Origin: Rhina ancylostomus | Lineage: Eukaryota | NCBI GenBank assembly: GCA_030265395.1 | Contig: JARFYF010000022.1 | Span: 36,814,184-36,878,183, forward strand | Direction of reading: 5' to 3' | Length of the DNA stretch: 64,000 bases | Part shown: one piece after another, positions 1-64,000 of the stretch | Position numbering within the stretch: position 1 is the first letter of the stretch | Layout of the letters: each line of letters begins with the position of its first letter | The notes under the pieces: generated by a model | Seen by the model: only the letters and a program-made list of their open reading frames with translations | Told to the model about the DNA's origin: nothing | The model's database searches: none | Made by a program: the position numbers and the translations under genes

Positions 1-797
1 CTGAGACACATTCATACCCTGCAAACCCATGTTCATTAGTCCCACAACCAGGTCTTCTTTTCCTCACAAAACTCAAAAGCAGTCACATACAGGTTACTAT
101 TCAAGTGGAAAAAAAACAAAGAACATTGCCAGATCTGCCCCATAAAAAGTAGACAGGGCTCCAAAAAAACCATTAGAAAACAATCAATGTTCATCCACAT
201 CATTTCCAGCTGTAATGAAAAGAAATCCCACAACAAAATTTAAAATTAAATAGAATAATTTACTCATGTACAGTAAAACTCCATTAATCTGGCACCCATC
301 CGTTTAAAACTCCTGATGGTCTGGAAATTGGTTCACTCATTAGTCTGCAATGTGAGCTGGGGATCCAATTTGCAAAAGTGGGGTGTCCAACCAGTCCTGG
401 AGATGGACTGTGGCTTGGGCCATGGTGTGGATTATCGGCTGTGTGTGTGACTGGAGCTGGGATTGGGTCCAGAACACCATAGGATGGAACATGGGTGGGT
501 CTGCAGCCGGAGCAGGAGTCCAGTGTGCTTGTGTATTTCCCACTCCTTTTAAACTCACTAGCTTCACTGGAAAATGTATTATACAACTTTTATCCTAGCT
601 TTGTCTTCTGTCAAACACTGTCAGAAACATTCAAAGGGTTGGACTTCTGCAACACAAGACGTGTTTGCTCTTTGGATCTTGCTACCCAATTCAGATAGTG
701 AACTCCAGAGGCTACTTAGATCTTGCATTGTGCATTGGAAAGTTCATATAGGTGCAAGAGTTTGGAGATCCTGACTGATGGATCCAGATGGTAGGCC

Positions 798-1207
798 TGT
801 CATGGTTCTGAGTTCTGGCCCTCAATTTGGCTCCATTAATGCCTTGTTGTCCAGCACATGGATTCCATGCNNNNNNNNNNNNNNNNNNNNNNNNNNNNNN
901 NNNNNNNNNNNNNNNNNNNNNNNNNNNNNNNNNNNNNNNNNNNNNNNNNNNNNNNNNNNNNNNNNNNNNNCCTTTAGGTATACTTTGGTTCCAGTTGCTT
1001 AGAGTAGGTTTACTCTAGAGCAGTCCTGTGTTCTCTATTCCTTTGTGTAGATCCAGTTCGTGTTGGGATTCCTCTTCTGATCTCCGAGGCAAGATTCCTT
1101 CCAGTTACCGCCTGTGTTGGTCCTGAGGAAGTACCCTGACTCCAGTCTTGTATCAGTGTGCTGTGTTTGGGTTCTCTGTGAGTGTGCTTCAGATCAACAT
1201 TGTGACA
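798..1207 (+). mobile_element. Solo LTR (family copy 1)
   Basis: TGTCATG...GTGACA termini and 5-bp TSD AGGCC (793-797, 1208-1212). Reverse complement of copies at 6683, 10787 and 37082. Strand is the inferred LTR sense. Confidence 0.8.
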
Positions 1208-2604
1208 AGGCCTGATCCAACAACATCTGGCCCATTGTGTAATTTAGAAACAAGACATAGGGAACAAGTATACAATGCACACATAACAGATAAACCACCA
1301 TGTACAACTGACAATACATAATGAACAAAATTCAATTAGAAAATGGAACATCTGCATCAATATAGAATACACATGCAGCCCACAAAATACGTATATAAAA
1401 TTCACCATACAGAATATGTCAATACAAGTACATTTCACTTACATTAGAACAAAATTATTTCATTGAGTGAAAGGAAAACTAAATGTCCTGAAGGCTCAAA
1501 ACATCTTTATTATGGTTTTATTTTCCAATATTTGATTAAATGGAGTGGAGTGAGGTGCTATCAAAGGAACCATGGTGAATCATTTAATTTGTGGATAATG
1601 TAGCACAGTACACAGATAATTGATGAAAGGTGATGGGAATACCATTCAGACAGGTTGATCTGCCCTGGATGGCCTTGTATTCCGTGAGTGGTGGTACATC
1701 TGCATCCTCAGGCAATGAGAATGTTCTATCATATTCCTGAACTAAGTCTTGTAGATGCAGGTGGCAGTCAAAGGTTAGAGTATAAGTTATTCAGCAGTGA
1801 TAATTCAGCCGCTGATGTCCCTTTGGTACCTGGCTGCTATTACTGACAGATCAAGAAATCATCAATAAATACCTCCTCTGTTGCCCTTAGAAGTGAGGAA
1901 AGACCATCAATGATACCATTTGGGAAAGATGAACTGTGCTACTTCCATGATCAACTATATTCATGGTACAACACCATGAGCATAACAAGAAATGCGCTTA
2001 CCAACATATTCAGAATCCGTATATAAAGAAAAAAAGTTCTGACTCCTTTTACTAATGTAAAATGAGTCTACTATACTATCTTAATATCCTAGAGAAATAC
2101 AAAAAAGAACACTCTCACACCACAAAACACGTACAATACAAAATGTTCATTGAATTCCTTAAGCATGACATAATTCAGTGCACAAGATACAAAACATGCA
2201 TCAAAGAGCAACAGCTCCTCAAAGAAAAAACTACTTGTGCACTGCATGTGATGCAAACTAACACGTCCTTGCCAAGTGTTAATGATAGTAAAATCCATCT
2301 TGTATTTCTGATGACATTCAGAAACTAAAATGACTTTTCTTTTGCAGGATAACATATCATCTGAATCCCTTGATACCACCCTGCAATCCATTCCCGGGCA
2401 GTTATTAATACAGTTTTGTGTGACACTGAAATTGATATACTACAACAGTAACTGTAACGACCTCTGAAATATAGAGTCTGTGTGATTGGCACTGTGGTCC
2501 GTATAGCAGAAGTATCTGTTGGCGTGCTCAGGAGTCCCCTGGGAAACTGGCCCTCAGCTCTATTCAGCAGTAAAATTTAATCATCTCTGTCGAAAAGCAT
2601 GAAG

Positions 2605-2810
2605 GCTGTGTGTGTGTTGTTCGCCTGTTCTGTAAATGCACATACAAACATATGCCTATATATGTATATATGTGCTTGCATTGGCATGTATGTGTGTCTA
2701 CATTTTGTGTAAGTCTATGTATCTGTGTGAGGGAATGCGTCAATGTGTACATTAAGGACCAATGTGTACATTTGTATATATACCCGTATGCAGTTGTGTT
2801 TTGTGTCAAT
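2605..2810. repeat. Degenerate (TG)/(TA) low-complexity tract
   Basis: Runs such as tgtgtgtg and tatatgtatata. Confidence 0.6.
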
Positions 2811-3493
2811 CGTTGGGTTGTCAAATCGCCAGTCTTTCTTTCAGCCTAAAATCCGCTGCCTTTTCACAATCTTAAACTTGGCCTCAAAAATGCCCTGGAC
2901 TGGAACAGTAAAGCATCTCTATTTATGAGCAGTATTGTGTTTTTTTAGCTGGGAGTGCACCTCCATGTAGGTGCGTCTCATGAAACAACCTTCTGACAGC
3001 TGTCACGGTTTCTAGGACGGCGCACGGTGCCTGAAGGAGGCGGTGATGGTGTTTGGGGTGGTGGGGGGGGGTGGGGGTGGTGGTGGTGGGGGCGCGNNNN
3101 NNNNNNNNNNNNNNNNNNNNNNNNNNNNNNNNNNNNNNNNNNNNNNNNNNNNNNNNNNNNNNNNNNNNNNNNNNNNNNNNNNNNNNNNNNNNNNNNGGGG
3201 GTGATGGTGGCGAGGACCTGAATTCACGGCTGCGCAGCGTTGCTGCCAGCGGAGAGCAGTGAGCTCCTCCTTCCAATGCGCTGTCTTTTCTTTCTCTCGC
3301 TCGTCTCCTTCCAGCAGCGCCGGCCTCCACCGAGCCGAACAATGTAAATGCAACACCTGATCGATCAATACCGAAGCTGTGTGATCCGTTTGCTCTGGAG
3401 AGGTGGTGGTTAAACCTGAGCCCGGGGAGAAGGAGAAAGGTCGGCGTTGGGGGGAGGAAAGAGGCGGGGAGAAGGCGGAGGGGCGGCGGACAG

Positions 3494-3520
3494 ATGCCTG
3501 GCCGCTGTCCGCGGTGCTGA
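3494..3520 (+). promoter_or_regulatory. 8-codon uORF (MPGRCPRC*) in frame with, and ending directly before, ATG 3521
   Basis: ATG CCT GGC CGC TGT CCG CGG TGC TGA|ATG ATC read directly. Assumes the transcript starts upstream of 3494. Confidence 0.55.
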
Positions 3521-3521
3521 A
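3501..3521 (-). promoter_or_regulatory. RE1/NRSE (REST-binding) element overlapping the upstream ATG
   Basis: Reverse complement reads TTCAGCACCGCGGACAGCGGC versus consensus TTCAGCACCnCGGACAGnGCC; both half-sites are exact with the canonical 2-bp spacer. Confidence 0.85.
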
Positions 3522-4174
3522 TGATCAGCTCAGTGCACGTCTCCACCTCCCGCGGCAGCACACCAGGGAAGCGACCTCCCTCCGCGACATGTCTGATCGA
3601 GGAGATGGGCAAGGGCGACGACAACGATCGCATCGTGATAAACGTGGGAGGGACTAGGCACGAAACGTACCGGAGCACCCTGAAGACCCTGCCCGGCACT
3701 CGGCTGGCATGGCTCACCGAGCCCGGCGCCTTCGCCAATTTCGACTACGATCCCAAGGCGGGCGAGTTCTTCTTCGACCGCCACCCGGGGGTCTTCGCTC
3801 ACATCCTCAACTACTACCGCACGGGCAAACTGCACTGCCCGGCCGACGTGTGCGGACCCCTGTACGAGGAGGAGATCGCCTTCTGGGGCATCGATGAGAC
3901 TGACGTGGAGCCTTGCTGCTGGATGACTTACCGGCAGCACCGAGACGCCGAGGAGGCTCTGGACAGCTTCGAGTCTCCCGATCTCAACAGCGGCGATGGT
4001 GACGGCGGCGGCGGAGGAGACGGGGTCGGGGACTCGGAGGACGAGCTGGACACCAAGCGCCTCGCCCTCGGAGACTGTTCCCCTGAAGCCGGAGCGAAAG
4101 CCGGCTGGTGGAGGAAATGGCAACGCCGCATCTGGGCTCTCTTTGAAGACCCCTATTCCTCTAAATATGCACGG
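3521..4174 (+). CDS. KCNC1: Kv3.1 coding exon 1: 28-aa N-terminal extension (ATG 3521), canonical start (ATG 3605), T1/BTB tetramerisation domain
   Basis: Translation [26 protein letters not shown]...[36 protein letters not shown]...[21 protein letters not shown]...[19 protein letters not shown] and PLYEEE are Kv3.1-type; T1 Zn ligands (H, C, CC) intact. Phase-0 donor CGG|GTAAGG at 4174/4175. 3605-4174 is 570 nt, matching the mammalian exon as I recall it. Confidence 0.97.
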
Positions 4175-6682
4175 GTAAGGGAAAAATACTCAACATGGCT
4201 CTGCAGCATTTACATCTGAACTACATCTCAAGAACCTGTTGGTCAAATGAATGGGGAGGGGGAGTTCAATATCTAGAAACACCTTAAATTAATGAATGTA
4301 AGGAACAAGTTTCCATTGAATTAATATCGTTAGCAGCAAGAAACAACAGAGATTTGGGGAGGCGCGGGTGGTGTGGTTAAACTGGGAGATATGTGTGGAA
4401 GGGAGAACCAACGGTGCAAACTACATGGAGTGCTTGGGAATGCAGAATCATTGTATGAGGATTCTAGGAGAACCAGACTGCGATCCTGTACCTCCCGCTT
4501 TGGTACAGCGAAATGAGAAGATTGCAGACTGCAGCAGGTTTATGAAACCAGGTCGTGGTTGTAGCAAAACTGCGTGGACTACTAATAAATGTAACCTCAC
4601 CCGGCACATACTGTGGGTCGAGGTGTCAGATATGTGGTTCAGATGAGCGCAAAAGTCAATTTTTCAGCACCTGGTGACCTTTGCCGAGGGACTGTCTTCC
4701 TGTGGGAATTTTAAAAAAAGATACAAATATCGCGAATTGTCATTTAAATTGGTATGTTTGTTGGACGGGTTTCAAGCATCTGGGTATACTGGAAAGGGGT
4801 TCGTTTTATTTCGGAGAACTAGTCCTTCTGATCCAAGCCACGGAGATTACGCACAGCAGGAGTGCGTTTCAATTTGGGGCTCATTGATATTCCATAGGCG
4901 CACACGGTGGGTGCAGACTGCAGAGGAATCCAAGAGTCGCCACTGTAAACTCATGTCCTGGTTTTAAATACATTTGAAAAAAAATTATGGATCTCACTGA
5001 AAGGAGACAATGAATCACGACACCGTGCTTCTGTTTTTTTAGAAAGAAAAAGAAACTCGGGCTAGAAATAGCAAGACTAACACCACAATGTTTGCTGCAA
5101 AGACCCAAGCACCATTACAGTAAAAACATCCACAAGTGCCAGTGTACATTTCAGCAGTTCTACAGTTTGAGAGATTTAACGTAAAATTGCTGGTATTTAT
5201 TTATCCAGTCTTAAAGCTCCTGAGAGCCACTGTGATGAGGCCCCGGCTTTAAAACCTTTTTTTTTGTTATTGTTGTACAAGATGTTGTGATACATTAATA
5301 TCGCTGACCTCAGAAAATGAAGGCTATCGATTTGCAGATTATTTGGAGACTGATGGCAGTGTGCATGTTCCGGACAAGCACTCAAACAACTGAAACACCT
5401 TAGCTCTCAAAGAATAAAACCACTTATTTCAGATTTGATCAGAATCAGATTTCTGCTAGGGTGATATATTCAGTGCAAAATTAGTAACGGGATTAACTAA
5501 CAATGCAACCGATATTGAAGTGCCGCATCTAATTCACGTTCTCCAGCTGATGTGCTAGCACACAGAATGTTTATTTCGCTGGTTTCTGAACGAATTTAGG
5601 TACGGTTACAGGGATATGGGAGAAGGCAGAAAAACATATAGTGAAACAGATAGCATGGAAACAAACATGTATGCATATATCCTATATATCTCTAGTTATT
5701 CGCAATATTTTTACATACTACTTGTTGGATTATGTACAGCCTAGTGTCATTCCTTCTCCTTCCCATGCATAAAGGTCCATCCCGAACAAAGCAGATCAAC
5801 CCTTGTATGTGTTTGTATGGAAGGTTCGTTCACCAGAGACACTGGGATGTTTTTTCCTAGATGTCTAATGTGATTCCTTCCGTTGTTATTTCAAGGTACA
5901 GTTCCTCTCATGCATCTACCTCTCACTGCACCAGAAACATGTTTCTGCGTGTTGTTTTACTGTACTGCCTCACAGAAATCTTGGAGAAAGGCACCAAGGG
6001 GCAAGGTCGAGGGTTTCAGGAAGCAGCGAGTGTTTCCTCGATGCTCCAGCAGGTGGTACCTGGTACCTGGCACTACGTCCGATTTTCCTGAAATCTCTGC
6101 AGTGGGAAAGGCGAATAGCTGATTAAACCAGCCGCAGAACAGACAACGTCGTCGCCCAGCAGCAATTCTTTGAAGCTTGGAAGTTAACCCTTTGGTTTGA
6201 TGCATTGCTCAGACAATGATGCCAGCATTTGACCTTGAATCTAAAATAATGCGCCTGCTTGAACATTGCATAGGCCAAGAACGAGACTTGCCCTATAGAT
6301 TGTCCACAAAATGTTGCTGGAACTAGTATGGATTCTTTATCCCAAGACATTAGGAACAAATGACCTTGATGGGCAGAATGCCCAACATCAACCAGAGAGG
6401 GTTCTTTTTAGTAGCAATGTAACAGTTACCTGGGGTTAGTTAACGCAATGTTGTAGATAGCATACAGGAGGGAATGTCCATTCAGTGCGAGGAACAAAAA
6501 TAAGGGAAGAGTTTGACGATGAAGGCATAAATGATAATATGGATGGACCTCTCCAGAATCAATGTTTATAATTAATTCCACATTTAGTGAGCGCCTAAGA
6601 GCGTTTACATTGAATTGTTTTGCTGTCTGTCGCATTTTCATGGTCTTCTTATTCTTGAATGAATTCAAAATTCACTGGGGAC

Positions 6683-6784
6683 TGTCACAATGTTGATCCA
6701 GAGCAAGCTCACAGAGAACCCAAACGCAGCACACTGATACAAGACTGGAGTCAGGATACTTCCTCAGGACAAACACAGGCAGTA
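6683..6784 (-). mobile_element. Solo LTR (copy 2, other end lost in a gap)
   Basis: tgtcacaatgttgatccagagcaagctcacagagaacccaaa...gatacaagactggagtcagga is nearly identical to the start of the 10787 copy. Confidence 0.7.
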
Positions 6785-7784
6785 NNNNNNNNNNNNNNNN
6801 NNNNNNNNNNNNNNNNNNNNNNNNNNNNNNNNNNNNNNNNNNNNNNNNNNNNNNNNNNNNNNNNNNNNNNNNNNNNNNNNNNNNNNNNNNNNNNNNNNNN
6901 NNNNNNNNNNNNNNNNNNNNNNNNNNNNNNNNNNNNNNNNNNNNNNNNNNNNNNNNNNNNNNNNNNNNNNNNNNNNNNNNNNNNNNNNNNNNNNNNNNNN
7001 NNNNNNNNNNNNNNNNNNNNNNNNGGTGAAGGTGGGTTGCAGATAAGATTGGGATTGTTGGGAGAGAGGCACATTAGTTCCAACGTCATGCATGTGACTA
7101 GCCTCTCATTATTCTCAGGCCACTTAACCAAACAACTCCTTGCCACGGATGCCTCTTTAAAGGAATATTAATGTTGAAATTGGATCATGCAATAGGTCAC
7201 CTGGTATCCCTTCACCCTGGGAACCTTGGATCAAAACCAAGCAGATTTTTTGAGAGAAAAGTCAACTCTCAGCTTTGACCCTGCATAGAATTGAAGTGAC
7301 AGTCCAAGTACTGGTGCTGTTGGTGCCCAAAGCACATGGCTGATAGTAATTCTGTTCTAAAACACCAAAGTAGAGAACATTAGAGGGCAGAAATAACACC
7401 TTTTTATGTATTCATGTGGACATCACCAACAAGGCCAACATTTCTCAGCATTCCTAATTTCTTTTGAGATGGCAGTTGTGAGCCACTTTTTGAAGCAGTG
7501 CAATAGATACCATAAAGGTTCTCACACAATATTGCAGGGTAGAGTGTTCAAAGACTTTGAAACTATTACCTTTCATAATGGTATTCTCTTAAATCCATAT
7601 TGCTTACTTCTACTGTGTTTCTATTCACCATGCAATGAGTTGCCAAAAATGCACACAGTATATCAAAATAATTAAACCTCCTGTATAAATTTATGTTCTG
7701 CTTGTTGCATATTTAAGGCACAATTTATGAAACTACAGCTTCTGTTTTTATTTCTTATGATGTTTCTCTTTGCACTGACATAAA

Positions 7785-8110
7785 GTCATAGATTTAGCAA
7801 GGAAACAAGCCCTTCAGCCCACTGAGTCTGTGCTAACCATTAAGCACTGATTTTCACCAATCCTCCACTAATTGAATTTTATTCTCCCCACATTCCCATC
7901 AACACTTCCCAGATTTTATCACTCATTGACACACATCAAGTAATTGACAGTAGCCAACTAACCTACCAACCCTCCATCTTTGGGATGTGGGAGAAAACTG
8001 GAACACCCAGAGGAACTCTGTGCTGTCACAGGAGGCACCTCAGGTCAGGACTGAACCCAGATTCCTCAAGCTGTGAGGCTGCAACTGTACCAGCTCTACT
8101 AGCTGCATGA
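7785..8110 (-). mobile_element. tRNA-derived V-SINE (HE1-like)
   Basis: Reverse complement of the 61720-62180 element (tgggatgtgggagaaaactggaacacccagagg; gaacccag B-box-like motif; LINE-like tail). Confidence 0.7.
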
Positions 8111-9479
8111 CTGCCTTTCTTAATGGATGTGCACCGTAAGCCAGTGTTCATTTATCTGCCCTGCTGCATTTGAAATTTAATTATTTATGATTACTCTTGT
8201 TTATTTCCAAAATATACAACCTCACATTTTTCTATATTAAACTGTATTTGCTATCCGATTGCCATTCCTCAAGACTGTAATCTTCATTGCAGTCTGGGAT
8301 TCCCTCAAATTGTGTTACTTCCACCTCCCCCAATTCTCCCCACCTCCAAGTTAAAACAGTATGTGAGTCAATCTTTTACTTCGTTGTACCCAGGGAGTCA
8401 AGGCCAGCTATAGTCTTGAGGTGACATGAGATTTAAAGGGTAAGAAATTTCTGACCAAGGTATGCAAAGGTAACTCAGTCACCATTTTAAAAGCATAAAT
8501 ACGATGTTTTATTGTTGTGTTCACTCTTTGATTTCACTATTATTTACATAATATAGTGCCTCTGTTTTGCATTTCCGAATTTCTTAGCTTGTACTGCAAA
8601 AAAATACTTTTACACCAACAAACTCAATTGAAGTGACTATTTTGCAGGAAAGTGCATTTACAGTGGAATTAGTTCATACAGGCAGTTTCCATTATAACTA
8701 GGAATTGATAATGGGAAAATCAATAGAAAAAATATAATGAAGCTGAAAATATATTGACCACAAATACAGACAATCCCAGCATCACCCTTGTAAGGCACTA
8801 CTCATACTCTTTCAGTCTGAAAAACTACCTTACTCCTTTATCTCCATTTACCTACCTATTTGGCAATATTCCTCTTAATTTTGCATGAATTTATCTTTGC
8901 CAAGCACCTCCCATGTGACTCCTTACCAATGCTTTTAGAACATCCATAGAAAATTACTTCCACGAGATTTCCTACATTTATCCCCTTATGTTATTTCAAA
9001 GAGTTCAATTACACCAAGAATGATTTTCTTTTCAGAAAACTGCAGTAATTGATCCCAATTAGCTTGTTTAACCTCCATTGTAGACTGAAGCCCAATGAAC
9101 AAAGTTGGAACTTTGTCATCCCCAGTCTCCTACCAAAGTTCTACTTCACCAAATATTTTGCAACATTTGACTATCCTGTTATTTGCTAAATCGTTGTCTC
9201 CATTTCTCCCGAGTTATTTCATCTTCATTTTTTTTTCTCTTTAGCCTTTCAATTTGTTAATAGACTTATAACAGATTTTTTTTAAACATTTCCTGCACTG
9301 ATCATATTTTTCCCCATTTCGTTCTGACCCCACAGATTTAACCATCTCACTCTAGTGGTTTGTCAGCCATAAGTTTGAACATGTTCTTCATTACCATCTC
9401 TTGAATTAAAATGAACCGACCTAAACACCTTCCATTGACTTTACAATCCTGATATTCACTTCCTTTCTTGAAACAAAGG

Positions 9480-12300
9480 TAAAGTGTTTCCAGAACACAA
9501 GAACAGAAGAAAATAGGAGCAGGAGTAGGCCACTTGGCCCCTCAAACCTGCCCCACAATTCAATATGATCATGGCTGATCTGCACTGGCCTCAACTTCTC
9601 TCCCATGCCGGTTGCCCATAACGTTCAATTCCTCAATCTTTCATAAAATTATCGACCTGCATCTTAAATATTTTAAATACCACAACCTTCTAGAGTACAG
9701 AATTGCAGAGATTCACCACCCTCAGTGAAAAGAAATTTCTACAGACCTCCATTTTAAATGACAACCTCCTTATATTCTAATTATGTTTCTTTGTTTTTCA
9801 CTCTTCAGTGCCAACTTGTCTCCATTTTTCAAATGACTATTACTTTTATCTTTAATATCCTATTACTATGACAGTGACTTTAAATACCATTTTTCTTAGC
9901 TCAGTTTTAGCTTGTCTAATGGGGGTGTATTGATAGATTTCTTGATAATTGCCATTTTGAACAACCTCTTCCCCATGTCTACAATCATAGGTCACTTGAC
10001 CTCTCATTCCCACTCCATTATTCAGTAAAATCATGGCTTATCTTTTACCTCAGTGCCACTTTCCCACACTAATGCCATTTCTCTTGATTCCTTTAATATC
10101 CACACATTGAATCAATCTAACCATGTACTGAAAAAACTCTGCAGCTGAACCTTCATTGCACTCTTGGGTAGAAGGTTCACTACCTTCTTGAAGAAATTTC
10201 TTTTCACCTCAGTCCTCAATGGCCAATTTCTTATCTTGGGACTGTAACACCTGGTTCCAGACACTTCAGTCATGGGAAAAGTCATCCCCAAATATACTCG
10301 GTCAAGCCACATAAAAACTTTCCACGTCTAAAAAAATATAGGCTTAGTTTGAATAATCTCTCCTCACAAGAGAAACACACCATCCCAGGAATCAACCACC
10401 TAAACCTTTATTTCATTTCCTCTAAAGCAAATATATCCTCTGTTAGCTAGGGAGATCAGACATGTACAAAATCTTCCTTATTTGGCCTCAACAAAGCCCA
10501 AAATGACTGGAGCAAGACATCTTTGCTCCTCTACTCAAATCCTCATGCAATAAAAGCCAACATATTGGTTAACTTCATAATTGTTTGATATGCTTGCACA
10601 TAAGTTTTCAGTGATGCATGTACAAGGTCATGCAGGTCCCACTGAACACCAGTGTCTTTCAAACATTTATATTTAAAGACACACTTTTCTACCATAACAG
10701 ATAACATGTTTCCACATTATATTTCACCTCCCATGTCCTCACTAGTCACATTGCTTGTCCATAACCCCCTGAAGACTCTCTACCTCTGTCACAATGTTGA
10801 TCCAGAGCAAACTCACAGAGAACCCAAATGTGGCACACTGATACAAGACTGGAGTCAGGATNNNNNNNNNNNNNNNNNNNNNNNNNNNNNNNNNNNNNNN
10901 NNNNNNNNNNNNNNNNNNNNNNNNNNNNNNNNNNNNNNNNNNNNNNNNNNNNNNNNNNNNNTGGAATCCATGTGCTGGACAACAAGGCATTAATGGAGCC
11001 AAATTGAGGGCCAGAACTCAGAACCATGACAACCTCATCCTCAAATCTGCTATCAGGAAACTTAAATATTACACCGATCTAAATTGCTAACATAAACTGT
11101 GAATAGCTGGAGCCCCAATACCAATTTTCATGGCATCTCACTGGTCACAGCTACCTATTCCAAAAAAAAATCCATTTATTCCTATTATCAGTTTTCTGTC
11201 CAGTGTCAAAATTTAGTCCAAGGCAGTATATTATTGCATTCTAATGTGCTCTAACTTTGTTTAATAACCTCTTTCATGGCATCTTATAGAAATCCTTCTG
11301 AAAATCCATTGGTTCCCTTCGCCTATCCTGTTAGTCTAATAAATTTGTCACACATTCTTCCAAGTTGACTGCCCAAACCTATTTTCTAAGTGTTTGTTAC
11401 CATGACCATTGACCCTACCACTGACTGTCCAACTGGTCTGTAGACATTAACTTCCTCTCTCCCCTTTTTCTTAAAAATGAGTTACATTTGCTGCCTTTCA
11501 ATTTGGGGGTTAGGTTTTTAAGCTTTGGTTCTCCGTTTTTTAAATTCTGCTAATTTCATTCAGCTTCTGATTCACTTTAGACCTATTCTCTCCATTATCT
11601 GCAGGAGGCTGTCTGAGTCCTTTGTCGTGAAAATGGATTCAAGATATCTGTTTGATTTCTCTGCCATTTCCTCATTTTCCAGTCTAATTTCTCGTTTCTC
11701 AGAATGTAAGGGATCCACATTAACTGGACTAATCTTTTCCCTTTTAGATACCTACAGACCCATATACAGTCCGTTTTCTTGCCACTTTCTTATCAATTTC
11801 TTGGCCTTCCTTTGTTGAATTCTGAATATTTCCCCATCGTTAGGTAACCTACACTTTTTAACAACAGTATATTCCTTTTCTCTTGCTCCAACACGAGCTC
11901 ATTAGCTATGGCTAGACCATCTTTCCCATTGTTTTGTTTCATGTCTTAAAGGGATGTAAATGTTTCTTGTAAACAATATATAAAGTTAATAATTGTTGGC
12001 CATTACTTGTTTACCTTTTAATATAGTTTCCCAATATACCATAGCCTATTTATGTTTCATAGTTTGCTTTCTTTAGATTTAAGTCCCTAGATTCAAACTG
12101 AACTAAATCAATTTTAATTTTCACATAAAATTCTATCATGTTACAATCACCCTTCTCTAAAGGCCTCTTAACTCAAATAATTAATTAACCCTTTCTGATT
12201 GCACAAAATTATATCTAAAATAGCCTATTCCCTCATTGATTCAATAATGAACTGCCATATACAAAAAATCTTATCCATTCCATGAAATTGTTTTCCATGT
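9480..12300 (-). mobile_element. Degraded CR1 LINE fragments
   Basis: CR1 3'-end signature (ggagcaggagtaggccacttggccc). Minus-strand ORF 10112-10312 ...KIRNWPLRTEVKRNFF..VVNLLP resembles the CR1 ORF2 C-terminus. Confidence 0.65.
10787..11031 (-). mobile_element. Solo LTR (copy 3) inserted in a CR1 fragment
   Basis: TGTCAC...CATGACA termini and TSD ACCTC (10782-10786, 11032-11036); internal gap. Confidence 0.8.
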
Positions 12301-13199
12301 TATTGATGCAAACTTTTCTCTCCCTATTTTAAAGCTAAAATAATTTCACTTTCCTTCTGTGGAATCATGACCTTTGAGACATTTGCTTTTATGTTTATTG
12401 AGGTACACTGAATTTGTATGCTTTACATCTCCTGTTTAAATAGATACAATTACTACATTTCCATTTGCTAAATTTTCTTTACATTTCGCCTGGGAAAGTT
12501 TCTCTTCTCCTGTTTTAACTTAAACATTTCCATTCAATCACTCACATTTTGACTTTCCTATTACCATTCTTAATTTTTGTACAGGGCTTAATTATACTTT
12601 GGCTGCTGCTTTTCAAATATTCTCTATACCTTTAGGACACTATTATTCACTACTTTACAATGATTCTGATCTAGAGAATCCATGATTAAGGAAGTGAAAA
12701 ATGTCACCCAATTGTTCTCTAATACTTTCTTAGACTTTGGGGCATATTGTCGGACCAGTGTAAAGGAAATTACTCTGCATCTGATTGTTCTGTGTCTGAA
12801 GTGGAGACGTTTGGCAGTGATAACATGCCTAAGGTGGTTCCACTTTCCTTNNNNNNNNNNNNNNNNNNNNNNNNNNNNNNNNNNNNNTTTCAAAATGTAA
12901 AATATAAGTGTATTAAAATAGTTGCATTTTGCATCCAAACTGGACACAAAATATGTATTGCTGTATTTTTTGGCATTTTTAATTAAAATTCTTGAACATT
13001 GGAATACAACAAGATTTTATGTATCATTGTCTCAGACTGTAACCCTATTGTAAGTTGAAGGATACCTGTATTTATTTGTGGGGTAAGGTGCCAGGATCAG
13101 TGGATGGGGTTGCTGGCTTGTCGCTTACAAGCCCATGGTTTTCATTTACACAAGCAGAAGAATTGTGTCCTGGTGATTACAGAAGCCAAAATCCCAGGA

Positions 13200-13570
13200 T
13201 AGTTTCATAGGATCATAGAAAAATAGAATGTTATGGTACAAGAGGAGGATATTTGGCCCATCAGATCTATTACAGTTCTTTGTCATCTGTAACTTAGTCA
13301 GTAGCATTTTCCCGCTGTTTTCAATACCATTGCAAATTATTTCTCCTCATGTGCCAATTTATTTTATTTTAGAAAGCACTAATTGATTTTTCCCACATTC
13401 TAGCAGGCAGTGAGTTTCAGATCATAATCCCTCCCTGCATTAAAAGTTATTTTCACACCACCACCCATATCTTTTAGCCATTACTTAAATTTGTATTGCT
13501 TGAGCCATCTGTTAATGGAGACAACTTCTCTCCATTATCCTATGTAAATCTGTCAAAATCTTCTTTCTTA
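13200..13570 (-). mobile_element. CR1 LINE 3' fragment
   Basis: Degenerate CR1 3'-end text (ggtacaagaggaggatatttggcccatc). Confidence 0.5.
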
Positions 13571-15039
13571 AAGAGAGAAAAGAACCCAAGGAAAAACATG
13601 TAATGGCACAAATTTAACATTATGTCAAACATACTTATATATTGCTTTTTCAACAAGATTATGCCTGTGAATTATGTTAGGGCATTGACTATCAGCTGTC
13701 TGATTCCATTTTGTTGCTTCAGCATGTTAAAATCAAATCTATTGTTTGCCAATGAGATTGCAGAGTGGTTGGGTGTTGTTTAAATATTTGTAGAGATCCA
13801 CAGTAGTTCTGCAATAGAAGTAACTTTGAATTATTTATGTAATGCAAATTGATTGCTTCATAGAGCTCGCACCCACCCCTCCCCCCTCCACCCCATGTTC
13901 AAGCCTGCCAATGGGGAAGTTCGTGTGTGAGCCGAGTGTGTACAGAGGGATTACAGCACACTATCCAGGGTGTATTCAGCATTAGTTTCATTTCAATGAG
14001 CTCTCTTTTATTAATTTTCTATTTCTAATTGGAAATGACACTTGCTAAATAAGTCACCCCAGAGTCAGCATCAAGTACACTGTTTCAGGTGGATAGGAGA
14101 TTTTTTAGTTCCTTTCCCTTGGCAATTTTTGATCTATGTTTGAAGCAGTCCATCCCCTCCCCTTGGAACAGCTGTCCCAGATACAGTAAAGCACTCTATG
14201 TTAACTGGAAAAGACAAAGCAGAAAAATATTAAGCATAGCTCATCCTATCTACCACCTGCACGCAGTTCCATGTAAATGGGGATTTAAGACTTCCTCTAA
14301 ACTATTGCCATCAAACACTCCCATTAGGAATGAAAGGATATGCTGGAACAGCAAAATCCCACCACAAGGTACATCAAACTGAGCCTCAAAGTTCAGAAAA
14401 TAATTACTTCTTGTAACCCCCAGTTCCTGCCATCACTGAACATCCATTCTGGGCTGGTTGTGAACCTACTGTCCAAAGTGAAAGACTGACAGCTTGTCCT
14501 ACTGAAGCACTTAATCCATTCCCTGAGGATACCCATTATNNNNNNNNNNTCCCCAACAAAATCAAAGAAGCCACGAACTTATGTTATTGCCACTTTAACA
14601 GCTGCTGTAAGCACTCTTGCTTGACCTTAGTTCAACTTTGGTGAAGAGATTGGAACTAGACAATTATTTTTCAGTTTTGGGACCCATGTTTAAATCTAAT
14701 TTAGGTTTAAGGGATGGCAGTTTCAATCATCTGTGGGCCGTGAAAGTCCTTTGTGGAATGAACCCAGTTCTCTTAACTGAACAATAATTGGCTATCTCAC
14801 TTAGCACCATCACGCAAAGTCTGATGTGTCAAACAGAAAAGTATTCAGGAAATAGAACATGGGAATGAAAATGATATGGGTGTTGTAGTACATCACTTTC
14901 TAAATGTTAACAGCCAAAGCCATGCACGTCTATCCAAAGCAACATTCATAAAACAATTCATACAAAATAGACCAGTTTTTTTTATTTTTGCAAAACTTTG
15001 GCAAGGTTCTTTAGAGTAAACCAATATCAATCCATATGC

Positions 15040-17835
15040 CATAAAACTAACAGGTTGTAATACAAACCTATCTGGTTCACCAATGTCCTGCCATCCTTAT
15101 CCAGTCACATGAGACTCCAGACCCACAACAGTGTACTTGTCTCCTGACTGCCCTCTGAAAAAGCCCAGCAAGTCAGTCAGATGTATCAAATTGCTCCATT
15201 TAAATACTGTTAAGAATTTAACTGCAGAGACCGCTCAGCATTAATGTTAGCACTAGAATCAGGTGTGGAAAAGATACTCCCAACCTAGTTGACTTTGAAA
15301 AGGCCTCTCCATGAACATCATGGATTAATATCTAAATTTGGTGAGGTGATGACCAGACTAGCTGACCAACAGCCTGACATAGTTGTGCTCACCAAACCAT
15401 ACTATTCAGCCAATATTTCAGACCTCTCCACCACTATCCCTGTCCCAATAGCAGGGCAGACCCACAGTTGGTGATGGGACAGTGATAGACACTCAGAGTA
15501 AAAGTGGCGCTGGGAGTCACTGCCTTGACTCTAGAGCCTATGAAGTCAGAGGCATCAAGGCAGACAAAGCAAGCAAACATCCTGCTGATTACCACCAAAT
15601 GTTCAGATGATAGAATCAACACTCACCCATGTTGAACAACATGGAAGAAGCATTAATGTTAGCAAGGGGAATGAGAAGGTTTTAGGAGAAACAATTCAAC
15701 AACCACTATCAACAGGAGCTTGGTAGTCCCACCACTGACTGAGATGGCAGACGGCTGAAGGACAGACTGACACTGCAACAGGTAATAATAAAACATAACC
15801 TTATCCTCACCAGTCTTCCTGCTGAATTGCATCTGTTCATGTTCACACCAAAGACATTGTGTTGTGTGGTGCTGCCACAGTGCTGGCTGGGATTGATTCA
15901 GAATACATCCAGCAGTTGAAAACTGGCAATCATGAGGCATGATGGACCATCATCAGCAGTAGGATGTAATTCAATACAATTGGTAACTTATGGTGTGGCA
16001 TATCATTCACTGTACCATTACCAATAAGTTGGGGGAATGAACCTTGGATCATACATAAAGATTTGCCAGAATTATAAAATAAGATAAGGTAGAATTTCTG
16101 TATTAGTCACACGCCCATCGAAACACACAGTGAAATGCATCTTTGCATAGAATGTTCTGGGGGAAAAATTAGGTATGGCGCAGGACTATATATTCAATAA
16201 GCAGAAGAACTAGGATTCAACAGACAGAGCTGTGCAACCTCACAGTCAAACAGGTCAAATCAAAGGCACATCCAGTCAGGCAGATGATTAAATAGTTAAT
16301 GGAAGAACAGGCTCCAAGAACATCCCCTTCCTTAAAGATGGTAAAGATTAGTATTTGGCTGAGGTATCTGCAATCACCTTCAGCCAGAACTGTTAAGGAT
16401 AGAGTCCATCTTGGCCTCCTCCTGGGGTCTCCATCACAGAAACCAGTCTTAAGCCAATTTGATTCACTCTACATGATATCAATAAGTGGTTGACATAAAT
16501 AGACATAGCAAAAATGATGGAACCAGGCAGTACCAGTGCATAGTGCTTGAGGTTTATGCTCCAGAGGTTACATCTCCAGCTAGGTTGTCCCAATACACTT
16601 ACAATACTGGCATCTACCTGATAATGTGGAAACTTGCCCAGGTATGGTCTGCCCGTAAAAAAACAGGACAAATCCAATCCAGATATTCACTCTGAGCAGC
16701 AAACTGATCAGAAAGCATGGACAAAATAANNNNNNNNNNAAATGCATTTCAGAGGCAAGATGAGAGATACTGCCCTGGACATCAAGGCAGCCTTTAATGA
16801 GTGTGACATCAAGGATCCCTAACAAAACTGAAGTCATTAGAGGAAAATATCTGTTGGTTAGAGTCATACCTAGAACAAAAGAAGATGATGCTATTGTTGA
16901 GGGTTAATCTTAATCCAAGAAATCATTGTAAGAGTTCCTCAGGACATGGTATTATGTCCAACCATTCATGACTACTTCATCATAGACCTTCCCTCCATGG
17001 CAGAATTGATAACGTTTGTTGATAATTGTCCATTTCTATTCACAATACTTCAGATAATGAAGCAGCTCGTGAATGCAAGTAGCAAGTAACAGACAAGCAC
17101 AGGGTGGTAAATGCCTAGTGACACTTCGGCCATGTAAGTTGCAAACAATGACCATCTCCAACAAGGGAGAGTAACTCAGTGCATTATCATTGCCAAGTTC
17201 CCTGCAATCAATATCCTGGGAACCGCTATTGATCAAAAATTAAAAAAGACTAGTCACATAGATACTATGGCTACAACAGCAGTTCAAAAGTTCAGCACTG
17301 CACCTACCTCCAGACATCCCAATGCCCGTCAATCAACAACAATGCACAAATCAGAAGTGTCATGGAAAACTCTCCACCTGTCGAGTTGAGTGCAGCTCCA
17401 ACAACACTCAAGAAGGCTGACACCATCAAGAACAAAGCAATGGCCATGACTGACACTCAATCCATCACTTATGCACTCCATCCACTATTGGCTCACTTTG
17501 GCTGCAAAACCCTCCCAAAACTGCAAAATACACCAAAGAAACTTAGAAAAGCTTATTTGACAGCTCCTTCGAAAACTGCAGCCTCCACTACCTGGATGAA
17601 TGTGGGCAGCTGGCACATGGGAATGCCACTACTTGTAAGTTTCCCTTTCAATCTCACGCTATCTTGACTTGGAAACATACCGCTACTTTCTTCTTCAGTT
17701 TAAGTCTATGAATTAATTATCAAATAACACTATGGGAGGGACTCTACCAACTTGACCTCAGGAGTTCAAGGTGGCAGGTCACCCCCACCTCTTTGGGGGT
17801 AAGTAGAATTGGCAATAAGTGTTGGCCTTGCATCT
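15040..17835 (+). mobile_element. Long degraded CR1-clade LINE (second family) with endonuclease and RT remnants
   Basis: QQPDIVVLT (APE-like) at ~15370; ctggacatcaaggcagcctttaa (LDI.KAF) at ~16775; MENSPP..LSAAPTTLKKADTIKNKA C-terminal motif. Related pieces at 24300-24650 (-), 34860-34950 and 35640-36215. Confidence 0.65.
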
Positions 17836-20800
17836 ATTGGTTGAGAAGACAGTCTCAGTTAAAGTACTGGCTCAGATTCAGTGGGAAAATTCCAGTAGCT
17901 CCCTGGGTTTCTCCACATCAGCTTTGGTTTTTGTTTGAAAATGGAAGGCCTGAAGTTTCCACCAGCTGTTCGAAGTTTTTTTCCACAAATGTGCTTTGAT
18001 ACTTGATTCTTCCAGTGGAAGCATAAAGTCATGGCAATTCTCTATTAGAAAAGGAGGAGGACCTGTTCAATCGATCTATAACAGGTTTAATTTTGTGCTG
18101 GGACAACTTCTATATTGAATCTGTTGCAAGAGTTAAAAGGTAACAAGTAGTATTTTAGATTTTATGAAAATTGTTCATTTAAGTGTCTTTTTTAGTATTT
18201 TTATGAGTTTCAGTTTTTATTTTAAAATATCAATAACTTAAAGAAGTGTATATTACACTTATATTACAAACCATTCAAAATTTCTGACAGATTTGGTAGG
18301 TGGGTTGATCAGGAGACCTGATTTAGCTAGCTGTCAACACTTTTCTGAGGGTGCTTGTTCTGAATCCACCCACCTGGTTGCCTAATGTAATAGGCCATGT
18401 TAACAGGAAGGGTCTCTACAATTGATGGAGCATCTCCACTGAAACTCCCACTGAAAGGAACAAGCATGGGTTAGCAGAGAGTGTGGTCAACTCCTCGTTT
18501 ACTGCAAAGTCTAGGCTCCTATGTCAAGGTTTTCTCCCTTTTCATGGAAAATATTGATAGATAGAAACTCAACCCATCTGTCCATTTTAGGTTGTGCAAG
18601 TAATCATTTCTGGATTGATAATGACCAAAAGGAAATTAAAATGGACAGTTCCTGGTGAATTTCAGCTTTCCATAGGTGATGTTTGCCTAATGTGAGTTTT
18701 GCCGCTAATGATGGCAGAGGCCGCTCAGCACATGTTTTCTCCACTGCCGGCAGAAATCAGAGTTTTGTTAACTCATGAAGAAAGTTGGAGCACATCGCCT
18801 AGGGTTTCAAAATGAGGTGGCAATTAAAGGGTCCCTTTGAAATCATATAGCATTCTCAAGCCTCACTTTTCAATGACCAGTTTATGTAGATAATTCATTG
18901 GCACTCCCTTTCCTAACTGTAACCTTTTTTGATAAAAATATATTGTAAACTTCATGCAGCGACCATTGGTGTCTTGGCAAGCTTACACTTCACAGTGGGA
19001 TGGGACAACACATAACATGTAACTCATTCTCAAGACAGTCCCAGGCCCACTGGGAAGCACCATGCTCCCTTCCTCCCATACTTTTCCCCTCACCTCCATG
19101 GCAGCCTTTTCTATCACTGTGCTATGCTTACCATGGGGAAAGTCTTTTTAAGTGCTGACTCATTCCTAATGAGGCAGCAACTGTGAGCTCCACATGGAGA
19201 TCCTGACAGGAAACACATGCACCGGAATCTCCGCGTGCTAAATACCTTAGCTCTACTTGTAAATTTTTCTTTGGTTTAATTTTGCAAAATTTTTAGGGAG
19301 ATCAAAATTGTCACCAGGACTATCTATAACATATTTTAACAGAAGTAATAGGAGGGATTCTCTACTTTCAAGGCTTTGGAAAAGAGAGAGAGAGAGAGAT
19401 GGGCTTCAGAGTGGCTTTCAACATCTCAGCTCCCCATATAGGCTTAAAGAACTGCTCAGAGAGTGGAATCAGAAATAATTTGATTAAGTAATGTGGGCAC
19501 TAGAGTATGTTGATGTGGAATAAATATTTTAATTAGATATTTTAAGCTGGACCAGAAAAGTATGCAACAATAGCAGTAGGTCAGATGGTAATGATTCTTT
19601 CCTAGAGAATAGTGAACTATTGAGACAGATTGATGGTTTGGGTAGTGATGACTGACTTCCTGTATTCTTTTGAGTGCCACCAGAATCTGCTTCCCTTTGG
19701 GGCACAGACTACCACATACAAATGACTGAAATGCTATTGTGGTCTTCAAAATTAGGATTAGCTTTGATTGTTTAAAGGATTGTTATGAAATTTCCTCTCT
19801 GAATTGGCTTGCTTTTTCTAATCCAGGAGACTGCATGGCTGCAGGTTAGTATGATTTGTGTGTACTTTGTTTTATGAGATAGGCTGAAATGAACTGTTGG
19901 TCTTTTATTGTCCAGCATGGTCATATATTCATAGATATGATAATAGTGAAGGAGGAGAGTGAGAATTTGTTGTTTGACAATCCAGTGAAGGATTCATCTG
20001 TATCTATGTATTCTATTCCTTTCCTGGGAGCATTGATAATTACTGGATATTTGAAATGGAGTTACTGCATTCTCAAATAGTAACAGGCCTTTGTCTGATC
20101 TCTAAAATCCACACAAAATCACAAGGAAAATAAATATTACCTTTTCCCAGTGCACTTTTCACTCAATTCCTATTGACAAAACTGTCCAGACTGCAGCAAG
20201 AATTGACTGCTAAGCAGGAACACATTGTGCATTAATGCAGTTAGGAGTCATCCTTCTACTTATGTTAGTTTCCACCTTAAGGATTGCCCATGCTAAATCT
20301 GATTCAAATGTTCTAGACGCTTCTAGGATGACAACACCTAATTACNNNNNAGTATTAAATCTTTTTGAAAATCACTGGGATTTCAAACAAAAACCAACAC
20401 GTTTGACATTTGTTCAACAAGAAATCATACAATTGCTGCTACCCACTTTAACTAAATATTATCACCACCCTTTCAAAGCTGCTCTGTATCTCTGTGATAC
20501 AATTGGGACAGAATATTAGGTCAGGTTTCATAGGCTATTCTTGTATTCCCTGAGTGTAGTAGATAAAGTGCAATCTAACTGAGGCGATTCATATGATTAG
20601 ATTACTTGATAGGAAGTAAAAACAAATGATTCCCTCTCGTGGAGCATTTTCTGAAAAGGGGCATTAATGGGTACTGCAGAAGGCTATTCAGGGTGATGAA
20701 TAAAAGCGCCTCTTCACAGTGCAAATTTCACCCATAAAGGCTAATGTCAATTGAGCCGAAGTTAATTAAATAGCGGAACAGGTGTACTCCTCTTCCTGTG

Positions 20801-23184
20801 ATGCTATGAAATGGGTAATGACCCAGCCCAACCTGAGTCATTCTGCTCGATGCCATTCACTAATACCTAACACACATCAATGGCAATAAATTGACTCCAT
20901 ACACTGACAATAATAACTTAGTACTTCACACAATGACAATAAATCACCTGTACCTCAAACAGTGACAGTAATATATTTATACCATATACACTCACAGTAA
21001 TCCATTTACACCTAACATAATGACTAATGCATCAACATCACCAACAGTTATAAGTTGATATCTCATTCACTGATTGTAATACATTAATATTTTATAAACA
21101 TAATAATAGAATGGCACTTTGTATCCTTAACAATAAGGGACAGATCATGATAATCTGAGACATTTCAANNNNNNNNNNNNNNNNNNNNNNNNNNNNNNNN
21201 NNNNNNNNNNNNNNNNNNNNNNNNNNNNNNNNNNNNNNNNNNNNNNNNNNNNNNNNNNNNNNNNNNNNGATAATCTGAGACATTTCAAAGAACTGAAATA
21301 GACTTAAATAATTTATGAAATAGATTAAAAAAGTAAAATCTAATACACTTCTTTTAAAACACATGTAATAGAAAAAATTAATTCACAGGATTTGTCATAA
21401 TTAAAATACAAATCACCTTTTCTATCTAGATCATTGATTTCATTCAAATGAACGGGATCATGTTACATATGCTGTCCTTGGTTGGTGTAAAACTAAGGGG
21501 GTCAGATACAGAGTGTATCTGACCTGTCAACTCAGCATTATTGAACTGTGCTCCCAGACTTAGTTCTGAATCCAGAGATCAGAATTGCTGCCATCTGACC
21601 TTCCATGTACTTGTAATTACTTGCTGCAAAGTGCAGATACAGAGGTCAGGAGTGAACTGACCTATGCAGTCAGTGCCGTCAGCTGGCAGTTCTCTCTGGA
21701 ACCTTTGGCTAAAGAGGACCTTGATCTGGACTGTCATATTGACACTGAAACAGTGACAATAGTAAAATGCCATGAAATAGTATCAATAATACAATGACAC
21801 CTCTTATGCTGCTATAATATGTTGACACTCCACAGGTTGGTAATGATATATTGCTATCTCTCAAACTGCTAGTAATAAATAACCCATCAGATAATGAGAC
21901 CTCAAATGCAGACAGAAGTATTTTGACATTAAATGCTTTCACAGAAATGTAATGACAGCTCATTTGCTGATAGTAATAAATCAGCATCAATGGTGATATA
22001 TTTGACCTTAGTACTGAATTTAATATATCATTTAATATATTTACAGTGATACAGTGAAATCTCTCACAAATGGACAGTTTTAATATTAGACTCTTACACA
22101 TTGACATAATATACACTTAAAGCTCACACACCAAGAGCAATATATTGATTCCTCTGAGACTGATGGTAATCTATTAACATCTTATGTACTGACATAGTCT
22201 GATATGTTATGCAATGGTAATAATAAATTGATATCTCAAACACTGGCAGTAGTATTGTGACAGGAGATAATCAGACAGGAAAATGTGGATGCCTCACAGA
22301 ATGTAAATAATATGTTGACACCTTGCAAACTTACAGCAAGATACCAGAAATACTGACAGTAAAATGTTGACCCAATGCCCATTCTCAATAATAATACGAC
22401 AATTTTAAAATGCTATCCCAGTTGAGAGCAGTATGCAAGCTGAGAGTAATATGCCAATACCTCATACGCTGATAGTGATATATTCATATAACTTACACAA
22501 CAACAATATGCACTGTATCCTGACACACCAAAACTAATATATTGATACTCCCAATACTGATGTTAATATATTAGTATGAGAGTAGTACATTATAATTCGA
22601 TGAACTCTTGGTAAAATAAGACATATCATAATCATGTGGTAAGAATACTGAAAGCTCATACAATAATGGTAACATGTAGACAGCTCACACAATTGACATT
22701 GAATAGATAGACGTTAATGTATTGACACCCTAAGTACAGTAATAAATGGAATCTTTACATAATGGGAATATTAAACTTGGACTGACCAATATGTTCGCCC
22801 CTCATATAATGACAGTTACAAGCTGACACGTCACTTATTGATTGCAATAAACTAACACCCCACACAACTAAAGTGACATCTCACAATAGAAGAGCAACAT
22901 GGGCCTGTAATATATTTATATAACTTACAAGCCTACACCTCACAGTGGCTTCAGACAATGTACACTGAGGCCTTGTCTATGGATTTATAGCATATTGACA
23001 TGTCCAACTTTGACAGTAATGAAGTGACACCTCAAACACTGATAGTAGTAAACTGGCATTAAATTTACTGATGGTAAAACACTGATGTTTCACACACGAA
23101 GAAAATCTGACCTATCACTTAATTGTATTAAGAAACTGGTGCCTCGTATATTGGCTGCAATATATTTGCAACTCATACAGTGAA

Positions 23185-23785
23185 AGTACTGTGACACTTC
23201 ACTCTGCACTGTTATTGTTTTTACCTGTACTATATCAATGGACTCAATATAACCGCACTGTGCAATGAATTGACCTGTACGATTGGTATGCAAGACAAAT
23301 TTTTCACTGTACCTCGGTACAAGTGACAATTANNNNNNNNNNNNNNNNNNNNNNNNNNNNNNNNNNNNNNNNNNNNNNNNNNNNNNNNNNNNNNNNNNNN
23401 NNNNNNNNNNNNNNNNNNNNNNNNNNNNNNNNACCCCGGACATTCTCTCTTCTCCCCCCTCCCATCAGGCAGAAGATACAAAAGCCTGAAAGCACGTACC
23501 ACCAGGCTCGAGGACAGCTTCTATCCCGCTGTTATAAGGCTATTGAACAGTCCCCTAGTACGGTCTTGACCTCACAATCTACCTCGTTATGACCTTGCAC
23601 CTTATTGTCTGCCTGTGCTGCACTTTCTCTGTAGCTGTGACACTTTACTCTGCATCCTGTATTATTTTGCCCTGTACTACCTCAATGCACTGCATAATGA
23701 ATTGATCTGCATGAACAGTATGCAAGACAAATTTTTCACTGTACCTCGGTACAAGTGACAATTATAAACCAATACCGATACCAAA
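23185..23785 (+). mobile_element. Rex1/Babar-like LINE 3' ends (two tandem tails)
   Basis: GHSLFSPLPSGRRYKSLKARTTRLEDSFYPAVIRLLN motif at 23438-23550; tail tatgcaagacaaatttttcactgtacctcggtacaagtgacaatta occurs twice. Confidence 0.7.
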
Positions 23786-24299
23786 GAATACATACTGACA
23801 CAACCTAGTATATCACATAATGGCAAAGGTAAACTTACACATCAGCCATCGAAAACTCAAACACCAAAAGTAAAGACAGTAATATAGTGGCATCCAATAT
23901 ATGTATGACACCAAATATACGTTGCACAGAATGTATATATATTATAAACTACTAATACATATTCTCTCAGTATTATTTTGATATCCTTCAGTAATATATG
24001 GTAAATGAACACAACATTATTAATATAATCAGAGCTATACAGTTCATACACAGAGAGCAATGTGGATATCATAAACTGAGAGTAAGATACTTACTGTTCA
24101 ATGATTTGATGCCTCACAGACTGACCATGATATACTGAAACCTCACACAATGATAGAAATATATTCACAAATGAGGGTACTGCATTGAAATTTCACTCTT
24201 TGACCAGTATATATTGACACCTCTTATGCTAGATGCAAACTGTACATAATGCAACTCTTTTATTCATTGTCCGCTGTGTCACTCTTGTGTTATGGAGGA

Positions 24300-24650
24300 A
24301 TTCAGGGCAAGTTATTGTTGCATATTTTGTAGACACAATACAGCCACAGTGATTGGAGGGACTGAATGTTTATTGGTGTTCTAATCAAGTGGATTGCTTT
24401 GTCCTGGATGATATTGAATGTTGTTAGAGTGGCAGAGTATTCCATCACACTCCTGATTTGTGCCTTGTAGGTGATGGAAATGCTTTGGGGTGTAAGATGG
24501 TTAGGGTCTAGCAAGTGGAGAGTTTTCCCTTGATTGCTATTGACTCAAGAGCTGCCTTAGAATTAAGGGCAGTCTCTCTCACCTCACCTCTCGAGGTCAT
24601 CCTGTTTATACATGTGTTGGTGAAGGCTGTAATAAGATCAAGTATGAGAA
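24300..24650 (-). mobile_element. CR1-clade LINE fragment
   Basis: Minus-strand ORF YKAQIRSVMEYS...FNIIQDKA. Confidence 0.6.
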
Positions 24651-25319
24651 CTCCTTCATGATGGTAGGATATTGGCAGACCAACGATAATATGTTGATAC
24701 CCTATTCACTGATGGTAACATAATATCACCTCATGTAATTATAGTAATGTAGGCAGCTCACACACAGCATATTGACATCTCCTGCAGTGACAGCAAGTCA
24801 TATGTCTATATCTCATAGACAATAACATGTTATATTAAATAATTATATTCATAAAAATGCACAATGGCAGGATTGAACCATCATCTCATACATTGACAGC
24901 AATAATCTGATGTTCCAAACACTGACAGCAAGATGTTGACAACTGGGCAGTGACAGAAATATATTGATACTTTGGTATCTTGCACGCAGCACCCACAAAC
25001 ACTGCAAGTAATTGAAGCACATTACTCATTTATTGTAATACAACTCAAAGTGAGGGTAATATATGGACAATTCATTCACTTTAATATATTGAGGCTTCAC
25101 TCAAGAATTACATTTTAATGGCATTTTGAGACTGCCATCTCAAACATTGAAGTAATAAAATGCCTTTCCCAAGAACAGCAGGACACCCAGTGATCATCAC
25201 ATGCTGATAATGCAATCTCAAACATGATAGTTGCACATACACTGGTGGTAATAAACTGACCCCCACACAATGACAGTAGTAAGTGGACATCTCATTAGCT
25301 TATATTAATGTTGATGTGA

Positions 25320-27225
25320 TTAGAATGTTTTTAGATGTACCTAGAAAAATCAATGAGTGTATGTGCCTGAAGTGCTCTACATGGTTGTTGGCAAAGCTTT
25401 TGGCAAGGTCTAACTTCACATTTATATCTGTTCAAGTAAAGGCCCAATAGATGCAAGGCAAGTTGGACCCAAAACTGGCTCAGTAGCAAGAAGCAAAAGG
25501 TAATGGTTGACAGATGTTTTAGTGGGCTGGAGTATGGATTTGCCTAAATGGAGAGTGCATGATTAAGAAGTTCAGATGATGCAAAAATTTGCTCTGTGGC
25601 TGTTATTGAGGAATAAAGTTGCAGACCTGAGGAAGATATCAATGGGCTCGCCAGTTTCTCAGCAAAGTTACTAACAAAAATCAATCCAAAGAAATGTAAT
25701 TGGACAGGGCCAGCAAGGCAAATTTTCTGAGATTGTGACAGGTCAGCCAATGAACTGACCACAACCAGACAATTCGTGAGAGGATGCTGTGGTGCAGCCT
25801 TACACAGCAGAACACCAGCAATGGGACTTCTGTGCTGCTCTTTTGATCTCCTCATGAAATCCAGTGGGATAGTGTGTGCTACCAGACATTGCCAGCCCAC
25901 TAAACCCCCACCTGGTTAACTCGGGGCAAGTATAATCGACATACTGAAATCAATGAGAGGAATTGGCTGCCACGAGAAAGATTAGGAAAGATTTCTATTT
26001 TATTTAATTAACTTAGCTTGAATATTTTATTTGTTTTTAAGTATGTGTGTGTATGAACTCTTTTCATTTATATGTTTTTTAAATAATTTTAATATTTTTT
26101 AAACATTATTTTAAAATTCTGACAGTAAATTGAATGTTTTGTGAACTACAAATTCAATAACAGAACATTCAATTTAACCAGTGGCTTTGACAACCAGTGA
26201 GGCAGGATCTCTGCTGTCATCAAGTCTTGCACTGGGAGAGGCCCAACCCTGCTGTGCCAGCCGGAGCCTCACTGATGTGCTCAGAGCCAGGCCCATGACA
26301 AAAGACTTCACTCAGAACTACACTTGAAGAAACAGCATGGCCCAGGCCATGGCTCTACCTGAAGCACTCATTTCTGCATTAAAAGGTTATGGGTTCAAAT
26401 CTTTGAGGACAAAGAAACAGATGGACATTCCAGTGTAGCACGGAGACAGCTATTATGTCAGGTGTTGTTCATTGCATTAGATGGAAAACTCAGTCCCTGT
26501 TGCCCTCTCAGGTGGCTGTAAAAGATGAGAGCTGGGAAGTTATCTCCAATACCTTAACAAATATTAATTCTGCAATCAATATTAAAACAGATTACCTATA
26601 AGTTATCACATTGTTGTGTGTTACTGCACTTACTATACTCCAACAGAGACTAGAGTTCAGTTAATACTTTATTGCCTATAACATGTTTTGGGATGTCCTT
26701 ATTGTGATGTGAAAAATAGTAGATAAATATTGGTCTCTTTTTGGCTGAGACTTAGAAGGTAACAGGAGGGATATCATGCTAGAAATGTACAAAATATCGG
26801 TTAGACCAACCAGAGCTTTGCATACGGGCTGGTGAACATACTGCACAGATATACTGGATGGCACAGTGGAGGCTGAATGTAGATTTCATGAAGATTGTAA
26901 GGGGTCTAAATAGACTGAATAGAGAGGTCCCTTGACTGAGAAGTTAATAACCAGAGGCTGTATACTTAAGGTAATTGGTATCAGGATTAATGGAGAGTTG
27001 ATGAGATTTTTTTCATCCAGAAGGTAGCAGAGGTCTGGAACTCATTACTAAATGTTGGTTACAGCAAAAACTCTCATCAGGTCTAGAAGGTACCTGATGA
27101 GCTGTAATTCTAAAATTTACAAATCAGGAGCTGGGATTAAGATGGGTGGCTATCCTTTGGCCAGCAGAGACAAGGTGGACCAAATGACCTCCTCACATGC
27201 TGTAGATTTATAATATTCTGATATA
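25320..27225 (+). mobile_element. CR1 LINE 3' region, split by ~1 kb of inserted sequence (25715-26735)
   Basis: RT remnants (caaagcttttggcaaggtc; cagatgatgcaaaaatttg), then tgtacaaaatatcggttagacc...ctggaactcattac and a CR1 tail. Confidence 0.55.
26350..26730 (+). mobile_element. DeuSINE-like element (SacSINE1/AmnSINE type)
   Basis: gggttcaaatc B-box, ccctctcaggtggctgtaaaagat, aaaacagatta...ttatcacattg, tttgggatgtcct match my recollection of the Deu-domain consensus. Further pieces near 34950-35450 and 40400-40510. Confidence 0.55.
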
Positions 27226-27589
27226 TTGGAACTTCATCCTCTGAAGGTAATGATACATTGACAATAATACTTTAGCATCTCAAACAAAACATCAACATGT
27301 CAGGCAGAGGTGGTAGTACAGAGATTCTCAGTGCTATAGTAGTTGCGATATGATACTACATAACTACCTGGCAATAAGTGTGTGCAAAAATTGAAGGAAT
27401 TTGCAGGTTTTAAAAACATTAAACACAATCACAATTACAAGCAATGAATATGTGTTTTAAACAAATTTTCAAAATGTGCCAGCAGTGCTGAACGCATGCA
27501 TGGGGACTGCATTGGATGAAGCTGCATGTGATGATTGGATTATAACTGGCAGCCCTGGTGACTAATCTGTTTGCTATTGTCCACTATTC

Positions 27590-28520
27590 AATAGCAACAA
27601 CATGCTCATGTCACACCTCTAATAGAGTAATTATAACCAAGTCACTTCACAAGTGCTTACTGGGCAAGATTTGACACTGAATCACATAAGGATAGATGGC
27701 TAAAGCTTGGTCACATAGTTGGTTATAAACTGTAAGGGAAGCAAGAGAGGTGGAGACATTTAGACTGGCAATTCCAAAGATTAGCCCTTTGTGAGTTCAA
27801 GGTGTGGCTTCCAGTGGTGATGGGTTTAAAATCAGGGGCGCTCACGGGCCCAAAATGGAAGAGTCCAAATATCCCAGAGGGCTGGAGCAGACAGTGACAT
27901 AGGGAGGGGGAAGGGATTTGAAAATAAGGATGAAAATTTTAAAATTATCCACTGCTTAACCAAGAGCCAGAATAAGTCAGCAAGCACATGGCTAGCATGA
28001 GCTTACAGAGTGCAGGGCACCCAGGAAATATCCTTATTGTAANNNNNNNNNNNNNNNNNNNNNNNNNNGATAAAGGATGGGAGAGTTACAGAAGCAGCTG
28101 ACAGGGTCAGATTCAAGCAAGGTTCCAGGGGTTCTGATAAAGTATATTGATAAAGTATATCCTCTCATGTTCAAAGTAGAAATCCATATGAGTTAGTGTA
28201 AAAGACAGGGCTCTCTTCAATAGCTCCAGGGTTTGAACACAGTGGATTCAGTCCTTTTGAGTTGAAATTGGAGGAAATCTCTGCCTCTCCATTACTCAGT
28301 CGGACAAGCAGTCTGACAAACTGGAGATGATTGGGGGGCGGGGGGGGGGGGAAGCATGGCCATGAAGGTGAGGTAGAGGTGGGTGCCATNNNNNNNNNNA
28401 CCGAGAGAAGCCTGTGGGTGAGATTTAGGAAGGATCCTAGGTTAGATCCTCAGGAAGCGGCATTAACAGTGCAGCATTGGGAAAGTAGCAGTGATCTCTG
28501 ATCATGACTGCATGTGCATG
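27590..28520 (-). mobile_element. Degraded L2-like LINE fragment
   Basis: Recognisable L2-type antisense text (aaagcttggtca..., gggatttgaaaataaggatgaaaattttaaa); heavily diverged. Confidence 0.45.
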
Positions 28521-30094
28521 TAAACGACCAAACAGTTTTGATAACAGGTCACGGTCAACTTTGAAGAAAGATTCTGCTGGAGACAAATTACTGTGAAGCA
28601 GTGTTGACTTACTGGTGCTTATTTTGGGACCAAAGTTCTTAGACTACTAAGAAGAAATGAATGGAAGCATAGTGGTTTGCAAACAAAAAAATGAACAATT
28701 ATTTTGGTTACATTTTTATTGTCCCACTTCTTCAGGGAAATGTTGGCCAGTGAACAGAAACAGGAAATTCTTGGTCCAATTTTCCTTACTTTTAATTACG
28801 ATGAAAACATATTGCCAGAAATATATTTGTTGATACAGGCATGGGCAGGGATTTTCCTTCAGCTTATACTGAAGAAACTATTTAAATAAGTGAGTCCAAT
28901 GGTTCCACATGTGCATGGGTTCAAGAAAAATAGATGATGAGCAAAAAATGTTTGGAATTTTTGAGCATATTATTCATTTGCCCCTTCAAGAAGACAGTTA
29001 AAAAGTTCTGTAATTCACTTGAAAGCTCTTGGAACAACTGAGGATGTGATAATCCAAGTAATGAATTAGTTGGAGTCTGTAAAACAGCAAATGCTGATCA
29101 ATAGGAATAATTTAATTGAACAGCTGTGACCCAGGGCCTGCTTCTGTAACCAACCCTGAACTTCTGTTATTTATGAGCATTCTTACAATGAAGAATATTT
29201 AGTGACAGGGAAATACCATTAGGTTCAATGACATGGTTGTTTTTTTTAANNNNNNNNNNNNNNNNNNNNNNNNNNNNNNNNNNNNNNNNNNNNNNNNNNN
29301 NNNNNNNNNNNNNNNNNNNNNNNNNNNNNNNNNNNNNNNNNNNNNNNNNNNNNNNNNNNNNNNNNNNNNNNNNNNNNNNNNNNNNNNNNNNNNNNNNNNN
29401 NNNNNNNNNNNNNNNNNNNNNNNNNNNNNNNNNNNNNNNNNNNNNNNNNNNNNNNNNNNNNNNNNNNNNNNNNNNNNNNNNNNNNNNNNNNNNNNNNNNN
29501 NAAATTATTAATGGCTGATTATGCAATTACCATTTGTTTGAAAATACAGGAGTTTGATGCTTAAATTCTGAGTCATGTGTACTGTACCTTGGGAAGATTT
29601 GTATCTGCCAGAACTCTTAAAGGGATGGAGTATTTTCTCCCCCTGCTGATTAGATTTGCATTTTAATAGTACATTTTTATTGTTCATTTTTGCTACTTAT
29701 AAAAAAATTGTACTTTAAAATCCAAACATTATCTGTTATCTGATTTTTAAAAATCCTGTAAAATGTAAAAGTACTGTAGACAGAACAGAAATTTGTGAAA
29801 AACAAAAGCACATGCAAACTGAGTTCTTTGAATATAAACATTCATACGAAAATTGGGAGCAACAAACTTTCCAAGAGGACGTTATAAAATTCTAAGAAGC
29901 TAAATTTACATATAAAAAGCTATTAACCTATTAACCTAACAGATAAAGTAGTGGAGGTAAAATCCTGGAATTATATAAGAATCAATTGTACCCTGGAATG
30001 GGATGATTTTGGATCATTCTTGATGGACAAACTAAATCGAGCTGAATAATTTTCCTCATCGATAGTGTTCCTATGATCAGAAATTAACATAACA

Positions 30095-32420
30095 CGATCT
30101 CCTTAAGTAGTCCTTGGGGCTGGTGATGACTTGTGCCCACTCTGCATTTGTGGGTTCTGAGGAGGCTGATGGGGCCAATGTGTGAAACACAAGTCTCCCA
30201 CCAATGGGGCAAAAAATACCTGATGGAGCAGGTGGGTGGGTAGTTTGTGAGGTGGTGGGCTGCTTCTGTCACTTACACAGAATTGAGTTCTCAACACACG
30301 GATGAGTTTCTCAGTACCAACCCAAATATTCCTATGCTTTGAATGGACATGGGTCAGAGATTGTCAGGAGTCAGTGGGCATGTATTTCTTCAAGGAGGCT
30401 TCGAGCACATTCTTGAATCTTTCCCTCTGACAGCCTGGAAATCTCTTCCCATGCAGAGCATGGAACAGTGTCTGAGTCATGTGTCAGGCACGTGAATGAT
30501 ATCACCTGACTAATTCAGCCGACTGTGTGTAACTAGAGCTGTATTACTGCAGATGTTGGCTTAGGACAGGACACTAATGTTAACTTGCTCATCCTTACAA
30601 TGAATTTGGCACCAATACTGCCTCCATGAAGTATTGGTGGTATTCACTGGTGCTTTCCGGTGCCCGCTGTGGGTAATCCATGTCTCAGAAGCTTATAGGA
30701 GATCAGGAATCACTGCTGTCTGGAAGACCATGAGTTTCTCGCCAAGTCTGAGGTCTTGAACTTCAAATGTCCTTTTCATTGAAGGATCAAAGGTTTTGCT
30801 GGTGTATTGAAGGCAGTGTTTAATTTCATCATCGACATCTGAATTCATCAAGGGCTGGCTCCTGAGATATTGGAAGTGGTTCATGTTTTCCAGGGTCTCA
30901 CTGTAAACCTTTATTGTCAGAAGGCAGTGTGGTGCAGAGGATGCAGATTGGTAGAGGAGCTCTGTCTTGGGAATGTTGAACATATGGGCCATTCTCTTTT
31001 AAGCTTCAGTGAAAATGTTGACAATGGCTTGGTGCTTCTCCTCTGAGCATGTGCTGTCTGTATACTTGCAGTCTGACTAGGAGGGCAGGTGACCTTGGTT
31101 CTGGAGTACAGTCACTGTAGATTGAACAAATTACCACTAGTTCTAAATGTTAGCTGCACTCCATTGGGAGGCTTGTTGAGGTAAACTGCAACATTGTGAC
31201 AAGAAAATTGAGAAAATGTTAGGATGATGATGCAACCTTGTTTGACACCAATCCTTACCGAGACCAACATCATTGTAGACCTATTGGTTAGTATTATAGC
31301 TTGCATGTTGTCATGGAGCAAATGTAAAATGGAAATTAATTTCTGTGGACATCTGAATTTGAGGAGGGTGTTCCATATTCTGTCCTGATTGATTGTGTCA
31401 ATGTCTTTAGTGAGGTTGTAAAAGGTCACTTTTGGTGGTTCTTTCTGCTCCCTGCAGTTTTCTTAGAGTTGTCATATGATATCCACTGTGTCTTTTGAAG
31501 GATAGATTCCACACCGTGATTTGGGTAGCAGCTCTTTGTTCACTGACTTTCCCTGTGGCAGACAGCAGGGGTCCCCCTAGAGATACCAGAGTCACACGTG
31601 TGTCCTTGAAGGTCCAAAGCCCCCTCGTATATCCTCTTCTTCCAGATATTGGTGATACAAATGTGGAGTCTTGACAAACTCTTCATCGCTGATGTTTAGG
31701 ATTTTAGCAGGAATGCTGTCTACTCCCATGACCTTGTTATTTTCTAGTTGGCCTTGTTTTTTAATTTTTTATTAAGTGGCCTACTTTAGACCTTGTTATT
31801 TTCCAGTGAGTGTTGACTTCCTCTCTGTCCCTGATGAATACACCCCAGCTTTCAGTGGAGTGCCTTTGTTGTTGGCTTTCACAGCCTGCAGAGCCTGCCC
31901 ATGTCATGCTTTTTGGTGAGTTGCTGAACCTCCTGTATTCTCCACTTTTCATGGGTTTTCTGCTGGACCTCTGCCTTTAGGTGTCTGTATAGCTCGTCCT
32001 GTTTATCTTTGAGGGAGATGGAGCTTCCAACCCAGGAATACCTTATGTTTGCAGATAATGAGACCCTCAAACTCCTCGTATACCTCATCAAACCAGTTCT
32101 GCATCTTCCTGGTAGAAAAGCAACCCAATGGGTCTACAACAGAGCCATTTGATATGCCAATTATGATGGATTTCAGGGCAGTTCATTGGTTATGGACACT
32201 TTGTGGCTCCTAATGGCTGAGAGCTGACAGATTGTCAGTGACGTGTTGTCTGAGCTGTACAATCGTTGTGAGGTCCTTAAGACTTTGACACTGATCTTCT
32301 TGTGGCAACACTTCTGTTGATATTGATATTTTGAGCTACGTCATCAATAATAGTGCTGAGGTGGTGGACAATCTAGGAGTTATTGGTACCTGTTATGGCA
32401 TGGGCATCTTGGACTTCTAT
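30095..32420 (-). mobile_element. RTE-clade LINE fossil (reverse transcriptase, frameshifted)
   Basis: FYNLTKDIDTINQDRIWNTLLKFRCPQKLISILHLLHDNM...GVKQGC (RTE DLxKAFDTV...KFGCP..LHD.M...GVKQGC) and LENMNHFQYL...DVDDEIKH in successive broken minus-strand frames. Confidence 0.85.
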
Positions 32421-33094
32421 ACTGAGAAGTCCAGATTATTGTTCAATAATCAGTTATAGTACACAATCAGTATAGTGATCGCTAATTACTTCTGCTTACC
32501 TAACACATTGCACTGAATAATTACAGATTATGGTAATGACCTGCTTGCTAAATGTATCAATGCAAAATAGTATAATGGACAATTCTTAATTCAGTAGGTT
32601 ATGTTAGGTGGCCATTGATTACCATAATACACTGGACCAGATCCTTGGTGATCACTGGAATCACTGAGTTCTGTATTATGCTGTAATAGTAATTAATTAA
32701 TTAGATTAATATTGTACCAGCTAAATTTAGAAATAATAATTCAGAATCCGGAAAATGCTCTTAGTTTGGCAGTTATTCCTCTGGGGTGATCATTGATAAC
32801 TGTAGTTTAGTGTGATAGGTAATCAATACTGCAACACACTAATAATGTTTGTGTGCATTACAATGCAGTGCTTTCTTACTGATTGTTGAAATGTTCACTG
32901 GTGACTGATAACTGGATATTCTCTAATTAGTGTAAGGTGTACTGGTGAATCATATTGCAGTAGTAACTTGCACTACGTGATCCCAAACTATTGTAACATA
33001 ACTCTGCCCTGAATGAGCTTTTACTTGTGGATATAAATAACACTGGTGATTATAACAAGCCATGCATTCACCCACTTAATGTTGTAATATACTC

Positions 33095-33665
33095 TTTAAA
33101 ATTTACAGAATTATACAACAACAAAGAAGGCAATTCAGCCCACTGTGCCTATGCCAGCTTTGAAAGAACCTCCCAATTAGTCACAATTATCTGCAAATTT
33201 TCTTGTTCATGCATTTATCTAAGTTACTTTTGAAAATGAGAACAGAATTGTTTCCACCACCTTTCCTAGCAATGCAAAACAGCTCACTCTGTTAAAATAA
33301 ATTCTCATCTCATCTCTGTTTTTACTGCCAATTAATTTGAATCTTTTCCCTGTGGCTACCTACCCTTTTGTCACCACAGCAGTTTTTCCTTATTTTATCA
33401 ATGCACTTCAGATTTTGCACACCACTATTCACTCTCCTTTAATCTTCACTGTTCTTAAGAACAACCTCAGCTTCTCTAAATGAAGACTGAAGTTCAGTAT
33501 TACAGTTATCAATGATCACCCCAGAGGAGTAACTGCCAAACTAACAATTGAAATTCTGTATTCCTACAGTTTTTTGTGAATCTCCTCTGTAACCTCTCTA
33601 TGGCCTTGAAATCCCTTTTAGAATATGATGTCAAAAAATTGGCTATAATCTTCAAAAGAGCACTG
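33095..33665 (-). mobile_element. CR1 LINE 3' fragment containing a short inverted local insertion
   Basis: acaacaaagaaggcaattcagcccactgtgcctatgccagct 3'-end signature; ttgtgaatctcctctgtaacctctc. Confidence 0.55.
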
Positions 33666-33984
33666 ATCTTAATGCTGACTCGGGGGAGGCACCTTGATAC
33701 AGTATCAAAAACAACTGTTCACCGCTACTCTCTGCTTTCTTCCCTTTAGCGAATTTCATAACTCTAAACTGACTAATATAGTGATAACGTCCCCATTGAA
33801 ACTCAACCCACATGTNNNNNNNNNNATCCTGGGAATTACAGACACTGGAAGGAAACATAAAAGAACATCCAATTAGCATGGATTTCAAAATTGAAAATCT
33901 TGTCTGACCAACCTTATTGAACATAATAGGGAATAGCTGATATAGTTGTAGATGTAATTTATCCAGCTTTTCAAAAAGGCTTCA

Positions 33985-34415
33985 CAGCATTCTCTGGAGT
34001 GGTGGAGGCTGAGAGGAGGCCTTATAGAGGTTTATAACATTGTAAGGGGCATGGATAGAGTGGACAGCCAGTTTCTTCTTCCCAGGGTTGAAATGTCTTA
34101 TACTAGAGGGCATGCCTTTAAGGTGAAAACGGGGTAAGTTCAAAGGAAATGTGTGGGGCAAGGTTTCTTTTACACAGAGACTGGTAGGTGCCTGGAATAC
34201 ATTGCCAGGGGTGGTAGTGGAGGCAAATACAACAGTGGTGTTTAAGAGGCTCTTACAAAGGCACATGGATATGCAGAGAATGACAGGATATGAACTTTGT
34301 GTAGGTAGAATGGATTAGATTAGTTAGGTGTTTACTTACTAGTTTAATGAGTTTGGCACAACATCGTGCGCTAAAGGGCCTGTTCCTGTGCTGTGCTGTA
34401 CTGTTCGATGTTTGT
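33985..34415 (+). mobile_element. Relatively well-preserved CR1 LINE 3' end nested in an older CR1
   Basis: aggctgagaggaggccttatagaggtttataa...ggcatggatagagtggac...actagagggcat...tttacacagag...gtgcctggaa; tail gggcctgttcctgtgctgtgctg. Confidence 0.8.
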
Positions 34416-35149
34416 TCTAAAAACATATACCCTTTATGAGTAATGACAAGTCAAAGAATGTAGAATCTGGCAAAAAGAAGCAGACTGGGTTGTTAGTTAG
34501 CTTCAGGACAGAAAGCAGTGGCAGTAAAGGTTAATTGTTCATAGTGGAAGAAATTCATCATGGTTCATAATTTATATTAATGACTTAGACTAAAATGAAA
34601 AATGTAATTTCTAAATTTGCAGGTGATACCAAATGACAGGTTTGGAGGGGCATGGTCTTTCTTGAGGAGGACAGCAACAAATTACAAGAGGCCATTAATA
34701 AATGAAGATTGGACAAATTATTCGCAAAGGAGGTTCAACAGAGTTCCTTTGATCTCAACCATCTCTAAGCTGTTCCTCTGAATGAAACATATTTGAATCA
34801 TCCACATAAATACTGTGAAGAAAAGAACTAGTTTGAGGCTTTGTATTCTACAATGAGTTGCCGACATTCTGACTCCCCAAAGCCTCAAGGGATATGTCAG
34901 GAGTGTGATGGAATACTCCCCACATGCCTGGATGAGTGCAGCTCTAGATGTTTAAATGGCTTTAGGATCACTGTGGTATTATTTGATGAAGAGCCGAATG
35001 GTTAGAAATACCAACATCTCTCTCTCCACTTCCATCAACCAATTATTTATATCATCTGTGGACTGCGGGATCTTGCTTTGTGGAAAATTGGCTGTCACAC
35101 TTGCGTTTATAAAATTGGCTGGATTTCCAAATTAGTTAATGAAAACCAA

Positions 35150-35360
35150 AACAAAAAACTGCAGATGGTTGAATTCTGAAGTAAAAACAGAAAATGCTGG
35201 AAACACTCAGTGGGCAGATACCATCTGGGGAAAGAGAAACAAGGTTGACATTTCGGGTTGAAAACCCTTTGTCAGAAGGTTGAAGACCTGAAACATAAAG
35301 TCTTGTTACCACAGATGAGGTAACTGACCCACTAAGTGCTTCCAGAGCTTTTTTTATTCC
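35150..35360. repeat. Imperfect palindromic element (Penelope-associated terminal repeat family)
   Basis: aaaacagaaaatgctggaaacactcagtgggcag...catctg vs cagatg...ctgacccactaagtgcttccag are inverted arms. Related arms near 39475, 42715, 45115, 60670, 62695 and 63550. Confidence 0.6.
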
Positions 35361-35639
35361 AAATTAGTTAATTGACAGTGACAATGAAATGTTTTTAAGA
35401 CAACCAGAATATGTTAAAGGGACAATAAATATGCAAGATTTTTCTCTTCACTGTATTGGGAGACCACAGATTAGCAGGATTTATCAGTATAAAACATCAC
35501 TCTTGATTATTCTAATAGATTTCACTGCTGATCTTCATACCTTTGATATGTTGGTTTGAATAATTACTAATCACTGTGATAGATAATTAAAGTCCCTTTA
35601 CAAGCTATATATCAACAATACCTTGCTATAGACAAAACC

Positions 35640-36215
35640 AAAACTTAATTGAAATAGCCACATAAATGCTGCAGCTACAAGAACTGGTTAGAAGCTTAAT
35701 ATTTGTGGTGTGACTCACCAGCTGAGACTTTCCAACACCTCCAAGGCACATCATAACTGTGATGGGACACTCTCTACTTGAATGAGTGCAGAACTAATAA
35801 CATTCAAGAAATCCAACACTGTTCACAACAAAGTCGCTCTCTCGATGGGCACCCCAGCACCAACTTTAACATTCACTCTCTCTACTGCAGTTGGACCGTG
35901 GTTGCTGTGTCCACCATCTAGAAAATCCACCACAGTAACTTTTTAAGAAGTCTTTGAGTATACCTCTCAAACTCATAACCCCTATTTCAAAAGCTAAGTG
36001 CAGTAGATGTGTGAGAACACCACCACCTGAGAGGTCCCTTCCAAATCACACACCACATGGAAATGTATCACAATCCTTCATTGTCACTGGTCAAATCTTT
36101 CAACCATAGCAGCACTTTGGGAATACCTTGACTGCACAAATTATAGCAGTTCATGAAGGTAACTCACTCCCAGCTTCCGGTCCCATTCAGGGTAGATATT
36201 AAATTCTGGCCTCCT
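35640..36215 (+). mobile_element. CR1-clade LINE 3' fragment (same family as 15040-17835)
   Basis: caaggcaca...gtgatgggacactctctacttgaatgagtgcag...tcaagaaatccaacac is collinear with 17340-17830. Confidence 0.6.
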
Positions 36216-37081
36216 CACTGTCGTTCTTCCTCACTGTCAATCTCTGCCAATTTTAGTATTTCTGAAATGTGGCCCATTACAGCAATAGAGATGCATATAC
36301 AACAAAAACTAAGGAACATCACTGTCTACTGCCTTCAAGTCATTAAAGTTCTTGGCAACAATTTTTAAGCCACCGAGTCAGTTTTGAATCCAACTTGCCA
36401 ATTTACCTAGATCCCATGGACTTTTAATTTTTCTGAAAAAATTACTGAGTGTATTTTGTCAAATCCATTCAAACTGCATTTAAGGCCCTCCGTATTACCG
36501 NNNNNNNNNNNNNNNNNNNNNNNNNNNNNNNNNNNNNNNNNNNNNNNNNNNNNNNNNNNNNNNNNNNNNNNNNNNNNNNNNNNNNNNNNNNNNNNNNNNN
36601 NNNNNNNNNNNNNNNNNNNNNNNNNNNNNNNNNNNNNNNNNNNNNNNNNNNNNNNNNNNNNNNNNNNNNNNNNNNNNNNNNNNNNNNNNNNNNNNNNNNN
36701 NNNNNNNNNNNNNNNNNNNNNNNNNNNNNNCAAAGTGTATTCCTCACAGGAAGGTATCTGTAAAGACAAGAGTGTCCTCTGTTAATGCTTGCACTTTTGG
36801 GTGCTCTGCACAGCAGGCAGATGCCCATCTGGTGTGAATACAAAATTTGCATTAATCTAAACTGGAAGATTCCCCCCACTTTGCTGGTAGGAGCTCTTTG
36901 ATGACTTCTTTGATGCAGCTGGGGGCAGCAATGTGTCCTATGTAGCATAAATCAGCAGAGACAACCTGCAAGGACCTTGAGGCAAGATCTCTTCGAGTGA
37001 AGGTGACCCTGAATATCAGGCCAGTGTGGGCAATTGTGTTCACCAGACAAACCTCAAGTATCTAAACTGTCAACAGCATAC

Positions 37082-37477
37082 TGTCACAATGTCACATGAA
37101 GAGCAAGGTTGCGGAGAACCCAAATGTGGAACACTGGAACGAGACTGGAGTCGGGATGCTTCCTTGGTACCAAACGCAGAACGACGAACAGACAGAGTCC
37201 CAACACAGAAACAGGATGTTCTAGGAGAAACCACAAAACTGGGACTGCTCTACAGTTAACGGCTCTAAGCAGCCAGGAGATGAAGTATACCCAGAGATAG
37301 ACCAATAATCTGGCAATCAGTGTTTGTGAAACTAGCGTTCTTAAACTAGTCCCCTGATGGAACTCAGGTGTGTGTCATTAGGCAAACAGTAATGCATGAA
37401 AACCATGTGCAGCACAACAAGGCACCATCAATGGGGATAAGAGGCAGAACTGAGAACCAGCACTCGGAACCATGACA
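37082..37477 (-). mobile_element. Solo LTR (copy 4, complete, 396 bp, more divergent)
   Basis: TGTCAC...CATGACA termini and TSD CATAC (37077-37081, 37478-37482); collinear with the other copies. Confidence 0.8.
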
Positions 37478-40400
37478 CATACAGACTGTAGAAGTCAGTG
37501 GACTAATTGGTTGAGAGATGGGGAGCAGAAAATAGCAAATGGAATTCAGTCTAGAGTTGTTTTCTTTAGAACATTGGCAGTTGAGAAAAGATTTAATTGT
37601 GTTTAAAATTACTACTGGTCTCTAAAGGCTTTCTAGAATAGAACCTGAATTACCACATCTGATGGAAATGATCATCAGAGAAGTGCATAGAATGCTCACC
37701 AAGTAGAATAGGTAGGGAAATGAGGGTCTAGTCTTACATGTTAAATGCACCCAGGAAATGAATGGGAGCATACAATCTGTAGAAGAGAAAAATACCCAAG
37801 GAAGTGAGCTTGCCCGAAATTTACAGTATGTAGAGTGTTTAAGAACACTCCACATTTGTTACAGACTGCCGGGGATTACAGATTACTTTAAGAAGAAAGA
37901 AGTGAGAACAGAAAGAATGCAATAATGNNNNNNNNNNGCAATAATGAAACTTTTCAAATGGGTTATAAATTAGGATTCCCAAGTGACATTCTCAAAATTG
38001 GTAAAGGTAATGAATGACTCAGTGTCTCAAGGAAATCATAAGTGACAGTTCTTAAACTTTATAATGTTAACTGACTGACAGCAAATTGAAATAGAAGTTG
38101 AGGAACCTATGAGTGATAATGGCAAAATATGATTTTCCACATGCTTTGAGATTCAACACTGCAGAACACCAATGTTCAGGTATACAAATTTTGACTAGAA
38201 ATCTATTAAGGCACACATGAAGACTAAAAAAAATCATTCTGACCAGAATTCAGGCAAGGTAATGAAAGAATAATACGTCATTGTTAGCAGACCAAATATT
38301 TCCTTCCAGTGACCAGGCCAAAGAGTACCTTCCCTGGAGACACAAGAGACTNNNNNNNNNNNNNNNNNNNNNNNNNNNNNNNNNNNNNNNNNNNNNNNNN
38401 NNNNNNNNNNNNNNNNNNNNNNNNNNNNNNNNNNNNNNNNNNNNNNNNNNNCAGCTCACCACCACCTTCTCAAGAGCAATTAGGCATGGTCAATAAATGA
38501 TGGTGATGTCAGGCCCCGAGAACTGAAAAACTGAGGAGAGGACAAGGTCTTGGTTTAACAGCTCATCCAACAGAAGGCCCTTCCAATCTGTACAACTATG
38601 GGCAATCAACCTGGAATTCTGTGCTTTCGGTGTGGAATTAAAATGCACACCCTTTCCACCCAGAGATAAGAGAGAATCTCATTGAACCACAAGAAAATGG
38701 ATTATAATCTATCCAGAGCAATGTGGTAGCAGAAGGGCCACGCAAAGGGTTAAAATTTGTGCTTCATTTCAACGCATCCCCCCTCCTCCCAACCTTCCAC
38801 AGTTGTTTCTCTTCCACTGTGCATATTAAGCACACTAACAACCCATCACAATGTGCTCCGTCAATTTTGCAAATGCTCTCAAGGTACTTTGGTCTGAGTC
38901 ACATCAATAGAGCGATTGTAATTGAAGTGGACGTTTACCCAAGCACACCGCTTATTGGAAGCAGGGCTGGGTGGTGCTCAAGCCCAAGTTCCCACTGAAG
39001 TCAAAGCACAGGCATTCTCCACTAATGGGATTGGCACCGACAACGCTGGGTCCACACAGCATTGTCCGAGGCCTGCAGAAAGAGAAACATTATTCAAACA
39101 TTATTTATACCTCACAGAGGAGGCATAGCAATTATCACAGCCCTGTTGACAAGTACATCTCTCTGCATTGTCTGCATTTGTTTCAATGAGGCTGTTAGTA
39201 GGGGCTTAACTAATGGGTCTAAATAAGCAATGCGATTTCCATAGTTGGGTCTTGGGACAAAGTACGGTACAACCGGCGAGCTTTTAGAGCTGGTTGCTTG
39301 TTTTTAAGGCTACAACTAAAACCCATTAATCGACCTCTGACCCTTTCCTGGCAACATAGTTGAATTGTGAATCCTACACATTTGTTTGCATGTTACAAAT
39401 ATCTGAAGATCTGGTTAAAATCCCCCTGGAGCGCTGCCCTCACTCTGAGCACTGCACCCCAGGAAGGATAAACAGAAGCAACAAACAATCTGCTGGAGGA
39501 ACTCAGCGGGTCGAGCAGCATCTGTAGGGGGAAAGGAACTGTCGATGTTTCAGTTTGAGACCCTGCATCAGGACCTGAAGCAAGGCCTTGACCTGAATGT
39601 TCAACAGTACCTTTCCTGACCCACTGTCCATACTGGCTTTGCAGTTGTATTACCCTCATGTGGCCACAGGGCTGCCAACAATCCAGATGCCTTGGTTCTG
39701 TGGCTGTCCTGTTGATGGATCGGGCATCAAGTGGCCACCACACTTTGAGATAATACATCCTAGGCCTGCCCCACCCCTGCCCTTGGCCTAGCCCATTCCA
39801 CTCTGCCTACTGGGGTACCCCTCTGGTGTACTTCCCCAGTACCCCAGCCCTACCCCTGCCCCCCAACCCTGTCTGCCCCTTCCCGCCCCACCAATCATTG
39901 ACAGCTCACCACTGCCCAAATCATTTTCTCTCTGTTTAAGTCTCTGATAATCAGAGATATTTTAAAATAGTTTAATAATTACAACTAAAATTAAATTAAA
40001 AATAAAAATAACCTTATTTTATTTAAAATTCATTCATTAATTAAAATATTAATATACATAGAAATAATAAAAACAAAATAAAGAAAATTAATCAAAACTC
40101 TTAACCGTGCTTAGTTCTCTAATTAATCTTGGTGAGCTCATGGGGTTGGGCTACATACAACAGCTATGAGGGGGGTAAAGCAGATAGACAGGGCGCTGTG
40201 TGCATCCAGCCCCACGGCTCAGTATTTGGATGCTCTGCCTCAAACTCAGTGCCGAGTCCAGTACCTGAGCTGAGGTCAATGTGCTGACCCTGATCTTTAG
40301 TTCATTCCTGATTTCCTCCTTGCAATACACAGGTGTGAGAATCAAGAATAAGCTGACCCAGCTACTGGGGGTTCTCTGCAGACCACTTCTGAGGGACAGC

Positions 40401-43400
40401 ATGATCCCACCATTAGAACAGTGACTGGACTTCAAAAACATTTCCTTGAGCATGAAGAACTTTGGGCCATTCTGAGATTCTGTAATGTCTGATATAAATG
40501 GAATTTTTCTTGTTTTTATTTTCTTTCCCTGCACTCACTGTCACACTTGCTTGAACTTCTTTCTGCAATTTCTTGGGTAATACTGAACTAATCTACTCAC
40601 GAATTCCTAGTGAGCTCTCTCCCTCCAAACCTACTTAAGCATTTCTTAATTAATTCCTTCCAAATTTTCTTCTATACATTCTCTATCATTTCGTCTCTGC
40701 AGCATTCAGTATTGCCCTTTCACATGGTCCTTTTCCATGTGGCATTTGCATGCTCAACGTTCCACTTTCCTGGCCCTAAAGCAGACACTTTCCATCAATC
40801 TTCCTGTCTCCTGCTTCCTTTTGCTTTTAAGATATGAATCAGTTGATGACATCTCCTGCTAAGCTAATTACTGCCAGCCTTTATGAAAAGATGTTGCAGT
40901 CAGACATGCTGTCTCTGAGCACTGTTTCTCTTCCTTAAATGCTTACATCTTCAAGCTACTCCATACCACTGTTGCATTGGCTCTGGTAAAATGGAAACTA
41001 CTTTTGGGCAGCAGAAGCTCAGGCACAGCATTGGAAGAGTGTAGCCAGAGCCTTACTCTGCACCTGCTTTACACGGGATTTCCCTAATGACTGTTTTATG
41101 GGGCACTAGGAAATTCTATTCTGCAGCATTAACACTATTTGCCTTTTGGAGCTCGTCCACAAAAAGATATAATACAAAAAAGACAAGCTGTATTACAAAA
41201 TATTTAGTTTGGAAATAAAACTGAAATATCAACATATGTATCAAATGGTGCTCCTAAACAGAATTAGATAAAGCGTCAAGCTTGAATTTGCATTTCAGTA
41301 AATGTTACCAATGACTTGTCAACCAATTTTCATTCTGGGAAAATTAAATGTTGGAATATTACTTAAAAGTGACAATCACTTAGGGAAGATCACATTGCAA
41401 ATCAGGCTCTTTGCAACTGAGTGTGACAGTTTAGTGGTGAGATAAGCTACAAGAGTAGATCAGTTTTTACCATCATTAATGGCTGCTGCTCTCAGCAGGA
41501 CAAGCCTGACTCTTTTAGTGACACAGAGCTGTGTTTAAGATGCTGCATTCTTGATTACCTCTGGTTAAGATTTTTCAACCAGAAGTATAATTTGTGGATT
41601 TCCTACCTAACCGTTTGCTGTGCCCCTTCAAAATAGTTTCATTTTGAGCACTGGAAACCAAATATAAGATTCCAATGAGTGGCTTCAAGTTGAAATAAAA
41701 TCAAAAAGTGAGAACTCAAAGAACAGGCAATCAGCAGCACCAGTGACAACAACTTTGACAGACTAATGTTACTGCATAATATGTGGCTGAATATTCACTA
41801 GACATTAGCAAGAGATCATGAATGCTCTCTGATCATACAGCTGGGGGTGAGGGGCAGGGGAAGGGGGCAGGGTGAATATTCGCTTTCCCTTCACGCAACT
41901 CAGACAATGAATATTTTACTCTACAAACAGAAAATATTCTTTAAATTATATGCAAGGGAGAGAAGAATATTAATCAAAGCACATGAGGAGAGCGGTAAAT
42001 TCATTGAGGCTTGCAGAAGGGAAGGGAAAAATACTGGCTCAATTATGGGATGCATATCATTCTCGGACTGTTACTGTAGGGGGAGGAAATCTCATCTGGT
42101 CTGACAGACAGGGAAGGATGTATTTCCAGAAGTGAATTATGGAATGCTTTACTTGGGATGGTTTCAATAACTAATCAGGAAATGCTTATAAAGTGGAGCA
42201 ATGCCCTTGGACACGCACGTTTTGCAGAATGCACTTCATTACCATTGCAACTCTCTGTTCCATGTCTTGTAAAAATGTAAAGCAGACCATTAGCAGAAGC
42301 TTCATGAAAAAAACGATAACACCAGTGTTGTATTTCAGTCTGGATCAGCTGTTTCACCGTATAGGATCCTCTCGTCATGTGCACATGCAATATTACATCA
42401 TGGCATGGAACTTCAGTTCTGCCTCCCCTGCTTTATTACTACAAAGGTTCTTTTGACCTTGTGTATTTATCAGTATTCAAATGAAATATAACACTATTAC
42501 ATACCCTTGAGCACTCGGCCAAGGATAACAAGGACAGGTACAAATCAGATTTCTATTTGAACTAACCACCTTGATCAGCAGCTCTACCGGACTGATATAA
42601 GTTTTTGAATAGAATAAATAGACAAATGAAGTTGATGTATTAATTTAGCATCTACACTGGGATTTACATTGACACTGCAAATGTCCACCAGAATTAAATT
42701 TTAAATGGAGATATCAAGAGACTGCAGATGGTGGAATCTGAAGCAAAATGTAACTGTTGGAAGAACTCATCAGGACAAGGAACATCTGTGAAGGCCAAGA
42801 GATAGTAGATGTTTTTGGTTTACAGTCCTGAAATTTTAACTGTTCAGAGAGTGATTCCTTATTATGAGGGTGGGTGAGAGGCAAGTGGGTGACTACTCAT
42901 AAAAACAGTTTTAAGAGTTCTGGCAACTTTGCAGTTACAAAAAAACCCACACGTTTTTCAAAAGTAATTGATTAATTGAATGATTTCTAGCCTAGTATTT
43001 ATTCAATGCTGTGACATATCAAATGAAACAATTTGCACCTTCCACATGAATTTCCTTGTTTTGCTTATTTTTTATTTGCACTGGTGCAGGCAGTTTGGAA
43101 AATCAGAAAGCCACTTTCAAACCATTAAAAAGATAGCTGAGGATGAACTGATCTGGGGGCGAGGAGAAGGGGGTTGTGAGGTGGTAAAGGTGGGAACAAA
43201 CAATCATTTTCTAATTCATCATTACTTATAACTATATTGTTTCATGCTCATATTGAATTATGATCATTTGAACCATCTGTCTGTGCTGGAGCTTATCAGG
43301 ACTTTGACCACAGACAGACCTCCAAGCTCATTTCAGTACATTGAAGTATGTGAATTCCCAACAAGTCCCCCAGAATTATCACACACTACCTGATAAAGGC

Positions 43401-43769
43401 TGTTCCAGCAATAACTGGAGAATTTCTCAACCCAGGAGACAAGGGCACTACCTTCCCTGTGGTGTACGGAAGTGTGAATGTACTTTCAGAACTGATTGAA
43501 CCATATGGTATGACTGATGTATTGCTTCATGGCTGTTCAATTCGACAATGATGCCTTCAATAAAGGATGTTCCCCTTTCATCCTACCTTAGCCCAAGTGG
43601 TAGTAATTGCAGCAACGTCAAAGAAGCAACTTTGACAATAACAATGTTCCCACAAACTGGATGAATTTTCACTAGGTTTCAGAGAGGGAGGGAAAATATT
43701 CTCTCAGTCACCTCAGCCTTGATTGAGCACACTGAGATAATACACTGTGTACCTGGTATGGTAACTGCT

Positions 43770-44295
43770 CTGCTCTGGATCATCAGAACCTGCAGGGAAT
43801 GCTAAATGCTGCCCAGTCCATCAAAGGTTCATCACATCCTTCCATCCAGTCCATCTTCGTGGTGTGCTGCATCAGGAAGGCTAACATTATTGTCAAGAAT
43901 GCCTGCCACATTGGGCATTCCCTATCCTCTCTTTTACTTTCTAGAAGAAGATACAGGGAAACCGGACAACCGGACTCACAAACAACTTCTTCCCCACTGC
44001 CTTCAGGCTTCTGAACCAATTACTTCTTTCACATCCACTTTCCGGTGGTGCTGCTATGTTCTTGAGGCCTTAATTCTACCTCTTCCATTATTGTTACTTT
44101 AGCATTCCTTTTTAGCACTATCTCAATTTGCACGCTTATACTTCACACCATTCTGCTGTTTTTGTGCTTGTCACTTCATTTATTGTTGTACCTATTACTT
44201 CCAGGTGTACTGTTTTATTCTGTAAGCTTCTCACAAGCAAGGAATTTCATTGCACCCTGGTGTATATGACAATAAGCTAATCTGAATCTGAACCA
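43770..44295 (+). mobile_element. Rex1/Babar-like LINE 3' fragment
   Basis: CIRKANIIVKNACHIGHSLSSLLLSRRRYR motif; tail ending tatgacaataagcta(atctga)n. Confidence 0.65.
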
Positions 44296-44349
44296 ATTTA
44301 TTCATTGTTCTCACACAAACATGAACTCTTCCTTCCACACTCATAGCTA

Positions 44350-44885
44350 AATTATCCCACATATTTACTGGAGTTGGAACAATCCAGCACAGTGGGAGGC
44401 CATGTAACCAATCATGCACATTGGAAGAATTATCCAAATAGTCCCATTGCCCTAGTTTTTCTCCACTGTCCTGTAAATTTTCCTTCTCAAGCATGCTGAA
44501 AGCTGTTATTAAATCTGCTTCCCTCTCAGATAGCGTATTGCAGATTTAAAAAAAACTTGCTCCTTAGAAAAAAAGTATTTCCATCTCATTGAGTAACTCA
44601 TGATTTTTTTGCCAATTTTCTTAAATATCTGGCCTTAAATATCTGACATTCTTTCAAGAGGAAAGAGTTTTCTTCCAACTATATCAAATCATTTCATAAT
44701 CTTAAACATCTCCATTGAATAACCTCTTGACTGATAAGATGAATAGTCTCAGGTTTTCTTTTTCCTTTACAGAAATGAGGGATCTCATCTCTAATTCCTT
44801 CCATCATATCTCATGTGCGTCTTCCCAAGTCCTCTTCCTAAAGAGTGGTGTCAAGAATTAGACAGAATATGCCTGGTTAGGCCTT
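44350..44885 (-). mobile_element. Degraded CR1 3' fragment
   Basis: cagcacagtgggaggccat..., ttttctccactgtcctgtaaattttccttctcaag pattern shared with other CR1 tails. Confidence 0.45.
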
Positions 44886-44939
44886 GTCATTTAAAACAAA
44901 TTAACATCATTCATACATCTTCTTGCAAGGTATAAACTG

Positions 44940-45275
44940 GACATTGAAGTGTGAGGGACAGGCTGGGGAGTGTTGGTGATACAAATTGTTGGTCACTGAA
45001 GTGGGGGAAGAGGGTTGAAATCAATGTTATGACAATAATGAGATGGGTAGGTTGTAAATTGGCCCATCAGAAGATGATGTACTGTTCCTTGAGTTTATTT
45101 TAAGCTTCAAGATAAAAAAAATGCATATGCTAGAAATCTAAAATAAAAACAGAAAATGCTAGCAAAAATCAGCAGGTCAGGCAATACCTGTGAAAAATGA
45201 AACAGTTAACATTTCAGATCTCTGACCCTTTATTAGAGGTTTGAGCTTTGTTAGAACAGTATAAAGAGGTCAATG
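44940..45275 (-). mobile_element. Penelope-like element remnant
   Basis: Minus strand of 45020-45108 gives KLKEQYIIF*WANLQP (cf. Penelope KLEEQHLIFRLGTLQP), next to the aaaacagaaaatgct...cagcaggtcaggca terminal repeat. Confidence 0.55.
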
Positions 45276-47016
45276 GAAAAGTAAAGATGCCATCCATGGC
45301 ATGAGAGAAAGCATGGACCCTGGTAATTTTTAAACTGCTACATTATTTTAATGCATATTATTCTTTAATAACTGACTAGCAAATCCCACACCCCACTGTA
45401 AAATAAAATAGCTTATCACTCTGTGCCATGCCTCCTCTCACTGTATTTACTCTGTATCCTCCAAAGAAATTGAAGGATGCAACAGATACACATTCTACTG
45501 AATCATAATGTCCTCCTTCCATTTCAATATAGCTTTTAGGAATTTAAGAACCATGTAGAAATTGGGTATTTCTGTTGATGATTTATTAAAGGGAGGAGCT
45601 TCCCACACAGTATCTTGCTATTTGTAACTGTAACAGTTGCATTCCAATCAGGATTTATGAATTATCCACAAGCAAAATACTGCAGATGCTAAAATGCAGA
45701 CAATTCAGTGAGAGGCCTGTGGGCTGCCCTATGTGTCCAAGGTCTGGTCTACTCTCATGACTTCATAGACACAGTCATTTTGTCTGGAGTTCCAAGGTAG
45801 CATGTTTCTTCAGTGACATTATGTGTAAGGCCCCAGGTAAGTGGGAAAGGCCATCTTCAATGCTGCTCCAATGTTGATGGCCAACTTTGTGTATGGCTGC
45901 CTCAGGAAGTTTGTAAAGGCCCAAGATGCAAATAATGAGTTCGAGCTGTGAGAAGGCTGGGTCTGGCCACGTTGGCAAAGCAACCTCAGCATATTCTAGC
46001 AAGACGGAGTCTTTCTCTTCTGCTTTCTTAGGTGGAGAGATTTCTGAAGACAAATGCTCAACTACAAAACTATTGGACAATGGTCCGCTTAGAACATGTT
46101 TAATGTTCTAAGAGTATATGAGGGAGTGGACCCAATTGGATAATTCCCTGACGAAATCATTTCATCACCAGAACTTTCCAATAGGCTCCAGGTTGTACGG
46201 CGGATGATAGTGAATAACAGCTTTGGTATATCAAAACCAAATATTGCTTTGCTATGATAACATTTGGGCAAGATGTTTATGCTGTTGCTTTGGGATTACT
46301 TCTAACGTGCTCAGAACCTCAGATCTATTGCAAAATGTCCTCAAGGCTATGGTCGGGAAAATATAGAGATGCATTGGTACCAGTCCTAGCTCATCCCCAA
46401 TAGCTTGATTACACAGGCTTCTGTGCTCTACATGCTGTTCTCTGGTGTCAGTGGTGACATCAATTGTGCTAGAAGATCATCAATTTGGTGAAAGAGGCCC
46501 TGTGCTCTGCTTCAAAGCTGCTGCTCTTCCTACTGAAGAAATTATCATTGACTGAGTGTAAGGACTGAGTATCAGGATTGAGTAGTACCTAAGGACTACT
46601 TAAACAGGGTGCAGCCGATACAAAGGACCTACTGGCAAAGGCTGCACCCTCCAAACATCCCTTGCACACAATACACAAAATTTAGCCTATGTGGTGTTCA
46701 TTAAAAGCAAGATGTATATGAAATGGAATGATTGATTGTAAAGTCATGAAGTGTTACCTTTCTTTGCTCATGGAACATTTTCTGTACAACGTTCTATGAA
46801 GGAAAGAATTTAATTTTATGGTAAAATATCCATGGCAGGAGATTGCTAAATTTACTGGTGAGAAGATGAGTAAGTAGGTTTGAGAGCAATCAGGAAGGAA
46901 CAGGTTTTGTTGGGAATAATGAAACTTTTCTATGTAGCAAAATACTTTATGCCTCACTGTTTTGAACTGTTTTGATTCTTGCCACTAATATTTTTGTTTT
47001 CTGTTTTTCTTCACAG

Positions 47017-47970
<954 letters not shown>

Positions 47971-49549
47971 CCCTTGAATGCCTCCTTTGCACCTACCCCT
48001 GGTAGTCATTTTTATCTCAACCAGCTTTGGATTTCTGGAAAGGCAGCACATTTAAGCCATGCTAGTGTTTTGTATCAAACATTCTTTTAGTAAGCACGTT
48101 ACCAAATAGAGTGCAGCCAATCCGGTAAATTTCTTTATTGGAATGAAACCATGCATTGTTGAGGTAACCTAATAACACCAGCTACTCCAGGAATCTTAGT
48201 ATAATCTGTTAATTATGGCTTCTGACAGTTTCTTTTGTAGAGAAAGAAAAGCAAAAATGTAGAAGAATATATCTCAGAATGACTACCAAAATCTACTATA
48301 TTTCCCTGAAGTATTCAGCACTATTCATAGTTTATTGGTTATTAACCTCTAGGATGAAGCGTTACCATCTATCAGGTGGATTTAGGACAGAATGTGGTCT
48401 TATTTGATCAACTGTAAGGATCAAGAACAGGGTAAAACTGTAGTTTATGTATATAAGAAAATTGTGATTAACAAAGACTATACCCGAGGCTAAACTGAGG
48501 GCTTTGGATTCTAAATAATTTGTCTATAGCCTAATTACTGGGTCTTCTACAGGAATCTTGCTGCATGAAAATATATACAAAGTCAAGCTTCAAGCTCCTA
48601 GAAAAGTAGTACAGTTTTATTCCTAGAAAAGTACTAAAGTGTTTCACTCCAGATTTTAGTTGTTTCTCTGTAAATATACTTCCTGTTGCTCTTAAAAATC
48701 TTCCGTGTATTATAATTACAAAATAGCTTAGTATAATACTACAAATAATACTATATCTTTGTAACCTAATGTGAGAAGAAGCCACTTTCCCTGCTGTTTC
48801 TGAGTGAATTAGCATAAAATAATTGTGCATTTTAGTACAAAAATGTTTAACTCTTTCAATGAGAGAAATATACTCACATAATCACATCAGATTAAGATGT
48901 TTCTAACACCTATTTTAGTATTAAAGATTTTAGTCTAAGAATTGCTATTTGTATACTAATGGACGCATTTAAAATAAACAGGTTAACACCAGCATTAAAA
49001 GAGGAGTGTCAATCAAATGCTTTAAGTGTGCGTCTGCTAATATCACAAACAGTAATGTCCTACTTTGCTTTTTCAAATTGTCTTCTGAAGAAACATCAAA
49101 ATATAAATAAAGAGAGATTAATTTCAGTACATTTAGCAATGGCAAAGTTAATGCAACCCTAACATGTTTCTTTCTCTGTTCTTTTCATAACAGGGAAGTG
49201 AACTAATTAATTTTAACCAATTAACATCAGCAACAAAAATAGCAGAGAGAAGACAAAATGAGTACAGAGAACAGTCGTAGATTAATACTATCAACAGTAA
49301 TTGTCCCTTTACTGATTAAAATTCACTGTCTTTCTTCAATGTCTTTAATATTTCTGTTTTAGTAAAACAACATTTTCATAACAATTAGCATCCAGAGTCC
49401 CACCCTGTCCACCTTGCCTAGCCTGCTAGAGTTGTTTGACAACAGAATACAAATGTGACTTCCTAGAAACATGGGCCAACTCCACTTCCAGTCCCATACT
49501 CAGCAGCAGGCCTCCTCATTCCAGCCCTCTTGCACACCTCCACAACTTA

Positions 49550-50760
49550 GAACATAACAAGAGAAACTGAGGCAGGAATAGGCCTTGAAGGTTTTCAAGC
49601 CTTCTGCAGCATGAAATCTCATCATGGCTAATCGTGAGCCTCAATTCATTTTGCTGTCTGATCCTAATATCCTCCATCTGCAAAACAACTATTGTTTATT
49701 TTTTCAATAAATTCAATAATTGAGCATCAACAGTCTTCTGAGACAAAGATTTCGAAAGGTTTACAATCCTCGGCATGAAGAATTATCTTCTCTTTTCAGT
49801 CCCAAATGCCTAGCCTTTCTCCTGCCATTTTGTGTCCAGTTCTTGACTCTCCACTTGGTGAAAACAAGCTCTCAGTATCTAACTTGTCAATCCCTCTCAG
49901 AATTGTGTATGTCCACAATTGAGATTACTTCTATTCTTCCAAACTTTGGTGAATACATCTTCTTCATTCCCTCTTCATTGTATGGTCCCCTCAACTGCAG
50001 AATCAGCCCAGTGAATTTACGTTGCCTGACCCAAACACATTCTGTCTCTAGTACTGTTCTCACTTCCAGTTCTGCTATGGCCACATGTGTGTACCATGGC
50101 CAATTTCACTCCTGCCCTACTCAACCCCCAAGGAATTTTATCAGCATAGTTACAATGAGGAAGGAGGCAATTCAGCCCACTGTGTTCTGTACTAGCTCTA
50201 CATATAATTAATATAATTTACTCCAATCTCTCTGCCTTCTCCACAGCCCTGTAAATTCTTTCCATTCAGATATTAATCCAGCTCCTTTTGAAGACCACAG
50301 TTGAATTCATGATTATCCATGGCAGTGGATTCTGTACCCTAATCAATTGCTGCATAATGAAACAAATCTCATGTTCCTTTCCCAATCACCTTCAATTTAT
50401 CTCCCTTAGTTCAGAACCCCTTTGCCAGTGGGAATGTTAAGAGAGTTTCTCTCTATCTACGTCTCTATCCTTCATGATTTTTTGTATCTCTATCAGATCC
50501 CCTCACAGCCTCTCAGTTCCAAGAACACCAGCTTCTCCAGTCTATCCCTATCCCTGGAATCAATTTGGTAAATCTCTTTTGCACCATCTCTAAAACCTTT
50601 ACATCTTTCTTAAAGGGAAGCACCCAGTATTGAACACAATACTTAAGCTGCAGCTGAGCCAGTGTTTTATAAAGGCTTTATAATGGTTCATCATGACTTC
50701 CTGCTCTCTTATTCTATTAGATCCATGATCCATTCTGCCTTAAACAACTTTCTCAACCTG
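49550..50760 (-). mobile_element. Two degraded CR1 3' fragments
   Basis: aacataacaagagaaactgaggcaggaataggcc and aggaggcaattcagcccactg 3'-end signatures. Confidence 0.55.
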
Positions 50761-50889
50761 CCCTACCACTGAAAGTTTGAATTTGAAATAATTAATCATC
50801 TGGATATAGAACTTAGTTTACTTGATGGAATTAGCTGATGAGAATGATCAGCTGAATGCTTCAGTTACCATGGTGTATAACAAAGCAAA

Positions 50890-51645
50890 TATTTTTAATA
50901 GTGTGGAACATTGTGAGGTCAGCACTGTGGTAGAATAAAACAGAAAAACAGAGAACATTTTATATGGTGAAAGACAAAGTTGCTGGTGTATCCTTGAATG
51001 CTAATCACAGAATGATAACATAGAAAAAGCAACTGGGAAGGCAAACAGCTTATTGGCCTTTATTTCAAGAGGATTTGTATAGGATCAAGGCACCTTAGTA
51101 TAACTATATAGGGCCTTGGTTAGGGTGCACCTGGTATATTGAGTACAAGACTGTCTTGCCACCTAAGGAAGGATATACTTATGATAGAGGGGGTGCAACA
51201 AAGCTCAGCGAAATGTTTACTGGAATGGGAAGCTTGTCCTATGAGGACAGATTTAGCAGACTGAGCCAATACCCTTTTGAGTTCAGAAAAATGAGAGGTG
51301 ACCTCATTGAAAGATACAAAATTGACAGGGGCTTGCCAAGGTAGTTGCAGAGTTGTTATTTCCCCGGATTGAGGTGTTTAGAACTAGGGTACACTGTTTC
51401 AAAATAAGAAGAGCTTTCTTCACTGAGTGTTGTGAATCTTTGGAATTCTCTGTACAAAAGGGCTGTGGAGACTCAGAGGCTGAGCATATTGAAGACGGAG
51501 ATTGATAGATATTTGGAGATTTAAGTAATCAAGGAATTAGGACTAAAGTGGAACTGAGGTAAAAGAACAGCCATGATCTTATTGAGTGGTGAAGTCAACA
51601 TGAGGGCAAATGGCCTACTCCACCTTCTACTTCTTCTGTTCATAT
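50890..51645 (+). mobile_element. CR1 LINE 3' fragment
   Basis: GMGSLSYEDRFSRLSQYPFEFRKMRGDLIERYKI is the classic CR1 ORF2 C-terminal motif; tail atggcctactcc. Confidence 0.85.
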
Positions 51646-54112
51646 ATTTCTAAGAAAAATGCCTTGGCAGTGTAGGTACAGTTGCACTTAATTGAATGAA
51701 GCCAGAGTATGATGGATAATACACATTTTGCACTGATTCTAAAGTTAGCTGTCTCCGGCTGGCATTGTTCCCTTTCCCATGTGGTGTCCCCTTACACCTG
51801 CACAAGTGGACAATACGTACCGAAATATAAATGAAGGCTAACTGAGAGCAAGAGAGAAGGTGAGAAGAAGCACATTTTTGACATCTTGATCTATGGCAAC
51901 AAAGCTACTTGCTGTTAAATTATATAAAAGGAATTAAACCTCCTATGTTTAATTAATGAGTTGGTATTTAAACTGCCCAATTATGATGTAACCAAAAGCA
52001 TTTCAGTTACTGAAAACCATAGTATTTTAGTCTCCAATTCAGTGTGCTCTTCCAAGCATTCTGCAGCTTTCTTTTTATATTTTTCACACCTTTGTGTTCT
52101 GTTTCCCATCTTATATCATACTTACCAAAACTCAGCATTTCTTTCCCCATTCACAATAGCCTTTGCCTTCTGTACACATTTACACTATTCCACTCACCAT
52201 ATTTGACAGGTGTGAGAGGGAAGAGAGATCCTTTCTTTTCTTTGTAACAAATAAAAACATGAGGGGCTTAATATTGTATCCTATAGCACAGCATTTATGT
52301 GTACTACAAGGTACAATTTCATCAGAAAATTCTTCACAAAGGATGTTCCAGGTCTTTGCTGAGTATTCTGCCAATTCTGGGATATTCCTTCTGGGTGCTC
52401 TGTGCATCTAATATACTAAGACACAGAAGTGTTTTGTCTGCACGGCAGCATCCAAAGCAGCGAGCTGCAGATCTAGACACACTTGTTTGGTTTTCATGCA
52501 TATGTGCATGGCCTGTGACCTTGGCAGACTTGCGTCCTGCTTTGTTGAAGCTTAAAGGGAAAGAAACAGAGCAGGTTTCCTTTACTGTGGAGTATGGTGT
52601 TGAGAACTTACTTCAGGAGACCCACTAAATTAAAAAACTTGTCACTCACTGTGGTTCTCTCTATGCCCCCCCACCCCCAATTTCCCAAACTAATTGTAAG
52701 ACCAACTTTCCTCCTCAACTTGAATGTTCCCTTGACTAACCACACCCCCAACTCTCACAGTCACTGATTACCTACTCCCCTGACCCTGATTTTGACTGCC
52801 CAATCCTTGAGATCCAATCCTCTGAACTAATGTCCAAGTTCTGTGACCTCCCTGTTTGGGTTTTTCTCCCATATTCCCCCCCAACCCCCAAACAACCTGG
52901 GATCTATGAACCAGCCTCATGACCTGCCTGTTTCCCTCAGCAGTGGGCGACTTGTCAGAAAAATGGCCTTTGAGTACACTTATGGTGCAAGGCTCTTTCC
53001 AGGGTGCCTTGGACTTTGGAAATTTTGTAGCAGTGGGTCCTCAAGCAAAGCTTCTGTTGGCCTACTGTTCATGGCTTGTTTCACTTGTCTTTCTAGACAC
53101 AGCATTTCCTCAGCTGATATGCTTCAATGCATTTTCATGCATGGAGCTAAAAGATAGCTGCAAATGGGAATTTAAAAAGGAAAGGATAANNNNNNNNNNN
53201 NNNNNNNNNNNNNNNNNNNNNNNNNNNNNNNNNNNNNNNNNNNNNNNNNNNNNNNNNNNNNNNNNNNNNNNNNNNNNNNNNNNNNNNNNNNNNNNNNNNN
53301 NNNNNNNNNNNNNNNNNNNNNNNNNNNNNNNNNNNNNNNNNNNNNNNNNNNNNNNNNNNNNNNNNNNNNNNNNNNNNNNNNNNNNNNNNNNNNNNNNNNN
53401 NNNNNNNNNNNNNNNNNNNNNNNNNNNNNNNNNNNNNNNNNNNNNNNNNNNNNNNNNNNNNNNNNNNNNNNNNNNNNNNNNNNNNNNNNNNNNNNNNNNN
53501 NNNNNNNNNNNNNNNNNNNNNNNNNNNNNNNNNNNNNNNNNNNNNNNNNNNNNNNNNNNNNNNNNNNNNNNNNNNNNNNNNNNNNNNNNNNNNNNNNNNN
53601 NNNNNNNNNNNNNNNNNNNNNNNNNNNNNNNNNNNNNNNNNNNNNNNNNNNNNNNNNNNNNNNNNNNNNNNNNNNNNNNNNNNNNNNNNNNNNNNNNNNN
53701 NNNNNNAAACTTCCTGATGGTGGTCTCATACTACAGAGATGGCATTAAAGTATCCACTGTAGAAAACATGAATCACAACAGCAGATACCTATGTCTCTCC
53801 ATCAGCCTGTTGTTACAGAATGTTGTCTTTCTTTTACAAAGTCCTGCTCATTCTGCTCCATGCATACTGAGAGTAGTTACTTTTGCTTAGAATTGTTGAA
53901 ATCTATCTCTCACAACTTTGGTGCCGCTGCTTACTATATTTATGTGATATTATTTGCCAATGCAAAATATTTTATTGGCTGAATGTGCTGCCTCTGGAGT
54001 AACTTTAGTTGATTGCATAGAGCGTTACAAACCATAGATTCTGCTAACCTTTAGTAAGAAACACAAACATAGTACTTAGCATTTCATTCAGCTTTTGCTT
54101 GTATATTTGAAG

Positions 54113-54310
54113 ATTTTAAACAGAACGGTGATGCAGCAAATGCAGCATTGGCAAACGAAGATTGTCCTCATATTGACCAGGCACTGACGCCTGAAGATCA
54201 CCTCCCCTTCACTCGTTCTAACACCAGGGAGAGGAATGCCAGAGACGGGCCCTGCTTCCTCTTATCAACCGGGGAATTTGCATGTCCACCCGATGGAGGA
54301 ATAAGAAAGG
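54113..54310 (+). CDS. KCNC1: Kv3.1 coding exon 3 (Kv3.1b-type C-terminal exon)
   Basis: Not in the ORF track. tttgaag|AT acceptor, phase 1. Translates (D)[65 protein letters not shown], matching Kv3.1b [17 protein letters not shown]...[14 protein letters not shown]. Donor AAGG|GTACGT at 54310/54311. Confidence 0.95.
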
Positions 54311-56985
54311 GTACGTAACACACAGGCAAGATACGTAACCTTATAGGTATATATATCAATCTGTTAATCTAGTATTGCTAGGATATACAGCTGCATTGGG
54401 GAAGGTTTATCATGGATTAATAAGCAATGCTTAGCTGTGTAGAGTAATTGTCTATGAAATTCCATAGAGATTTTAGAAAGACGCTAAGCGCCATGAATTA
54501 AAGTGTAGAATTTCATTCAAGTCCTCTCACTGGTGTATTGTATATATATATATGTATATATATAGATCTATACATAGAGAGACAGTATTATCCAAACCAT
54601 ACCATTGGTGTGGTATATAGGAGCTTCATGTGCCATTTCTGATGGACAGTCTTCTATAGAGAACACTTAATTTGTAAATATAATTTATAAAGTAAATTAA
54701 AAGCCAGACTAAAAAAAAATTGATCACAACACTTTCATAAGAAAGTAGCTTGAAAACCTCAGCTAAAATTATCTTTGTAGCAAAGTGTTGAATTTGATTC
54801 CGTATTGGACAGATTGGCTAAAGAGTAATTCACTAGTGTGTTTCAATGTCAGCATATTGTTGGCCCGTGGAAGTGTGTTTCTACCAGCATGAACGATGGA
54901 AACCTTTCAGCTTAAATCCATCCTGTATGTGTTCTTGTAGATCTGTTCAATGTTAAGTTCTTGTGCATGTTTGAAATGGAATTGGTTGCATGTCTAGTCT
55001 TTAAATGCTTCAATGGACTTCAGAATAGTATCAAATTGGCATCAAAACGAGACCAATTCCAACTGAGATGAAAGACCAAAGAGTTCCCAGGTGTTCCTTC
55101 AAGCCCAATTCATACATTATATGGGGTGAGATATCAGATCAAACACACATCAATCAAGTTTCCACCATGGAAGTGACGGTAATATCCTTTAAAAGGGTTT
55201 TCATGAAATTATATTTGACAAAGTAAACTTATTAATAAAAGAAATAGACAAATGGAATGACTTTGGCATGGCTTATCTAACCAGAGCAAACTGAACATTG
55301 GATTTTCTGTTTGGCTGGTTTAATTAGACATCTTTTCAGTGTTTTCTACAGTTGGCTTTCATGTCTGGGTCTTAGAGAGCTGAATAACTAGATGGAATAA
55401 ACTACTCAATATCTTGCTAATCAGTTTACTATATTAATGAAAGACTAACATATTAGCCTCATATTTCTGATGTATTTATTATCTAGCAAAAGCAGTGATT
55501 TCTTCCACACTCTGAACATGTGTGAAGCTGAGGCACTTCCTAATTTGAAAACAGAGAATTGTCACTTGGAGTGGGGAGTTCCAGTGGGGAAAGGAGATGG
55601 GAGGGGGACATTTGGTGAATTATGTGCTGGCCTTTCACCTCTAGCACCTGGATTCAATCCAAAATTCTATCTATGGGATTAAATTCTCCTTTAGTTGGCT
55701 GATACTCTGACTGGCCGAAAGTACTTCTGCATAGGAATGGGTATTGTGCTCCCAAGTCCATCTCTGATTTGGCAGTCTCACATTCTGAGGTGTATGGGAA
55801 ATGGAAAGGTTGCTGCTCTATGGGTAGTGTTCAGTAGAGACTATGAGTTACCATACTATCTGAATTGGTGATGTAAATGCAGGTAATACTGATTGGAAAT
55901 TACTGTTTTTTCAACACTGCCATTCCCTTCCCCCACTCTTCAAAATTCACATAACAAGTTTGATTTGAAAGCAATGCATAAGAACCTCTGGAAAGAATTT
56001 TCCACCAATATCCCTACTGAGCCAGAGTGGTTGCTGTGTTAATTGTCTGGATTAATATCAATTTCCCCTGGCTCCAAACATATAGACTCTTAAAAAAGTG
56101 CTCTTTCTCATTTTATACAATGAATCTCCAACCTTAGAAAAATTCCACGATGCAGACCAAGTGGGCTCCTATGCTGAACAACTCCATGATTCTGTACAAT
56201 GTGGCATCTGCTCAATTGACTTCTGTATTCTTATTTTCTAATCAAAACTTAGTGTCAAAACAGTATTGCCCTGTTTGCTCTCCCTCAGAGTATTTGCACA
56301 TATCAGTTTAAATCTCAAAAGATTGTGTTTTCCATCTTGACCTGGCACACAGCTTCTGTTTAAGAGTCAGGATTGTCAGCTTGTAACCCCATCACTAGCC
56401 ACAAAGTAATTTTCATTTGGGCAAATATTCCCCCACCTCATGCGATAAAAGCCCAATTGCTTCACACAATCAGCCTATGGTAAATATTCAATAAGGCAAA
56501 CAAATGCAGGTGCATAAGAAGTTGATGCACAGCTTTAGACAGCAGAAGCCGAGTGGAATTGGACTTGGCAATTGATTACAGAATGGTTAGATTTAGGTTC
56601 CTTGTTTGCTGTACTTTGGTTTGGTGTATTTGACTGAAATATTGTCACCTCAGGGATGACATGAGAACATGATAGTGTTAACAATTTTTTAACTTATTAG
56701 TTGTGCTGAAGAAGTAATTTGCCCTAAAACTGACAGTGCAGAACTCTGGAAATGGTAAATTAAAATACAAAAAAACCCAAAAATTAATAGCTCAGAGTAA
56801 CAACACTATAGAGTGTTTAGCAAAGTAACACCACATCCAACGTAGTCTATTACATCACCTGAGTTCTTTCTTAGAAATCAATGCCTGGTGAAATAAGGGT
56901 CGTTAACTTAGGGATGTAGAAGCGATCCCTAGTAACCACTTCTCTTTGTCTTTCATTAACAGTGATACTACTCTGAGCATGCAAG

Positions 56986-57866
56986 TGCATGGAGATGCTT
57001 TATCAGACTGGCAATGATGTAGACTCATCATTATCCATTCTATTGTTGATCCAATGCTGTACTTTGCATTTTTCCTACATAAAGGTTTTGAAAACTCAAG
57101 GAGCCTAAGCAACAGAGCTGGCATGAGCAGAAATATACTAAAATTGCCTTCAGTGTCTTCTTCGCTCTACAGCTCTCCTTGTCCATTGAGGCTTTCTCCG
57201 TCTCCCATACCATCCATTTTATAGCATGGATTAGTAGCTGAGAATGGTCCAAAGCTTTAGTCCTACAGCCTATACTGTCTTGCATAAAACCAGGTAATAA
57301 GTCTGAAGATTGCATGTCTCTAGGTAGCACCTTGCTGCTGGTGATTCTACTGTTGACATTAGGTGGGACAATCCTTGTTGATTTCTAAATGGGATCGCAC
57401 AGGCACATGATGGCACCAGTGGTCTGTATGCTACATGTGTTTGGTGCATAGGTGGAAATAATGCAGCTACATGCAGTTCCCAATATTTGATGATCTCGCC
57501 CACTGCTTTGGGTGTGCATTTGTCCATTTGTGAAAGCACTGGCTCTTTGGAAATGGGTAACACTTATGTTTATTGGTGCACTTGGTCAACGTTTGAAGAT
57601 TTCTTTCTCAGGATCTTTTGAGCCATATGACCCTGAGGGAGTTCACACAAACATGCAGTTTGAGGTGCCATTGCATGGAAGCCAAACTGATTGCGAGCAA
57701 TACTCTTTAGAGGTCCCAGTTAATCTGGGTGCATGTGAAGGTCTTTAGAAGAAGGATACTGCCCCCTCTGCATGTAGCTATATTTTTTTTAAGCAGAAAC
57801 AAAATGCCACATTTATATTGAAGGGCAGGGGAAAGAAGGTCAAGTATTCACTGTATTCTTTGCATG
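56986..57866 (+). promoter_or_regulatory. Cluster of RBFOX-type TGCATG motifs around the alternative terminal exons
   Basis: TGCATG at 56986, 57311, 57672, 57730, 57769 and 57861. Confidence 0.55.
57085..57224 (+). CDS. KCNC1: Alternative terminal exon encoding a Kv3.2/Kv3.3-type ...SPIPSIL C-terminus
   Basis: ctttgcatttttcctacataaag|GT phase-1 acceptor compatible with exon 3. Open 46-codon frame (G)[45 protein letters not shown] aligns to the recalled Kv3.2 tail GYEKSRSLNNIAG...YNSPCPLRRSRSPIPSIL. Confidence 0.8.
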
Positions 57867-57869
57867 CAG

Positions 57870-57934
57870 ATTTCTGCAAAGGCAGCCCTGTCATTGCTAA
57901 ATATATGCAAGCAGGGGCAGTCAGAGTAACTTAA
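57870..57934 (+). CDS. KCNC1: Kv3.1b terminal coding exon
   Basis: tattctttgcatgcag|AT phase-1 acceptor. (D)[20 protein letters not shown] versus Kv3.1b [21 protein letters not shown]. TAA at 57932-57934. Confidence 0.93.
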
Positions 57935-58772
57935 TGAGCTGGGACAGAATTGGACGCTTTGTGGGCAATTATCTGCCCACTGGGAACATTTCAAGAAAAG
58001 AAGACCCACCTCTTTAGGACAAGCAAAGCTACTTCAAGCCAAACAGGCTTCTAAGGACCATGTGTGTAACAGATTTGACCCAGAAATGCAGGCTTTCTAA
58101 AGCCCAATGTTTCCAAAAAAAGGTAGAAGATTTGTATTTGTTTGCTAGCATGAACTGCATGTTATAGAAACTGTAATTCTATGATTAACCTTTAAATCAG
58201 AAGTTCTATTTCCTTCCAAGATACTTTACTTTTACAAAACTTTGATGTGATCATAATGTAAGAATTAACTATATTTATTTGCAATGGATAGTTTTTTTTG
58301 TATTATTCATGAAACAGTGCAAGATTAGAGAAAACTGTATGTAGATGGCGATTGGTCATATTGACCACTCATCCATGCTTCAGATCTCCATCTGAAACAA
58401 GCCATTAAAACTATGTATTCAGAAAGCACTTCTGCCCCTGTATCTGATTAGGTCAGCATGCTAGTAATCTTGTATTTTCTGGACATCATGTGTATCTATA
58501 AATATTAACTCTTCATCCGGATGGTCTTAGCCTCTTTGCATTTACAAGTGTATATTTCAGACTTGCAGACTCTAAATTAGGAAGCGTGCATTTCATTGAA
58601 CAGTACCAATTTATCTACGCCATTTTCCATGGCAGGACTACTGGTCCAAGTCAGCGAATGACTTCACTCCAATTTGGTCTTCTAAAGTTGGAATCAATAC
58701 TTCAGCACTGTATGCAATTTAGTTCTAAATACGTGCATGCACAATATAATATGCAAAAAAGTTCTAGCATGA

Positions 58773-58778
58773 AATAAA
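58773..58778 (+). terminator. Candidate polyadenylation signal for the 3' isoforms
   Basis: AATAAA ~840 nt after the Kv3.1b stop, followed by ATTAAA and T-rich sequence; no transcript support. Confidence 0.3.
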
Positions 58779-61719
58779 TTTTGTATTAAATCGGTCACTG
58801 CCTGCATGGTTTGATTTATTTTTGTTTTCAATAACGTGAGTCTTGCATTGATGAATTCCCTGTGGTCTCCAAGGACAAATCAGGAGAGTCAGAATGGAAA
58901 CATCAGGTGCTTGGCTCATTTTCAAACAATCAATGAGTGAGTATGGAGTGGTAGTGCTCTACGACAGGCTGGGAAAGCTGTTACTTATCATCAAGAGGTT
59001 CATATGCATTCTTAACATCTATCTATAATTTAAAAATGTGTTTAATTATAAATGTTATTATTCAAAAGGTAATGTAGCTGTCACAAAGTGCAGAATCCTT
59101 TTTGGAGGAATGATTGCTGCCACACATTCCCTGCTAATGATACCCAAGCTCACTTCACGCCTGATGAGATTGGATGGTGAATTTTACCTCTTGATAAAAC
59201 TGCCTGGATTCAGATCCATCCTTGAAAGAGGAGAGGTGGTATCCAGTACTTAATGGGAGACTGGATGAAGAATTCTCTTTTTGTTCTTTAAAACAACCTG
59301 GAGACAAACCAAACATATGAAGGGTCACTTTAACATAACTTACCCTGTGGGAAAAGGTAGATTGGGTTAGAGGTTTTATAGTTCACCCCTGTTTTAAACA
59401 TCCATCTACAGATACACCAGGGAGGACCAACTTCGGAGAATCAGAAAAAATTAACAGTAGGACTAACACTCAGCTCCCTCTTAGATCAAAGGCTCAGCAA
59501 AGCCAATTTGTCCTAAGGAGGTGATTGTTTATTTCCTCCAAATGCTGTAGTGAATTCGCAGGAATGGTACCTTCTTGCTATTGTGGTTGGGCAGTAGCAA
59601 AAGGCTGGCAGCCATTCTCCTGTTTTAGGCTTCCCAGGAGCGATAGTTGGGTGTGTTTATCCTTTAAGTTGGGTAGTGTAGACATATGCTATGGGGTGGG
59701 TCTATCCCTCATTAATGTCAAGATGCTGCAAGTAAAATTGGTGGGGGGAAGGAGAACAAAAATTAGCAATATATTACTTAACCATAATATTGCAAGAGTA
59801 ATGAGGGATAGTACAATCAGGAGATTTGCATGCATGCTTTCCCTACTGGGGCATTTTCACATTTAAATAAGAGGCAGGGAATAAGGAACTTCCTCTCTCT
59901 GATGAATTAGCTTTTGTACTTATAGCTCTGGGATGATATGTTCAATAGAGGAGATGGCAGACTATGTATTTAATAGGCCAGTTGCCTACTTGAAACAAGT
60001 GTCTGGAGGGAATCGGTTTGCTTGCTTTAGGCTGAAGAAGATCACGCAGACTGGAGACCGACAGTTCAGTAGTCAGGTAAGTCATTGGAGCAGGCAATTG
60101 GTTTGTGCTGGTCAGAGGAAATTGAAGTGACTTCTTGTCTCTCATATGTAGGGCATAGACTGAAATATACACTCAGGTTATTCAAGAAACTGCCTGTAAA
60201 AATTTCTGCGTCCTATAAGTAGGTATTTTGTTTCAGACCATTTTATGCACCTGCATATTTAACATTTTGCAAACTTCCACAATGCCAGATGTCATGCAAT
60301 ATGAAGAGTGTCTGGCACCAGTTATTTACTTACTTTAGGTATTGTCTTTAACAGCTCACCCAGGGACACATTCCTCCTGTCCTTTCCTGAACATGCGTCT
60401 CTTGTTGGGGAACAGATCTGTGTATATAAAGAACAGTTTTGAATATTATGCTAGTGGTCCTTCATCACATGTAAGCATATGCATGTAAAGCCAGGAGTTA
60501 ACTACTATCCATTCTCATCCTCAGCCAATACCACACACACTTTCCATAAGAAGTCACTTAATCCTGGTTGATTTTTTTCCTTCCCTGATGCAGGGACATG
60601 AAAATCAACTTCACTCTGCAAATATGGTCACCACTGAACCCAGCTAACTGAACATAGAATGTTGAATCTGGGGCAAACTTCGCTGTCGAAAGAGAAACAG
60701 AGTTAATGTTCCAGATCAAAGACCTGTCGTCAGAACTGTTTCACTCTCCACAGATGCTGCCTGACCTGTTGGATGTTTCTAACGTTTTCTGTTTTTATTT
60801 CTGATTGGCAGGAGCTGTATTTTTTTTGCTTTCCCATGGAATCTAGGACAGTTGTTGTTTATCCTGGAATAATAAGGCTCTGGNNNNNNNNNNNNNNNNN
60901 NNNNACACATCACAGCAGTTAACATGTACAATATCATGCTCATTTTGCTAATGCCAATTAGCAAAAGAGTCCTCCAAATTTAATGAGAATGGGTATAAAC
61001 AAATTGGGCCTAAATCCTATTTTTTTTCCAATGTCATGCAATTAAAAATTGATTTTTCCATGAGTGAAAGATGATAATGACCATTCCTGGGTCATTGTTC
61101 AGAAAATTCAACTGGGCGCATCTTGCTGTGAATCACTCGTGACCTTGATGTGATTTCCATGTCAGAGCCACATGGGATGGCACACTTTCCTTCTAGCCTT
61201 CAAACTACAGGGGAAGCTGGACCAGATTGTCACAGGAATGCCTATCGTTAGGTACTTCTGGATTAATGTGGCCCCTGCTCAATGTTGATCTGGGAGATAA
61301 GTAAAATAGTTGGTTGCAGCACCTCCAGAACACCCCAATTTCCAGTTAACCCCAGTTGTTATTTATTTATTTATTCTTTAAATATGAACCTTGAATTCTT
61401 TTAATTACCATTCATCCACATCAGGCACACAATTTCAATAATCTGTTAGAAAAACGATTATGATTTTATTGATATATGCAGGTTTCAATGAGATGAGTTA
61501 AAAGCAAATTGAAATTGTCCTACAACAGCAGGAAAATGACTTTCATTCCTGTTTCATCTGAGCATCTACTCTCGAACTGAACAGTCCTTTGAATAAGTGC
61601 AGTTAGTAGTTACTTGTGTTTGAGAATTGAAGGATGACTGGAGATTTGTCCAGGTGGAAACTGCAAAAGATTATTGAAACCCAATTGCATGCAGTTGACA
61701 GCAGTTGCATCTGAGATTG

Positions 61720-62180
61720 GGGCAACACAGTCTTTCAGTTAATTCAACTGCGTCCTCACACCTCCAGCAGCCTGGGTTCAATTCTTACCTCGGGTACTGT
61801 CTGTCTGGAGTTTGCAAGTACTTCCTGTGACTGTGTNNNNNNNNNNNNNNNNNNNNNNNNNNNNNNNNNNNNNNNNNNNNNNNNNNNNNNNNNNNNNNNN
61901 NNNNNNNNNNNNNNNNNNNNNNNNNNNNNNNNNNNNCTGTGACTGTGTGGGTTCCCTCTGGGTCTCTGGTTTCCTCCTGCATCCCACACATGTGCAGGTT
62001 GGTAGGTTAATTGCCCACTGTAAATTTCTCTAGTGTAGCTGAGTGGTGGAATCCAGGAGGACTTGACTGTAACATGGGGAGAATGGAATGCAGGGAAAAT
62101 TAGTGAGGGGATGAGATGGCTCTGTGAGCTGGCATAGACTCGATGGGTTGAAATGGTCTCCACCTATGATGTAAGGAAGT
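61720..62180 (+). mobile_element. tRNA-derived V-SINE (HE1-like)
   Basis: B-box gggttcaattc, V-domain-like gtctggagtttgca...gggtt...ggtttcctcc...catccca, CR1-like tail gactcgatgggttgaaatggtct. Confidence 0.75.
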
Positions 62181-63549
62181 ATAGAATTATAGAAAATCAT
62201 TACTTGGTTTTGCCAAAATTATGTTGCTGGAAATAAATGTAGGAGAATCCTCAGTTCTTTTGCATTATTATTTTACTCTTCTACTCTGAACTTTTATGAG
62301 TTAAAAACACATCCAAATGTGTTATGGCACAATAAAGATGAAGTAGTGGTTTAAAAATTGCTGCGAATGTGGGTCTGATGACAAATGTGTTAATTGGACC
62401 CCGATCTCACTGTCAACATCACACTGTATCTGGTTCTGAACTACTGGAAGATCAATCCATTAAAAATATTGTGTTGTTGATGATAAATTTTGAGCTTCGT
62501 GCACAAGGTATTACCCCTCAAAGCAAGGAAGAAGAAGATAAAGGAGGAAGGAGAATAAAAGCTGGAAATGGAATGAGTTCTAGTCAAAAGAAATAAAGAG
62601 AAATGGAAAAAAAAACAAGGGAGTGCATCAAAGGAGACAAATATAAGTGAAAAGGAAAAACAAGACATTTTTTTCTTGAAGAACAAGCAGGAGACACGGA
62701 ATAAAAACAGAAAATGCTGGAAACACTCAGGAGGTCATTGCTGCATCTGATGTGTTAAGTGCATCAGGTCTTGGACCCTTCATCAAATGAAGAGAAATTT
62801 GGATTTTTTTTAAAAAGTTTCTGTAAATGCAGTGAAGTGAGGGTTTCTGATTGCTTCTAACACTATGCATGTAAATAAACATCAACATCAAGCAGAAACA
62901 ATTTCTAGCTCAAACAATGCAGTGTTAACTGTACATTTATTATATAGCTTCCATTGGGTGATAGTGTATTGCACAAGGAATTCAGGTCTTTTTGTACTTT
63001 TTCCATGTTGTCCACCTCAGCATGATGCAACTATTAGTGGATGGTACATTGGGTGCCCTTGAAATTCCTACCAAGGTGCCAACAATTGTCTTAGTACTTC
63101 TCACACAACTCTTTCTTTTTCATTTCCTCTCAAATTTTCATATACTCCCCAGCTTCTGTCACTACAATTTGCATTGGGTCTGGCCTTTTTACAACCTTAA
63201 GATCATTATACATGAAAGGAAACTATTTGACCATTTTGCCTGTGCTAGCTTTTTAATGTACAAAAGTAAATACCTTGTTTCATAAGAATATAAAATTTTA
63301 TGCACATAATCTTTGCAACAGGGAGCAATATCTTGTTCTTGATAAAAAAAGGTACAATTGTATTTTTAAAAAATCCTGTCACGGTGATTTCTGTCTTTTT
63401 GTACGTTTTGTGTAAAGGAGGTTTGATAGGGAAAGTATAACATGGTAGTCTTGGCCTTTTGTATAGGTTATACCATGCTTCCTGTCTCAAAGTCAAGGTT
63501 GACCTTGGAGTGTGCCAGTGAGCAATGCTCAGTCACTAATATCAAAAAA

Positions 63550-64000
63550 CCTTGCAATTGCTGGAAATCTGAAATAAAAATAGTAAATGCCGAAAACATT
63601 CATCACGTAAGGCAATGTGTGTGGAAAGAGAAGCAGAGTTAGCACTGTAGGCCAAAGACCCTTCGTCAGAACTGGAAAAGAGAGAGAATAAGTAGTAATT
63701 TGTTGCAGAGAAAGTGGGAGAGCCATGGATGGAACAAAGTCAATATCTCTGTCGGGGTGAGACCAAGTGGGTTAACAAGGCAATTAGACACAGATTATGT
63801 TTCGTTGTCTGTTGTGTTGCCAATAGCAGGATTATGGAGCATGCCAAAAGGCCAGGATATGCTCAAGGACAGAGAAAACTGAGGCAAAAATCACAGATGG
63901 ACGACTAGCAGAGATGGCCAGTTCTGATAATCAATTTACTGAAAGATGGGGAATTAAGTTTGGAAGACTGCAAAGTGCCCAGGCACAAGCTGAGATATTG
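63550..64000 (-). mobile_element. Penelope-like element end, truncated by the window edge
   Basis: Terminal-repeat arm at 63560-63675; the minus strand of the last ~50 nt reads QYLSLCLGTLQSSKLNS (cf. QHLIFRLGTLQP.GLN). Confidence 0.6.

Follow-up and report, generated by a model that had tools for sequence, protein, structure and literature searches.

Among the channels of fast-spiking neurons, Kv3.1 is the standard example of one that does not inactivate, and for its paralog Kv3.3 initiation at two starts was reportedly described by Fernandez in 2003. In Kv3.4, the N-terminal inactivation (ball) peptide carries a net charge of +5 over its first 25 residues and PKC serines at S8, S9, S15 and S21, S8 being ringed by R11, R13, K14, K18 and K26, while the onset of inactivation is chiefly sensitive to electrostatics (PMC2229409; this and the following sources are cited from partial text). 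Cysteines C6 and C24 of the same peptide confer redox and hemin sensitivity, and each single mutant blunts the hemin effect; C6S, C24S and the double mutant served to follow effects of hemin on inactivation (PMC7239824). As these mutants were usable for inactivation measurements, Cys6 appears to be regulatory and not required. In Shaker, the open pore is plugged by a non-polar N-terminal end in an extended form (PMC12460158). The variable inactivation of Kv3.3 has been ascribed to initiation at both of its methionines (PMC9110028, PMC2151556), the little inactivation of the native channel being laid to second-Met initiation (PMC9110028), and mouse Kv1.7 was found to use its first ATG in spite of a weak context (PMC2151556). 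Closest to the present locus, a preprint by Jiang, Kopri, Zurnachyan and Jegla indicates in its available text that cartilaginous-fish Kv3.1 orthologs appear to have a ball (Fig. 11C), that cyclostome Kv3s have one, and that loss of the ball came early in Kv3.2 but late in Kv3.1; a rooted tree that includes Kv3 of cyclostomes and invertebrates is also reported there (bioRxiv 10.1101/2025.09.21.677649).

The window, i.e. the whole stretch of 64,000 nucleotides of Rhina ancylostomus DNA that was analysed, contains one Kv3 gene, located on the + strand, whose exons 1 and 2 join in frame to specify a 535-residue protein (an N run being rendered as X). Its features are collected in Table 1. Exon 2 contains a short N run and an internal donor after position 47938, and three additional 3' exons were located by tblastn searches that used proteins of sharks, rays and tetrapods; together with the read-through tail of exon 2, these bear out the KCNC1 tail and Kv3.1b exons recognized in the initial annotation, the ...AGAVRVT end being one that we take to be of the Kv3.1b type. 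The SPIPSIL tail (57085-57224) is also found on models of Kv3.3 and Kv3.4 from many vertebrates, as well as on one bird KCNC1 model; judged by this distribution, its exon is an ancestral Kv3 C-terminal exon common to the paralogs. Interspersed repeats resembling one another recur in the ORF list of the window (1000-1210, 6660-6800, 10870-11080 and 36990-37260).

Table 1. Coordinates of the Kv3.1 coding exons, the leader elements and the candidate Kv3.2 relic
Feature	Position	Strand	Basis or remark
Upstream ORF, 8 codons (MPGRCPRC-stop)	3494..3520	+	In frame with the channel; TGA immediately before ATG 3521; start context weak
Kv3-type N-terminal inactivation (ball) peptide, 28 codons	3521..3604	+	ORF, PDB peptide match, DNA/protein comparison
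Out-of-frame ATG, 22-codon overlapping ORF	3589..3657	+	16 bases before M29; in the Thr23/Cys24 codons
Coding exon 1 remainder: T1/BTB domain, T1-S1 linker, M29 in strong context	3605..4174	+	GT donor after 4174
Coding exon 2: S1-S6, pore, read-through to Kv3.1a tail	47017..47970	+	Stop at 47970
3' coding exon, long C-terminal isoforms	about 54113..54310	+	Boundaries inferred; tblastn and AG/GT
Alternative terminal exon, end ...SPSPIPSIL-stop	57085..57224	+	tblastn, splice sites
Alternative terminal exon, end ...AGAVRVT-stop, presumed Kv3.1b-type tail	57870..57934	+	tblastn, splice sites
Candidate relic, frameshifted, of the final nine ball codons	Kv3.2 leader L004:1464-1512, contig C29		Directly before start Met

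ATG 3521 opens a frame that contains no stop up to the exon 1 donor and reaches a second methionine (M29) at 3605, and the translation agrees with the earlier description of 28 in-frame codons ahead of the usual Kv3.1 methionine. An in-frame TGA (3518-3520) immediately adjoins this ATG on its 5' side, so that no further 5' extension of the frame is possible. When the 28-mer was compared with 177,635 PDB sequences, its sole significant match was the Kv3.4 inactivation peptide (1b4g/1b4i/1ztn; E 2.1e-5), aligned ungapped from residues 1-28 to residues 1-28, the single other row having an E of 1; identity to the Kv3.4 ball is 18/28, the same ungapped figure as first proposed. With an E cutoff of 1, a Pfam scan assigned the 28-mer to no family, and PF11601, which is precomputed on Kv3.3/Kv3.4 matches, is missing from P0001-P0004. 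At the DNA level, the 84 bases of the ball are identical without gaps to the balls of the same genome at 55/84 (Kv3.3) and 54/84 (Kv3.4) positions, as against 22/84 and 17/84, respectively, for the 84 bases located immediately 5' of the ball, and the likeness is therefore not due to chance. The PDB match and the DNA match to the genome's own paralogs thus sustain the homology to the Kv3.4 ball that had been claimed.

Which Kv3 gene carries this peptide was determined from the channel body and its neighbourhood. The first 150 residues retrieved 13 matches in the R. ancylostomus genome, of which the best four are Kv3 genes on contigs C22 (the window), C67, C53 and C29, and a query with exon 2 retrieved the same four loci. 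A tree was built on the T1-to-S6 core without the ball from 40 rows, namely the four own genes and 36 of 241 proteins chosen to span groups and lineages, and was rooted at the midpoint with no outgroup. In this tree the window gene falls in a chondrichthyan clade of sharks, rays and elephant shark (support 100/96), nearest to the ray rows, and this clade is sister to bony-vertebrate KCNC1, the joint clade being supported at 98/96. The gene on C67 groups with Kv3.3 (96/96), that on C53 with cartilaginous Kv3.4 (100/100), and that on C29 with cartilaginous Kv3.2 (100/98), no bony Kv3.2 being among the rows. A hydroxylase gene located approximately 54 kb upstream has an exon scoring 134 bits to TPH1 and 124.5 to TPH2, and a MyoD-like gene is present on the same contig at a distance of 4.4 Mb, which makes that linkage only a loose one. 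In human, the corresponding neighbourhood is MYOD1-KCNC1-TPH1. On the basis of the core tree, the four accounted Kv3 loci and the TPH1-like and MyoD-like neighbours, the window gene is the cartilaginous-fish KCNC1 orthologue. The KCNC1 identity initially assigned thus passes both phylogeny and synteny, and it is the gene on C53 that takes the KCNC4 grouping.

A separate observation concerns database names: many 'KCNC1-like' proteins of lizards, amphibians and sharks (P0050, P0109, P0186, P0192) carry a full ball and group with Kv3.3. Since databases label Kv3.3 proteins in this manner, the names are unreliable and, taken alone, wrongly suggest a ball-bearing Kv3.1 in tetrapods. Such labels, and the use of a tree with no outgroup, leave some room for the view that the window gene is a mis-assigned Kv3.3 or Kv3.4 paralog, or a Kv3.1 that acquired its ball later by conversion from one of them, but we hold this to be highly improbable. 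The 98/96 grouping with bony KCNC1, the separate Kv3.3 and Kv3.4 genes on other contigs, the TPH1-like neighbour and the Kv3.1a tail all speak against it, as does the elephant shark orthologue, which has the ball too.

Divergence within the ball bears on the same question. Identity by codon position (1/2/3, out of 28) is 20/21/14 to the own Kv3.3 ball and 20/22/12 to that of Kv3.4, and dN/dS by NG86, computed against the paralogs of the same genome because other species were represented by proteins, is 0.31/1.28 (approximately 0.24) against Kv3.3 and 0.30/1.83 (approximately 0.16) against Kv3.4, values that derive from 28 codons near saturation. Residues held in common with the two paralogs are encoded by different codons in 7/15 and 10/16 cases. 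Third positions are the least conserved and synonymous sites are near saturation against both possible donors, which points to a coding segment derived from a common ancestor and not to a recent copy. Recent gene conversion and a paralog mix-up were consequently rejected on the core tree and the synonymous divergence, and are largely refuted.

The peptide is conserved in its lineage. In 11 models from sharks and rays, each from a different named species, the ball is identical at 25-28 of 28 residues and has no indels, in line with the earlier proposal that it is kept in this lineage's Kv3.1, and most shark and ray database models already begin at M1. M29 is the start of the sole whale shark model, and exon 1 is missing from a model of Scyliorhinus torazame. 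Seven models are available for the elephant shark, of which two (older RefSeq) have the 28-residue extension, four start at M29 and one is truncated; its ball keeps C6 and C24, is alike at just 12/28 positions, and has a net charge of 0 over residues 1-25 with a single basic residue. The elephant shark RefSeq protein went from 643 aa in version.1 to 615 aa in version.2, exactly the 28 residues of the ball having been trimmed at re-annotation (P0122, P0246 versus P0243).

Loss in mammals, as suggested at first, appears to be too narrow a description. A ball motif, or more than 20 residues before T1, was found in 0/72 bony-vertebrate KCNC1-type models, which were picked from 247 proteins by the bony-KCNC1 T1 signature (HQT), are gene models with M29-equivalent starts throughout, and cover gar, reedfish, sterlet, teleosts, Xenopus, turtle, bird and rabbit, with no row named coelacanth or lungfish. 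Because these models include fishes, a loss earlier than mammals is likely, most probably in the bony-vertebrate stem. Judged by the sequences compared, the ball is ancestral to vertebrate Kv3 and is kept on cartilaginous-fish Kv3.1, as had been proposed: the own Kv3.3 and Kv3.4 genes carry it, and so do cyclostome Kv3s according to the available text of the preprint. The novelty implied for this inference does not hold, since the same statement is made there (bioRxiv 10.1101/2025.09.21.677649); at the sequence level, the ball on cartilaginous-fish Kv3.1 and the evolutionary inference drawn from it are already known.

The description of the ball as 'intact' also requires amendment. Kept with respect to Kv3.4 are the tip (MISSV-V), S8, R11, G12, the PPS ending at S21 and the TCL containing C24; replaced are C6 (by His), Y10 (by Ser), R13, K14, S15 (by Pro), K22 and K26, while position 9 is Thr in place of Ser. 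K17 is gained, and basic residues number three as against six. The net charge is accordingly +3 over residues 1-25 in place of the +5 of Kv3.4, and +1 as against +4/+5 over residues 1-28. The non-polar tip is thus preserved apart from position 6, which is His here and Gln in some species; the C6/C24 redox/heme pair is broken, C24 being kept and C6 being His, and of the PKC positions S8, T9 and S21 are present and 15 is Pro. Among 149 proteins that start with M[IL]SSV (isoforms counted), position 6 is C in 132, H in 11 and Q in 6. As both the +5 charge and C6 are missing, the peptide is best called a diverged homologue of the Kv3.4 ball. All 11 shark and ray models have His or Gln at position 6 and three basic residues; fixation of the changes across sharks and rays suggests remodelling followed by constraint, and not ongoing decay.

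How such a peptide would function can be read in more than one way. That the 28-mer works like a Kv3.4 ball seems reasonably probable from its residues, and the S6 stretch of the white shark orthologue differs from Kv3.4 at 1 of 23 positions. As counterpoints, His or Gln at position 6 makes the tip more polar, and R13, K14 and K26, which in Kv3.4 shape the critical S8 face according to the excerpted text of PMC2229409, are all replaced. Alternatively, the peptide may be translated and conserved yet non-inactivating, having been kept for trafficking, protein contact or a phosphorylation-dependent role after the loss of charge and of Cys6. Consistent with this are the low charge over residues 1-28, the single basic residue of the elephant shark version and a large early divergence from the Kv3.3/Kv3.4 ball with near-stasis thereafter in sharks and rays (dN is approximately 0.30 between the Kv3.1 ball and those of Kv3.3 and Kv3.4, and only 0.083 between the latter two). 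Yet the residues that were kept (MISSV-V, S8, R11-G12, PPS and T-C-L-x-E-E) are those expected of a working ball, and inactivation of Kv3.4 is not set by net charge alone, as stated in the accessible part of PMC2229409. We regard a non-inactivating peptide as possible, though unlikely.

At M1 the flanking bases are T (-3) and A (+4), a weak context, and at M29 they are G (-3) and G (+4), a strong one, a pattern common to all three ball-bearing genes of the genome (Kv3.1, Kv3.3 and Kv3.4). An upstream ORF abutting M1 is found in Kv3.1 only among these three (in the 400 bases before M29), and three further upstream ATGs are located 257-329 bases before M29, in the stretch 3261-3426; an N run is located a short way upstream of the leader. 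By general scanning rules, ribosomes that have translated the upstream ORF would have little chance of reinitiating at M1 and a better one at M29. Over 3261-3426, a 195-base contig of another organism, derived from a run presumed to be RNA, can be aligned with 18 differences in 166 bases; this is a hint of conservation, and perhaps of transcription, in the leader 5' of M1. Of 24 listed sequencing runs, none of which is recorded as RNA, four were aligned on 3198-3900 at 80% likeness; depth was zero over 3438-3653 in 4/4 runs, and the long contigs were less than 90% alike and look like paralogs (a record filter was applied). In one raw RNA run, 18% of which was read, just 3 reads aligned, all downstream of 3654. 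As a feature of the gene family, each of the four Kv3 genes has an out-of-frame ATG located 16-17 bases ahead of its T1 Met, which opens an overlapping ORF of 15-24 codons; this ATG could damp second-Met starts.

These features would suit an explanation in which little use is made of ATG 3521 in vivo: translation beginning at M29 would yield a standard delayed rectifier, and the 84 bases would have been retained chiefly for translational control by the leader. The upstream ORF ending right at M1, the strong M29 context, the several database models that begin at M29, the conservation of the leader itself and the second-Met starts to which PMC9110028, in the text available, lays the little inactivation of native Kv3.3 are all in its favour. 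The absence of any indel or stop in the 11 elasmobranch models and the elephant shark, the divergence biased to third positions and the common residues on different codons count against it, and the ATG of the upstream ORF is itself in a weak context; the explanation is judged distinctly improbable.

A further element of comparison is the own Kv3.2 gene (C29), which is without a ball. Read one base out of frame, the sequence just ahead of its start Met gives F-S-E-S-C-L-S-R-R, which lines up in register with P-S-K-S-C-L-K-G-D of the Kv3.3 ball. The best 17-mer is identical at 15/17 (Kv3.3), 14/17 (Kv3.1) and 13/17 (Kv3.4) positions, scores attained by 0, 2 and 21, respectively, of 31,773 background anchor points in a test designed post hoc; position-blind shuffles give weaker support, reaching the score in 25, 59 and 372 of 2000 cases by local alignment and in 70, 70 and 216 of 2000 by global alignment. 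The stretch is probably a relic, seen in one species, of a lost ball, and, speculatively, its persistence might be explained by its out-of-frame ATG, which is common to the four Kv3 genes. Neither the upstream ORF of Kv3.1 nor the Kv3.2 ball relic was found in print in a search that excluded most subscription journals.

On balance, we modestly favour the reading that the 28 codons are the ancestral Kv3 ball on Kv3.1, likely acting as a slower open-pore plug under less redox control than that of Kv3.4. Ribosomes would start both at ATG 3521 (weak, and following the upstream ORF) and at ATG 3605 (strong), and the two starts would generate tetramers in which subunits with and without the ball are mixed, as has been reported for Kv3.3. 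The non-polar tip MISSVHV would then enter the open inner pore, whose S6 lining is predicted to be nearly Kv3.4-like. From the reduced net charge a slower onset would follow, from the absence of Cys6 a weakened C6-C24 redox/heme switch, and through S8, T9 and S21 PKC could still remove inactivation. The expected current would be high-threshold with partial slow inactivation, being neither a pure delayed rectifier nor fully A-type. A more elaborate scheme, in which the upstream ORF and the weak ATG act as a translational switch setting the share of subunits with the slow, redox-blunted ball (a living intermediate), and in which the frameshifted Kv3.2 relic illustrates loss through a start shift to the second Met, is advanced tentatively and is doubtful as a whole. 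No recordings of a shark or ray Kv3.1 were found in the literature, again excluding most subscription journals. If the channel of sharks and rays does inactivate, the sustained Kv3.1 current would have arisen by domain loss in the bony-vertebrate line, and elasmobranchs would offer a natural variant, with no Cys6 and half the basic residues, that probes what a Kv3 ball requires.

In relation to known systems, the peptide resembles the Kv3.4 ball in its size and location, with 28 residues ahead of the T1 Met, in 18 of 28 residues and in C24, S8 and S21, and differs in His at position 6, Thr at 9, Ser at 10, Pro at 15, three basic residues in place of six, and a Kv3.1 body. With bony-vertebrate Kv3.1 (PDB 7phh/7pqt/8f1c) the gene has in common T1, S1-S6, the Kv3.1a tail and the alternative 3' exons, whereas gene models of the former start at the M29 equivalent in 72/72 cases. 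Its ATG contexts are like those of Kv3.3, whose weak first and strong second ATG yield forms with and without the ball (PMC9110028 and PMC2151556, as far as their available text goes), and it is unlike Kv3.3 in that the upstream ORF of Kv3.1 ends at the first ATG, none being present in the own Kv3.3 and Kv3.4 leaders (400 bases before M29). The preprint makes the same claim of an ancestral ball on cartilaginous-fish Kv3.1; in its available text, however, the recordings of the Kv3 section are of bat Kv3.1/Kv3.5 only, the Cys6 and charge changes are not discussed in that section, and the words 'Kozak' and 'start codon' do not occur (bioRxiv 10.1101/2025.09.21.677649).

Follow-up and report, generated by a model that had tools for sequence, protein, structure and literature searches.

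The locus analyzed here raises the question of whether Kv3.1 has a third C-terminal form in vertebrates other than mammals. Two isoforms are stated for mammalian Kv3.1 in passages of PMC11473391 and PMC12994180, and the ends of both, Kv3.1a and Kv3.1b, are present at their expected places in the window, a stretch of 64,000 nt from Rhina ancylostomus that was analyzed as a whole; a third, PSIL-ended frame lies between exon 3 and the Kv3.1b tail of the same gene (Table 1).

Table 1. Features of the window gene, with positions counted from the first base of the window
Feature	Position	Strand	Remarks
KCNC1 coding exon 1 (T1 domain)	3521..4174	+	28-residue Kv3.4-like extension before the tetrapod-type ATG 3605
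Coding exon 2 (S1–S6)	47017..47970	+	Donor after 47938; reading on past it to the stop gives the Kv3.1a end
Coding exon 3 (proximal C-terminus, 198 nt)	54113..54310	+	Contigs spanning 54111–54310 in 4/4 runs
Proximal (PSIL) acceptor: pyrimidine tract and AG	57060..57084	+	14/18 pyrimidines; junction in contigs
Coding part of the PSIL-type tail	57085..57224	+	46 residues with split Gly, then TAG
Segment of 645 nt: 3′ UTR (PSIL form) or intron (b form)	57225..57869	+	Contigs; UTR reading putative
Distal acceptor and Kv3.1b coding tail (non-coding in the PSIL form)	57870..57934	+	Junction 54310/57870 in 2/4 runs
AATAAA and poly(A) addition site, likely common to both forms	58773..58794	+	26-A loose end, X1

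The PSIL acceptor reads ...tttgcatttttcctacataaag|G, with the boundary at 57084/57085. When the exon-3 donor (AAGG|gtacgt) is joined to it, G54310 and the acceptor at 57085 form a glycine codon, which is followed by 45 open codons and a TAG at 57222–57224. A sequence-only reading of the stretch had described this phase-1 acceptor with an uninterrupted 46-residue frame; its coordinates and stop were reproduced, and the spacing from the stop to the Kv3.1b acceptor (57870) was recomputed to be exactly 645 nt, as it had claimed. Like other Kv3 PSIL exons, the frame has a phase-1 acceptor, a G-aromatic-E-x-S-R-S-L start, and a PSIL-stop end, and the encoded tail is rich in Ser, contains three Ser-Pro pairs, and ends in S-I-L. 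Frame length was rejected as evidence for an exon, because phase-1 frames of more than 45 codons also follow eight other AGs in this intron. A six-frame search of the 2.2-Gb genome with the PSIL peptide returned five matches, of which two were good (E values of 9.6e-8 and 1.7e-6) and the next two had E values above 1 and internal stops. Both good matches were the 3′ ends of other Kv3 genes, and as good matches were found nowhere else, the homology of the tail goes beyond chance. No NCBIfam family matched the tail.

If the gene were a KCNC3- or KCNC4-like paralogue, a PSIL tail would merely be expected. This reading draws on the match of the N-terminal residues to a Kv3.4 peptide (E value of 2.6e-6), on the many RefSeq names that read 'KCNC1-like', and on an exon-1 tree of 24 rows, in which the node joining the group of the window gene to KCNC1 was left open. 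A 20-row tree, with shark and ray records as proxies, grouped them with tetrapod KCNC1 at 88/90 at a node that was not starred, and both trees were built without tetrapod KCNC3 or KCNC4 rows. The T1 domain, six-helix core, and Kv pore are present in the open reading frames at 3521–4219 and 46966–47970; Pfam PF02214 and PF00520 were found on near-identical database records, and the gene itself is near-identical to records from Mobula, Hypanus, and Narcine. The Kv3.1a read-through end equals the a-type ending of a bird record (P0155), and the Kv3.1b end is identical to that of cat KCNC1 at 16 of 21 residues. By eye, the exon-3 signature is that of Kv3.1 and not of Kv3.2, Kv3.3, or Kv3.4, as compared with tetrapod KCNC1 and a portion of the supplement 1 alignment of PMC2933717. 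Four Kv3 first exons were found in the genome, in the window (contig C22) and on C29, C67, and C53, and the three other loci already carry KCNC2, KCNC3, and KCNC4 signatures, which argues against a paralogue in the window.

The surroundings of the gene point the same way. About 54 kb upstream of it is a gene for tryptophan hydroxylase, and the same contig holds genes for tyrosine hydroxylase and a MyoD-like protein at distances of 2.3 and 4.4 Mb, respectively. The C29 gene is near a pair of Myf5-like genes and a further hydroxylase gene. Human KCNC1 is linked to TPH1, MYOD1, and TH, and the C22 and C29 surroundings presumably correspond to the human KCNC1 and KCNC2 neighborhoods, respectively. 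No RCC1-repeat (SERGEF-like) match was found beside the window gene among the 150 of 177 candidates scored. Taking the exon-3 signature, the a and b ends, synteny, and, more tentatively, the 20-row tree together, the window gene is KCNC1. The Kv3.1 identity assigned from the sequence was thus upheld by its a and b ends, its exon-3 signature, and its TPH/TH/MyoD neighbors, and these same features make the paralogue a very improbable reading.

Several minor observations were made on the gene and its relatives. Database names look swapped among P0029, P0043, P0103, P0116, and P0130, where shark and ray proteins labeled 'KCNC1-like' have KCNC3-type sequences, and a tarsier protein labeled KCNC3 has a KCNC1-type sequence. 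A 10-N gap in exon 2 (47351–47360) falls in the S3–S4 region, where relatives have about nine more codons; it is an assembly or masking gap rather than a demonstrated deletion. The residue matching Ser503 of mammalian Kv3.1b (window 54112–54117, + strand), a PKC site, is Phe here and in three of three shark and ray records checked; cat and plover have Ser. At G000:C29:45907294-45969019, two genes for aromatic amino acid hydroxylases stand in tandem, likely PAH and a second tyrosine hydroxylase.

The exon-3 phase-1 donor (gt at 54311) is common to two last-exon acceptors, 57085 and 57870, which lie 785 nt apart. Their use was checked in Logan contigs of four runs (X1–X4) from four studies on four related organisms; of the 23 listed public runs, 22 contained part of the stretch and none was on record as RNA, a blank record being no evidence. 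The junction 54310/57085 (GT..AG), to which the sequence-only reading had pointed, was found in X1, X3, and X4 (contig depths of 32.1, 57.2, and 32.2), and the Kv3.1b junction 54310/57870 was found in X1 and X3 (29.5 and 145.2), depth being a poor measure by which the isoforms cannot be ranked. These junction contigs come from relatives and from unspecified tissue, without a DNA control run, and intron-spanning contigs occurred in all four runs. Run X2 had neither junction among the matches listed (15 of 17 joints), and in X4, 54310/57085 was the sole splice junction among those listed. Run X1 was labeled 'probably DNA' by the tool, yet it contained two GT-AG junctions and a poly(A) end.

Contigs starting at 57084 continue through the b exon to 57898 (X1 and X3) or 58922 (X4). 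No AATAAA or ATTAAA occurs from 57224 to 58404, and the 26-A loose end of X1 lies at 58794, 16 nt past the AATAAA at 58773, in a part of the genome that is not rich in A. The continuing contigs and the absence of both signals from that interval argue for one shared last exon with two acceptors, and the PSIL form is best read as the product of its proximal alternative 3′ splice site and not as a separate cassette. The spliced third C-terminus proposed from the sequence was therefore borne out by the junction in the contigs, while the separate terminal exon gave way to a proximal 3′ splice site. We conclude that the PSIL isoform is almost certainly real and used.

The tail was then followed into other vertebrates. 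Used alone as a query, it retrieved four RefSeq proteins named KCNC1-like or kcnc1a among 61 candidates (Hypanus, Carcharodon, Scyliorhinus, and Rhincodon), the clusters of which add Chiloscyllium, Narcine, Stegostoma, and Mustelus. The shark and ray KCNC1 tails were identical to the window tail at 43–46 of 46 residues in all nine records compared. The RefSeq isoforms XP_038663493.1 (Scyliorhinus canicula X1), XP_069770179.1 (Narcine bancroftii X3), and XP_059829920.1 (Hypanus sabinus X8) are of the same gene with the same tail, at 46/46 identity in Narcine and Hypanus. Such isoforms are automatic predictions, some of which join the tail directly to exon 2, and no functional study was found for the shark and ray PSIL isoforms of KCNC1.

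A query combining exon 3 and the tail returned 153 proteins of 214 candidates, with turtle and bird KCNC1 PSIL isoforms leading the 120 listed, and the cluster listings add lizards and a caecilian with PSIL-ended KCNC1. In the 609-aa KCNC1 of birds, turtles, and lizards and the 596-aa KCNC1 of the caecilian (for example XP_009890317.1, XP_034626096.1, XP_028588589.1, and XP_030056944.1), the PSIL tail is joined to exon 3 at the same point, but these tetrapod tails are only 24–27/46 identical to the window tail and belong to proteins without the N-terminal extension described below; those of birds, turtles, and lizards are also shorter by one residue. KCNC2 tails match the window tail at 29–30/46. 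As the window tail is no closer to tetrapod KCNC1 than to KCNC2 tails, its orthology rests on position, and the KCNC1 tails appear to have drifted in each lineage, more so than the KCNC2 copies. Two earlier suppositions could not be kept: the exon is not 'hidden', since RefSeq routinely annotates the tail in non-mammalian KCNC1, which reduces its novelty, and it is not peculiar to the lineage of the window gene, since birds, lizards, turtles, and a caecilian carry it on KCNC1.

The C-termini of 70 KCNC1-filtered proteins (of 176 gathered) comprised 33 PSIL, 16 b, one a, and 20 other ends in a set biased by the query. The ten mammalian KCNC1 protein records among them had six b-tail ends, four ab initio read-throughs, and no PSIL end, in a small sample in which two large clusters, of 662 and 75 members, were each known from 15 members. 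When the bird tail served as the query, seven proteins of 24 candidates were obtained, none of them a mammalian or teleost KCNC1, a weak result in that clusters hide members; nor was there a teleost KCNC1 with a PSIL tail among the records retrieved. Judging from these protein sequences, mammalian KCNC1 likely lost or stopped using the PSIL tail. The earlier statement that mammalian Kv3.1 is described with a and b forms only agrees with these records and with the two isoforms given in the passages of PMC11473391 and PMC12994180. For zebrafish kcnc1a, Table 1 of PMC2933717, in the portion available, gives two distal exons about 1 kb apart, with no sequence alongside. No description of a PSIL form of Kv3.1 was found in the open literature, subscription journals being mostly outside the search. 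The PSIL tail of KCNC1 is thus a known exon type, present in automatic annotation for many non-mammals and apparently unstudied.

A decaying fossil exon, amounting to mere splicing noise in KCNC1, would be in keeping with between-lineage tail differences that are larger in KCNC1 than in KCNC2 and with the presence of the tail in 0/10 mammalian records. Decay is contradicted by an intact frame at 43–46/46 identity across rays and sharks, by depths of the same order for the PSIL and b junctions in X1 (32.1 and 29.5) and X3 (57.2 and 145.2), poor as that measure is, and by the PSIL joint being the only splice junction among those listed in X4. This explanation is already largely refuted, and we give it hardly any credence.

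The layout of the last exon recurs in two other Kv3 genes of this genome. The C29 gene (KCNC2) has a PSIL acceptor 751 nt before a short D-starting exon, and the C67 gene (KCNC3-type) has one 1434 nt before a short D-starting exon resembling the Kv3.1b tail. As KCNC2 and KCNC3 share it, the two-acceptor layout is likely older than the Kv3 paralogue duplications, and the PSIL/short-tail arrangement was likely inherited from the Kv3 ancestor, in agreement with the ancestral isoform suggested earlier. The kinship to the Kv3.2 and Kv3.3 PSIL tails, also suggested then, is corroborated by the two good genome matches and by the common layout. The PSIL forms of Kv3.2 (KCNC2) and Kv3.3 (KCNC3; zebrafish kcnc3a 'PSIL' in a portion of PMC2933717) have the same phase, class of start motif, and end as that of Kv3.1, and their exons are likewise sited upstream of a short D-starting alternative exon. 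However, they belong to paralogous genes and are 28–30/46 identical to the window tail, which has Phe-Glu-Asn for Tyr-Glu-Lys, one inserted residue, and a loss of basic residues near the end. Between the window tail and the KCNC2 and KCNC3 tails of this genome, 29 and 27 residues are identical, 14 and 13 of them with a different codon, and the DNA likeness falls past the stop, from local scores of 87 and 67 to 18 and 13. The differing codons at identical residues and this fall show that constraint acts on the protein.

At the KCNC4-like locus (C53), no PSIL-type exon was found in the 20 kb from exon 3 (tblastn, best E value of 0.19; 1173 bases N), and a chance PSIL string there was dismissed, its frame being unrelated. 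The KCNC3-type exon 3 (L020, G000:C52:119816893-119817075) lies apart from exon 1 and the distal exons (L003/L008, G000:C67); the splitting of this gene over C52 and C67 likely reflects a mis-scaffolded piece.

We propose, with good confidence, that a conserved alternative 3′ splice site swaps the Kv3.1b tail for the PSIL tail, likely for PDZ binding, and that it likely bears on channel placement and not on gating. In the contigs, the exon-3 donor is joined to either 57085 or 57870, and the splice choice swaps only the distal tail, the use of 57085 replacing the 21-residue Kv3.1b tail with the 46-residue Ser/Pro-rich PSIL tail. Use of the proximal acceptor would turn the b exon into 3′ UTR, and both forms would share the poly(A) site near 58794 as their end; because the PSIL stop lies within the last exon, the mRNA should escape nonsense-mediated decay. 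The PSIL end would likely bind class I PDZ scaffolds, altering channel placement in nerve cells with gating unchanged.

Class I PDZ ligands have Ser or Thr at position -2 and a hydrophobic residue at position 0. The S-I-L end of the tail, which had been noted as class I PDZ-like, fits this consensus as a sequence match, and PSIL was invariant in 21/21 KCNC1, KCNC2, and KCNC3-type tails compared, their middle being variable and the tails having been partly chosen by similarity. Tails of related channels provide precedents: zebrafish Kv3.3 has PSIL and WIKP tails with gating alike (in the part of PMC2933717 available), Apteronotus Kv3.3 is directed to dendrites by a PDZ-binding motif at its C-terminus (Deng 2005, as cited in a passage of PMC13282929), and the a and b tails of mammalian Kv3.1 set soma-dendrite versus axon placement via masking of an ankyrin-G motif (excerpt of PMC9287412). 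From the consensus fit, the PSIL invariance, and these Kv3.3 and Kv3.1 precedents, we infer a PDZ-anchored role in localization, although the PDZ step alone has only slightly better than an even chance.

The PSIL form could also be translated with its PDZ-like end incidental, the tail serving as a phosphorylation or length-dependent unmasking module or the splice choice acting at the mRNA level through a 645-nt longer 3′ UTR. Its Ser-rich composition with three Ser-Pro pairs would suit phosphorylation, and use of the proximal acceptor does lengthen the UTR. Long versus short tails control the masking of the axonal motif in mammalian Kv3.1 (excerpt of PMC9287412), and in one variant, the PSIL tail, like that of Kv3.1b, would free the ankyrin-G motif from T1. 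On the other side, an invariant PSIL after a variable middle, in 21/21 partly similarity-selected tails, is the pattern of a terminal ligand, and we consider these alternatives, the variant included, jointly unlikely.

With the alternative 3′ splice site as the preferred reading, the two-acceptor last exon is an old design common to Kv3 genes, and the account of Kv3.1 with two isoforms is likely a simplification drawn from mammals. As a system it is nothing new in kind: exons of this type are known in Kv3.2 and Kv3.3, and automatic annotation already includes the one in KCNC1. It is of comparative use for work on fast-spiking neurons in birds, reptiles, and fishes, and the PSIL and b tails offer a natural tail swap for studying Kv3 targeting.

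The other end of the protein also departs from the tetrapod form. An in-frame ATG right after a stop (window 3521–3604, + strand) adds 28 residues, and the first 28–29 residues of the protein align with the N-type inactivation peptide of Kv3.4 (PDB 1b4g, E value of 2.6e-6), with His replacing Cys6 and fewer basic residues; the start context is weaker at ATG 3521 than at ATG 3605. This extension was kept in 8/8 shark and ray KCNC1 among the records listed and was absent from the tetrapod KCNC1 records compared; zebrafish kcnc1a is without it in the alignment portion of PMC2933717. The non-inactivating Kv3.1 of the tetrapod and zebrafish type has no N-terminal inactivation extension, whereas the window gene would have one if translation began at ATG 3521. 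As far as the peptide match indicates, Kv3.1 of cartilaginous fishes may be an inactivating channel, and the extension may be worth more attention than the PSIL tail.

A broader conjecture, which we rate below an even chance, is that jawed vertebrates outside the mammals produce a third, undescribed isoform of Kv3.1, which its PDZ-ended tail would take to dendrites like Kv3.3 and which mammals would have lost; Kv3.1 of cartilaginous fishes, having both the tail and an N-type inactivation peptide, would then be the most ancestral. If such a dendritic isoform exists, work on bird and fish Kv3.1 with antibodies against the Kv3.1b tail would have missed the PSIL form.

Further variation was observed around the exon-3 donor. 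Read-through of this donor (window 54311–54318, + strand) gives Gly-Thr-stop, and unspliced contigs cross it in X1 and X3. Some RefSeq models (P0001, P0002, P0004, P0009, P0012, and P0018) use other donors or join exon 2 to the PSIL acceptor without exon 3. Bird KCNC1 records (P0135, P0139, P0141, P0144, and P0147) carry a further conserved tail of 60 residues, which begins as a read-through of the exon-3 donor.
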